From: Curvularia clavata
Taxonomy: Eukaryota
DNA length: 64,000 nucleotides
Assembly (NCBI GenBank): GCA_023920165.1
Contig: CP089280.1
Coordinates: 930,001 to 994,000 of the forward strand
Direction: 5' to 3'
The number at the start of each line of letters is the position of its first letter. Positions within the stretch are counted from its first letter, which is position 1. This document shows positions 1 to 64,000 of this stretch, piece by piece. A program made the translations under genes and the position numbers. Below the pieces are notes generated by a model. It was not told the DNA's origin. It saw only the letters and a program-made list of their open reading frames with translations, and made no database searches.

Positions 1-347
1 TTCCCTAGCCCAATATGTATTGGGCCCGCCGAGTCCCAATAGACTTTCAAATTTTGGATCTTGGTCGCCTCGCGCTGAAGTTTGTCGAAAAGCAAGCACC
101 ATCGCTGAGGACTAGGTGCGGTGTCGACCGCGTCGACAAAAACGAGAAGGTCAGAGATCAAAGCAGCGTTGTTTGTCTCGAGCCAGGTCATAAGAGCATC
201 GGGTTCCGATACGTTGATAGTGAGAGATGGGAGGAGATCATCGGGTGCATCATTGAGGGTAGAAAGCTTATGTAAAGCAGGGTTAGTCCCCTCTCTCCAG
301 GAGTAACCTCTCGGTCTTTGGAAAAATAGGTACGGAGCGGAGTACAT
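1..347 (-). CDS. Hypothetical protein, 5' part (runs off the window edge)
   Basis: Open frame from ATG at 347 to position 1: MYSAPYLFFQRPRGYSWREGTNPALHKL...SPQRWCLLFDKLQREATKIQNLKVYWDSAGPIHIGLG. Absent from the ORF track because there is no stop inside the window. Confidence 0.65.
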   Translation of the reverse strand, partial: MYSAPYLFFQRPRGYSWREGTNPALHKLSTLNDAPDDLLPSLTINVSEPDALMTWLETNNAALISDLLVFVDAVDTAPSPQRWCLLFDKLQREATKIQNLKVYWDSAGPIHIGLG

Positions 348-1191
348 TATGGATTCAGATAATGCTACCTTTTTCTAAGAATAGGAAGAGAGAGAGAATC
401 GTTAGATGTGGGTTGATGGAAGGAAAGATTAACATGATTTTATCGATACCAGACTCACATGCCAATCCACCCTTGACATATGCGGGTGCCATGCGGCAAG
501 TCCTAATTGGTGGCGTGAAGTTTCACAGCATCTCAGCAAGCAGCTGCAAACAAGGGCATGAGGCTCGCTTAGCGCCTTCTACTTCTGCAAGACATGCGTA
601 TGGTGGCGCTCGAGGTGCGGGGGATGAGGACGACAAGTGCGCAAGGAGAGGCGGAGGGGTCCATGGCTACAGCGGCAAAGTTAATCAAGGTGGAATGTTA
701 TGTACGACATAACTTAATAGATTATCTACCAAGAAGTTGTCATTCAATAGCCCTCCATCAACCACTGCTGGTTCAACTGATTTCATACGGCACAGGTCCA
801 GACTATCGCCCAAGAAGCATGGTCTGTACGACCAGGTGCGAAGGCATCAACGCTGTGTATCTTTTGTGTCTACCGGGACGAGACCTTGCTCATGTAGGCT
901 TCGAAAGTTATTACTAGCAGACTTTAGAAGATTTATATATGCTCGGAAGCTAAGAGCCACTTAATCTTCAAGTACATACACATCGTCTGACGGCGAAGTA
1001 CGTCTCGCTACTTAGGGATGGATATTATTTTTCATTCTCAGGTATATAAAGCTGGGTATCATGATGTGAGATTGAGCCAAGAGATGGGGAAAAGGAAAAG
1101 AAAATATAAAGTACAAAGGCTCTCTCTTCCTCTAAGAAAGACCATATCTGAAAGACTAGAAAGGGAAAAAATAAATAAACAAGAAAAACCC

Positions 1192-2427
1192 CTATCGCAG
1201 CACAATGCACTTCCTAACCGGATCCCGCTGATTCCATGCATCCTCATGTATCCTCGCGATAGCCACGCGCTCCGCATGCTCGCCAACCCACTTAATCAGC
1301 ATCACATTCAACATCTTCCAAGGGCCGGCTTCAAACTGCTCCGCCGCAAAGTCATCCACAACCTCATCCCATAAGAAATGATCCTGGGACCAGATAGGCG
1401 TGCCAGACGGATGCATAGTAGTCAGACCCACCGGCCTGCGGTTCTCAGGTGAAGGCTTGCGCCAGAGGTTGCGTGAGAGCAGGATGAATTCGTAAGGGCC
1501 TGTGGAAGAGGGCTGGGAGATGGAGGACTCGTAGTCCATGATTACGCCGCAGTGTTGGTCGTCTTCGTTGATGAGGTGCGAGCAGGGTATCTCTTTACCG
1601 TCGTGTTCGAGTTGCTCGGCAGTGAAGCCCTCTGCGGAAATTGTGGCTGCGGTGAAGCGGAGAGTGTTGGAGTCGGTTTTGTAGTCTGCGCCGCGTGGAG
1701 CATGGAACCAAGGCGGGTATTTGAGGCGCAGGGAGTTTGTGCCTTTTTCTCTTCGCACAGTGTATTGATCGGATTGGGGACCAATGTGGTAGTTTACGAC
1801 CTCGGAGCGAACCCATTCGCCTTCGCTCCGAGGGGCCGTGTAGATGTCTGGGCAAGTGGAGGGGTCAAAGGGGAAGCTGACGGGGCCTTTGTAGGCGGTC
1901 CAGCTCCAGGATGGTTCGTCTGTGTTCTCTTTGCGAGTCAAGTGGCCCGCAGGACACCACAGGAGTGAGAGATCGAACACAGCTTCTGGCAGGCCGTGAA
2001 GGAACTGGCCACCGCAGTTCTTGGTCAATGATTTCGATGCTTTCGTAAATTCTTTCGAAGGATACGCTTGGCTTAGTGATGTGTTGCTGACAAGCTGGTT
2101 GTACTTCCGGAAACCATGGAACCAGTTCTCGACTTCGCTAAGGTCAATGTCTTGGGACTTGTTGCTTCCAGTGCTGACATTAGACGAGGAACGAAGTCTC
2201 TTCACAATCTCGCGTACAGAACCACGGCGACTGGAGATTGAGCGTGCTGAGCGCGACTCATCACTGTTGCTTCGTGCTGGTTCGGGCGCCAGGAAACCAT
2301 TTGCTGTTGTAGGGCTTGTCTCTTTCAGTGGTGACGTCGATCGCCGAGACAGTGGGCGACGAATCCAGGCGGGCGACAGTCTGTCGAGATTAGACGGCGT
2401 ATCGGTTGGCATGATGAGTAGCGACAT
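1192..2427 (-). CDS. Hypothetical protein resembling the region C-terminal of the HET domain in fungal HET proteins
   Basis: 411-aa intronless ORF. Ser/Arg-rich N-terminus, then GLPEAVFDLSLLWCP..LTRK...PSWSW and a terminal LNVMLIKW....AERVAIARIHEDAW, both typical of HET-protein C-terminal halves. Confidence 0.7.
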   Translation of the reverse strand: MSLLIMPTDTPSNLDRLSPAWIRRPLSRRSTSPLKETSPTTANGFLAPEPARSNSDESRSARSISSRRGSVREIVKRLRSSSNVSTGSNKSQDIDLSEVENWFHGFRKYNQLVSNTSLSQAYPSKEFTKASKSLTKNCGGQFLHGLPEAVFDLSLLWCPAGHLTRKENTDEPSWSWTAYKGPVSFPFDPSTCPDIYTAPRSEGEWVRSEVVNYHIGPQSDQYTVRREKGTNSLRLKYPPWFHAPRGADYKTDSNTLRFTAATISAEGFTAEQLEHDGKEIPCSHLINEDDQHCGVIMDYESSISQPSSTGPYEFILLSRNLWRKPSPENRRPVGLTTMHPSGTPIWSQDHFLWDEVVDDFAAEQFEAGPWKMLNVMLIKWVGEHAERVAIARIHEDAWNQRDPVRKCIVLR

Positions 2428-3280
2428 GGAGAGCAGGTCGGGAAAGTTATGGGGCGTCTGATCTAGAGTCGTGTGTCGTCAAGACAGTTTTGCCAAGGCG
2501 GTGAGAGGCACGTCTACAATGAGAAAATCAATCTTTTGGTAGCGAACAAGTCAGACTTCAAACTCTGCACAGTGACCGCATCTCCTTTTGTGAATCAACT
2601 CTCCTTATCAATCTTGCCACTGTGTGAAAAGGCTGCGCCCCTTACGACAGCGTGTTTGAAGGGCATGGGTGACGACTGCGCGGACACTAGGAGGCTGTGC
2701 ACGATCTGGATCAAATGGGCTCCACCCAATCACTAGCACCGACTTCACGCCAGCCGCCCGATATTGTGTAGTTGCAGGCGGTTGCCATTGCACTGCAGGG
2801 CCAAGATATGCTTATCGGTTACAAGCTTCATAGTTTTTTGCAATATTAATATGAAGATGGTGACGCTCAGCTGGCTGCTCAGGGTACAGGTGGCAGCGAA
2901 GGTTATGTCGGGCACGCTATTGTTGTTGAGTAAAAACTGGCTGCGGATCGCCACCAAATCTCTTTCTCCAGGGTCGCCGAGACATGGTTTCGGTCGGGAT
3001 GTGAAAACGGCTGTTGGGGAGATGTTACGCCCCGTGTTACGGAGGAGGCAGTACCAAACTGGAGACAAAGGACAAGACTCGGGGCGGAGGTGTATCGGGT
3101 CATGCGCCACGCCTACCATGCGCCACAGTTGCACTGCGCCACATTTTGCGGGGTGCCTGCTCCATGCTCGCGTCGGAGGCACCGATCGTGACGCGTTTGC
3201 TTTGGGTAGCTTCATAAGTTCAGCTAGCAAGCATACCGGCCAGAACTCTATACCCATCCTAATTGGAATTCATTGCCACC

Positions 3281-3977
3281 ATGTCTGGCTACGAGGGCAA
3301 GTCCGCTCGACCGTAGGCGCAGTCCGAAGAATAACCATAGGCAGTTGAACACAACATACCCACCAAGGATGACAAGCCGCAACAGCCCTCGCGCCGGCCG
3401 GACCTGTCCACTTTCTTTTCCCAGCTCGAGCTTGTAGACACGTCAGATCCGCAATCGCACACAAACCCCAATGCTCTCCCGCAGCCTGAGAACATGGCGG
3501 CGGCGTTCCGCCTGCTTGCCAACGCCTTCGAGATGATGCGCGGACGACCGGCGGACGAGGGCAATTCAGACGGCGACTTATTGGCTTCGATGGTGGAATA
3601 CCTTCGATCGAACGCTGACGATCCGCCCACGGAACTCAAAGGCGTACCGGACAGCTTCTTTGACGAGTTGGAGAGAGTGCCCAAGGAAGCACTCAAGCCT
3701 TCAGACACATGTCCGATATGTGTCAACCCGTTTCTTGACGGTAGGCTGCGCACCACAAGAGCAAAGAGAGCCCGGCTGACCTCGCGCAGACAAGTACCCA
3801 CTCGTGGTCCAGCTGCCATGCCACGACGACCACCGCTTTGACCTGGACTGCATACGTCCGTGGCTCAAGTTGAACTCGACATGTCCTCTCGATCGCAAAG
3901 AACTCCTGAAGAAAAAGCAACCTCCGCCGCCGCCCGTCGAGGATGACGAAGAAGAGTACGATGACATGTATGCCTGA
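3281..3977 (+). CDS. RING-H2-type zinc finger protein (YBR062C-like putative E3 ligase)
   Basis: Exons 3281-3296, 3345-3740, 3790-3977. Intron 1 is GC-AG (gcaagt..gcag), intron 2 is GT-AG. Product MSGYEVEHNIP..RRPDLSTFFSQL..CPIC..LPCHDDHRFDLDCIRPWLKLNSTCPLDR..DDMYA. Confidence 0.9.
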
Positions 3978-5497
3978 ACTGGTCAGCACATAAACTGCAT
4001 TGCATCGGAGTTAGGGCTTCACGCGGATGGTGGAGTGCAAGTGCTGACCACGCCGACAAAAACGCGTATACCCACGGAACTCCGTCAGCGTTTGGGCTTC
4101 CAAAAAAAAAAGCGTTGAGTATTCTCAACTATCCGAAAAAACACGGCCGTTGTGCACGATCTCTCTACCTCTCCATGCGCCGATGATTATGTGAAACCTC
4201 ATTCGTTGCTGCTCATGCTCACTATTGGGTTGTTTATTCGCTACATAATCTTGCTACCTTTTTTAAAAGGGCTGGACTGTTATGAGCTTTTCACTTCTAT
4301 TCGTCCTGAGACTGTTCGACTTAACCATTGTGCTCAACGAAGTTACAAGTGTCATGAAATTTTCCAGTGGGATTGGCTATATGTTCGGCCACATCCGGTC
4401 GGGTCATTTACGTGAGCTCGTATCTATTGGAAATCACAGTCTGTAATTCAGGCTTCCCTTTGCCACAAACACAGTTAGCTGTCTCTCGGTTCCTGTCGCA
4501 AGTATCGAGTTGAACGCCTTGTGCGACAATACGGCTCGATCCATCTTGGTTCCCCGCACGTAACCTTTGACCGTCGGGGGGTTTGTTTTACCCATGTTCG
4601 GCCATGCTGCCCAGTCTATGCAGATGCCGGGGTGGCGTCGTATACCATATCGACGTTGGGTACTAGTATCTTTCTACTTTGTACGATCGATCTCTCCAGG
4701 CATTATCCGTCCGGCTGCAATTTAGCTGTCTGTTATATACGTGCGGTGGCTGCAGACGGACCTGCGACTGTTGTCAGAGTATCACGTGAAGTATTAGAAA
4801 TGCACCCTCGCATCGCCATCAAGTTTCTGTTCGGGCGCCGGATGTCGGAACGAGGTGATTACCGATGCGACAGATCACCTCTGCAGCGCCAGATGCGGAG
4901 GACACGCCCCTCCACCAGCAGTAAGTCCGGGTAGCTTAGTCCCGAATGACGACGTCCTGTAAGCGAAGCTCACAACAACTTACTTCTGCTTTGCCGATGT
5001 TGCGCGTGCATTTGCCTTGTGCACTTGGACCTAGCGGAGATACGGCGTTTAAGCACTGGCCGCTTCATAATTATTCATTCCGTCGGAGCGTCCTTTGCGT
5101 CACTGTCTCAGTAATCCAGGGCACTCCTTTTTTTTCTTTGGAAACGTTCATCCGGTCTGGTAGCCAGGTACCAAGAAAAGCCGAGAGCTGCAAGAACGAA
5201 TAGTAAAGAGTGAACGACTTGTGTGCAGAAGCAGAAGCGCTAATCATACGCCGGGAACCAAAAAAGGACCGCATGGGTATGCCGTGGTAACGTGGAGTAA
5301 ATCTCGGCCCTGACCTTAACTGCGGACGAATTGCGGTCGGCACCCCAATTGTCAGCTCCACATGCGCCGTTGCCATCGCATTACGCGCGCCCCGCTATGA
5401 AAGTACGGCCGCACCCTTTGCAATACAATGTGTCGGCAGATCAGAGTCTCATGTTTTAGTGTGCGACCACAGATCTTTAATGGTTTGTCAAGTCACT

Positions 5498-7604
5498 ATG
5501 GACCTGCCCAACAACACGAGCAATCACGCTAAGAAGAGAATATCCAAAAGCCCCCATCGATCCTGTTGGCAATGTAGGAGAACAACTCGTCTGATGTCTT
5601 GGGGCTGCGCGCTGATTTACCGTAGGCAAGAAGCGCAGGATTCACGGAAATGTAGTTCAAAAGAGTGTGACCTCTCTGAGTAGCTTAGACCAAACCATGA
5701 CGGTCCCTGCAGGAGAGGAGGAACACACGTGCTCGGTGCATATGGCAGAAAGGCTGAGCAAGCTCGAACAGCTCTTTGAGCGATTTGTGTGTCGCAAGAA
5801 CTCGACCAGCTGCGCATCGAATGGCATGCCACAAAGCCCTCCTTTGACGGCACCAGGCTCTCATGAGAGGACCAGCAAGTGGTGTAAATCAGAGTCAATG
5901 AGCGATACTCCGAATGCAACTTCGATAGGTGATGGAATTGTAAGCTTCACTGTGCTTTGCCGGTATATTCACCCACTGACAATACAGCTTGGTGCACAAA
6001 CATGGACTTCAGCGCCCTCGATACGTACGCTCGTGGACAAACAGGAGAGTAAAGCGCAGTCAGAGGGACATGAAAACGACCCCGCCCACAAGTGTTTGGT
6101 GGCCATGTTGCCATCACAGCACGACGCAGATGTTGTGTTTGAGTCGTCCAACGGTTGGATGATTCTCGACGGCATTTATCGAGCCTCGAAAGACATCTAT
6201 GTCCACCAAGACATACAATCATACGCCCTTGACATGCAAGCTGTTGCCCAAGAAAGAACAATCATTGTCGCTCGCACGCTTCTGCACTTGGCCATCTGTA
6301 TCAACGCACTACCACCAGATTTCGACATGTCGCGCCTTTCGAGCATACGAGACTTGGATGGAACCATGAAGAACTATGTTGCAATTGTCACTTCCATGGT
6401 TGCTTCGTCCGACGAACAGATGATGACACTCCATGGGCTCGAGACACTGCTGCTCCTTGCATTCTACCACGTAAACAATGGGTCACTGAGGCACTCATGG
6501 CTCGTGGTCCGGCGCGGTCTTAACCTGGCTCACCTTATGGGCTTCCAGCGTATTGTGTCTCATGGAAACTGTAAGCCAAACATTCCGACACTGTGCAACG
6601 CCAGGGGCATATGGCGCACCTTTGTTGACCTGGACCGGTATCTGAGTTTGTATCTTCGGCTTCCTTTTGGCGCAGAAGGTTACCCGCTGCCGCCAGACGC
6701 TGACCAGCACCTAATACACCGTTCGAGGATCAACGAGATAAGCCGACAAGTGGCTGAGCTTGATCGCGAAGTCTCGCCGCAGGGATACTCGGCAGCGCTC
6801 AAACTGGACGAGCGACTGGAGTCGTATATGCGAGAACTGCCAAAGGAATTTTGGGAGATACCCAACGTACCGTCTACAGCGAGGTCACCGGAATCTTTGG
6901 CAGCACTGGACCGGCTGATTGTGCAGGTACTTCACTTTGAGACGAAGATCTTCATCCACTTGCCCTACCTACTCCGAGCCCACCACGACGGCCGGTACGA
7001 CTACTCAAAGGTCACGGCACTGCACGCTAGTCGGAACGTCTTGATGAGGTGGTTTGCGCTTCGTAACGCCAACATCACGCAGGCCTGTTGTCGGGTTGCC
7101 GAGACGGCAGTGTTCATTGCCGCCGTGACGCTCGTACTGGACATTGTGATTGAGCTTGGCTCAAAGGATAAGATGGAGGTGCAAAAGACAAAGGGAGCTG
7201 ATTTCGCCATGGTCTGTCGACTGATTGGCGAGATGGAGAAGCTGGCCAGGACAAGCACGCGCGAGAAGACGGCGGCTCGTAGCGCCATGGCGCTCAAGAA
7301 GATACTGACCTCACTGGATCCGAGCAAACAGGCGGCAGGCAAAACACGACACACGATACCATTTTTTGGAACGGTAGAGATGGAGTTCCAGAAACTGCCT
7401 GTGCGAACAGGGTTTGACGTTGACTCTGACGCGGGCAAGCTGATGGATACGACTGCATCTGCACACCGTCTACCCGTGTTTTCGTTTACGAACAATTCAC
7501 TCTGGCCACAGCCAGAGGGGGATTCGGCGTCGGAGCTCGACTGGGACATTATTGTGTTTGACGGTCTAGAAGATCGAGACACGCAGGGCAACTGGGTATT
7601 CTGA
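5498..7604 (+). CDS. Fungal-specific transcription factor (middle homology region) with a truncated Zn2Cys6-like N-terminus
   Basis: ATG 5498, intron 5574-5625, probable in-frame intron 5940-5987. N-terminus SCWQCKKRRI, coiled-coil ERLSKLEQLFE, and LETLLLLAFYH..SWLVVRRGLNLAHLMG..IWRTFVDLDRYLSLYLRLPFG. Confidence 0.8.
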
Positions 7605-8590
7605 AGGTGGATTTACAGGTGCCAGCGGGCACTACCGAGCGGGGCGAGGACATGGCATCAGCCTGACTCGGTCAAAGGAGCAGGTGATTATCTGACGTCG
7701 ACGCCGACTCAGTGCCACTTCATCGTGCGCCAGGTTTGGGTAATTGTGGCAGCATTTTCTGGAGTCTTTTGTTTTTGATAGGATTACGGGCCGGGCGTGG
7801 CTCATGTGGATGGCTCGGCGCAAGGACGGTGGCCTGGTTCGTGTCTGTGACTTGGCGTTTTCCATTTTTGTGTCTATGGAGCGTTTTGTGCTTATCTTCG
7901 GAGTGGGTTTATTTATTTTTTGTTTGACATTGGCGGCATGTTCACATAGGGCCCTAGTGGCGGGCCATGATGATGGCGGGTTAGAAGGGCAACCTGTATC
8001 CTTGCGACAATCGAAACACGTAGTAATCTGAGAAGAAAAGGATACTCCACAAAACGAGCAACGTGCACTAGGCCAATTACATGGCCAGACACACGGTGTT
8101 GAGCTGGCAGCCGGTCGAGTGGAGCGGCAAGGCTGCAGGCGAGCGTAGGGGTAGCACTGCAATGTGCCGCTGGCTGATAGGCTAGCGCCGCCGGCGCCCC
8201 CCAGCGACAGGCCATGTACCAGAAGACGTTGGCTTGGCGCACCTGTAGAGTGCATTTCCGGTAGTGAATTGGAGACGGCGGGAGGCGATGGTCAGGTCTG
8301 TCGACGGCTGAATGGGCCAAGGCTGCGTCGCCGGCCGTCTGGTGAGATAATGCGCACGATCGCCCGGAGCGACAGGCGGATCGCCTTCCTCCTTGGCCCG
8401 TGAACCCTGGCTGGACGTCTGGCGTCTGGCTACTGACTGACTGACCCACGCCCAGCCAACGCCTCTCTCACACGACCACTTTCGCTTGCGCGACACGATC
8501 CCACGCGTTGCGCCTGTGCATGCCACTCCTATCCCACGACCAGGAGTGTCTCTGTCTGCCCATCTGAATCCCCTCGCTGCCGGCTCCGCC

Positions 8591-11500
8591 ATGGCCACGC
8601 AGCAGCAGCACCAGTATACCCTCTGGTCCTGCGACGCCCGCCATGCCACCACTCCACCGCCCTCGCAACTCGACACATCGACGGCAATGGCCCACGCCGC
8701 CCCAACCCAGGCCTCGCTGAGTCTCTTCGAGTCCATCATCACCGCATACCCCCCGATCCTCGAGTCACTGCTCGCCCAGATCTCCACCGCCTCCCTCCTC
8801 CAACTCTACCACACCTCGCGTCATCTGCGCGACTTTCTCCGCCAGTACCCCCTCGCATGGAGGACACTGTCTTTCCGCCTGCCCCAGCCCGCTGTCGCCG
8901 TTGGATCCCCGGGCAACGAGACGCCCGACAACCGGGAGCGCCAATCCAAGGCCTACTCTTTTGACGCCCTGCTCAAGCAGATCATATCGCCAAATGGCAC
9001 ACGGCTAACCAGTCTAGACCTCTGCAACACGGCCGTCACAGGCATAGCCCTTGTGGGAAGCGTGCTCGGCCCCCGCATCGATACCCTTCAACATCTGTCC
9101 GTAAGGGGCTGCAAGAACGTCTCCATCAAATACCATATTGTCCCATTCCTGGAACCGTATACCCTCAAGGACGCACCCTGGATTCAAAAGGATCTTGCTC
9201 TGAAAAGTCTCTACACCTACCGCTGTCGACACCACCGACGGCGTCCCTACCTCCCTTCCTCTCTCATCCGGAGAGACTCCGACTCCGACCCCACCCACCA
9301 GCTCATCGAGATATGCCACCAGCTAGGGATATGGACAGACACAGCATGGTGTCCGAGCCCCGGTGGCAGGTGCTTTCGGCGGAAAGACTACCATGCCGGA
9401 AGGGCAGGGCCACTGAACATGGAGGTCTGGGTACCGTTTGATAGGCTCTGGAGATCAAGCAACCGGATAGGGCCTGTCGATGGGACCAAGAAACTGGGCG
9501 ACCACGATGGCCGGTTATGGGAAATCGACGAGACGGGCCAGGATGGCGAACCACTCGGACCTGAGAACAGCAACTTTGCAGGAGAAGGCAAGCATGTTCC
9601 AGTCCATGAGCGAAGCAGCCACACGGCTTTTGTCAAGGACGTCAAGTGCTCCCAGTGCGATGATATCATTCTGGAGCGGTGCGAGTCGTGCAGTGTCCGC
9701 ATGCACTGTATGGGCTGCCGCAAGACGCTGTGTGCGAGCTGCGCCTTCAACAGGCCCATACCGAAGAAACGTGCAAAGACACGGCATTTTGCAAACTTGG
9801 CGTTCGGAAACACCGGCACTCTGGGCACGCTTGGGCAGGCTTCTGGATCCACATCCCAAGAGGAACGGAATCAGGAAGAGAAGGCTGACCGGAATCGTTT
9901 TTGGTGGGCACCGGGGGCAACCCGATCGCCCAACTTGATGAACGAGAGCGCACATGACGATGACTCTTCCGATTCAGAGGATGGTGGAAATATGAACAAT
10001 GGAATCCCCGTACCGCCTACGAACCGCGAACCCCCAAAGCTGAATATGCACTGGTGTTGTCTGGAGCCGATATTCTCTGGCGGTGGAGGTATTGCTGTTT
10101 TAGGTACTGGGCTGGGTGGGAGAGGGGCAGACAAGATACGTGCGGCCCCGCTGCCACGCAAGAAGGAGTTCGAGGATCCCGATTTCAGCAACACTCTCCG
10201 ACCAGTCGACTATATCCGGGAGTTGAAGAACAATGGTCTCTACGAATACGTCCTTGGTGAGGACGTTGACATACTCTCATATCTCAAGCAAGACTCGCTG
10301 GACCTGCAGCAGCAAACATGCCCGAGGGGGTTGTGCAATGATTGCTATAGGAGCTTCAGATGGAAGGTCTCGTGTCGCGCTTGCAAGAGCCCCATCTGCA
10401 AAGAACACGACTTCCGAGCACTGAAGGTTCGCAAGTGTGGCTACCGGGAACTCCATACAGAGCGAGAGCATGTTCGATCACACAATGAGCCACCACAACG
10501 CTTGGTTATCCCCGAGTTTAATCCAAACCGGACGAGCACGCCAGACCCCGAGCGCACGCCAACGGCATCTTCGGCGAATATTGACTCCTATTCCAACGGG
10601 GACAACGAGTCTGAATCTTCCGAGACGCCAATGTCACAATCACAGGTTCTGGTTGCTCCCCAGCAGCACCCCGCCATCGATATGTCCGCCACACCCTCGT
10701 TCAACTCCATGTCAACTCCAGATCCATTCCCAGTTTCCTCCTCGTTGTCTTTTGTTCCTGTCAGCTCAGCCCGTCCACGATCACTCAGTGTTTCTGGTGT
10801 CAGGGGAAGGTCTACGAGCCCTTGGCTACAAAACTCGCCACGAGTGCCTGTAAACCACCCCGTTACTAATCCGCTTCCGTTACCCTGCAACCCACGCCAT
10901 CCCGTTCAGTGGGAAGGCTGTGGAGCCTACTTTTGCCAATACCCGAGGCCGGTCGGAGATAGCAGACCGCAGTGCCCTGCAATCCTAAAGGAGTGCTCCG
11001 AGTGTGCAGTCCTTGTTTGCGATGTCAGTCCCCTCTCCATACGAAATAATTCAATGCTGACCCGATTTAGCAATGCTCCGCATCGACCCCGTCTTGCACA
11101 TGTACATTCTGCACCGTCAACTACCACTGCCCAGCATGCGCACGAAAAGCCAGTGTCCGGGCAAAGTGCCGCCTGGAAGCCGAGATTCTGGCTAAGAAAG
11201 AGGCGGAGCAGCGGGCGATGGCTAAGCAGAAGAAAGACAAAGAGGAGCGCGGACATGCTGATGAGCTTGCTGGAGCCATGTATGAGTTCTTTTCCGGAGT
11301 GTACCACGCCGATCCCATCCCGAGTCCCGACTCTATCACGGTAACGACAGTATTTGGTGTTATGGAGGAGCCAGCGCATTTCACCAGCATCACTGCATCC
11401 GGCCCCTCGCCCTTTTATACCGCATATGACCATTCCGACGATGAGGAGAACAACGTGGAGATGACTGAGCATCTGAATGAGAACATCGAGGCACTGCAGC

Positions 11501-11778
11501 AAGAGCTGGCACAGATGCACGTTTCGCAGAACACATATGCTGAAGGCATGAGTGCCCACATTACGCACTTTCCAGTAGAGCTCGAGCCGGAGCATGTGCA
11601 TGATGAAGAGGGAGTGGAAGAAGTCGAAGAGCTGCACGACACTGGAGAGGAGGCAGATATCGACACGGACGACTTCGACGCAGGCGCTGAGAGCACCTTT
11701 GTTGAAGATTTTGAAGATGACGACGATACCATGGGCGGCGGCGTCCTGACCCCTACCACGACCACCGTTGCAGCCTAA
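8591..11778 (+). CDS. Large Cys-rich protein with F-box-like/LRR-like N-terminus and acidic C-terminus
   Basis: The 952-aa ORF joins the 11218-11778 frame through intron 11024-11070 (gtcagt..gctgac..ttag). Contains YPPILESLLAQI..LLQLYHTSRHLR, LTSLDL..LQHLSVRGCKNVS and several CxxC clusters. Start uncertain (8591 or 8687). Confidence 0.8.
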
Positions 11779-12900
11779 GGACACGACGCATAGTGCGTGG
11801 CGTCTCAACACTACGTTACGCATACATCGGAACGAATACCCCGTCTCACACAGGCGAAGGTGGAACAGGCGTTAGCATCGGAGAAGAGACGGCACAAAAA
11901 AATTGGACTTGTCCTTCATCCCCATTTTCGCACAACGAGAATCGGCGTCCTTGTTTTCCTTTTGTACCAACAAACCACACACTACGGGATGAGACGCAGC
12001 GTGAGGAGAAGGCAAAGTGGACAACATCTACTAAATCGTTTTTTTCTTCTTCTTTATTTACTCAAGCATTTCATCTCTCTCTCTCTTTTTCTTGTTTCGG
12101 GAAAGGCTGGGTGTGGCAAAGGCAAAGGCGGATATGGAGTGGGCATCTCAAATACATGTGATACCCATATGGGAACTGTCATTTCTTTTTTCTTTTATCA
12201 AGGGCGAATTCGGTGGCGACGACGATGAAGGGAGGGAACATTTTCAAAAATTAGGAAGCGGAGGGAAATGCGTGCGTCTTTTTTTTTGCTTTTTTGTTTT
12301 GCTAAGCCGATATGTTTTCCCATACTGTTGTTTGTTTTGTCTAGGCATTTGAAGCGTTTTTCTTCTTCTCTCTTTGCTGTCTCTTTAAATTCGGTCTTCT
12401 GTGTTCCTTTCAGTCTGTTAAATGTTTCCAAGTCATCGTTAGAGTTTGTACCGCTTTTTTTCTTTTCGAATTTCCGATTATAGATTGGGTATGTAACATG
12501 TGGTGTTTTCTCGTTGGGAAATGCATCGAATTGGAACTGTTTTGCATTTAACACGTTTGGATTCTGTGTGTTTGAATGCGATTTAGTGATTGATTGCTGT
12601 GAGGTTTTATGTCTCTCTGCTTGCGCGAAATGGTTGTCGAGGGCAGAGGGGTGGCTTGGTTTGGACTTTGCGTGTCACGTTGCTTGTAAACTTGAGAGAG
12701 GAGGAAAGGGAAATTGTCTCATTATTATTGAAGAAGAGAGAAGATTAAATTGTTTCCACCATTTGCAAAATCTCTTCTTCTTCGGCTTACTCACTCTCAA
12801 CTCCATGCCTTTGTAACCCCGAAGAACAGAATGAAAGTATTTGGAAAGAAATGAACACATGGCCGTATATTCATCCCAGAAAACTAGTGCCTCAAACCAC

Positions 12901-14450
12901 TCACTTCTCCTTCGTCACAACGCTCTTCCCGCTCTTGCCACTTTTAGTACTCTTCATACTCTTCTTACTAGCACTTCGCTTTAGCTTAGCCTTTAGCTTA
13001 ATCCACTTCTCCTTCAATCCCCCTTCCTCATCCTCGTCGTTATACTTGGGCCGCTCAACGCTATCCATACTACCGCGGGGATACTCGAGTTCGGCTTCGG
13101 TATCAACGCTATCGGTGTGACCAGCGTGCTGCTTCCTCGGCGTCTGCTTCTGCGGTGAACTCGGCGCAGCTGCACTAGCGGAATCTTTGTGCTTGCCCAT
13201 GAGCATGAATTGGAGCGTTTGCCAGGCAGCCATGTTCGCAATGGGTCCGTCCTTGGAGTTTTGCTGCACGTCTGCGTTTTTCCAGGGACAGTGTTCGCGG
13301 TGGGATTCTACGAGGTTGAGGCGCAGGGATTCGACGGGTACGGAGAGCTTTTGGCTCATTTCTTGGAGGCGCGAGGCGGATGACAGCCAGAGGCCGAGCC
13401 GTTGGAAGCAGTGGTTGCATACGGCGAGGGAGATGCGGGATTCGGATACCCCGGTCCAGCCGAAGAGGGCGAAGCCAAAGGCTACGATGTCGGTTGAGGA
13501 CGCGGGCCGTGGGGTGTCGGGTGTCGATGTGAAGAATGCGGAGGGTATGCGCTCGACGATGCGGCGGATCGATGGTTCAGGGTAGGTGATGTGCTCGAGG
13601 AAAGGAAGGTCGTCAGCTATGGCCCGCAGTGAGCGGTATCGGTCGAGCAATTCGGCTGAGCTCTTTGTCCGAGATGCGATGGGGATGTGGTAAATGTCCT
13701 CTGTTTGCATGGTTAGAAAGTGCTTCCATTTCATATACACACCCGGCACATACCTTGACAGCCTCGTTTCCTCCACAAACAGTCCTCAGCATGCCCTTCG
13801 ACAATGAGCTCCTTGTACCTCTCCACCAGCGCATCATCGATGTCAAACGCTAGGTCTTCGCTCATCTCAAGATCTCTCCCACTGGCGTCTTTTCGTTTAG
13901 GCCTCAGCTTTACCGCCACGCGGTTCTCACATCCACCCTTGCAGGCAACTGTGTTCCAGATATCACAGCTCCACCCTCTCATGGCCCACTCGACCTCGTT
14001 GATAGCATCCGGCTTTGTGGTCCATTTCTTCACGTCTGCGAATGTCTTGAGCCTTGCAAGAAACTGCTCTTGGCTATAGGGTTGGAAGTTTGGTTCTTTT
14101 CGTGGCGTCGAGGCTTTTGGCGTTGAGACTTTCGGTGTGTATGTAGTTTTGCCTATTACTTTGATTGTTCCTTCTCTTCTTGGCGTCATGAGCTGCTCCT
14201 TCAACTGCCGTATACGTTCCTGGCCCTCGGATATATTACGCTGCCGCTCAGAGCCCAGACCCGCGCTGCGAGGCCTCTTGTTCGGCTGGTCGGGGCTGCC
14301 TGGCTCTGAGAGGGATGCGGTCGAGGCATTCGATTCTTGGAGACTGTTCGCGAGTGAAGTGGTGGACGTGCTTGCAGCGAGGTTATCAAGAAGTCTGTTA
14401 AACTTGCGCTTTGTGGTAGCCAGCGCTGGCTGTTGCTGTGTCGATGTCAT
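12901..14450 (-). CDS. rsm1: C3HC zinc-finger protein of the Rsm1/Pml39/NIPA family (nuclear basket, mRNA export)
   Basis: Exons 14450-13754 and 13700-12901, intron 13701-13753. zf-C3HC: FLARLKTF..WAMRGWSC..C..C..GHAEDCLWR. Rsm1 domain: ALFGW..CNHCFQRLGLW..HREHCPW. Confidence 0.88.
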
Positions 14451-14826
14451 TCTGTACTATTGAGATGGGTGCTTCGGCCTCTGTTACTCGGAATGACGCG
14501 CGGTGGTGTGATGGGTAAGTCGGCTTATTATGTGTCGATCTTTGTTTACTCTTATCTGGGTTAGACAGGAGGTCGCAGCGTTTGTCGAGCGTTAGGCGAA
14601 TGCTGCGCGCAGAAGCATCCAAGGGGCAACACAGAAAAAGCGACCTGTGTTGGCAATATCGAAAGCAGTTGGCAAGTCGCCGTGGCTGCAGGGTTGTTAT
14701 TGTTGCTATGGCGGCCATGACCAAAGCAGTAAACCTCCGCCCGCATGCCAAGCTCGGACCCTGCTTGTCCACCCATCCAACCGCAGAACCCCACTGACGT
14801 GTGGAGGGGTACAAGACTGCTAGCTC

Positions 14827-16077
14827 ATGTCCTCCCAAATTGCGCCATCAAGATTCTTTCTGCTAGCTTTCGTAATCCTGGCCTTCTCAATTTTCAATCC
14901 GTCATTGCTTTCACGCAGTGTAGCCCGTCTCTCCCAACTGAAACAGCACATCTACACGCCAATCGCAATACAGACGTCACAGTTCATACATACCAATTCC
15001 AGCACGCACACCATGGCCTACGAGAAAGAGCTTGAGATTGCTCTCCTGGCCGTTCAACGTGCCTCTATCCTCACAAAGTCGGTATACTCGAGCCACTCCA
15101 AAGGCACCCTCTCCAAGAGCGACTCGTCTCCTGTCACAATTGGCGACTTTGGCGCCCAAGCCCTGATCATTGCATCGATAAAGCATGCCTTCCCCGAAGA
15201 TGAGATAGTTGGAGAGGAGGATGCCGATGACCTCCGCAAGAACGACTCACTGCGCGATCTTGTCTGGGATCTGGTACAAGCAGCCAAGTTGGAGGACAGT
15301 TCAGCAGAAGCCAAGATTGGCGGGCCCATCAAGAGCGCTGATGCCATGCTGTCTGCAATTGATCAAGGAAATAGCGAGGGAGGCAGGAAGGGAAGGATCT
15401 GGGCGCTTGACCCCATTGATGGCACAAAGGGTTTCCTGCGTGGTGGACAGTACGCTGTCTGCCTAGGTTTACTGGTGGATGGCGTTCCGACTCTAGGTGT
15501 CATCGGATGCCCTAACCTCCCAGTAGACGACCAAGCACCTCTCACAGTCACCACAGGACAGGATGCAGATGACAAAGAAGGCAAGGGTGTTTTGTTCGCT
15601 GCAGTCAAGGGCCAAGGTGCCACAAGCCGGCCACTGAGCAAGGGTGCCCTTCAAGAACCAAAGACCATCAAGATGAAGCCCCTGTCAGACGTTACCCAAG
15701 CTACGTTTTGCGAGTCTGTCGAAGCAGGACACTCGTCACAAGGCGACAACGCTGCTATTGCCTCCAAACTCGGCATCACCAAGCCTTCCGTCCGCATGGA
15801 TTCACAAGCCAAGTACTGCTCCATTGCCCGTGGAGCTGGTGACCTATACCTGAGGCTGCCCACTAGCAAGACATACCAAGAGAAGATCTGGGATCACGCT
15901 GCTGGCGTTGTCATTGTCCAAGAGGCGGGTGGTGAGGTCACTGATGCCTATGGAAAGCCACTGGACTTTGGCCTTGGCAGAACACTCAAGGAGAACAAGG
16001 GTGTAGTTGCGGCTCCCAAGGAAGCCTTTGCGCAGGTGATTGGCGTAGTCAAGGAGGTTATCAGCGCGAAGCAATAG
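14827..16077 (+). CDS. MET22: 3'(2'),5'-bisphosphate nucleotidase (HAL2/MET22)
   Basis: SPVTIGDFGAQA, IVGEED, WALDPIDGTKGFLRGGQYAV, RMDSQAKY and EKIWDHAAG motifs. The conserved protein starts at ATG 15013; an upstream in-frame ATG at 14827 adds 62 aa. Confidence 0.95.
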   Translation: MSSQIAPSRFFLLAFVILAFSIFNPSLLSRSVARLSQLKQHIYTPIAIQTSQFIHTNSSTHTMAYEKELEIALLAVQRASILTKSVYSSHSKGTLSKSDSSPVTIGDFGAQALIIASIKHAFPEDEIVGEEDADDLRKNDSLRDLVWDLVQAAKLEDSSAEAKIGGPIKSADAMLSAIDQGNSEGGRKGRIWALDPIDGTKGFLRGGQYAVCLGLLVDGVPTLGVIGCPNLPVDDQAPLTVTTGQDADDKEGKGVLFAAVKGQGATSRPLSKGALQEPKTIKMKPLSDVTQATFCESVEAGHSSQGDNAAIASKLGITKPSVRMDSQAKYCSIARGAGDLYLRLPTSKTYQEKIWDHAAGVVIVQEAGGEVTDAYGKPLDFGLGRTLKENKGVVAAPKEAFAQVIGVVKEVISAKQ

Positions 16078-16339
16078 ATTTAGCTTAGACTGAATCCTGA
16101 ACAATAACATCAAAAGTTATATCGCGATCCACCCTGTGGGTTCCAGATCATCTCCACTTTTATATGCACCGAGAGCCACTGTGATGCCGCTGAAGTCACA
16201 ATCACGGCCTCGTGAGGTAGAATACGTCGACAAGGTCGTGATGCTTTAGCTAACATGCCAGGCTCGAATATTGGACTTTATGCGTACTTACTCTAAGTTG
16301 GTATCCAAATTCTTGTTAAAATACGACTGTAGATTGGAT

Positions 16340-17280
16340 TTTATCTACTTCAGCTGCCCACCGTAAAGGCCAGAGACTCGGTATGTTCGCATTTTGTGTT
16401 TTCAACGAGAAGTAAAAGGTGCTCGAACCAGCTCGAAAGAAGGGGGATATTCGAGCCCTCATCGAAACATGGGGCGCGCAATCCGAATACCATGGCATAA
16501 TACACGTCATGGAAGGGTTGTGTAGGGCGTACCTTGGCTCATCCATTACTCAGCCAACTTTGAGCTTTACTGCTGCTAGGACTATATGAAATGAGAGTGA
16601 GAATTTGCCAATCGGAGAAACGAGTGAGCGTGACATACCTTGATTCATCGCATAGAGATCAAGGTCCCAGCAACGGGAGACCAAATCGATGGTGTCGATG
16701 AACGCGCGAATCTCGAGCTGTGCTCGGGAACCAACAAATGGTAGGTTCATGGTAGGGTTGTCGGCAAGCGAGGACAGACCGCCGTTCAATCCGTGGCCCA
16801 TAAGGCCAACGACTATTCATCCATACTCGAACAAATGTCCATGACACCGACCGTGTCCGCAGTCACAGAATCATGGTCCTTGCTCATGAATGGATCATCA
16901 TGATCTTAACATCCAGTAGCATTCAGGCGTGGTCAGCGTTGGTTTCTTGGAGCTGACTCACGACACCATCAGGCTGAGCAACCAAATTTCCGACAAGGTG
17001 CAGCGAGATCTCGTCCGTAAGCGCCTGTAGCACGTTTTCAATGATTGGGAGTAATATCTTGAAGCAATCTTCGGCTTCGACGTTATCGATGGGATCTTCT
17101 GATAGACTCCGCTTTTGATTAGTGTCTTGTGGACAGCTGGCGAGTAGATGCGTATTAACTTACCTTTTGATGGCGCAGGGCAAACATAAGAGAGTGCCAT
17201 GCTGCATTCAGAAGTGTGATCGAGGCTACACTATCTTGTATGCCACTAAAAGCATATAGCGATAGGCCGTATAATGTTTA
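16340..17280 (-). pseudogene. Decayed multi-exon gene of unknown family
   Basis: A canonical 52-nt intron at 17112-17163 (gtaagt..cactaat..aag) joins ..LLNAAWHSLMFALRHQK to RSLSEDPIDNVEAEDCFKILLPIIENVLQAL... Further donors (gtgagt at 16961, gtatgt near 16637) and protein-like fragments follow, but no continuous stop-free model. Boundaries approximate. Confidence 0.35.
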
Positions 17281-18413
17281 GTGACGGCAAGCCTAGGCCG
17301 TCCGCAAGTGAAAGGCTTTTGTATTTGGCAAGCTCCATAGAAATTCATGCAAGAAACAATACAGAAAAGGAGGTTGAGGTGGCAGAGGTGAGAGAAGGGA
17401 GGAGCTGGAGCTAGAGACTCATGTATGTACTATGTGAGCCTTTCCGCTAGCGCGCTTCAGACACGATGTGAGTGCGGCAACAGAGACTGCGGTATACTTG
17501 CGGCGATCAATGAGAGCCTGGTAGAACTACAGGTGAATGCAACGGAAAACTCTAGTTAATGACAGTCTATCTGCGCTTCTCTCACCTTGTATACCATTGT
17601 ACACCTTCAACCTACCCTCTTTTATGCGTGCTTTTATGCACTTCTGTGAAATTTATGAGACGCCACAGGCTCAACATACAGGCCTAGCTCAATCGGGAAG
17701 GGCGACGGCTGCCTAAAAGGCGGGCCGTGGCCATGGGCCATGCGCGCACTAGATGAGTCAAACGAGACACATACTGTGTCACCGCTGGAAGCTCTGATTC
17801 GCCCGTCTATATGTTTTATAGTAGGTGTACAATAACGTTAGAACTTGTAAATTAAGACACAATAGAGCTACAGAAATACATCATCGACCTGCAAGCTTGA
17901 TGGATTTAGATATCAGCGACATGATTAGAGTGACATACGGCGACGATCGATGAAGATATCGAAAGAATTACTAAAGCAGAGATATGCACAGAATTGAAAA
18001 CATGAAAATATTGGTGGAAATTGCTAGCATAGAGACTAGGATCGCGATAACTGTCCTGCCCTGCATATTCTATCACAACTTAAGTTCGACGACTTCAGGC
18101 AGACTCCTACTGATTCTCCAACGTCAACGAGCTCATGCCTGTCTGTGTTGTTGCTATTGTTCTGCAGTCTGTACCAATATTAGTTTCTGGATCAGTACCA
18201 AGTTTCTGGATACAAAGGGCGCAACATCTCCTCAAGTCTTCCATTCGGATCGTCACTTTGGCTGCTCAGCCTCTCCCCAGCCTTCGACCTTTGGTCGGCT
18301 AGGGTGTGACTCATGTGATAGCGGAGATAAAAGCGCGTCCGCCATCGCCAGACCCTGTTGAAACCTAACTTTCTCCAGATATACTTTCCTCAACTAAACC
18401 TCTGCACTCAAAC

Positions 18414-19073
18414 ATGTCGAATTCACCGGAACAGTCCGTCCAGTCTCAGGGAGAAGAGCCAGTACTTTTCTTTCTTCCTAGAGATGATAATGGATATCTC
18501 AGCAACATGTACCTTAATAATTTTGTCTACGAGGACGGCCGCAAATTCAATTGCGTTGAGCAATTCTTTCACGCCGGAAAAGCAGAGTTATTTGGCGACC
18601 ACGAAGCTCTAGATCAGATCATGAAAGTCCGGAACGGCAGGAAGCAAAAGTCGCTTGGCAGAAAGGTTAAGGGCTTTGTAGAGGAAGAGTGGAAAGCAGG
18701 CAAGTACCAAATTCTTTTATTGTTAGACGGGAGCTGATAAAGTAAAGCTTGTATTGATGTCATGCGCCGCGGAGTCCTCGCCAAGTTTTCCTATCGGCCA
18801 AATAAAGACTTACGCCAGCGGCTCTTGGAAACAGGAAATCGAGTACTTATCGAAGCATCTCCTTTTGATACATACTGGGGCTGTGGTTGGTCCGCGGAAA
18901 TGTACTACGCATCGCCGAACAAGGACTATCCGGGAAGGAATGAGCTGGGCAAGGTACTCATGGAGGTAAGGGACATTCTTAGAGAAAAGGAAGCCAATGA
19001 GCAACATGGGAAGAAGGGAAATAACACAAGATCTGTGCAAGCCAAGAAGAAATCTCGGGATGAAGAGACATGA
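18414..19073 (+). CDS. NADAR (YbiA/DUF1768) family N-glycosidase
   Basis: Exons 18414-18699 and 18748-19073, with a GC-AG intron at 18700-18747. Motifs YLSNMY, VEQFFHAGKA, KSLGRKV, W-x6-VM..GVLAKF, LLETGNRVLIEASPFDTYWGCG, GRNELGKVLMEVR. Confidence 0.9.
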
Positions 19074-19399
19074 AGAGAAAGTAATCAAGAGATGACGGGG
19101 TTCGACTTATCAAGGCGCGAATGAGATATACCAGGCTGAGAATTGGGCTTTAGGGAATGTTTCGGCAGATAGTGAATTCAAGATATCAATCTTATGCATT
19201 CATCGTCTCTGATTAGATAGTGTGTATGCCATTGTGAAGCTTAAGATTCCAGAGTTTTACTCCGAAAATAATATTATTCTGTACCGCCTCCTATTGTATA
19301 CCTTACACAAGCCACAATCCTACAATATTTTTATCTTTAAAACTTTAAACCCTGTATAGCATAAACACGTAGGGTATGTTGACTAACGTGGTTAAGATG

Positions 19400-20040
19400 C
19401 AATTAGCAAAGAGTATTTCACCTACCTGCTTAACCCAGCACGGAAAAAGCTATAACTAAGCAAAAAACTGTAGCAGAATACTAAGTAATGGTGTGTATCT
19501 TCTTAATCCAGAAGGAACGCTCCAAGAAATATCAAGGCCACCTTCAGAACTCGACATGTCGAATGTTCACCAAGATGTAATACATACGGTATTGACAGAG
19601 CCCGTGACGCCTTCAACACGTGTGATGCCCACTATGCCATTTACCGTAGAAGGATTAATACTGCTACATGATTCGGTCAAGCGAGATGTACACAGTCCCG
19701 GTACGATCGCTGAGCAACGTCTTGGCAGGCGAGTTCAAAAGCTCGTAAGAGCCGCAAAAATCGCTACAGCTAGGCAGAGTCTCTTCCAAGAATACAACCG
19801 CTGTTTGTTCAATATCAACAAGAAAGGTGAGTAGCGGAGGAAGATATGTTTACGGGTCCAACAAAGTGGCAAAGGTCAAGGTAAAGTGATGAGCTATGAG
19901 GACCTTGAGAAAGCACGAACGGAGCGGGCAGCCAAGGAGAAAGCAGCAGCCGAGAAAGGCAAAGGGAAAAGTGTTGGTAAGCACAAACATGCTGTTCATT
20001 TATAGGAGGAAGGATTTACTTTCCCAGAAGCTGAAGCAGA
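19400..20040 (+). mobile_element. Degenerate pogo/Fot1-like (Tc1/mariner superfamily) transposase C-terminal remnant
   Basis: Broken frames give ..LNPEGTLQEISRPP..PVTP..RRVQKLVRAAK..QSLFQEYNRCLFNIN..GKGQGKVMSYEDLEKARTERAAKEKA, a typical Fot1-family tail. Stops and frameshifts present; no TIRs recognised. Confidence 0.75.
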
Positions 20041-20651
20041 ACGGTCCGTGAAAAGGGTCATCATGTCTCCGTGTCGCGAATCTACTGGTGTCACAAATTG
20101 TTTGGTATATGCAGCATTTAGCATCAGTCAAGTGATCATTGAATACATTTGACAAGATACCGTAGATACTACACTGCGATTTTAACCTCCTGGCATATTC
20201 TTGTTAGCTAGATGACAATATGATCAGGTGACTGTCCCGATTTGGGTGAAATGGGGTCAGCATAAACATAAGCGTGAAGCTAATTGGGTCGTTCCGATAT
20301 GCGGGTCATCCCACTGCATCGCGGCAAAGATAGCCAACAGTCCCACATTGCGACCGCCTTCTTGCACCGCCTATCTCACTCGGAAATTATTAATCCTAGA
20401 CGAAGCCAAAATTGTCGAAGAGCACAGTCACAGAGGGACAAAGATAGGAACTGTCGAGAAGAAGAACCCAAGGCCAAGCGTCGACAGGCGCAACCCCAGA
20501 GAAATCGAGCCAGAAACCAGCGTGAGGTGGAGGGCAGGCTTGCACGGATGTTTCAGCGACAGCTAGTTTAGATTGTCAACCAGGCCTGTCAGCAGCTGTA
20601 CTGGAAGCCATACCGGAGACATCACCGTCTACCACATCGCTCCTGCCCATC

Positions 20652-21415
20652 ATGGAAGCACATTCGGTCAAGCTCGTGCAGAACATTGCTAAGTAGCATG
20701 AAGCCTATCAACTAGCGCAACAGCTTGATACTGATCTGCATTAGCATGTTTAACGATGCGAGGTACTCCGATACTACGGTCATTATCCGCAGCAAAGAAT
20801 TACATGTCCACAAAGCTATCATCTGCACACAAAGCAAATACTTCGAGAATGCATTCAAAGAAAATTTCGTTGAGGGAAGCTCAGGGAGGTTAAGCTTTGA
20901 CGAGGGGAGTGGTGCCGCCCACTGGAGAGTCTTCCAGTTCTTGTACACCGGTGATTATTCCGACGATCTATCGCATTATTTCAAAGGTATTTCCGTAGGA
21001 TCATGTATAGTTTCGACTTTTCTAATTGTTGTCAGACGATCCTGCACTGCTAAAGGAGCCTCGCGTATACGCTCTTGCTGACATGTTCTTTTTGAAAGAC
21101 CTGAAAACGGTTACCACAGCAAAACTTAAAAAAAAGCTGCTAAATCTCTGGAAGGACGACTCTTTTGCAGATTGCATTCGAGAGATATATGCCACTACTC
21201 GGGACAGTGACCGGGCGATGCGATCTGCTGTAGTCGAAATTGCGAAGGTTCACGCAAAAGAACTAGTCAAGAAGCCAGCTTTCACGGATTTGATCCACAA
21301 TGGTGGCGATTTTGCTGTCCAGTACTTTGAAAGTGTCGTTTCCCTAGTGCCTTTACAGGCAGACGTGTCAACAACCAAGCGAAGGCAAGCTCCAGATTGG
21401 CTTGATGAGATTTAA
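20652..21415 (+). CDS. BTB/POZ domain protein
   Basis: Introns 20693-20744 and 20987-21035. YSDTTVII..LHVHKAIICTQSKYFENAF..FVEG..FQFLYTGDY..VYALADMF. Confidence 0.88.
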
Positions 21416-23118
21416 AACTTCTTGATACAGTATAGCCGTCACGTAACTTCGGGCAGTCGTGGAGGACTGCTTGAGTCATACAATACGAAACGTGGAAGTC
21501 CATCATATCACGTGATCTTCAATGTACAAAGTCTCTATTTCTACTAACTATTCTATCAAGCTCATCAATATAGGGATTGATAGAGTTTGGTGAGTCTAGT
21601 ATAGGTTGCTAAAGATCGATAAGCTTGGCTTGACTCCGCTTCATCCTTGATTCAATCCAGCTTGATTGTTGAGATATCTGCTCCCCGGTTCCCCCTCACC
21701 CACGGCCAGACAAATCGTCTAAGGGTGATTTTGCCTAGACCCACACTTGATCAATGGCCTTCTTAATATGTGCTTCCTCGGGTTGTGGCAAGTCTTGGGC
21801 TTGACGTAGATCGCCATTACTGATACGCGCAAAGGCAAGACGATGACCATAGCCAAAGCAACCATAAGATATAAAAAAGCGCCAATCAGATAGAAACAAA
21901 TAACGCGCATAAGCAAGCAAAGGTATGAAGACCACTTGAGTCTGCTATGCCTTTGTTAGCGTAATATTTCGCTCTATCGGGATTTTCTCACGGCAACATC
22001 GTGATGGATTGAATTGATGCTGATGTGCAGATTGGCACAAGCAGATACCGCACGTAGTAAGGGTATCGCCCAGCGAGCGGATCAATCATTAGAGTTGATT
22101 CGTACACAACGACAAATTATTACCAAATCAATGCAAGCGGAAAGCTATTTGAAGTTCCTCAGGCATAGTCTAGCGATATATGAGAAGTATTCGGTTGGTA
22201 TTCATGGATATTCTACACACAGTAGCTGCTGTGGGCATATGGGTTTGAGATGCTAACCGGGCGCTGACGACCTTGGCAAGGTGTGCCTACCCGCACAGCC
22301 ACCTGCTATAAGCCACATCGATACTGTACACATTGACAGACGTAAATCGCCGTAGATGTAGCTAGGCCGTTATTGATAGTCTAGTCACGGTCGCGTCGTT
22401 CTGAAATACCTAAGGTTGCGACAACGCACAATCTTGCACGCCACTACTGTCAAAAGACTGGTACAGCTTTAGGACGCTCCAAATATGTCCAGGAGACTGA
22501 TTGAAATCTCGTGCTTGAAATTTTGAGCGGTGCAAGCACATTTCACGTCTATAATCGATCCCCGGTATGCTGGCTAGCACCCGTGTCGATCCCACACCTA
22601 CCGATCAAGAATGACGGCATGATATACCTATCCCAACGACGCATGCTCACGGGCGCGGCCCGCTATACGAATCATGTATACCAGCCCAACGCCCTACACC
22701 ACTTGAGAGCGGTGGAGCGGGAGGTCAGTACTCGACATACTATGAGTTCCACCTGAGATTCGTCTCACGACACCACCCGACTGCCAAACGTCCAGGCCTT
22801 CAAGGGAAAACTCTGACGAACATCCTAGCTACTGGTGGCACTATCAGCCACTTTGAAGCTTCATCTCGTTTCCACAGTCAGGATTTTTTCAACCTTTGCA
22901 TACAATTGGATGTTATGTCGCGCTTAGAGCCAATCGCAGGATCTTTCAATAATGTCATGCGCCGCATGTGCTCTTGTAGCGGGAAGCCTAAGGAGCAGAG
23001 CACGACTAAGTACATTACTTTCTGCATTAAAAGCCATCACAGATCAGCGCCCATATTATTCTCTTGGCTAGAAACGCTGTACCCTTCCAGCGTCGTCCTG
23101 TCCCAACTATCAATAGCT

Positions 23119-23913
23119 CTAGCTGCCCCTCCCAAACGTGAGCCCTGACAGTGTACCGGAGTTGTGGCCTATCTGAAGGCCATTATTTCCACTGCCTGAG
23201 AAAACGATATGGTGTGACTCCCCAGCATTCTTCATAGCCTTTGTGATAGCCTGCTCTAGCAACTTATCCTGGGTAGCAGCAATTTCTCTTAAAATAGAGA
23301 TGCCTTCACCTTCTCCAATAGCGGACACTTCCATGTCGCAGAGCTCACGCTGGGTCTGCTGAGTGGCGGGGAAAAGGGTTCCCAAGTCGTTGACCAAGTC
23401 GGTGATGTCTTCAATCAGTCGCCTAAAGTGCTTCTCTTGATACAAGGCCCACTTGGCCTTTTGCCGTATGCTAGACCGGTTCTGGCGCTCGATAGCTAGC
23501 TGGCGCATCTTCTCGTGGAGCTTCGCCGTCGCTAGATCTAGGTCGGTTTGTGGATCGTATACTGCAAGGCTGCTGTCCTGAGGCCCGGCTCGACTCCTAT
23601 ATTTATTCGATACGCCTTCAGTATCCGCAAGTAAGTCTACAATCTGGCCTAGCAAGGCTTCAGCATGCTTGACATTTGCCTCCGACCCAAAACGCTGTTG
23701 AAGCGATACTATGTCTCGGACATCATCTTCTAGACTTAGAGATTTCCCCCAGCGCGATAAGCGGAGTCTTGCATTGTCTAGTTTGAGTTGACTAGTTTGA
23801 AAGTCCTTTCCAAATGCGCGGCCAAGCTGGACGAACTCAAAGCACTCGACTGTATTATTGAAGAGGCTAGCGAGGGCAACGACGCCAACAACAAGACCGG
23901 CTGTCTCTGCCAT
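23119..23913 (-). CDS. HET-S-like HeLo-domain cell-death effector with C-terminal PP (RHIM-like) amyloid motif
   Basis: 264 aa from ATG 23913. MAETAGLVVGVVALASLFNNTVECFEFVQLGRAFGKDFQTSQLKLDNARLRLSRWG is close to the HET-S N-terminus. Also KAKWALY..FRRLIEDI, and C-terminus VFSGSGNNGLQIGHNSGTL. Confidence 0.92.
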   Translation of the reverse strand: MAETAGLVVGVVALASLFNNTVECFEFVQLGRAFGKDFQTSQLKLDNARLRLSRWGKSLSLEDDVRDIVSLQQRFGSEANVKHAEALLGQIVDLLADTEGVSNKYRSRAGPQDSSLAVYDPQTDLDLATAKLHEKMRQLAIERQNRSSIRQKAKWALYQEKHFRRLIEDITDLVNDLGTLFPATQQTQRELCDMEVSAIGEGEGISILREIAATQDKLLEQAITKAMKNAGESHHIVFSGSGNNGLQIGHNSGTLSGLTFGRGS

Positions 23914-24171
23914 GTCAGTCTGGCAGAATGAAGACAACGAGAATAGTAAGAACGAAATAAAAGAAGTGATATACAGGAGAGATCGAAGATGTAGGTTTCT
24001 GACTTGAAGCGCGTAGGCAGCAGCTACAGCGCGGTTATATGATAACGCACCAGCAACTCAGCTGATGCGCCAACCTCAGCCTGACGACTCAGCCTTGCGG
24101 CTAAGAGCAGCTGCGCCGCTTCGCAAAGCCTACAACAACACGCAAATCTATTCGCTGTCACATACGGCACA
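23914..24171. promoter_or_regulatory. 258-bp shared divergent promoter of the HeLo effector and the NLR
   Basis: Head-to-head ATGs at 23913(-) and 24172(+). CTCAGC occurs at 24057, 24075 and 24088. Confidence 0.6.
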
Positions 24172-26565
24172 ATGGCTCTCTCCAATGTCACCACCACATT
24201 CACAGGCCCAGGGAACGATGGGTTGCAGGTCGGCTACAACTCTGGCTCTATCCAGACGCACATCCACGCTCCTGGTAAGTGCCTGCCCCCTCCCGCTCCG
24301 ACTAACACGTTGCTCACGGGCTCTTCTGTACAGAACGCCCCGAGACTCCACCACAGCCCTCGTGCTTTGTGCCCTTCCGCCGCGACCCTGACTTTATCGA
24401 CCGTGGCACACTGCTTGACCAGATTCGCCAACGATGCGCTGCGCCAGCATCTCGCATCGCGCTGGTTGGCCTCGGCGGGGTGGGGTAGGTTTAGTGGGAG
24501 AGCATCAAACTAGTGCTCGCATGTCGCATGTCGTCGCATCTGACGTAGACACAGAAAGTCGCAGCTGGCTATCGAATACTGCTATCGCACCGCCAAACAG
24601 TCGCCAGACACGTGGGTGTTCTGGGCGCACGCGAGCAACACCGCGCGACTTGAACAGAGCTTCCGGGAAATCGCCGACCAGATTAAAGCTCGCGGACGGA
24701 AAGACCCGCAAGTAGACGTATTTAAGCTAGTGCACGACTGGCTGCGCGATGTAAGGAACGGACAATGGCTGCTAGTACTAGATAATGCCGACGATCCTGG
24801 TGTGCTCTCTCCGACCGATGGCAGCAGTGGTCTCCAACAACACCTGTCGAGGTATCTGCCTTCGAGCAGGCATGGTGCTGTTCTTGTGACGAGTCGGACT
24901 AAGCGAGCAGCGATGCAGATTGTAGAGGATATCGACATTATATCGATCGAGCCAATGCACGATACAGCTGCACACATTCTGCTCCGCAAGAAGCTAGAAG
25001 GCGTAGACGAGAAAGACGACAATATTGCAGAGCTAGCCACAACGCTCGATTACATGCCGCTTGCTCTCGTACAGGCAGCAGCATACATTCGAGAGCGAGC
25101 GCCACGATGTTCCGTAAAGCAATACCTTGAGGAGTACCAGCAGAGCGACCGTAGAAAGACGAGTCTGCTAAACCGGGAAGCGGGTCATCTCCGCCGAGAC
25201 GCAGCAGCCAGCAACTCTGTCCTAATCACGTGGCAGATCTCGTTCGACCACATACGCAGCACAAGACAGTCAGCAGCAGGCCTACTATCACTAATGAGCT
25301 TCTTTGACCGACAGGGGATCCAAGAAGCTCTACTACGCCGCCAGAGCAGCGCAGCAGACGACGGATTTGAAGAGGATGTGCTAGCCCTGCGAGACTACTC
25401 GTTCATCAAGGTAACTAGAGATGCAGACACATTCGAGATGCACAGCTTAGTACAGCTAGCGACGCGCACGTGGCTTGAAAACGAAGGACAGCTAGACAAG
25501 TGGAGGGAGCAGTTTATCTCGAACTTATGCGCACAGTTACCGACGGGAGAATACGAAAACTGGGAGAAGTGTCAGATACTATTCCCACACACACGAGTGG
25601 CATTAGAACAGAAGCCAAATAATATAGAGTCACTAAAGGAGTGGGCGCTGTTGCTGTTCAAGGCGGCATGGTACGCGTGGAACCGGGGAAGAGTAGGTGA
25701 GGCAGAGGAGATGGCGATAATGTCAATGGAGGTTAGGAGTGAAGTGCTTGGGCAAAAAGATGTAGGAACTCTAGATAGTATGGGAATGGTAGGGCTAGTT
25801 AGAGAGCTTATGGGCAAGTATGGGGAGGCAGAGTCGATAAACCGCCAGGCACTGGCGGGATATGAGAAGGTACTTGGGTATAATCACCCAGACACGCTAG
25901 CGAGTATGAACAACTTAGCTCAAGTACTAGACAAACAGGGCAAGTACGAAGAAGCAGAGACGATGCACCGCCAAGCACTGGCGCGAAAGGAGAATGTACT
26001 TGGGTATGAGCACCCAAGCACACTGAACAGTATGGGCAACTTAGCAACAGTACTAGACAGCCAGGGCAAGTACGAAGAGGCAGAGGCAATGCATAGGCAG
26101 ACGCTGGTGCTAAGTAAGAAGGTGCTTAAACATAATCATCCAGATACCCTAACGAGCATGAGTAATTTAGCAGTTTTACTAGACAGGCAGGGAAAGTACA
26201 AAGAGGCGGAGATGATTAATAGAGAGACACTGGCGCTGAGCGAGAAGGTGCTTGGGCATGAGCATCCAGACACTCTGATGAGCATATACTGTCTTGCCTG
26301 TCTTCTTACAAATCGGCGCTTCTACAAAGAGTCTTTTACTCTGTTCGAGAGAGCATGCGCTGGGTACGAAGCTGTGCTTGGGAAGGATCACCCAACTACG
26401 CGCTCGTGTTATCAAAGTTACGCTGACGCGCGAGAGGAGCACCAGCTTGCTATTTCCTCTACAATTTCGGACAGCAGCACACGTGCAAATGCAGGCAAAC
26501 AGTCAAAGCTGCTACGGGGGCTAGCAAAGATAGGCATTAGGAGCTCAAAGAGGCCTGTGAGATGA
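24172..26565 (+). CDS. Fungal NLR: N-terminal PP amyloid motif, NB-ARC, TPR repeats (PNT1-like architecture)
   Basis: Exons 24172-24274, 24334-24484, 24555-26565. Exon 1 is MALSNVTTTFTGPGNDGLQVGYNSGSIQTHIHAP. P-loop GLGGVGKS spans intron 2; Walker B WLLVLDNADD; VLVTSR; YMPLAL; MHSLVQ; 42-aa TPRs (VLGxxHPDTL). Confidence 0.93.
25687..26420 (+). repeat. TPR-encoding tandem repeat, 126-bp period
   Basis: GKY[EGK]EAE units begin at 25813, 25939, 26065 and 26191, with degenerate units on either side. Confidence 0.9.
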
Positions 26566-27015
26566 AGAGGAGCAAGCATGTATATTTCTACTACGTTCTA
26601 CAAACTCCTGTTTCGCTAGAGCTCATGTAATTTATCACATATACCTATCCTAGTACTATCCGCTCTAAAACAGGCTCCCACAGAGTCGTGAAGCGTTGTG
26701 GAGCGTTGTCAAAGTAGCTGGTCATTCAAACTCGAGCGAGTCATGATTACTATGCCGAATTACTGGCTACGCGGCTCTGCTCATGCTACGCCAGATGAAG
26801 GGTAGATCTTACATTACCGACGTGAAAGGATAGTATATCGCGACAACACTGTATTTCTACGCTTCGAGAAAGAAAATCGTATTGAGTCAAATCCGCAATA
26901 ACGCCGCGCCATTTGATGCACTATGTACTCCCCTACGCCAATTTTTATGCAACTCTAAGCTGACAGTGCCTTTGGCCCTAGGACGAGCCGATACAAATCA
27001 TCGAAATCGAAACCC

Positions 27016-28551
27016 TTACAGTTCGTAGTCATCCTCCTCATCGTAATCCTCGTCGATCTCAATCTTGCGAACAATATGGAGCGAATCACGGCGCTCAGGT
27101 GAAAGTTCTTCAGGTGCTGAGGTGGAATCCATCTGGTCACTGACACCTGTGGAGATGGAGGCATCTGCGTCTTTTTTCTCTGCCTCCTGGTTCTGTTCAG
27201 CATTCGGCGTCGGCTCAGGCTCCTCCTTAGATACCTCCGTATCTCGAATCTGTTCTTCTGGCGCTGGAGAAGCTACAGCACAATCATTCGGATCGTAAGC
27301 TCCGGCAAGCTCCAGAAGCGATTCTTCGTCCTCGCTGAGCTTCTGCTGACTCGAAAACGGCACTGTTGAGGTTTCGTCTCCATGGAACGAAGTCGTGATC
27401 GAAGTCTTTCTTGGCCGCTTACGGGCGGGAGCATCTTCTTCGCCGTCTTCACTACCGTGTTCCGCATCATAGGCCATCTCAAGGACTCGGCTTGGTGGAC
27501 CGAATGCACGCTTAGCACGTCCAGTCGCGCGTACAGCTTTGGCCTCAGCAGACTGGTCGCTGCGCCATCGTACCATAGTTGGGGCCCTCCCTGCGTCGTA
27601 AAGAGGCTTGTAAGTAGTATATTCATACCTCACGCTTTCCACAGTTCGGCCAGTAGAAAGATTGGCGAAACCGAAGCCTGTCTCAATGGTAAAGTCTTTG
27701 TTCATGAACCTCTCGTTGTGCCACTCAGTGAGGTCCCAAATGGATGCATCTGGATCCTCTCGGAGAAGTGCGGCTAGGTACTCTCGCTCAATGCGGGTCC
27801 AGGGCGCGTCCATTGTCGTCCGGTCGATGGCTTGGTAACGACGGTCGTTAAGGGCCTTGATTGACTGCATGTTGTTCCAATCTTTGGGCTTCTTCCCATA
27901 GCAGTACACTGTGGGAGTCTTCTTCGGCGTAGGATCTTTCTTGCTCTTTGGTCGCATGTCCATCATTTTGACCACGAGAAGGTCTTCCTGGTCAAGGTTT
28001 GCCTCAAGTTCTTCCACATTACCGGGTGCGATTGGGCCGAAGTACTTTACGAAACGGGACCCACGCTTGTAGCGGTAGCCCCGATCCTCCCATAACGGCG
28101 GATTGGTTTGGCCGTTGCTTTCCCGAGCAGAAGGCTGAACAGGATCTGGGCGAGGCCCGCCGGGCGAAGGCTTGCAACCCCAGAATGGGTTGTTTTGAGG
28201 CACTGTGATGTTGTGCTTGAAGTGGGCGAAGCCGTCACTGACGGGTGACTTCTTCGTCTTGGATTCTTGGCTTTTGAAATCTTTGTCGGATTTCTTGGTA
28301 GATGTAGCAGCGACGTCTTCGTTGTTTGATATTTCGACCTTATTGGCTTGTACATGGGTCGGGGAATTGAGAATAGACCATTCAGAATTCGAACTTTCAC
28401 AAGTCTGCACTGTTTCAGTAGCCTGGGAAACGTTTTCGAGGACACTTTCAGGCACTGGCGAGGCCTTGGTCTCATGACTCTCGTCTCCGATTTTTTGTTT
28501 CTTGGTAGGATGGTCATCCATAAGTGGAGAGTCAGCAGCCCGCTTAGACAT
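27016..28551 (-). CDS. Hypothetical nuclear protein with possible Myb/SANT-like segment
   Basis: 511-aa ORF. NLS-like PTKKQK and RKRPRK, APWTRIEREYLAALL...HNERF...GRTVESVRYEY, and an acidic tail. Confidence 0.75.
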   Translation of the reverse strand: MSKRAADSPLMDDHPTKKQKIGDESHETKASPVPESVLENVSQATETVQTCESSNSEWSILNSPTHVQANKVEISNNEDVAATSTKKSDKDFKSQESKTKKSPVSDGFAHFKHNITVPQNNPFWGCKPSPGGPRPDPVQPSARESNGQTNPPLWEDRGYRYKRGSRFVKYFGPIAPGNVEELEANLDQEDLLVVKMMDMRPKSKKDPTPKKTPTVYCYGKKPKDWNNMQSIKALNDRRYQAIDRTTMDAPWTRIEREYLAALLREDPDASIWDLTEWHNERFMNKDFTIETGFGFANLSTGRTVESVRYEYTTYKPLYDAGRAPTMVRWRSDQSAEAKAVRATGRAKRAFGPPSRVLEMAYDAEHGSEDGEEDAPARKRPRKTSITTSFHGDETSTVPFSSQQKLSEDEESLLELAGAYDPNDCAVASPAPEEQIRDTEVSKEEPEPTPNAEQNQEAEKKDADASISTGVSDQMDSTSAPEELSPERRDSLHIVRKIEIDEDYDEEDDYEL

Positions 28552-29929
28552 CTTTGCTATCGATAGAGGTATTCGATTTTGAGACGGAATGTGAATAGTG
28601 AGGCAAGGATACTTCGAGATTGGGTGACTAAAGTCTGTAGACTGACGGGATGATGATGTGCAGAGTCCCCGACCGATGCGTCTCTCCTGTTCCTATGGGC
28701 AATAGAATTGAAGATGGTTTCTTTTAGTTTCTTTTGGGTATTTCGGCTTTTTGTCGCAATATTAAGTGTCAATGGAGAGTTAAGTACGCCTGAGAATGGC
28801 TACTATGTATTGGGGTGAGTGACAGGTCGCTCTTAGTAGGAAGACGACGCATTAACAGTGCCGCCTGATAATTAAGAGGCATCACTGTTCGTTTGATTGC
28901 CTTTGAATGCAGATTGAGATGTCACTTCAACAAAGCCCAGGAAACAGTATAGCAATCGCAGTTCAACAATGTCCGTATAAAACAAAGAAAAAACAATGTC
29001 ATTTTCGCGTCGCAACACCTCGACCCGCCCCTCACAAAGCCGCCTTCTTTTGAGCGAGAGCTATTCAATCAAAAGTAATGCTGCCATTGTAAATGACCAC
29101 ATCCGTGTTCGCTCCAGGAAGTGGCAATCAGGAAGACCGAATACTTCATGGTTCGCAAATGGTTCAGTTTGATACAGGTCAATTCCACAAACGCTTGATG
29201 CCCGAATTGTGATTGCAATATTCTCACACGATCCTACTAGATATATCCTCAAAGTATGACATGAACAGTTGTCAGATGAGAGGCTTGTGAGATGAATGAC
29301 AGGTAGTCAGCATAGTGTAACATTGATTTTGAAGCGAAGCTGTAGCATTTTGAGGCTCTCTTATGTATTGTAGCCATCACATATTGGCGTGCGCTGTCTT
29401 CCGTTAGCCTCAGCCTTGTCTTGGGGGTTAAATAGAGCCGCGAACAAGATCAGTTTCCTGTTTTGCACCTCGTATTTTGCCTCTATCTAGCACTGCCACC
29501 TCCATTTCACATCGACACTTTTCGTCTTGGCATGACCATCGGAGGAGTGGTTGGGCGCCTGATGCGAGGGACGAAGTCAGGATAGAACTGGCGCGTCTCT
29601 CAACTACATTCTCGCCAAACTGAGGGTATCAGTTGGAAGTGGTGTTGTATTGATTAGAAGCGGGGTAGCTGTGTGTCCAATCGAATACCTAGGTACCTTC
29701 CTATATCACTCAGCTGAAGAGAAGGCTGTGAGTGCCAACATGCTGCTGCACTGCCACCGTCGCCGCCATGCAAAATGGAAGTTAAAAAGGAGGAAGCCGC
29801 TCAACCTGAACCTCGAAGTTTTACTAACGACCATCCCTACATACCGGGACGCACGGTGTAACGGGATAATTTTGGCTTCGGAGGCTCGCTGTATCCAATC
29901 TGTATGTGGATCGACTTATACTCGGTGTA

Positions 29930-30700
29930 TTAATGTTCTAAAGCTAGTTTTTCCCTAGAGTATTAGTTAGCTCTAGTACGAGTTCTTGCTATGTTACTTT
30001 TGCTGTTGATTATCTTGTTAACGTTATTAATAGACTCCTTGTTAATATTCTTCTACCTATTTATAATACGGAATGTCTCTAAAAACATTAGACGTTCTAT
30101 TTGAAGGTAGAACTAGGAAAGAACAGACCTCTAAGATCTAAAGGGTATTTGAGCCTAATAAGTGTATATCCAGCAGTTTCACTGATGTAAACGATGATCG
30201 CTAAAAGTATGCTAGCGCGTTTAAATCTATTAGTGTCTCTTGGTATGCAGGCTGCCTGTAGTAGCGTGCTTAGATGTTGCTGTATGCTATTGTACAGAAT
30301 TTAACGCTGTGTCTGTATAAGAATAGTCATGGCGTACGCCGGCGGCTGTCTAGAAGCCTCTACAGCTAGTTGCTCAGACTCACTGTTGCCGCGCGACTTT
30401 GGCCGCTAACGCTATTTGCGCTGCCTGATATGTCTACTATACATCTATACGAGTAGATGCGCTATCGACAGTAGTAAGATGATGGCTGCGTTACGATTAC
30501 TAGCTTTAGTGATAACGCGATACTTCTTATGCGATAGTTTTAAACACTGGAGAAGTAGACACAGAGGAGTAGGGTCTAGGTCTCAGATATCTACCAACCT
30601 CTTCTATCTGCGTGCTCATAAAAAGATCGATCTAATTTTCTCTACACGTGTTGAAGTAGCAAAAGCTAAATAGCAAAAGTCTTACACTATTGCGTTGATT
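29930..30700. other. AT/TpA-rich RIP-like degenerate tract
   Basis: Dense CTAG/TAG/TAA (e.g. ctagagtattagttagctctagta) with no intact coding frame. Judged by eye; indices not computed. Confidence 0.5.
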
Positions 30701-30714
30701 GCTTTTTCTATCTG

Positions 30715-31890
30715 TCAGGCATCATCCCAACTAAGTACCGTCAATATCAACATCAGTAAAGCGACGATAAAGCTTCCAGCGCCGAATATTACCTCCCAGC
30801 TGACCCCGAAAAGTTTTCCTCCAATTGCTACAGAAAGGAGGACACCCAGAAATACACCCAGGCATTTTCTAGGACACCACGCAGTCTCAACATACAAGCC
30901 ATCTAGTTCCAGATATCTGTTCTGCGGTCTGAACTCGTTGACTGGCAAACTGATGTTTCTGGTGATATTGATGTTAGTTAAATATCATAGCATATGTATC
31001 TAAGACTTACCTATAGTGATGAATGAAGCGATGGTTACTCAAGCCATTGAGAATGTTTTGAGAGCTTGCACCGGGTGGATCGCGAAAGTAGCAAGAAAGG
31101 AAAGATGCGGTTTTAATCCAAAGTATCTGATCGTTGCATCTGTCCCATTCCTGGAAAGGGCAGGTTGCAACACCAGACAATTTCGAAGAGTTGGTTGGGC
31201 AATCACTGTTGCAATGATTATATTCCCCAGAGCTGTCGCGATAGCAGTAATCCGGAAAATCGGTCGAATCGAAGTCTGCTATTAAATCAATAGTTTTTGC
31301 CGCTTCTTCCTGTTGTTCAGAATAACTCTTGTGAAATTTGTCCAGGTCTAAAGGCTCAACGAAGGCTAAGAATCTTTTCGAGCCAGAGTCACGGCAGTTT
31401 AATCGAAACTATGTTTAAATTTTAGTCTAGATAGGCACGCTATGAGACGGTGGGAACATACAGTGACGGGCTTAATTCTACTGAATCTTCGGAAGAAAAA
31501 CCACCTTCTTAAGAAGCCAAGTTCTTCATCATACTTCTTTTTTAATGAACCGAAGATTTCATGCTCATTTTCAACGTCGGTAACTGGAACATCCACCGCC
31601 CAGGTTCTGAAGCTTTCGGAGTTTTTAGAACCCCATAGCAAGAATACACAGCTCGCACCGTCTTTCTTCTCAGTTTCCTCCTGGAAGTAAGTGAAAATGG
31701 AGTTTTTGGGCAAGTTGGACGTCTCCCGTAAAACTTCGTACATAGCCTGTTGCCGTCTTCTTTTCTTAGATCTCTTCAGGACGTTGTGTAGAACAGGCTG
31801 GAACCCGGTCGCTCCCACAGCGATTCTTTCTGAGTGTTTAACTCGGGCTCTTTCTGGTCGTGATGGAAGGTCTACTAGCGGAGATGACAT
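30715..31890 (-). CDS. Orphan protein with two C-terminal transmembrane helices
   Basis: Three exons, 31890-31462, 31408-31011 and 30958-30715, with canonical GT-AG introns of 53 and 52 nt, splice to a stop-free frame. Cys-rich middle exon; ends CLGVFLGVLLSVAIGGKLFGVSWEVIFGAGSFIVALLMLILTVLSWDDA. Confidence 0.75.
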
Positions 31891-32149
31891 AGAGTAAATT
31901 AGGGTTGATAAAGACGATTGAAGACAAAGAGCTTGTAAATTCGCAGTATTACAAGACACAGCAACTTATACAAATGACAATTAGGCAAAACTGCTTTCTA
32001 AGGCTGTTGCTGTTGTTCCAGCGCAACGGATCTAGGCAGACGCACTGCCCGTCTGTGGCGGAGTAAGGCTGATTTTGACATAATCTATAACGTATTATCT
32101 GATTGGTCTATTTTTCTATCGTCTCTGTCTCATAGACGTGGGTGGGATA

Positions 32150-32730
32150 CGTACAGGTATTTGGGCTATTTTTGCAGCATACAAAGCTAGTTTATCACTG
32201 CTACTCAGTAGATCCTAAGCGTTATAATCATGTTGCTTGCAGGGTTAGTGCGGGCAGATTAAATATATAGTTAGTTAATCACAGACGCTTACGAAAAGTT
32301 GTAGGCATGCGCCACATCTGTGTTTGGCAGCTTCTGTTATGGGCATAGTGTCAAATTTCTTACGGTTGAACATATATATCTGAGCACGCTACTGCAGATT
32401 GCCTGCTACTAACAGTGCATGTCTTAGAGGACGCGTTCTGACGAGGTTGCTATCTACGCGGAGAAACTACTAGAATGTATACTTATTGCTCTAAATCAAC
32501 TTGTTAATACTGCAGTCTTAATCTTTGATATCCTAGTTTTCTTTTTAGCCTACCGAGCTGTTTGCAGAAGTATACAATCGCGAAAGAGCAGGGGGTATTA
32601 GAAGAGAGTTAGTTGACAGCATCAATAGAACGAGCGATAGCACGGTCAACAACGCGCTTTTTAGCATCGGCAGCCAGTATTCTAGGAGAGCAAGCGCTCT
32701 AGAGTAGATGCGCATTGCGCTTGTCCATAT
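32150..32730 (-). pseudogene. RIP-like decayed coding remnant, unknown family
   Basis: Frame MDKRNAHLL*SACSPRILAADAKKRVVDRAIARSIDAVN*LSS.. is interrupted only by TAG/TAA stops in a TpA-rich context. Confidence 0.35.
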
Positions 32731-32871
32731 ACAAGCATGTTGCGGGTAGACCAAGGGTCCGGAAGAGAAAGTGTCCCGTTACACCGTGCGTCCCGGCATA
32801 TAGGGATGGACGTCATGGGAAATTTCTTGATCATTATCCTCAAAGCAGGCCCCTAGACTTTACCCTGCATT

Positions 32872-34100
32872 ATGGCCGAAGTTGTCGGAACGATCGCGGG
32901 TGCCATCACCTTAGCCTCTGTACTCGAAGCTTGCCTCAACGCAATCGATCTATTCCACAAAAGGCGGATTAGGACCTGAAGAGGCTTCTTGTCCGTTTGA
33001 ATATGAACGATAGCGATTGTACACTTTGGGAGAAAGTCCACCAAAGATCCCGGTTCAGGGAAAAGGTGCGTTCTTGAACTTGCGACATGTAAAGAGTTGG
33101 TCAAGGACACCTTGGAGGCGATGGAACGATTATTCCAGGATTTGGAAAAGTTTCAGGTGAGATATGGGTGTAAAGAGGTCAAAGAGACCTTGAGTCGGCG
33201 AAAATCCACTGGTTTGGATGACTCCGATCCAATGAACGATCTAGCAGCCTCGTTCCCACACTTTTACGTTCCGGAAACCTCCAACACTCTATCAAAACCT
33301 CAGCGAACCAAGGTTCTCACAAAAGTTCGATGGGCCATCTATGGCCGGAAAAAGTTCGATGGGCTGATTCGAGAAGTCAAAGACCTGGTTGAGGGTCTTC
33401 AAAATATCACGGATTCCATCTTCGCTACGTCCCGCCAAGGCGGAATGCTTCGTTTTGGAATTCAGCAGATCAAGAACTTGGATACGTTAGAGATAATATC
33501 GGCTGCATGTGAAGAGGACTATCCCGATATCTCTGATGCTGCGACTGTCAAGATGGATGTCATGACTGTTGGAAATTTCCAGAGTCAGGATGTCCAGGAT
33601 TGGCTTGATGGGACTCAAGAGGCTGGAGATGATTCTATTCTTCAAACAGTTCCAAAGCCTAACCCCGGTAGCGACAGCAAAAACAGTCTAAATGCAATAA
33701 TGTGTGAATATTTCCTTAAAAAGGGCTACACAGACGCAAGAGCAGTTCTGATAGCTGAGACGTGGGCAGTGCCCGATACCAAGCCAGCCCAATCAGAAGC
33801 CAACACTGCCGTCGCGAAAAGAAAGCCAGATGCTGCCCAAGATAATACTACGAATGATCGAGCGAGTACAAGCTCAGGGAAGAGAAGGCGAGCCACTAGG
33901 CAGAGTAAGTATTTGGGCGTTATTTGCCCCTATCGTATCGCTAATTTATAGCCAGCTTCGCGAACTCCAGCTTCAACGCAGCACTCCTGAGGCACTGCAA
34001 CAGGTGCACATCATTCATATATCCTTTGGGTGCGAGTCTAGCTTATAAGCTAATGAACACTTGGTTCCTGACGGTTATGACGGGGTGTCGTTATACTTAG
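32872..34100 (+). pseudogene. Frameshifted HeLo-family gene with a LisH-like motif
   Basis: ATG 32872 MAEVVGTIAGAITLASVLEACLNAIDLF, then frameshifts and a stop (DLKRLLVRLN / RLYTLGE / ..ELVKDTLEAMERLFQD..RYG), KVRWAIYGRKKFDGLIREVKDLVEGL, later SLNAIMCEYFLKKGYTDARAVLIAE. Intron 33905-33951. Confidence 0.75.
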
Positions 34101-34988
34101 AAATAGGCATTACGGCTTTCCAAACCCCGAGAACCCGCCAAATTGGCTAAGGCTGCGATGCTGTTCAAGATGAGTAGCTAGTCTGATTTGATTCTAGATT
34201 TCTATTCTTATTATTTTGGGCCATGAGATTCCTATAGCGTAGCTGTGTTCTTAATTGGTTTTGTACTTTTTTTTGGAGGGCTGCTAGGGGTTGCTTGGCG
34301 CGATCTAGGTATCAATGACACCCTCCGATCTCCTCTACAAGATCGCTCACCCCATGCCTTTAGGAGACGTCACAAAATACATTTAGACAAAAAGCTTCGA
34401 TTAGAGAAAAGCACTAGCAGCTGCGCATTAGCTAAGATATAGTCTTACGATACAGTGATTGCCAATATCCATCCATCTGCGTTGTTAACTTCACACTAAT
34501 CACACCAGGATGGCGTCCATTTAAACACGCCTCTCATCTCTCAAACCTACAACAGTCACATGAGAGGGGCAGAATTACTTGGCCATCAACACCAGCCATG
34601 CCGTGGATAAGCCCAGAACCATGCATAAATGGGCAACCCTGATGTACGCCTCCTCGCAGTCGGCTATGCTGGACTGGATGACTGCGATTAATCCCGGATG
34701 TTGCTCCGACTGTCGGCGTCACATCGCAGGGCATCCACCCACGTATTACGGAATAAATCAAATGTGTTTACACCTTGATTACACCCCGGTTGAGTGACAT
34801 TCCACACGGCCGGCGTTGTGACGTCGCAAGGATGTCAAGCCGCGGACACTAGATCGCGGCGATCGATGATGAGATGATGGTAGTTGAATCGAATAGCGTC
34901 GACGGGCGGCCCGAAATGCTGGAACGAGATCGCGGCTAGCGCGATCGCCCGGGAACTGGTACCTGCATGACGATATTATGTTTCCTTT

Positions 34989-35270
34989 TCAGGTGGTCGA
35001 GACGTCGCTGGTTCGTCGACCTGATAACCTTCGATACCAGGTTCGCACCCTCCCGAAGATGGTGTCGAGCAGCGGCTCGTCGTCGGGAAATGGAGATAGG
35101 GCTTCGAGTACAGGTTGGTTGCGGTGCTGAAGATGTTCTTCGTCCATGCGGAGGAGGTCTGCATGGAACTGCTCCATCATGGATAGGGCTGGCGAGTATT
35201 CTGAGCTGAGGTGATTGGGAAGAGGCGGCGGAAAGGCCTCCTGGCCAGCATATGAGTGCTGAAAGTCCAT
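34989..35270 (-). CDS. Small hypothetical protein (93 aa)
   Basis: ATG in aaATGg context, TATAAA about 70 nt upstream, protein-like composition. No recognised domain. Confidence 0.4.
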   Translation of the reverse strand: MDFQHSYAGQEAFPPPLPNHLSSEYSPALSMMEQFHADLLRMDEEHLQHRNQPVLEALSPFPDDEPLLDTIFGRVRTWYRRLSGRRTSDVSTT

Positions 35271-36374
35271 TTCGATGGTTCTGGAGCGCTGGTGTGGATA
35301 GATCTTGTGGAGTCGTACGTGGGGATCATGTTAAATTTATATCCAAGTGTCGATATATCTCATGTCGTCATGTTAGGTTGCTTCTTTTTCACGCGCAATG
35401 GCGCGTGCCAACGTGACCATCGTGCCCGCCCAGCACAAGCCTCCGGCGGTTTCAATAGCACAACGAACCAAACCTTCTCGATCGCGTATCATTTTTCGAT
35501 GCACTTGTCACGAGTAATGTCGTTAGCCTGATAGAGCCAGAATGCATCACCTTGCCCTGCGGCCCTGACAGAACCCACCTGCGTCCGGGACCTGCGCGTG
35601 CCGTGCCTTTCTCCGGGCGCCGTCACTAGACTAGGGGTTCAAAAATCCAGGTACGGTAGAGCCAGTTACGAGAACTCCTTACAGGTTTCGTTGGAAGAAC
35701 TTGGTTCGGGTCAGCTGCTGAGCCTTCGTTTGGATCGCCTTTAGATTGAAAGAAATAACTAATTCTAGCCAATAAAAAAGTTCTCATTGGGGTCTAAAGG
35801 TAAACACATGGTACCAAAAGGCCACTGTTTGCTATTGTGCCTAGATGTATTTGCCACCGCCATGTAATATTAACAGTTTCTTCAAAACTACCACAAATAT
35901 TGATAACCTCGCGATAACCATCCGTGGTGTTGAGGTTGGCATCGGGCTTGCCCTTCCGAATATGACCCGTCACCTCGGCTGCCGGGCGATTCCGGCCAGT
36001 GACGTCGCACCTGAACACCTCGATGAGGGTGTGAGCACCGCCATCGTCACGGCAAGACAAATAGAAATAATGCTGCTTCCCCACAGCGTTTCGGCAACTT
36101 CCTTGCCGTCGTTAAGATCCACTGTGTGTGCATTTACTTGATAGCCTTGACAATCGAAAAGCGGCAGTTCGCTATAAAGAAAGACGGATCTCTCTGCCTG
36201 TGATGCCCACCCCACCCTTCTCCCAAGATCGCCGAGACTGGCTGAGCGAAATTTCTGTACTGTTTTCGCCCCAGAAAAGCAAGAATACAAGAACATCGAA
36301 ATCGACGTCTACTGTAAATTTGGCCATTGGCATCCCAAAGGCTTGCGACTCTGTCTCTACCATCAGCCTCCGAG

Positions 36375-37533
36375 ATGACGCCTCCGCAAAAGATCAAGCA
36401 GTGGCTTACGGGCCAGGACGGCCTCGATAAGCTGCGAATGACGGAAGCGGACTGCCCAACACCAGGCGAGGATGAAGTGCTGGTCGAGGTTCACTCTGTG
36501 AGTTTGAACTACAGAGATACTGAGGGTATGTGATGATGACGCTGTAGAAGTCCATGAATGACGCTAATCACGTGAAACAGTCGCAATGGGCCTGTACAAC
36601 CACCACTCGTCAGTTGAGCATCCACCTGCCATTGTGCCATGCAGTGACATGTGCGGTGTTGTTGTTGCTGTTGGTCCTACATCAAACAACACAAACGATC
36701 CGTTCAAAAACCCTGCCTTCAGGCTCAAAGAAGGCGACCGCGTCATTAGCACCTTTGCCCCAACCCACTTGAGCGGCCAGGTCAAAGCATCAGATGTCGC
36801 GAACGGACTGGGTGGTCCCGCCCCCGGTGTACTGACCCAGTACCGCGTCTTCCCCACCTACGGCGTGGTCAAGATCCCAGACTACCTTTCCGCCGACGAA
36901 GCCGCGTGCCTGCCCATTGCCGCTGTGACCGCATGGATGAGTCTCAATTGCATGCGCCCCAAGGGTGAGATCATCGGTCAGGGTGAAACCGTCCTTTGCC
37001 AGGGCACCGGCGGCGTCAGCATCTCCGCATGCCAGATTGCCACAGCCGCGGGCGCCAACGCCATCGTCACATCCTCGTCCGACGAGAAGCTGCAGCGCGC
37101 CTCGCAGCTCGGCGCAAAGACGGGAATCAACTACCGCAAGAACCCCGACTGGGAGAATGCTGTGCTGTCCGCTACTTCAGACGAAGGCGCAGACATCATC
37201 ATTGAAGTCGGTGGTGCGCAAACTCTCCGCAAGTCATTCGACTGCGTGCGCTTTGGTGGTTTGATCTCATGCATTGGCTATCTTTCGGGCAAGCAGGACG
37301 AGGCGGGTGACAGGACAAACACAAACTTGCTTTGCTTGAAGAGGAATGTCACGCTCAAGGGTATTCTGAACGGTCCGCGAGACGAACTCGAGAGGATGCT
37401 GAAGTTCTACGATGAGAAGAAGATTAAGCCCGTAGTGGATCGCGTGTGGAAGTTCGAAGAAGCGGACCAGGCGCTCAAGTATCTGTTTAGTGGTGGACAT
37501 TTCGGAAAGGTGGTTATTAAGGTGAAGGAGTGA
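36375..37533 (+). CDS. Medium-chain (zinc-type) alcohol dehydrogenase-like oxidoreductase
   Basis: Intron 36526-36580. VSLNYRD, VPCSDMCGVVVAVG, QGTGGVS, IIEVGG, HFGKVVI. Confidence 0.92.
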
Positions 37534-37887
37534 AGGATAGCCAGATAATGAGATAATGAGAGATGCTCGTATTTGTTTGATATATCTGTAATCGGATCTC
37601 GCTTTTGTTCGCGCTATACTGTGTTTTTCAAAAAGAAATTATTGTCGTGGGGTGACTGCAATAGGTGCATCCAATTCTCATCCAACACAAAGCTGGTCGT
37701 ATTGGTTCAACACATTCATACCTGGATCTCGCTTCCAGGTGTGAGACACTGCACTTTGCAACATTATTTGGTATCGTTGGACATACGTAAGGGTTGTATC
37801 TCATCTTAATGCAGATGGAACAGATGTTAGAAAGAATACCCAAAATGCGACGCTAACATGTTAAAAATCCAAGATACGGAACTGCAC

Positions 37888-39326
37888 CTATAGCTTCGCC
37901 GCTGCAATCTCCTCATACTCACTCAACTCTGCCCTCTGTCGTCCCTTAGTACCACTGCTACCAAACTCCTTACCCTTGCCTTGACACTTGTCCAACCACT
38001 CTGCACTCTTCCACGCCCATGCGGCGTCTTTTTCCTCGCCGTTGCTCTTACCGAAAAGCACATTCATAATGTACGCGCCTGCAACGGGGAGGAATCTATG
38101 GCCATGTATGTCAGTGTGTGATTCGATCCCTTGAGGGAAGAAGATAAAAGATTTCTGGTTAGCAATGGCAACACTCACTTGTAAGAATGAAAACTGCCAC
38201 CAACAGCAATATACAGATTGCTCAAGCTGTCGTTTGGATGGCGAGTCAAAAGCCAGTCTTCACTTGGTGTGACTGCGTCGTAGCATATACGCCATCGAGC
38301 CGGCACTTTGTCTCGTGTCCATTGCGGCATAGCAGCGTGGATCCGACGTATACTCTGCTGCTTCAGTTTCTCGGGCACGTCGTTTTGATTTCTGCGGGAT
38401 GGGGCTGTGATGCGCTGGCCAGACGAGGTAGTGACTGTATTTACAATTTCGCTTTTGAGGTCGTTGATTTTGAGGGTGCGGTTTGGCTGCGAGGGAGGTA
38501 TAATGTCGATTTCGCCGCCAATGACAATCACGGGTAAATTTTCATCAATTATAGCTTGTGTGTCTGCTTCATTGAGGTTGTAGTATGCAGAGACGCGCCC
38601 CACGGCTGTGACCTGGCGCTCGATGCGGTCTTGATGGCGGATCTGGAGGGCATCCTCAAGAGGCGACATGAGTGTGCTTGTCCACGCTCCAGCGGCCAGA
38701 ACGATCTTGTCAGCTGTGAGAACGCGTCCATCTCTCAACCTCGCGCCAGCAAGACGCGACTTGCTGTGATCCAGTAGGAGCTCCTGCACTTCGCCAGTCA
38801 CGCGCTTCACACCGAGCTCTAGCGCGACTTTGGTAAAGCTCTGTGTCGCCTTTTCGGCATCGCACCATCCTGCCTCGGGGTTGAAATAGCCTTTGCCCAG
38901 ACGCTCGATTTGAACTCCCCTTGTCACGTGGTACTTTTCCAACTCTTCTGGAGCGACATCGCGCGTATAATCACCTCCTCTTTCAAGAAAGGTCTTTCTC
39001 ACCGCATCGCCAAACTCGCCCTCTTTATTATCTAGTACGATCCAGCCCGTCTTGTGGAAATGACCTTGAACTGCAATGCTCCAGAACCAGAAATGTATGG
39101 CTTCATTGGCGAGATTGCAGTACAGATGAGACTCGTAGTCGGTGCGAATGATGCGATTTGTATCAATAGCTGCTGCTTGTTTCTCTGCCAGCGGCGAAGT
39201 TGTATCCCAGCGGTCGACGATGGTTACGCGCGAAGGATCCTTGTATTGTTTGCTGAGATGGTATGCAGTCGATGCACCAAAAGTACCGGCGCCAATAATT
39301 AACACAGTCGGCTCTTCATTCGCCAT
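37888..39326 (-). CDS. FAD-dependent oxidoreductase, sarcosine/pipecolate/fructosyl-amine oxidase family, probably peroxisomal
   Basis: IIGAGTFGASTA dinucleotide-binding motif, DTNRIIRTDY, LAAGAW, RICYDAVTP, GGSFHSYKFLP across intron 38096-38178. C-terminal AKL. Confidence 0.9.
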
Positions 39327-40304
39327 GGTGTCGCTAGTGGGTTTTTGAGGGTTCAGAAAACTTTAGATGTACTCAAGATATGACGACGACACTTTGGTGT
39401 TATGGACAAGTCCGTTACGCTAGTGCTGCGGGGTCTGCGGATCCGAAGTGGCAGCTTGGCCGAAACGGTGCATCGAGTCTCACGACCAAGAAAGCTGTCT
39501 CGGCCACTGCAGGTTCTTATATTTTCGAACAGCAAAATTACAGGATAGAACGATTTTCCGAAACTTTTGTTCTTGGCTGTCTACTCAAGGGTGAGCGTGT
39601 TGCTTTCTCATTCTGATACGAGTTAGTATAAATGTTACGATCTCAACGCTCAAATTTTCAACTTGGTTACTTGTTGGAAATATCCCAATTAGCGATGATT
39701 CATAAAGCTAGTCATATTGATACTTCTTGATTAAGATTCCTAGATATATTTTTGATTAAGATCTTTTCATTCATCGTAAAAGAGACGCGTTCAAGAGGAG
39801 CCCGAAGAGATGAGTAAGACAGGCTTCCCGTATAACTTCGATCCGGCGTGGACGATTTGGTGGTTGAACTCGACTGGCTCTAGAAGCAAGCACGTCAACA
39901 AACAACACGTGGTCCAGCTCACCGTTTATCTGGATATTGGTGTCACTTGATCAAGCCAAATACACATCCTTCCTACAGTCGCGGTTGAGGACAATGGCAT
40001 CTTTCTGTCCCGAAACGGACTAGCGCCAGAGGCTGCTCGGCTTACCTTCTTTATGAAAATCCTTCGACTTTTCAGACCAAAAAAATGAGCAGTCATGAAG
40101 TAGATATAAGGATGTCGCCCGGCGGAAGAAAAAGGCAAGGAGGTTGTGTACAAAGGTTATTCAAAAAGAGACGGAGCTCAACATTGTCGAATCGAATCAG
40201 CCGTTGCGCAATAGCACTGGGTGACTCAATCGGCGGCCCCACCACCTTGAAGCCTACACCTACGCCTAGAGTGCAGAATCAGCAACTCTGAACCTGACAT
40301 CACC

Positions 40305-41256
40305 ATGCCTCCCACGATCCATCTCGTCCGTCACGCGCAGGGGGAGCACAACGCTACTGTATGTTGCTGGAAGAGGCGAAGTTGATCGATGACGACGACT
40401 CTAACCGACGGCAGCGCGATTACTCGATTCGCGATGCAGTGCTGACAGCCAAAGGCAAGGAGCAGTGCCGCACGCTGAGTGCTGCATTCCAGCACCACGG
40501 ACAGATCGAGACGGTGTTTGCATCGCCACTGCGGCGGACCATCCAGACAGCAGCGCTTAGTTTCGGGCCTGTGCTATCGCGGCCAGAAGTGCCGTTTGTG
40601 CTGCTGCCAGCGTTGCAGGAGGTCAGCAACATTGGATGCGACGTAGGGCTGGCGGACAGTGTGGCAGATTTGCAGCAACTACTGCCTGATCTGTTTGCGC
40701 CGGGAGAGATTGATTTTGATATCAGCAAGATAGATGCGTCTGCAGTAACAGCAGGCTGGAATTCCAAGGTCGGTACATTTCCCGGAATGACGTCACTTTG
40801 CGCGCGCGCTTACCACATGGGCGCAGGAAGGCTATTGGGCGTATGAGAAGGCGGCCATCACGAAGCGGGCTGCCGACCTGAGGAACTGGCTGTACCAGCG
40901 TCCAGAAGCACAAGTAAGTCTAGACTGGATCAAACTCACACACACACACACGTAGCTGACTGAGCAGGTGCTGGTGGTAACGCACGGCGCGTTTGCGCAC
41001 TTCCTGACCGAGGACTGGGACGTGGAAGATCCGATGCTTGGCACGGCGTACAAAAACTGCACGTAGTCGCCCCAGTTTGGTCTGCGTGATTGCTAATCCA
41101 GCGACAGGTGAGCATCGCGTGTTCGTCTTTACGCCCGAATCAACGGCCGAGAATGCGCATGTGGAGGAGACGTGGGAGAGCAGACGCAGCAGAAGCAGCA
41201 AAGAGGTTGAGAAGGACCCGCATGTCGTCGACGAGTTTTTGCAGGCGGCGGCGTAG
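40305..41256 (+). CDS. Histidine phosphatase / phosphoglycerate mutase-like protein
   Basis: LVRHAQGEHN, ASPLRRTIQTA, VTHGAF. Introns 40359-40414, 40769-40826, 40914-40967 (contains a CA microsatellite) and 41059-41107 (GC-AG). Confidence 0.9.
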
Positions 41257-42572
41257 ATAGGAGGCACGTCGGCACGGCTGTATTACGCCCCGCACATGGG
41301 CCTTGGAAACATTAAAGGGCGTTGTATGAGGCTCGAGCTGATGGTGGTGAGGGCTTGGTGGCGTCTTGGTAGGGCTCGTGTGCGTGCCATGTACAAGTAG
41401 GAGGCTACAGTAGCAGCACTAGGGCACGCGACCTAGCAGGGCATCCAAGGCCCCTGGAGCAGAGAATACTGGGGTAGAGATAGCCATTTTCTGCACGCAA
41501 TCTGCCGTGGGCGTCGGGGCGATTGGCAGGCGCCTCTCTCGGCAATGCACTCCGCAAGACCCTCGTTTGGATTGACATGGTGTTGATAGTAGCATAAGGT
41601 TAGGATGCCGCAGTCGGGCCTAAACGGCAGGGATCGGAAGAGGCTGAGGCTCTCGCTTGTACCTGTTCAGAGCGCGCGGACAAGCTAACGCCGAGGCCCG
41701 CCTGAGGCTTGTTGCCCACCAACTCAAGCCACCGCCGCCAACCGAGCCAGCCCTATACTCACGTCATACTCGACATGGCCATTGCCAGCACCCTCTCCAG
41801 AGCCTTATTCCCGCACAACGCGGGGGATGTAATCCAAGGTCATCTTTCTCCTCCATCTCGCGCCGCGGGCTGACTCGGGCGCGGCCGTCGAGCAGCACAG
41901 TGCGGCCGTTGCGTCCAAGCACGTCCCAGGCTTCTCCATCCAGACACGTAAAAAGTTGAAAATTTTACGTCAACTGCGACGCGCCATGTGGAACCTCGTC
42001 ATCCCAACGCCACTAGAAACGCTGCTCCCAATCGCACGTACCATGGCCTGGTTCGATACGACGCCTTAAGCCGACGACCGCTAACCTTGTCTCGAGCATG
42101 CAGTCGGTCAATGTCGGTCGCCCAGCATCTTGGGAGCGCGCGGGGGAAACACCGCTTGGAACATTCTATTACACACTCACAACTTGCGGAGAGATAAGCG
42201 CTTCTGATATAAGATGGCCCACGAGACCGCCTCACTGCACGACATCTGGCTTTTCTTGCCTGCGTGCTGCAATTTGCTAGTCTAGTCTCCTCTCGTCCCA
42301 TGGTACGTCACTGACCAGGACCCTGCCTTCTCCACGCTACCCGTTTTGCCACTATCATTTCTCTCCATCCGTCGACCGGTCCCGAGACCTGCACTGCAGC
42401 TGCTCTTTTCGGGAGAGACGATAGGCTAGCCTGTTAGCAAGCACCCACGTTCAAAAAGAAAAACCCCCGATTGCCCTTGAATTCTTCTTTTTGAACCAAG
42501 GACGCTCTTCTCTCGTACTTTCCCTCTCCATACACACGCATTTTCTCTTCCGGACCATCCAACATTTCCAAG

Positions 42573-44012
42573 ATGCAGGAGGTTCGCCAGCCCCAGGGTG
42601 ATGTTCCCACCAGCATCCCCCCGCCCAACTACGCCCAGAACTACGGTCTCGACGAGCTCTCTTCCGAGGGAAAGAAGAGCGACCCAGAGCTCATGATGCC
42701 CGTCGACAAGACGGCCACCGTCCAGGAGGGATCGGAAAAGTTCCACCGCCTTGGCTGGAAGCAACTCACCGTCTGCCTGATTGTCGAGGCTATTGCCCTT
42801 GGCTCCCTCAGTATCCCCAGCGCCTTTGCAACCCTCGGCATGGTTGCCGGCACCATCATGTGTGTCGGTCTTGGTCTCGTTGCCATCTACACATCCTACG
42901 TCGTCGGCCAGGTCAAGATGCGCTACCCTCACGTCAACCACTACTCGGACGCTGTTGAGCTCATCTGGGGCCGATTCGGAAAGGAGTTGACCGGTGTCAT
43001 GTTTGCCCTGTTCCTGATTCTGCTCGTCGGATCTCACGCACTCACCGGAACCATTGCTTTTATCAACATCATTGGCGACTACGCTACCTGCGCCCTCGTC
43101 TGGAGTGTTGTTTCCCTGGTTATCCTTCTGGTCTTGGCCCTGCCTCCCACCTTCCACGATTTTGCATTCTTGGGATACATCGACTTTGTCAGCATCATTG
43201 CTGCCATTCTCATCACCATCATTGCCACTGGTATCCAAGCTCACGACGCGCCCGGCGGCCTTGCGGCTGTAAACTGGTCCGCATGGCCCCAGCCTGGAAC
43301 CACCTTCTACCAGGCCTTCCTTGCTACTACCAACATCATCTTCGCCTACTCGTTTGCCGTTTGCCAGTTTTCTTTCATGACGGAGATGCACACCCCCAAA
43401 GACTACGTCAAGGCCATCTGGTCTCTCGGCCTGATTGAAATCTTCATCTACACCCTCACCGGTGCTCTTTGCTACGCTTTCATTGGCCAGGACGTCAAGT
43501 CGCCCGCTCTTCTCTCCGCTGGCAACACGGTCTCGCGCATCGCTTTTGGTGTCGCTCTCCCTGTCATCTTCATCTCTGGCTCCATCAACGGCACTGTCGT
43601 CTGCCGCTACATGATGGACCGAATCTTCCCCCACTCTACCATCCGCTTTGTCAAGGATGCTCGTGGCTGGGGTGTGTGGATCGCACTTATTTCTATCGTT
43701 ACTGTCATCGGATGGATCATTGCTGAGGCTATTCCTTTCTTCAACGCCCTGCTCGGTCTCATCTCTTCGCTCTTCATCTCTGGTTTCACCTTTTACTGGC
43801 CTGCCCTTTTCTGGTTCCAGCTTGTCAAGGAGGGCAAGTGGAACTCTTCCGCCAGGAACATTGCTCTTAGCGTTTTGAACACCGTCGTCCTCATTATCGG
43901 AATGGTTGTCCTGGGCGCTGGTACTTACGCATCTGTTGAGGACATCATTACCCAATACAACTCGGGCGATGTCAGGAGCCCATTCACGTGCAAGGCATCA
44001 GCATACACTTAG
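42573..44012 (+). CDS. mtr: Neutral amino acid permease (Neurospora Mtr-like, Aa_trans/AAAP family)
   Basis: 479 aa with about 11 hydrophobic segments. LGWKQLTVCLIVEAIALGSLSIPSAFATLG, FAYSFAVCQFSFMTEMHTPKDY, IAEAIPFF. Confidence 0.92.
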   Translation: MQEVRQPQGDVPTSIPPPNYAQNYGLDELSSEGKKSDPELMMPVDKTATVQEGSEKFHRLGWKQLTVCLIVEAIALGSLSIPSAFATLGMVAGTIMCVGLGLVAIYTSYVVGQVKMRYPHVNHYSDAVELIWGRFGKELTGVMFALFLILLVGSHALTGTIAFINIIGDYATCALVWSVVSLVILLVLALPPTFHDFAFLGYIDFVSIIAAILITIIATGIQAHDAPGGLAAVNWSAWPQPGTTFYQAFLATTNIIFAYSFAVCQFSFMTEMHTPKDYVKAIWSLGLIEIFIYTLTGALCYAFIGQDVKSPALLSAGNTVSRIAFGVALPVIFISGSINGTVVCRYMMDRIFPHSTIRFVKDARGWGVWIALISIVTVIGWIIAEAIPFFNALLGLISSLFISGFTFYWPALFWFQLVKEGKWNSSARNIALSVLNTVVLIIGMVVLGAGTYASVEDIITQYNSGDVRSPFTCKASAYT

Positions 44013-45220
44013 AAGCACTAGACGAATCATGTATATATATCCAAAGCCCTTGAGTGGCTAGTTTGTTTGTTACGACTTATGAGTCTTTAGCATAGCGATA
44101 TCCTTTTACGGTTAATCCAATTTATGCCTTTATCTGAATGCTCTTTTCAAACTGTGAGGGATTAGGGCAGATGCATGAAATGCCTATAAATTTAAAACGG
44201 CCCTCCCACAATTGGTGATACTAGAGAATGATTGCCTACAAAATCGCTTCTAAAGTGGTGGTTGGCATTGTTATTATTTATTGTGTTTGCAGCCTAGGCA
44301 CCATTACACCAAAATACCACTATCATCAGTGGAACTGATTAGCTTCAACTATTTGTATAGCTACTACTAGCAAAACTATGTCGAAAATTACTCCTTCTAC
44401 TATCTCAACTCCTCATACCGAAAATCAACTTGTACACACACTCTACTCTATCTTCCACCATGTCTCCCATCCATCACGTGACCCATGCACAACCCATACC
44501 TCTCCCTTTACCCTTCAACCCCACGCCCAGTCAGCACCCCAAGAAAAAATCCTCTTCCCTGTCCCTCCTCTTCTCACCTAGCAACAAAAAAAAATCAAAA
44601 TGGCCTGACACACGTACCACCACCATCCACACCCTCTCACCCAACCTCCCTCGCCCTACTTTCCACCCTACTCTCCTATCCCGCAATTTTCTCGTGCGGG
44701 GGTGATACTATTACCCCATGGAGAAAAAACCCGGGGTTCAGCCCTCTCCATTCTCTTTATCCTAGAACAAAATTTTTTTAAAGTTGGAACTCTAATACGA
44801 ACGCGACTATGGGGTAGGGCGCGCGCCATTACGTGATGAGGCTCTCGTTAGTGCCGATTTTACCGTACAACCCCGGTCGTGTCCTTTCTTTGCGTCTTGG
44901 GCTGCAATGCACGTACGTACGCACGGATGTAATCCAAGTAAGTGAGGCGTGTGATATGTATGTACCATGTGCGGCTTTTTTGGGCGGGGATTTCGGTTGG
45001 TCATGGGGTCTTGGCAGGTTTCTTTCTAGAGTAGACTAGGTAATGTGGGGATTGGGGTTTTCTGGGGGTGAAGGGTGGCTCGCGGATACAACTACGAAAA
45101 AGGGCCGGATGTCGGGGCGGTTCGGGGCGTCGTGATGCGATGATGTGGTAAGGTGCGTTAGACAGGGGAATCGTGGGATGTGAGGGATTTTTCGTTTTTC
45201 TAGATTTCTTCTTTGCAGGT

Positions 45221-45237
45221 GGGGGGGGGGGGGGGGG
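45221..45237. repeat. Poly-G tract (17 nt) in a G-rich low-complexity intergenic region
   Basis: Direct reading. Confidence 0.9.
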
Positions 45238-47535
45238 AATGGCTTGCGTCGGGTATCGCGATTGTGGAGGAGGAGAGGGTGCGATCGGATGTTTGGGATC
45301 GAGTGATTTTGTTGGAAGAGTGTGGTAGATCAAGATGATAGATTTCGGTCCTGCCTCAGTCAAGATTTCTGACGGCTCCTCCTTGTTTTCAAGGAATGGG
45401 TTATTGAGAGGTACACAGTGTGTTACGCCAGCTCTATTAGTTTGTTTCTTCTTATCATAATTACGCTCTCTATTCGCAACAGCAGATGCTGATAGAACTT
45501 GTCATACATCTTGCATAATTGCTACATACGGATCTGAACTAGCTTGGTTGCACTCCAGTCGTGAGACTAGATATGCTGTGTTAACGGACAGCACGCCATG
45601 TAGAGAGCGCGAATGAAGTATCACAGGAACCCTAAGAGCTGGTCGAGAGGCTATCTGTTGATGAGAATAGCGCAGCGTCCTTGTCGAATCTCTTATGAGG
45701 TGCATGGCTAAGCTCGAACACTATCAAATGCGAGGGCCAATAAGACGCACAAATAAAACACATCCCTTCTACTCATACTCTACTCCTCAAGTAGTCGCAT
45801 TAGAAGACCAAATAAGCTCCCCTAGTTGTGTCTTATTTCCTGGCTGACCTCATTTTGATGTGCTTCGAGGACCTCAGCTGGCGGGAAGGATCTACCGCAT
45901 GATATGCTCGTTCAAAAATGCCAAGCAGATGCTAATTAAAGTGCTATAATGGTCTTCGCAGTTCAGTGCTCGTTGTTTTAGAGATGAAACTAGCCCAGAG
46001 CCGACTTGGACGATTAAACATGATTGACTTTATCACTTGGAAGCAAATCAGGCTCAGAATTGACTGATATGATCCAATTGATGAAATAGGAAAGAATAAG
46101 CTTATGTTACTGATTTCTTGCTACAGGAACTATTCGATGATCATGTACCGAATACTGCAGTGTATCATCACCTGATCAACCGTGAATGGTTTGGGGCATC
46201 ACGTGACTGTAAGAACATCACGTGTTGATTAGTATTGAAAGCTCAATCAAAACTACTTATTAGAGTACCTGTCAGTCAGATTATCTCAATAGAATCTGCC
46301 GGTAAGACTCAATTAAGAAAAATACGAGCCTTCAGATTGACTGAAATCGTTCTCAAGAGTGGCAGAGTTTACGCTGCACTCCTTGGGTGAATACATCGTT
46401 TGCATAGATACTACATACATGTGTGATATCAGGATATTATCGACGAAAAGTGATTGTGGCGATTCCAAAGTCAGAAGCTTTCTAATCCCCATTCCTAGAA
46501 TACCTGATAGCTAGAGGCTGATTACTCGTCCTTGCATACCTAGAATAGATAAGGTAAGATGCAGCTCTAACTACTAATCATGTACTCTGCAAGCCATATC
46601 GATATTCGTATGCTGCCCGCCTAATAAGTCTTGGTTAGATGCAATTTTCTCCGGGATAGTCAGATTTAAACGAATCACAATCGGCGGTCAGAATCCTTCA
46701 GCTTGGCACATAGATCGCATACCGCAAAACTAACTGCGCTAACTGATCTGGTAACTTTACTCATTGAGATCCTGCTCGCCACCTACTCCCAGCTTTAAAC
46801 ATTGTAACCTGCCACAGCATAAAACCCCGGGACGCTCCTGCAGTCAGCTTTTTAAGCACTGCATTCTACCTTCGTAATAACTAGCCTTGTGAATTTCAGC
46901 GCTCTTAGAGCGGGTTAAAGGCAAAGCCTCCGGTAACAGCCATCTCCTTGGCTTTAACCGTCGCTCGGTGCATGTATCCAGATTCAGTCCCTGCCTGCAT
47001 AACAGCCGAAGACCCGGAAGCAGGGTCTTCGAGCCGTACCGCATGTTGAATAGCTCAAGCAAATTAATGTATTAGGATAACTTCATTTGGGAAGAGATAT
47101 TCTCCTGAGCATTGTGTATGGATGCAGGGGAATGCTGCTAGTGACTCGCCAAGGTACCAGCATATGCGCTTACTCATTGCTTCACTCATGCTCGAATGTT
47201 TGATTGGCAAATTTCCTCCTCGGTAGCCGTGGAGCTGACTTGGCATACATGTTGTATATTGACATGCATGGCAGGCCTACCTAGACCCAAGGAGGCCACC
47301 AGACATCGAACGCCTTACTCTTGGCAATCACACTTGTATAATCCTATTGCAGTATCATACCATGTTTGTTGTCTCCTCCCGTTCCACAAGTAGGACGGCG
47401 ATTAAATGTACGGTAAGCAGAACCACATGAGTATGCGGCACGTATAAGAGATGAGTGTCTGTCGCTGTCTGAAATGACAGAGCTCACTCTCCGCTTTTTT
47501 CCAGCTATTGGAATTGTCTTGTGATACCGTTCATC

Positions 47536-48620
47536 ATGGTCAAGCTACAACTTCTTGCTTCTGCCCTTAGTCTGGCATCCTTGGCTGCCGCGGCAGCAGT
47601 CCCTGTCACCGGTGCTGCCACTACTTGCAAGAACCCCATCAAGCGGCTTGAATGGTAGGCTCGCGTTGCTATAAAACACCCATGGAGCATGTTAACCAGG
47701 TTCTTCACAGGAGACAACTCTCGGTACGCCAGCGACGCAGTTATATCGATGCCGTGCTTTGTCTGCAAAAGGTCAAACCTGTATCAGGAATTCCCTACGC
47801 TACAAACCGATTCGAGGATTTCCTAGCCATCCACAACGAGTTGACGGATAAGATCCACTTTGTTGGTCACTTCATCCTATGGCATCGTTACATGGTCGCT
47901 GTGTACGAAAACACGCTCCGTAAGGAGTGCGGTTACAAGGGCGCTCAGCCTTACTGGGACTACACCCTGGATGCCGACCCTCAGAATCTCAACTCTACGA
48001 GCATCTACAAGACCGAAATCTTCGATCCTCATACGGGATTCGGTGGTAACGGTAACAGAGTCGTACCTGCTCCTGGGCAGAACCCCTTGAATATCAATAG
48101 CACTGGCGGTGGCTGTGTTCAAGACGGACCTTTTGTTCCCAAAAATTTCATGATCAACTTCCCAGGTCCGGAGCCATCGTGCCTGAAGCGCGATTTCAGT
48201 CCTGAACTGCTCAACAGAGGAGCCGACCCAAAGGTTGTTGATGTTCTCCTTACCATGCCCGACTACGTGGCTTTCGACCGCAAACTGCAGGGTGCGAAGA
48301 ACTTTGACAACCCAAACATCCATGCTGCTGGCCATTTTGGTATCGGCGGCGTTCTGGGACAGGCTGGCGATGCTGCCATCTCGCCCTCTGAGCCGCTTTT
48401 CTACCTACATCACGGTGCTCTGGACTGGATTTACTGGAGGTGGCAGCAAAAGCACCTCCCGAAGAGTCTACATGAGGTTGGTGGTAATGTAGTTACTTTG
48501 GACTACAGCGGCAAGAATGTTACGCTGGACTTTGAGGTCAACATCGGAAAGCTGGCGGGCAATGTTACTTTGGAGAAGTTGCTGAATACCCAGGGCGAGC
48601 TACTGTGCTATACATACTAG
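47536..48620 (+). CDS. Secreted tyrosinase-like type-3 dicopper protein (short form)
   Basis: Signal peptide MVKLQLLASALSLASLAAAAA, intron 47655-47710. CuA: AIHNELTDKIHFVGHFILWHRY. PYWDYT. CuB: NIHAAGHFGIGG..SPSEPLFYLHHGALD. Confidence 0.92.
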
Positions 48621-50084
48621 AGAATGTAGTATATTTTGGAACGTAATTCTTTGCAATATTCTGCTATCTGCTAGCGCACTCGGATTTCTGGATTCTACCT
48701 ACCTCCTTTAGATTTTTTTTTCATGTGAATACGAAGATGAATATCGTTGTAATTGCCCAGCTAGGCTATTAACGCTCTTCACTCGTGCTCTCCAAATCGC
48801 ACTTTACCCGGACGCACTGTACGTGATGCTTAGTGCAGACTAATTCTTTCCGCTCTCAATTCTAAATCTTTTGATTACCTCTTTCTCGCCTCATCAAGAC
48901 CTCTACATGTCCAGTCGCGCGGCAAGCGAGGCAAAACTCATTTGACGCGGCTGAAATCAATTAGCACCCGCTGGCTAGGCATTATGACCATGCATTATCA
49001 CATGTCAAGGAACGTGCATAATGCGCAATTGGTGCTAACACGTCCAACGGCCCTTAGCCACCGGAGGAGTTCTCTCGGCTATCTACCTGAGGTTTAGATC
49101 AAAGCGGAGCCTCATCCCAATTCTCTGGCGGACCGTTAACCGAGATTCTTGGCGATTCCCTGTGTCCCGAGCTCCGAGAAAATTGAACGAAGGATTCAAT
49201 TCAATCCTACATGCAGGGGCTTATATAAAAATTTCATGCCGTGTTTGTTGTTCTGAGCGGTACCAACTTGTTAACCCGTTGATTACCGCATCGGTATGTT
49301 GAGGCGCATGTTATCATTGTTCCGCGGAGGCAGTGAGAATTGTTGAGTTGCGGTGCTGCTGGTCTGCTTATTTGTTGTTACACTGCGGCGATGGACCATT
49401 TTCTATGGCTATCAAACAGCGCGCAGTTCAACGAGGTATGCTCGAAAAAAGGACGGCCCCCCGAGACTAGGGCCGTGATTACACTTCAATTTCTTCGAGG
49501 CAGTGAACCTGGTGTACTAATCAAAGCCATACACTAAAAAACACTCTAGAGCTCCATGAAATCCCTGCGAATATAGCACGCAGTGTCCAAAGCTCAACGT
49601 GAAAGCGTATTCTCAAGGGAGCGGCCAGTTTTCTTCCGCGCCACTACTATGACAAAAACTTTAGACACCAGAGTTAGCGTGACATGTTTTCACACTCGCG
49701 GGCTGTTCGATTCCTCATTCTCCTCTAAATGCCCTAACAATTGCATAGAATGGTCTCAAGATTGAATTCTAGAGATGAAGCACTACGCCACATTGTTGCT
49801 TCAAGCTTAAATCGATTATTCAGTACAAGTGAACTACCATGCTTCTCTGGATGCTCAATTGAATCTCAGATCCCAGTAGGGTAGTCCAATTACCAGTTAG
49901 CGAGGGCAAGATTCTCCAGTTCCACAGATGAAAAATGCGAAATGCACACACAAATCATCCACAATACAGTTTCCAAGCCTCTCCATGAGTAGCATAACAC
50001 TCTGGGAACTTCTTCCTGAATCCCAGACCCTAACACCGCCAATTTTAAATCGGGTTCTCAACGTCTCAAGTTTCACTGAATGGT

Positions 50085-50203
50085 ACATACGACCATAGGC
50101 TCGAGAAAGCAGGATTCCCCGTTCGATCAATCATACTTAAGCTCGAGACCGGCGGACTAGTAGTCAGGTGGGTGACCACTGGCGAATCCCCGCTGTCGTA
50201 TGT
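50085..50203 (+). rRNA. 5S rRNA (dispersed copy)
   Basis: ACATACGACCATAGG..TACTTAAG..TAGTAGTCAGGTGGGTGACCACTGGCGAATCCC..GTCGTATGT, 119 nt. Terminal stem ACATACGAC/GTCGTATGT. Confidence 0.93.
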
Positions 50204-50210
50204 TTTTTTT
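50203..50210 (+). terminator. Pol III oligo-T terminator of the 5S gene
   Basis: T8 run at the 3' end of the 5S sequence. Confidence 0.85.
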
Positions 50211-50394
50211 GTTGGTGGACGATCTTCGGTGGAGCGGTTCGGTGAATTTTTTGCACAGGTCACGTGCTTGCCGCTCAAAAACCGGGCCTCCCGTCTAGAC
50301 GCTGATTGGTTAGATGAATTAGTGAGATAGTAACTATACCAACGTGTATCTATTTGTAGAGGAACAACCACTATAAGAGGCTAAAGAGCAATTC

Positions 50395-50770
50395 AAAGCG
50401 GCAGCATTTTTGCCAGACAGGCAGCTAGTTACCTTCTCTTCTGAAGATAGCACAGTGCAGGTGTGGGAGATAGCGACATGCCACTGTCGTACTAAGCTAG
50501 AAGATCAGCTCATGCATACCTCTCACCTCACTTCCTCACCAGATGACCAGACTACACCACAAAAAAGGGATGTATCTCTACTGTTAGATCCTATTATCAT
50601 TACATCCACCCTTCCAGCCCAAGAACTACTATATACTGTAGTAGATGGCGTTGCGTCAAACGAGATGGTTTTTATGGCTTCTTCCTGAGTATTGGAGCTG
50701 CGTCACAGTAGTATATAGACACATGATATGTTCTGGATGTCGTCCTGTACGCGTATTGGTTCTTAACGAT
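50395..50770 (+). pseudogene. Remnant of the C-terminus of a WD40-repeat NLR (HET-E/NWD-like)
   Basis: AFLPDRQLVTFSSEDSTVQVWEIATCHCRTKLEDQ..HLTSSPDDQ, then after a frameshift FLWLLPEYWSCVTVVYRHMICSGCRPVRVLVL. No upstream NACHT domain. Confidence 0.7.
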
Positions 50771-50984
50771 TCGGCATTATGAGCGGAGAGGCCTATCAAA
50801 TGCGTATGCATTCATCTTTGGTATTCAATCTACTATCGAAATATAGTAAAATAATCGTGTGATGGTGGAGCTATACGCTTACAGAGATGCGGAGGTTTAG
50901 TGAAATGCGTCGCTCGCTTATCCGCTATGTTAGATAACTGATTTAAATTGAAATTCCTAACCCTGACTCGAAAATGAAGCCTTA

Positions 50985-51188
50985 TCAACAGCAGTATACA
51001 CCATTATAACCTCTGCAGACAAGCCCTACACCACAGACCTGCCCCGGAAATAAGGTGCCCGCTGGACAAATACAAGTTGGGTGTCGGACTTCAACCCCTC
51101 GACCTCCAACCCCCCTGTTCACTTCGTCTGCTGGTAGAGCAAGTGCAGTAGCGCACAGCAAAATGCTGAATATCGCATGGAGAAGCAT
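50985..51188 (-). CDS. Small secreted cysteine-rich prepropeptide (67 aa)
   Basis: Signal-like MLLHAIFSILLCATALA, pro-region LPADEVNRGVGGRGVEVR, then HPTCICPAGTLFPGQVCGVGLVCRGYNGVYCC. AT-rich upstream region with TATA-like runs. Confidence 0.75.
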   Translation of the reverse strand: MLLHAIFSILLCATALALPADEVNRGVGGRGVEVRHPTCICPAGTLFPGQVCGVGLVCRGYNGVYCC

Positions 51189-51470
51189 ATTAGGGATTCT
51201 TAGCACCAAGAAGACTTTGAAAATATAGAAGTCGTGTAATAAGAAATATGTCTCTTGTTTTCTCGTAGTGCGTTTCTATATATGTTTAGTCTTGTGTATT
51301 ATAATTGATATATTAATTAAGCAGTTCATCTTACGTTTCAGAAGGTTGGAGTAAATATAGTTTGACTTTACAAGTACTTCTTAAGCTATGTGGAGAGAGT
51401 TTTAGATTTGCTAGGAATAATTATCATTCCTTGTCATATTTATACGTTTCTGCGTGCTTATCCTTGTTTC

Positions 51471-51530
51471 CCGGCTTACTCCCCAGAATATTGACCGGCT
51501 TACTTCCGAGAGTATTGCCGGCTTATTTCC
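51471..51530. repeat. Degenerate 23-24-bp tandem repeat, about 2.5 copies
   Basis: CCGGCTTA[CT]T units start at 51471, 51495 and 51518. Confidence 0.8.
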
Positions 51531-51764
51531 AAGTGCATTGGCTAGCTATTACGAACCTGAACAATCTGGAGGAGAGTTACCAATTTCACTGAAGTAGACT
51601 TTCTTATACATACAGTTCGTCCTATAGAGACAATTCTACGATCGAGCGATAAGCTGAAACAACATCCATAATACCCGTAAATGGGACAATCACTGGATTA
51701 GAACTCAAGCCCACAAAAGGAAACCTGCTTCTGCAAATGTATTAGGCGTATTACAACACCACAA

Positions 51765-53307
51765 TCAAAGCCTCTCCATTTTCGTCCTCCCCTCAAGTCT
51801 AAACACCTTATCCGGATTCAATATCCCCCTCTGATCCCATGCCCTCTTAATGTCCCTCATCCCCTGTACTCCCTCTGTCCCCACCTCTTCCTCCAGCGCA
51901 CCCCTCAACTCCAGCCCAACACCATGCTCCCCCGTAACCGTTCCGTCCAACCTCAGCGCCAACCTAGCCACTTCCCTGAGCACCTTCTCCGCCTCCGCTC
52001 CGTCCGCCTCCGGACAAACAATCGCAGAATGCACATTGCCATCCCCCACGTGCCCGACGTTAGCGCAGAACCAGCGATCCTGATTTCCCGCCGCAGCAGA
52101 AGCCCTAGAAATAAGCTCTTGAGTCCCATGGACCAAGGCGGGCAGATTGGAAAGCGGAACAGCGCAGTCTGAATGCATAAAGAGGTCTGATGGGTCCTTT
52201 TTCATCGAGAGAAGTGCTCGACCCATGCATTTTCTCGCCTGCCAAATCACACCGGCTCGCTCTTCTTCTTGCGTAATTTCGACGCTCAGCGCAGCGTGCT
52301 TGCGACAGAGTGTCTGCATGATGCGGAGCTGGTCTTGCACTAGGTGCATCGAGGGACTTGCGATTTTGAAAAACAAGGTAGGTGTAGCGTTGAATGTGGT
52401 TTTGGCTAGGCCAGAGACATTGACACAGTGCATTTGCGGGCCATCGGCTAGCTCCAGGGCTTCAAGCACATGGCCTTGTTTTTGAAGCGAGATGACCACG
52501 TCGACGCCTTGTTGGAAGGAGGAGAAGGTTGCGAGGCCGACGTGCAGGTTCTTGGGGAGAGGAGAGAGACGCAGTACGGCTTCTGTGACGAGACCGAGTG
52601 TGCCTTCGGAGCCGATGAGGAGATGCGTCAGGTCGTAGCCGGCTGAGGACTTGCGTGGTCGCTTGTGGGTTTTGATGATACGGCCATCGGCGAGCACGCA
52701 GGTGAGTGATATGACGTTTTCTTTCATGGTGCCGTAACGGTAGGCGTTTGTGCCGGAGCAAGACATGGCTATCTTTGTTTCTTTCAGTATCCAAATATAC
52801 AAAGTATTGGTAATAAATTAGTGAAAAAAGGAGAGTAAGAGAGGAACTCACCATCCCCCCAATCTTCGCTCCAGGCGCAGGATCAACTGGAAAAAACAGC
52901 CCCTTCTCTTTCGACTGCTCGTTCAATTCTACCCACCCTAGACCAGGCTGAACCACGACATCCATATCGTCTTCATGCAAAGCTACTACCTCCTGCATGC
53001 GTTCGAAACTAACGCATATCCCGCTCCGACTCGACGTGAGTGCGCCTCCGAAACTTGTGCCGCCGGAAAAAGACGTCACTGCGACCTGTCGCTCATTGCA
53101 TGCTTTGAGGATAATTGATACATCCTGTGTAGAGGCCGGGAAGAATATGGCTAATGGTGTCTCGTGAGGCGGTGCTGGCGAGTGCTTGGTGTTGGCTTTG
53201 GCGTTGCGCTCACGTGCATCGAGTGTGTATTCGATCCCATGCTTTTTCACTTGTTCGATGAGGCTTTTGATATTCGCCTCGGAGTGATTGTATGTATATG
53301 ATGACAT
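51765..53307 (-). CDS. FAD-linked oxidase, D-lactate dehydrogenase (cytochrome)-like
   Basis: Intron 52773-52851. [89 protein letters not shown]. Confidence 0.92.
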
Positions 53308-53735
53308 TGTTACAGTTGTTCGCTTTCCATGAACTGGATTGAGGTTTAAACGAAGCTAGGGATCTGGGGAAAAGCCAAGTCGGAGATAATGCACGACGCT
53401 GTTCCCGACCCTTTGATATCCGCACCTGAAAACAAGGACCACCCATACTGGATAACTATAGGATGTTTTCATTACACATAATAGGAAATACTACGCAGTC
53501 TATAAAAATTCAGTCTCAACTCACATCAATCACCTTGCACCAACTCAAAATCCATGATAGCATAAGTATGGCATACAAATAGTGGGTATCGAGAAGTCAT
53601 CATCCCTCCAAAAACAGCAATCCGCAATCGTCCCCGTATTTCCGACCACCAAAAATCAAAGTAAGTCTATTTAACGAGTGATGTGAAATTATGCAAACGG
53701 GTGAGCCAAATGTCGTCATCCAACGTCCTGCTGTC

Positions 53736-56700
53736 TTAAGGCATATCGCCATAAGTCTTCTCTTTCTTGCTACGCCAGAACTTCCTACTCTTCTTCTCTT
53801 CTTTGACTGGCGCACGCGTCACCGGCTCTGGTGGCCCGGAATTCATGAGAAAGTCGGCCAAGTCGCTGGTTCCTGTGCGTGCAATTGTACCGGGTGCCCT
53901 AGCTTGTAAACGAGGTTTGTTTGAGCGAGCAGTGTCAGAGTTCAAGGAGCCCGCTGGCTGTATGGTGCCGTAGCCATTCTGCGGCGCGGATTTGGAGGCG
54001 TTGACACGCGCACGCGCTGCAGCAATAGTCTCCTCACTAAGCATAAAAGGTTGAGGCTTGCTGACGGACGGGGGTTCCATCCCATTCAAGAAATCCATCA
54101 TGCTTTCCTGTCTCGGTGCAGCCTGTCGTGGTGGTTGCACCGGAGCCTGCCTGGGTGGCTGTGGCGCATTGGATGGCGGAAGTGCAGTAAGCTGATCTTC
54201 ATCCTCATCCTCGTCTTCATCCTCATCGGAAAAGTCAATTGCATAAGGATCCTTGATACGGCGCCGGGTTCGGGTGACCTGAGGCTCGGCATTGGAGGCT
54301 GACATGCTGCCACTCAGCTGCTGTGGCGTGCTGGAATAAGCTGGCTGCACGACGCTAGGTGATGCAATGAGACCCGTGCGGGAATTAATCGTCTGGGCAC
54401 TGTCCTTGGATTCAAGTGTCGATGCTGTGGATCCGTATGCGGATTCAACATTGCCATGGCCGTCCAGCATGGTGTCGAACTGATCCGAATCGACAGTGGT
54501 ACGGAAGGGCGCTACACTTCTAGGGATTCTGGGTTGCCCATTGTGTGCGTCGGGCGGTCCTTGCCGGATAAAGTCAATCAAGTCGCCATTGCCCAAACTT
54601 GGACCTGCTGGGCTGCGTGGCTCCATGTTTGCGCGTGCTTTTGGAGAAGGTCCGTTCGCAGAAGACGATCGTCTGGTGGACAACTTCCGACCCAGGGAGG
54701 ACGTTGATCCATTGTTAGCCTTTGGTGTGTGTCCGCCACTCACATTGACAAAAGGCTGCACAGGCTTCTCCTGTCCGGGCGAAGGGCCCGTCGATCGGAT
54801 GAAGTCGGCAAAGTCGCGCATTGATTCCGACTCAATCTTTGGGTCTCTTGCGAGCGGTCTGGTTACTACCTTGCGGCTAGGCGATGGCTTGTGGTGGCTA
54901 CCGTTCGACGACTTTGCTCTAGGCGCTGTCGTATTGGGTAGGTTTCCATAAGGTTTGTCATCATTGGATCGAGTGCGTCCCTTTGTGGAAGATGAAGACG
55001 ATGTGCGAGGCAGTCCACTCTGTTGTGGTGGGAGTTCCTGTTTCCTGTTAGTAAACTGAAGAATGAAGCAACAGTTGGAACTTGCATCAAGATCTCGCAT
55101 GTTTTGGGGTGTCAGTGTAAACTTTACCGTATCTTGACCCTTGATCAAAGAATCAAACTCCCGTGCCCGATCTTCCTCTGACATGCGGCCACTCAGGCCA
55201 CGCGAACGATGGCTAGAGACTGATTCGCGTCCGCTCGAGACAACGGGGTACACAACCTGTTTCTTAAGAGAAGAAGAAGTCGAAGTGCCCCGCTTCAGCG
55301 AGATATTGTCTGAGGGAGATTTTTCAGAAGATGAATACTGAGAAGGGACAGACTCTCCAGTCGAAATACGTTGTAGTCTCCGGTCAGGTGCTTGCATGGA
55401 GCCGTCCTGTGTGGCGGAAATGGAGTTGCGCTTTGATCCGTCAGAAGGAGGAGAGCCAGATTTGGTCACGCGTACAGAGCCAGCATTTTCGGTAGGCTGC
55501 ACTGTGTTACTCTCAACCTCCTGTAAGGCAGGCAACGACGAGCCGAGGGACGCAGAGCGAAGACCGTCCTGTCTGCGTGGAGCACTAGTAGGGCTCTCGT
55601 GCTGAGTCGGGCTGGAAGTAACCTCTCCGTGGGTAATCGGCTTTCTTCCACCGTCTTTCCAGGCCATCGGACGGTCTGGTACCGTTGACCTGTCATCAGG
55701 CGAGGAGGTATTGCGACTCGGCGCTGAAGTCGGTGTAGCGTTGCGAGACTGAGCCTCTCCGTATGCTCCTCTGGGATGATGATGGTTGTGCTCACGGATC
55801 GATCCTTCTGGAGTCGTAGATGTTGATCGGACAGCATTGTCCGCTGTCCGCGCAACACCAATCGCCTGTGGCTTTTCGACCTCCTCTTCAGAAAGATCGT
55901 CGTCGAGATATGACTTTCCTTCAGCATGAGCAGACGCCTTGGGTGTCACGGCAGGCGTTTGCAAAGGCGACTTGAGGCTTGCACTGCGATTGGAGCTGCG
56001 AGTTGAAAAGGTACGCACCAGACCCGGAGGCCCAGGTCGCTCTATTGACATTCTCTTTGAGCTCATGACCTTTCCGACACTCTTGGGGCTAATGTCGTTG
56101 GTTACGTCAAGACCGTCGGGATTTTTCTTCTCGCCGTCATTGATGGGTTCTGGGGTGGTCGTCCTGAAGCCCATGCCAGTAGCTGCTGTGAATGCCGCCC
56201 TTGAGGCATCGATTTCGTTGACCGGTTTCTGCTCCTCAGGTGTAATCTCATGAACCTCATCATTGGCCCCGTCCTCTTCAATAAAAGTATGGAAGGAGTG
56301 CCCATCAGTCTCGTCAGGACTTGTAGGGACGACGAATGCTGGTAGTTGGGAAATAGGCAAAGAAAGAGGACGCGGCCTCTTGTCCTTCTTCGCCGAAGTA
56401 ACCTGGGATGGCATGATGACGCTAGAAGGTCGTTGCGCTTGCGGCATGGGAGTCTGCGTGCTCAGGCCGTCATCCTCGTCCTCATATGTGGGTGCCAACC
56501 CAGGGACTTCAATCTCATTAATGTCATTTTCGCCAATTGGAAGCGGTATGTTGGCTGCAATCTCGGTCTCGGTAGGCTGGTGTTCAGGCAGGACTTCGTG
56601 CTCAATGTGCATGGTATTGATTGTATCGCGGCTAGGTTTCCGCAGGGGCAAGCTCGAGTAGCTCGAAGCAGACCGCATTCGTCGTATGGGGGTAATGGGC

Positions 56701-57587
56701 ATCATGGGAGATCGCACCCGCTTCCTCCAAGTCCTCCAAAGTCTTCCCAGTGCAGAGTTGAGGGCAATCTTCTCCACATCAGGCTCCTCAATGGTCAGAC
56801 GCTCAATGACGGGCGGTTCTTCGTGTTGGTCCATCTGCTGGGTGAGCTTCTTGATTCGCGATTCCATGCGTGCGAACGCCGCGGATCCAGAGACGAGCAT
56901 CAATTGCTCGGCAATGTACTCCATGACCGAGGTCAGGAAGATGGCAGAGGCCCACGAGACGAGGCCGGCTTCGTCATCCTCATCATCGTCCATGCTGAGC
57001 CCACGCTCCTGCTGAACATACCTTTCCTCATCCTCGTCCTCCAATTCACCCAAGCGGGTGTAGACCATGATGCGTAGACGGGTGCGCTTCCACACCTTCT
57101 CTACGTCCCAAGCGCCAATAGCCTTGCCATCTTGCGCAGGAAACTCATCCTCGTCGTCACCAGCTAGCAGGCCCTGCAGCTCCTCATCCGCCGCTTCCAT
57201 GGCCTCGCGGGCAAGGCGCGGCTTGAGTACTTCTTGTATCGCTGGGCGAATGGCAGTCAGCGAGGGCGACTTGGCCGAGGAGAGAAAAGCGAAGAGGAGG
57301 TGGTCGAGAAAGGCATTGAGGAGGGCCAATGCCTGATCGGAGAAGACGGCATTCTGCAGCTCGTCGCTGTCGGCATCGTCGTCACGCAGCTGGGCATTAT
57401 GGTGGTCGGTGACGGTCTGCGAGGCTACGGAAGCAGCAATGTAGGCGGGCGGGGGTCGGACGGTGGTGGGCATCTGGAAGGTGACGGAGCTGGCGAGAGA
57501 AGGAGATCGTTCGCTGCTGAAACTGGGGGTTCTGCTTGAGCGCGACGACGGCATGGCCGCCGTCTCTGACATTGTATGGCGATGCAT
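53736..57587 (-). CDS. Large fungal protein with helical N-terminal domain and long Ser/Pro-rich disordered region
   Basis: 1283-aa ORF with a probable in-frame 48-nt GC-AG intron at 55038-55085. Repeated short DFxxxxP motifs: DFADFIRSTGP, DLIDFIRQGPP, SMMDFLNGMEPP, DLADFLMNSGPP. Confidence 0.85.
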   Translation of the reverse strand: MHRHTMSETAAMPSSRSSRTPSFSSERSPSLASSVTFQMPTTVRPPPAYIAASVASQTVTDHHNAQLRDDDADSDELQNAVFSDQALALLNAFLDHLLFAFLSSAKSPSLTAIRPAIQEVLKPRLAREAMEAADEELQGLLAGDDEDEFPAQDGKAIGAWDVEKVWKRTRLRIMVYTRLGELEDEDEERYVQQERGLSMDDDEDDEAGLVSWASAIFLTSVMEYIAEQLMLVSGSAAFARMESRIKKLTQQMDQHEEPPVIERLTIEEPDVEKIALNSALGRLWRTWRKRVRSPMMPITPIRRMRSASSYSSLPLRKPSRDTINTMHIEHEVLPEHQPTETEIAANIPLPIGENDINEIEVPGLAPTYEDEDDGLSTQTPMPQAQRPSSVIMPSQVTSAKKDKRPRPLSLPISQLPAFVVPTSPDETDGHSFHTFIEEDGANDEVHEITPEEQKPVNEIDASRAAFTAATGMGFRTTTPEPINDGEKKNPDGLDVTNDISPKSVGKVMSSKRMSIERPGPPGLVRTFSTRSSNRSASLKSPLQTPAVTPKASAHAEGKSYLDDDLSEEEVEKPQAIGVARTADNAVRSTSTTPEGSIREHNHHHPRGAYGEAQSRNATPTSAPSRNTSSPDDRSTVPDRPMAWKDGGRKPITHGEVTSSPTQHESPTSAPRRQDGLRSASLGSSLPALQEVESNTVQPTENAGSVRVTKSGSPPSDGSKRNSISATQDGSMQAPDRRLQRISTGESVPSQYSSSEKSPSDNISLKRGTSTSSSLKKQVVYPVVSSGRESVSSHRSRGLSGRMSEEDRAREFDSLIKGQDTVKFTLTPQNMRDLDASSNCCFILQFTNRKQELPPQQSGLPRTSSSSSTKGRTRSNDDKPYGNLPNTTAPRAKSSNGSHHKPSPSRKVVTRPLARDPKIESESMRDFADFIRSTGPSPGQEKPVQPFVNVSGGHTPKANNGSTSSLGRKLSTRRSSSANGPSPKARANMEPRSPAGPSLGNGDLIDFIRQGPPDAHNGQPRIPRSVAPFRTTVDSDQFDTMLDGHGNVESAYGSTASTLESKDSAQTINSRTGLIASPSVVQPAYSSTPQQLSGSMSASNAEPQVTRTRRRIKDPYAIDFSDEDEDEDEDEDQLTALPPSNAPQPPRQAPVQPPRQAAPRQESMMDFLNGMEPPSVSKPQPFMLSEETIAAARARVNASKSAPQNGYGTIQPAGSLNSDTARSNKPRLQARAPGTIARTGTSDLADFLMNSGPPEPVTRAPVKEEKKSRKFWRSKKEKTYGDMP

Positions 57588-59774
57588 GGCGCTGGAGGGC
57601 GTCTACAGCCTGCGGTCGCGAAACACAAAAGAAAAGGTCGCCAATACGGCTGGCAATGGGGTGAGAAGGGCCCTAGGGGAAGTTGTCGCCTCGCGACCGT
57701 GCAGGCGGCGCGGATTGGTCGGGGGCCGTGGGAAACGCTAAGGAGAGACTATAGGTTGGACGTATAAGAATGCAAAAGGGTCTGTCAGTGGCTCATGGCG
57801 CAAGCAAGCCCTCGTCAATGCTTGGGAGGCGTGTGGCAGGATGCAGAGGGAGAGGAAGGGTCGGAAAGGAGGGGAGATTGGGCGAGTATCAGGTAGATGT
57901 TCTAGTCGGGGGCTTGTTACAGCTTGCGGTAGGGATCCTGGACGGCGATCGTGTTGTTCACTAGGGCCTCGAGCCATACCGGTAGCAGTGGTAGCGAACC
58001 ATGTCTGCGCCTCTCGTCAATAAACTCTAGCTCAACGCCCTGAATCGTGGCCGTAGCCTCGTTCAGGACAGACAGACAGACTGCGCGTCGACTGCACAGC
58101 ATCGTCGTTCATGTGCGGTCGCCACTGCACTCAGGGTACAATGGCGCAATATGCCCGTTGTTGATGGGCTGCATACCGCGAACCCTCTCCTGTCCCTGCC
58201 TAGCACGCTAGCCTAATCGGTTTTCACGTGCAAGCGTGCTCCTAATACTGCTAGAGCTGGTCTCTTCCCCTTCCAGACGAGAATGGCATTCATACTTTAT
58301 TGCTATACCATTGCCCACCCCGCACTATTCCTCTGGACTGCCGCTGCCAATGCCCGTCTCTCCAGGTCGCCTTACTGGCAAGGCAGATATTCTGCGACGC
58401 CGTGGTACAGCCGCAACATATTCAGGTGCCCATGTGGGTTCGTCGCACCATGCTGCAAATTTACACCTCCGCCGCTGCTGTACCTGCGACTTTCCGCCTT
58501 CCAACACACTCGATGCGGGAGCGCGCGTTGACCTGACCTGCTGCCTCGACAACCAGGGCTGATATGACCCAGCGACGTGGTCGTGGGCTTATAGCCGAGT
58601 CATTGCCATATATTTGTCCCGAATCGTGCTCGCTAATCTCAGGGGCTCGTTTTTTTTGCATGCGTTCAAGTGACTCGTTCAACTCCGTGCACGCTACATT
58701 CCAAGACGATCGCGATAAAGGCGATTTTTCTGTTACTCAGTTGTTTGTTCCCGCAAAAATCTACGTCTGGGCAATACATTGCTTCTTTACTGCAACATCA
58801 GTGCCGTCTTCGGTAGGACATACACTGCATACGCATGACCCGTACCCTGTTCTGCTTACAGGCTGATTGCAATAAGTAAAACAAGATTGGCTGCAAGATA
58901 GGACGTGCTGCTGTTGGGAGACGAGGGCCAGTGAGAAGATCGTCGTGTCTAACAGCTTCTTGTCGGCACTATAGGCCACTTATATCTGGCTGGCGTGTTT
59001 TTAGTGCTCTATCTGCAAGTCACGTGGGAAAAAATCTCCGAATAGGTATCGGCGATGTACACCTCACAACAGACCACCAAACATCACGATGCTGATATGA
59101 GGCCATGCAAACTCCATATGTAAACAACACTCGAGCATCATATCATTGCTGCATTAGGTCATGTTCTAGTCCCCGGCTTCATTTCTCATGGAAAGCTACT
59201 ACGTCCTTCCCCAAAGGAAGGTGCAACCTAGTTGCTATTACCTCACAACAGCCCCTGATTGGCTCTTCTCCACGCGCCAAGCCCTATCCCCTCACCTTTC
59301 TACGACTTCGTGACATCTCAGTTGAACGTCTCTTGTTATATATCCCTCGTGAGTACTATTTGCATTGTTCGTGACACCTTCCCCGCACTTTGGATCGTCT
59401 CCACCGCCCTCGATTATCACCAGTCTTCGTTAACATGGTCCAGCCATGTCCTTCCATATCTCGTAGAGCCACCACCAGGGGGGGGCATAGAATCTGAGAA
59501 AATGCATCCGATCCAGCGGACAGCTTGTCTTTTCCAACTTCATTTCCGGATAACTTAAGCAAATACGAAAGCCGCGTCATTCTCACTGCCCTGCCGCGTG
59601 AGCATCACCATCAATTCACCCAAACCCACCAGTGCCGTACCATGAGCCAAGTCGAAAAGAGCCAGGTCGACGTTCAAGAAGCCATTGGCAGGATGCCAGA
59701 CCCCATTCCAGCTTTTCGTTTAGCTTCTCGTCCATCCGAACCTATGGGACCGCAACGATGCTAGCCAACAACCG

Positions 59775-59972
59775 CTATGTCCTGCTACTGGAGATATGGT
59801 ACTTGCAGTTTGGACAAAGGTCGTCGCTGGTAACCGCTCCCAGATTCTCGGCATACTCACAAGGCACATGATGACCATTGGCAAACCGAGACCGGCAACA
59901 TGGCTCGCCAACAAACTGATCGCGCCCCCAGTGACGACAGGGCCGATGGAAGACGTGTTCAACGTAGCACAT
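59775..59972 (-). CDS. Small Cys/His-rich putative zinc-binding protein, possibly truncated by premature TAG
   Basis: acaATG start; MCYVEHVFHRPCRHWG..PCCRS..PCEY..LCPNCKY follows the MC..C.H..C..C..CxxC pattern seen in small fungal proteins. Confidence 0.55.
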   Translation of the reverse strand: MCYVEHVFHRPCRHWGRDQFVGEPCCRSRFANGHHVPCEYAENLGAVTSDDLCPNCKYHISSSRT

Positions 59973-61055
59973 TGTGAACTTTCTGATGAGCTTCCGACAG
60001 CAGAGGGTGAGACTTTGTCCTATTTCTTTGTTGAATGTCTCAGGGCGACCACTGACTATTTCTAGTCATAGAAAGACTTGTTCACAATGACCAAACTTGC
60101 AAACAATATCATCGTGAGATACTGTTGCGAAACACCGAAGTCCCTGATTCTGTTTGCCTGTATGGCCACAATCGCATGGTGGTCAACATTGCTCCGTCTT
60201 CCACCTGCCTCTGTCGGGGAACCGGGTTTGAGGCTGACATCGGCTGCAGCGGCATCAATGCCGCTTTGCCAATATCAATACGCGCTGTTGTGCCATCTGT
60301 ACAATTGTCAGTTTCCGTTGAGCTCTCCGCTCAAGTCTTACTGCTGCTGGCGTGGCGCGGAATTTGGACAAGCGACGGCTTGGCCCGATCTTGCCGAGAC
60401 AACATCTACTAGAACATTTCCGCCTTAGAAGGCCCTTGAAAAGTTTCTGCTTATGTTAGCTGTCGCCTGAGCAATCAATCAGGCACCTGTCGGCATCTCC
60501 GTCTGGACTAGTTGGTTGGGTAATGGGGTCGAATCTGGGGGTCTCGAGAAATGTGAATTTGCCCCCAGCACCTGCGAGCAACACCAAACGACCCAACAAT
60601 TTTACCCCAGATCTACCCTGCGACCATCCCACTGGCGCCGGTCCCTAAGGCCTAGCCGCCTCCCGTCGGTCATATCCTTGGTGGCCCCCCATTTCGTCCC
60701 GACCGTCTTATTCAGTGCAGCGGCTTGCCTCCTGCAGGTACACCCGCCTCTCAACACCCAACCAGCGGCAAAGGGTGCTGCAAGTCATTGCCCAGGACAG
60801 TAGCAAGGGGCCGTGCGAAGATGGTGTCGAGATGTGCATGATGGATACCCCCAATGGGCACAAGAGCAGGACAATGAGCACGTCACGGCGCCAAGGGGAT
60901 CAGATTGGCAGCAAGGCCATGACGAAAGCATGATGAGCCCGTGCCAGGCGTTCTCTACATGCCATGGGCGGATCTGGATCTATTTCAACCCCTGGTGGTG
61001 TTGTATCCTATCGGTGTAGGCCACACGTGCCAGCGCTTGCCCAGGACCATCCACC

Positions 61056-62810
61056 CTATCTGATAAGACGTATGCGAACCATACACACGCCGTCTTTGAC
61101 TTTATCAGCAGCGATCTATCATCTGGGGAAACCAACAAGCCTTCTGGGACCCCTCGAGCACATGGAAAGGCCCGCAGCTTTGCCTAAAGCGGACATGACA
61201 CCGCCACACGCACGGCTCAGGACATGCAGGACGAATGCGAGGCCACGCTGGCTTTTATAGCAGCCTTTTTGGAAGAGATGGGGTCCTTTTTGCCGTGGTC
61301 GCGTGTGTATATCTCAACTCACGATGGATGTTGTGTTGCCGGCACATGTCACACACACGGGCCGGCGCGCCGTTACTCGATGGGCCTACGTAAAAGCGGA
61401 AAGGCATTTTTCCCCTTATCTTTTGGACCAGGGGGGGGGGCTGAGGTCTTGGCGGATCGACGCACGCCCGCAACCCCGCTAGACCCAACGTTCTGCACAC
61501 AAGAGAGTGGTCCCGACATCGCGATGCGGCTTTTTTTGCCCTGGTCGGGACAAATGGTTGCGGTGGACGGGATAGTTTATTGGTGCGTGGGGTTTGATGT
61601 GTGATAGGGGAATGCATTTGCATTTGCATTTACTTTTGCTTCAGAGTCCGCGCGTGCATGGAGAGTAATGGCGGTGGCACGAGCAAGACGAGACGAGGGG
61701 AGGCGAGCGAGAGGACCGATGAGCTGACTGTGTTGCATGGAAGCGGGCTGCAGAAGAAAGTTGTGGGGTCGGCGTGGAAATCTCTCAGTCTGTGCCTGGA
61801 GAGTGGCGGGCCCAATGAGCATGGCGCCATTGCACCGTACCAAGGGACCCAGCGGGTTTCTGGAACAATGCACGTCCAGGACCAGAAAGACGATGCGGAC
61901 ACACCGGCTGGGACACGAGGGCTTAGGGCGCGGAAAACGATTAACTTGACTACAAGAAACACGGCGACAGCGTGTTGAGTGATGGCGGCATGACGAGGCC
62001 GAGTAACTCAAATGCATGCCATTGGCCGCAATTCGTCTTATCGCCCCCGCGACGTCAGTCCGGGGCCTTGGGCAACGGAGCCCTTGCAAAGACCGCAGCG
62101 GCGGCATATGCAGGTGTCGCAAGGCGTGAGCACGCAGGGACTGGGCAGCCTGTGTTGGGCACACAGAGGCAGCACTGGACTCGACCGACACGATAGCGGC
62201 AAAACGGCAAATGGCAAGAATAGCAGTGGTGGAGCGGTGTGTGCAATGGCAATACGCTTTCCTGGGCCCCAGCGGATTGCCATGACCAATACAGCCATGC
62301 TGAGGCGACGGGTAAATTTAGCTACACTCTGCCTATAGCGACGGTTTCCAGCGTCGCCGCGGTCAAAGTCGGAACCTGCTGGGGCTGTGCGTTCCGAGCG
62401 CCGCGCCAAACCGAAAGCGGGCGCCCGGGGAGGAATGGGGCCGCCAGTCACCAAACATCAACACGCAGCCAGCAAGCACTGCACACGCAGTTTGAATGCA
62501 GCGCAGTGCACCACCGCAGCCGTGGCGCCGAGATTGCTGCCAGATTCCTCAGGGGGCTGCGCGCCGGCGTCAGCGCAACAACAGCACGGGCGCGGCGTGG
62601 GCTCAGCGCGCTGGGGGTTGCGCCGTGTGGTTGCGCGTTTAGAGAAAGCGATTGCTGCTTCATCCCACGGATACAGTTCGGCGACGGCTCTTGGCTACGG
62701 CCAGCCTAGCCATTATCTGACCACGACTAGCCCCGCCACATGCCGAGACAGTCACCTCAATCATCCACTCTTACCTTATAACTGAACCCCCAGCCCGCTA
62801 TCCTTATCTC
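61056..62810. promoter_or_regulatory. GATA (HGATAR) sites upstream of glutamine synthetase, candidate AreA/NIT2 sites
   Basis: CTATCTGATAAG 61056, TTATCA 61102, CTATCA 61116, TTATCT 61416, TGATAG 61602, TTATCG 62038, TTATCT 62713 and 62804. Confidence 0.45.
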
Positions 62811-62957
62811 TTTCTCCATTCACTCACCCCACTTCTATTCAATCCATACATATAACCCCTCGTCAAGGCCGCCCTCTTGTCGACAGACAGTATCCCTCTT
62901 CCTTCTCCAGCCTTTCGGATTCCTCTCCCATAATCCACGCACATTCAAACCGCAGTC

Positions 62958-64000
62958 ATGGTATGCTGACACCACTTCCACATGGCCAGCTGGCCTCTCA
63001 TGTCCGACTATTACTCACATGCATCGTAGGCGAACTCAACAATTGTTTCCAATGCTGCCAACGTACGTCCAACTTGCTCGCGTGCTACCGTGCCGACTCC
63101 TCTAACATGCCACAACAGCTCAAGAAGTACCTTGACCTGCCCCAGAAGGGCAATGTCATGGCCGAGTACGTCTGGATAGATGGCTCCAACGGCATCCGCT
63201 CAAAATCAAAGGTGAGCCATTTTCCCCATATTTCACGCATCCGATTCCATTCCCGATGCATTTGCGGCATTTCTTGCAGCCTGCGATCACGATCCAGCCT
63301 AGCGTGCGATTTCTGGCTTTCGAGCCTAGTGAGTACCAGAAATCGCAAATGCATGGCGGTCCACGACCTGCAGAATGCACCACGGTGACTCTCAGTCGAC
63401 ATCGTGGTTGTCTGCTCGTGTGACGTACCTTGCGCCAATCGGTGCTGCTGCAGGTCGAGTTGGGTGTTCCTTATCGCGACCCCACGATAAGCCGACCTCC
63501 AGCCACAGATCGCGGGCGGAAGGAACTCCAGCTTCTGACGTCGGCCCCCACCCACCACCCTTGCTTTTCCAGCCCACGTCCCATTACACGCCATGCATAC
63601 TGACATCAGTCGCAGACCCTGAAGAAGAAGGTTGAGAGCCTTGCCGACCTCCCAGAATGGAACTTTGACGGTTCATCGACGGGTCAGGCGCCCGGCGAAA
63701 ATTCCGACGTCTACCTCCGCCCCGTCGCATACTTCCCCGATCCTTTCCGTCTGGGCGACAATGTCCTCGTCATGTGCGAGACCTACAACTCGGACGGCCA
63801 GCCCAACGCATACAACTTCCGCCACGATGCCGCCATAATCTTCGAGAAGCACAAGGCCGCCGACTTCTGGTTCGGTCTTGAGCAGGAGTACACTCTTCTT
63901 GACGAGTTTGGCTGGCCATATGGCTGGCCCAAGAACGGTTTCCCTGCTCCCCAGGGCCCTTACTACTGCGGTGTCGGTACCGGCAAGGTCTTCTGCCGTG
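62958..64000 (+). CDS. GLN1: Glutamine synthetase (type II), 5' part
   Basis: Exons 62958-62960 (ATG only), 63030-63062, 63119-63211, 63616 to end. [61 protein letters not shown]. Confidence 0.97.

Follow-up and report, generated by a model that had tools for sequence, protein, structure and literature searches.

The description of the PP motif dates from 2012 and was based on the HeLo proteins of two Arthroderma species, in which the HeLo-PP genes adjoin NB-ARC/TPR STAND genes with an N-terminal copy of that motif (PMC3321046). The PNT1/HELLP system (with SBP) of Podospora anserina and Chaetomium globosum likewise consists of adjoining genes, in which an NB-ARC/TPR NLR bears the PP motif N-terminally and a membrane-targeting death effector bears it C-terminally (PMC7885112; PMC5485727). 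There, PNT1(1-31) is reported to form a prion and to activate HELLP, which moves to the membrane (PMC7885112). The same logic is found in the NWD2/HET-S pair of P. anserina, where the adjacent NLR bears one copy of the amyloid motif of its effector. For HET-S itself, the formation of a transmembrane helix and the leakage of liposomes have been described (PMC3531502).

Here, we analysed a stretch of 64,000 nucleotides from Curvularia clavata (the window), in which two divergently oriented genes constitute, with a probability of about 0.85, a two-gene NLR/amyloid-signalling cell-death module of the PP type. Judged from the published description, both sides of this locus have the same architecture as the pairs of Arthroderma otae and A. 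gypseum, namely a HeLo protein with a short C-terminal PP extension, and a STAND protein in which a PP motif at the N-terminus is followed by an NB-ARC NOD and TPR repeats (PMC3321046). What differs is the host lineage, as the nearest named relatives of the present genes are from Pleosporales, whereas Arthroderma species are dermatophytes. With PNT1/HELLP, the locus shares the G-phi-Q-phi-G core that is also common to RHIM, but the HELLP effector carries a HeLo-like (HELL) domain related to the MLKL 4HB, and the effector described here has a HET-S-type HeLo domain (PF14479). Since no HeLo-like match was obtained at E <= 1, this effector falls outside the HELLP family, though it may well work in a HELLP-like manner. 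Moreover, the third PP-tagged gene of PNT1/HELLP (a lipase) has no counterpart that a pattern scan could find in the 64-kb window, where an SBP-like lipase was among the genes looked for. The HeLo fold is instead that of HET-S (E ~1e-34 with PDB chains 2wvn and 2wvo), whereas the two-repeat β-solenoid prion domain of HET-S (PF11558) is lacking, and NWD2 is a NACHT/WD40 protein rather than an NB-ARC/TPR one. As for the metazoan RHIM of RIP1 and RIP3, the G-[ILV]-Q-[ILV]-G core is held in common (GLQIG and GLQVG in our two proteins), and partial cross-seeding between RHIM and PP prions has been reported (PMC7885112). However, N.G...G.N, the pseudo-palindrome that flanks the core, is peculiar to PP, the place held in the pathway is not the same (PMC5485727), and the RHIM family was absent from the Pfam matches (E <= 1) of both the effector and the first exon of the NLR.

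The HeLo-PP effector and the intergenic region

The effector is encoded on the reverse strand by a single exon (23119..23913, stop codon included), whose open reading frame translates into 264 residues identical to the public record P0001. Its residues 6-201 (23311..23898, reverse strand), with a hydrophobic N-terminal segment, form a HeLo domain that scores 183.2 bits against PF14479 (E 7e-54; cut-off 23.2 bits) and aligns with profile positions 1-198 of 205. In the PDB, chains 2wvn and 2wvo ('small s protein') match the effector with E values of 8.8e-35 and 3.9e-34, and together with 2wvq the range is 8.8e-35 to 2.6e-31 across residues 1-227. The mean Kyte-Doolittle hydropathy of residues 1-19 is 1.6. 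At the C-terminal end, residues 230-257 (23143..23226, reverse strand; core 18-mer at 23149-23202) match the PP family PF17046 with 33.5 bits (E 3.8e-8; cut-off 23.2). The first-pass annotation had called this protein a true HeLo effector with a single PP motif in place of a HET-s prion domain, and the Pfam search bears this out on both counts, as neither the HeLo-like family nor, for the C-terminal tail, PF11558 appeared among the matches at E <= 1. A second HeLo-PP protein named for the same species (P0109) is a 69%-identical paralogue.

The residues at positions 23 and 33, which are Glu and Ala in the effector, align with Ala and His in HET-S (2wvo) and with Asp and Pro in HET-s (2wvn). The earlier suggestion that Ala33 fits a toxic HET-S-like form proved uninformative, because Pro at this position is found in 0/120 close homologues and in 0/151 aligned representatives, and this residue was therefore rejected as a guide to toxicity. 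Glu23 is acidic like Asp23 of the non-toxic HET-s, yet this is the norm for the family. With Glu or Asp at this position in 117/120 close homologues and in 102/151 representatives, we rejected the idea that Glu23 marks an inactive, HET-s-like protein.

Between the two start codons lie 258 bp (23914..24171), and the divergent layout, with the coordinates and sequences first given for it, is confirmed. In related loci, the equivalent spacing is 233-376 bp. This region is presumed to hold a shared bidirectional promoter and both 5' UTRs. Among the assembled contigs of run X21, the one on the effector side (record 8) spans the whole effector gene without a joint (23051-23964) and so ends at 23964, and the one on the NLR side starts at 24071, with adapter-like loose ends at each. 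Three neighbouring open reading frames, at 27019-28692 and 31402-31965 on the reverse strand and 22615-23145 on the forward strand, gave no Pfam family.

Gene structure and domains of the NLR

The NLR lies on the forward strand and is encoded by three exons that together yield 754 residues. Exon 1 (24172..24274) opens with the start codon at 24172 and carries the N-terminal PP motif (18-mer at 24199-24252), which corresponds to residues 8-28 and matches PF17046 (cut-off 23.2) with 28.8 bits (E 1.1e-6) for the isolated exon and with 23.6 bits when the complete protein is searched. Following intron 1 (24275..24333; 59 nt, GTAAGT...CTAAC...CAG), exon 2 (24334..24484) encodes a linker followed by the beginning of the NB-ARC domain, with the first half of its P-loop included, and is identical to the corresponding part of the public record P0123. 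Intron 2 (24485..24554; 70 nt, GTAGGT...CAG) divides the P-loop as GVG|KS, and exon 3 (24555..26565, stop codon included) supplies the remaining NB-ARC domain, DUF7779, and the TPR array, as delimited by its open reading frame and Pfam. This three-exon model is the sole GT..AG combination that gives both an open frame and a clean P-loop (GLGGVGKS); the three other in-frame combinations all alter the P-loop, two by deleting part of it and one by inserting residues.

The assembled contigs agree with this model. A 59-base skip at intron 1 is seen in four contigs from three runs (two in X1 and one each in X3 and X21), and a 70-base skip at intron 2 in one contig each of X3 and X21; intron 2 is retained in an X1 contig. 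Both introns, and hence the joining of exon 1 to the NB-ARC exons, had been predicted in the first-pass annotation, and the skips coincide exactly with 24275-24333 and 24485-24554. Exon 3 is covered by two X21 contigs (24554-25322 and 25293-26554) with one difference each. In run X22, whose pieces are short and of low depth, neither splice joint was seen. Both genes are transcribed in at least one run, where X1, X3, and X21 are taken as RNA by reason of the intron-less contigs alone. In related loci, a 'GKC' read-through of the intron 1 5' splice site is conserved, and tblastn alignments are interrupted at residues 75-86 in five of them (L001, L002, L005, L014, and L015).

The full 754-residue protein, exon 1 included, is identical to P0123. 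The concern that gene models may miss exon 1 thus does not apply to this record, though it holds more widely, as, among 120 NLR homologues listed, just 18 have a PP motif within the first 70 residues and 102 lack it, and those without it are mostly metagenome ORF calls. The motif on the NLR side barely clears the Pfam threshold and is dropped by ORF-style calls, so surveys will undercount such pairs.

As to the rest of the protein, the partner was rightly described as an NB-ARC/TPR NLR, with PF17046, NB-ARC, DUF7779, and five to six TPR_10/TPR_12 units all found by Pfam. The NB-ARC domain (residues 75-282; 24453..25146, across intron 2) clears its cut-off narrowly, by 0.6 bits (PF00931, 24.1 versus 23.5), just as PF17046 does by 0.4 bits on the full protein; NACHT stays under its own (25.0 versus 26.7 bits). 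The sequence contains GLGGVGKS and LLVLDNADD, which we take to be the P-loop and a Walker B-like motif, respectively. The TPR array, with approximate limits at 25700..26400, is composed of 42-residue (126-bp) repeats; TPR_10 and TPR_12 match in five to six stretches (E 1e-66 to 2e-67), and tandem repeats of 126 bp at 25812-26285 show 77-80% matches. By analogy with known systems, this array would be the sensor. Contig joints within it include skips and backward jumps of 221-232 bases, which we read as differences in repeat number or as contigs from paralogous TPR genes. Named orthologues of the NLR measure 835, 844, 1023, and 1093 residues, and two others 761 and 749; relative to the four longer ones, the array may be reduced.

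Spread of the pair, the shared motif, and alternative readings

The combination of PF14479 and PF17046 is present in 110 of the 120 best effector homologues, and among 150 HeLo representatives at 50% identity, PP occurs in 25 and the HET-s prion domain in 17. In Pleosporales, the pairing of a HET-S-type HeLo domain with a single PP motif predominates and is no oddity. The head-to-head arrangement is also conserved. Among 16 metagenome loci, 13 could be tested, as their sequence reaches 300 bp or more beyond the start of the HeLo gene, and all 13 have a PP-motif coding stretch upstream on the strand opposite to that gene, while 12 of the 13 give a tblastn match to the NLR. Furthermore, a HeLo domain is fused directly to NB-ARC-TPR in P0255, and P0252 combines HeLo, PP, NB-ARC, and TPR within one gene model; we count these fusions in support of a functional link between effector and NLR. 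The locus had been put forward as a novel amyloid-module swap, a claim that does not hold, since pairs of this HeLo-PP type are already on record as common, both among the homologues counted above and beside NB-ARC/TPR STAND genes since 2012 (PMC3321046). Our literature search for work on HeLo, NB-ARC, or amyloid in Curvularia, Bipolaris, or Pleosporales brought up taxonomy papers and no relevant study, which does not prove that none exists.

The two PP motifs, C-terminal in the effector and N-terminal in the NLR of the adjoining genes, are homologous. Their 18-mers have the same residue at 11 of 18 positions, a count that our recount reproduces, and both fit the published consensus FxGx(x)NxGLQLxGxNxGxL, a pseudo-palindrome centred on Q (PMC3321046), save that I or V replaces the L after Q and that the final L is I in the NLR. 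That the resemblance is merely one of chance or of low-complexity G/N/S-rich sequence, with no role in signalling, might be argued from the shortness and biased composition of the motif. It might also be argued from the finding that partner motifs are no more alike (mean 10.7/18 over 12 pairs) than those of non-partners (10.8/18 over 132 comparisons). The latter figures show no pair-specific co-variation that would support specific templating; the motifs are far better conserved on the effector side (16.2/18) than on the NLR side (12.8/18). Against a chance origin, however, each of the patterns N.GLQ[ILV]G.N, G.Q[ILVF]G.N.G, and N.G.Q.G.N matches solely these two sites in a six-frame scan of the 64 kb, precisely at the expected termini, when 200 base shuffles of the window gave mean counts of 0, 0, and 0.005. 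Both peptides also clear a curated Pfam cut-off, 12 independent pairs retain the motif at each of the two termini, and every testable metagenome locus has it upstream, so that a chance resemblance is effectively refuted.

The contigs of X21 bear on other alternatives. Relative to the window, they differ at 37 of 914 letters in the effector gene and 10 of 203 in NLR exon 1 (4-5%), but from 24554 on at only 1 of 769 and 1 of 1262 letters of the NLR body (~0.1%), and the variants of the diverged block are shared with contigs of a second organism. There is thus, in this one run of uncertain kind, an apparent sharp haplotype boundary inside the locus, near intron 2. The HeLo-PP gene, the intergenic region, and the PP exon may evolve or recombine as a unit apart from the NLR body, although we consider this unlikely. 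If true, it would mean that alleles of a matched amyloid pair are exchanged, possibly as balanced or introgressed variants, and the widespread HeLo-PP family would become a natural test of how far amyloid tag and HeLo executioner can be recombined. The same divergence would suit a pair recruited for allorecognition, that is, for heterokaryon incompatibility like that of het-s/het-S, where one allele of the HeLo-PP protein would spread as a harmless prion and would kill when strains fuse with others that bear a toxic allele, and a precedent exists in the derivation of HET-s from HET-S via loss-of-function changes in HeLo (PMC3531502). This we regard as improbable, given that the HeLo domain is intact and highly conserved, that the HET-s-type Pro33 is missing from all homologues compared, and that the mosaic depends on the contigs of that single run; moreover, evidence for het-s/het-S incompatibility beyond Podospora is stated to be lacking (PMC3531502). 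About equally improbable, in our estimation, is a transcribed but non-working relic of birth-and-death NLR evolution, for instance one with a shrunken TPR sensor. Such a relic might be suspected from the shortness of the NLR next to its four longest orthologues, from TPR units that are only 77-80% alike in DNA, and from the possible redundancy offered by the paralogue P0109. Yet both frames are open, the splice sites, P-loop, and Walker B-like motif are intact, transcript-like contigs cover both genes, and the orthologues of 749 and 761 residues make the length of the NLR unexceptional.

Proposed mechanism and wider bearing

For a PP-type cell-death module, the following course of events can be proposed, in which oligomerisation, amyloid templating, membrane attack, and cell death are inferred from NWD2/HET-S and PNT1/HELLP. 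The NLR would serve as the sensor, with the TPR array binding a ligand, and the NB-ARC domains would oligomerise as a result. The oligomerised NLRs would thereby gather their N-terminal PP motifs and nucleate a cross-β (amyloid) structure, which could template the single C-terminal PP motif of the neighbouring HeLo protein. Once templated, the effector tail would bring about the release of the membrane-attacking N-terminus of HeLo. Templating of the NWD2/HET-S type, as the first-pass annotation had also proposed, is how pairs of this sort are generally understood (PMC5485727; PMC7885112).

Conceptually, the locus adds little, being a further intact case of the known signalosome of HeLo/PP and PP-NB-ARC-TPR proteins. 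In our literature search, the characterised PP systems use a HeLo-like domain, and no experiment was found on any pair with a HeLo (PF14479) domain and a PP motif. Any HeLo-PP pair, whether the present one or an orthologous one, would suit a routine test of the modularity of motif and executioner.

Layout and splicing of the divergent pair

The effector is encoded on the minus strand by one open frame of 264 codons followed by a stop (23119-23913), and divergently from it, with 258 bp separating the two start codons, lies the plus-strand NLR gene. Exon 1 of the latter begins with the ATG at 24172 and runs for 103 nt to the GTAAGT donor of the 59-nt intron 1 (24275-24333, continuing with CTAAC...CAG), exon 2 (24334-24484) ends mid-P-loop at the GTAGGT donor of the 70-nt intron 2 (24485-24554), and the long open frame then resumes as exon 3 (24555-26565). 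At intron 2 the frame stays open with four GT..AG combinations, of which only 24484/24555 leaves GLGGVGKS undisturbed; the other three change the P-loop, two by deleting part of it and one by inserting residues. Here, the coordinates of the first-pass annotation, including both 18-residue motif cores (effector C-terminus, 23149-23202; NLR N-terminus, 24199-24252), all proved correct and its observation was confirmed in every detail. Beyond the effector 3' end, a stretch of ~6.5 kb (16100-22600) has lower G+C (0.43-0.49) and no ORF of at least 150 codons, and the gene that follows the NLR downstream is an open frame of 558 codons with an acidic C-terminus (27016-28692, minus strand), which matched no Pfam family at E <= 0.001.

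Contigs of public sequencing runs were placed on window positions 23000-26700, and their joints were scored for exact GT..AG skips. The runs are not recorded as RNA, their RNA nature resting on the intron-less contigs themselves, in which exon 1 is spliced to the NB-ARC exons at the predicted joints, as had been proposed from the sequence. The 59-base skip of intron 1 is present in two contigs of run X1 and in one each of X3 and X21, and the 70-base skip of intron 2 in one each of X3 and X21, with intron 2 retained in X1 and neither skip found in the X22 contigs. One X21 contig of 1146 nt joins 24071-24273, 24333-24483, and 24554-25322. Moreover, a 936-nt X21 contig spans the effector gene joint-free (23051-23964), and as each of these X21 contigs has an adapter-like loose end (at 23964 and 24071, respectively), transcription of the two genes apparently starts at sites at most ~106 bp apart.

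The divergence of X21 from the window is uneven, with 37 of 914 letters differing in the effector gene, 10 of 203 in NLR exon 1 and its 5' UTR, and 4 of 151 in exon 2, versus 1 of 769 and 1 of 1262 in exon 3, amounting to ~4-5% for the effector plus exon 1 and ~0.1% for the NLR body. X1 and X3, which are runs with another organism code, share many of the variants on the effector side. A recombination boundary may lie near intron 2, and this pattern is the sole feature of the locus left unexplained.

Domains of the two proteins and their shared PP motif

Profile searches against Pfam recovered all of the HeLo, NB-ARC, TPR, and PP matches expected from the first reading. The effector matches HeLo PF14479 (E 7e-54, profile positions 1-198 of 205) and no HeLo-like, HET-s prion-domain, or RHIM family at E <= 1, and it aligns with the solved HET-s/HET-S HeLo domains (chains 2wvn, 2wvo, and 2wvq) at E 8.8e-35 to 2.6e-31. 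Its position 33 is indeed Ala, the aligned residue being Pro in 2wvn and His in 2wvo. The reading of Ala33 as the sign of a toxic form does not stand, because Pro33 is found in none of the 120 close homologues (best 120 of 344) and none of 151 aligned sequences (150 representatives plus the query), and so Ala33 discriminates nothing. According to PMC3531502, H33P alone turns HET-S into the HET-s type, and the reverse needs D23A plus P33H. Position 23 of the effector is Glu, acidic like D23 of HET-s, with E or D as the family norm (117/120 close homologues and 102/151 representatives). Given these patterns at both positions, the Podospora two-residue rule is not transferable in either direction.

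A second HeLo gene lies ~6.3 kb past the NLR stop codon, on its downstream side (32857-33951, plus strand). Its ORF at 33007-33948 (plus strand) matches PF14479 (E 1.4e-17, profile positions 71-203), and the short upstream ORF at 32857-32979 (plus strand) starts with MAEVVGTIAG, resembling a HeLo N-terminus and suggesting a HeLo gene of two exons; the ~150-residue tail of this gene matched neither a Pfam family nor a PP pattern. Separately, the database protein P0109 (264 aa, PF14479 and PF17046) is a HeLo-PP paralogue with 69% identity, and as it bears the species name of the NLR record but is recorded on a contig of another length, the organism probably has at least two HeLo-PP effectors.

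Translation of the spliced NLR gives exactly the sequence of the 754-aa P0123, publicly named 'TPR-like protein [Curvularia clavata]'. In this protein, Pfam places NB-ARC at residues 75-282 (24.1 bits, cut-off 23.5), DUF7779 at residues 320-394, and five to six TPR_10/TPR_12 units, with NACHT (25.0 bits) falling under its cut-off of 26.7. The TPR DNA consists of 126-bp (42-aa) tandem units (25812-26285) with 77-80% matches. In this array, joints that skip 133 or go back 221-232 occur in contigs from X1, X3, and X21, and named NLR orthologues span 749 to 1093 aa, which fits repeat-number variation.

The effector and NLR 18-mers have the same residue at 11 of their 18 positions. When the 64-kb window was searched in six frames with three progressively looser patterns, each pattern matched these two sites only; in 200 window shuffles they gave means of 0, 0, and 0.005 matches. 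Moreover, the 28-position model PF17046 (Pfam name Ses_B), which its matching consensus leads us to equate with the published PP motif, is matched independently by the effector peptide (33.5 bits) and by exon 1 alone (28.8 bits; cut-off 23.2). In a fresh scan of full-length P0123 it scores 23.6 bits at residues 8-28, i.e. 0.4 above the cut-off, and it is missing from the precomputed Pfam list, though exon 1 is part of the protein; the motif lies within the first 70 residues in only 18 of 120 NLR homologues among the matches listed. NLR-side PP motifs will therefore be undercounted in domain surveys. Across 12 pairs, partner motifs are identical at 10.7/18 positions versus 10.8/18 for non-partners, and the sequences indicate that any specificity within the HeLo-PP family is not encoded in these 18 residues.

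Conservation and earlier descriptions

With the effector as query, 344 proteins were found at E <= 1e-5, the best 120 of which share 63-100% identity. Precomputed PF14479 and PF17046 occur together in 110 of these 120, and PF14479 only in the remaining 10, most of which, by eye, keep a slightly changed motif, two being C-terminally truncated or divergent. Most of the named sources belong to the Pleosporales (Paraphoma, Pyrenophora, Alternaria, Ophiobolus, Plenodomus, Didymella, and others), and a few fall outside it. Searched exhaustively, the set of representatives at 50% identity yielded 1927 proteins at E <= 0.001. In the best 150 of these, a sample biased towards PP by ranking on query likeness, HeLo is found in all 150, PF17046 at E <= 0.001 in 25 (21 above cut-off), the HET-s prion domain PF11558 in 17 (14 above cut-off), and neither of these two tail families, as recognised by Pfam, in 108. 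Other architectures among HeLo homologues (P0252, P0255, P0258, P0327, P0251, and P0271) include HeLo-NB-ARC-TPR, HeLo-HET, and HeLo-ankyrin.

In metagenome contigs, 16 loci were recovered, three of which, with at most 146 bp upstream of the HeLo start, were set aside. All 13 others have an opposite-strand PP-motif coding stretch upstream of HeLo, 11 found by pattern and two by tblastn (one truncated at the end of its contig, the other with a G-to-A variant), and tblastn with the NLR also matches in 12 of the 13. In the seven loci with both starts aligned, the start codons are 233-376 bp apart, and alignment breaks at residues 75-86, with a kept 'GKC' read-through, show that both intron positions are conserved. 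In one locus (L002), another PP-NLR N-terminus lies on the downstream side of HeLo (4861-5265, plus strand) besides the divergent upstream one, and its motif is nearer to the window NLR motif than is that of the adjacent NLR.

In the 2012 PP paper (PMC3321046), the motif was first derived from HeLo proteins adjoining STAND genes with an N-terminal homologous extension, these partners having an NB-ARC NOD and TPR repeats, and its consensus FxGx(x)NxGLQLxGxNxGxL fits the effector and NLR peptides alike. That paper also has the Goodbye-HeLo-PP architecture of P0284 and P0305. This description and the abundance of the architecture refute the proposed novelty of a HeLo domain newly wired to PP. A 2022 survey gives PP as the commonest of three classical motifs on NLR N-termini (296 sequences) and links it to effectors of both the pore-forming and the enzymatic kind (PMC9815663). 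Functional work on PP (PMC7885112 and PMC5485727) used the HeLo-like effectors CgHELLP, and HELLP with PNT1; a limited literature search found no experiment on a HeLo(PF14479)-PP pair. The locus is an unstudied instance of an already described HeLo/PP plus NLR architecture.

Fused forms and the proposed mechanism

Support for a functional link between effector and NLR comes from fused forms, in which HeLo is joined directly to NB-ARC-TPR (P0255) or HeLo, two PP stretches, NB-ARC, and TPR occur in one model (P0252), although the latter may be a merged gene model. Our results show the components of the pair, their splicing and expression, and how the pair is conserved, and all dynamic steps are extrapolated by homology from NWD2/HET-S and PNT1/HELLP. 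On this basis, the TPR array would sense a ligand and the NB-ARC domains would oligomerise, whereupon the clustered N-terminal PP motifs would nucleate an amyloid that templates the effector C-terminal PP motif, and the HeLo N-terminal helix would then be exposed for membrane attack. An NLR/amyloid signalosome is the standard reading of such a pair, and it is well supported by homology.
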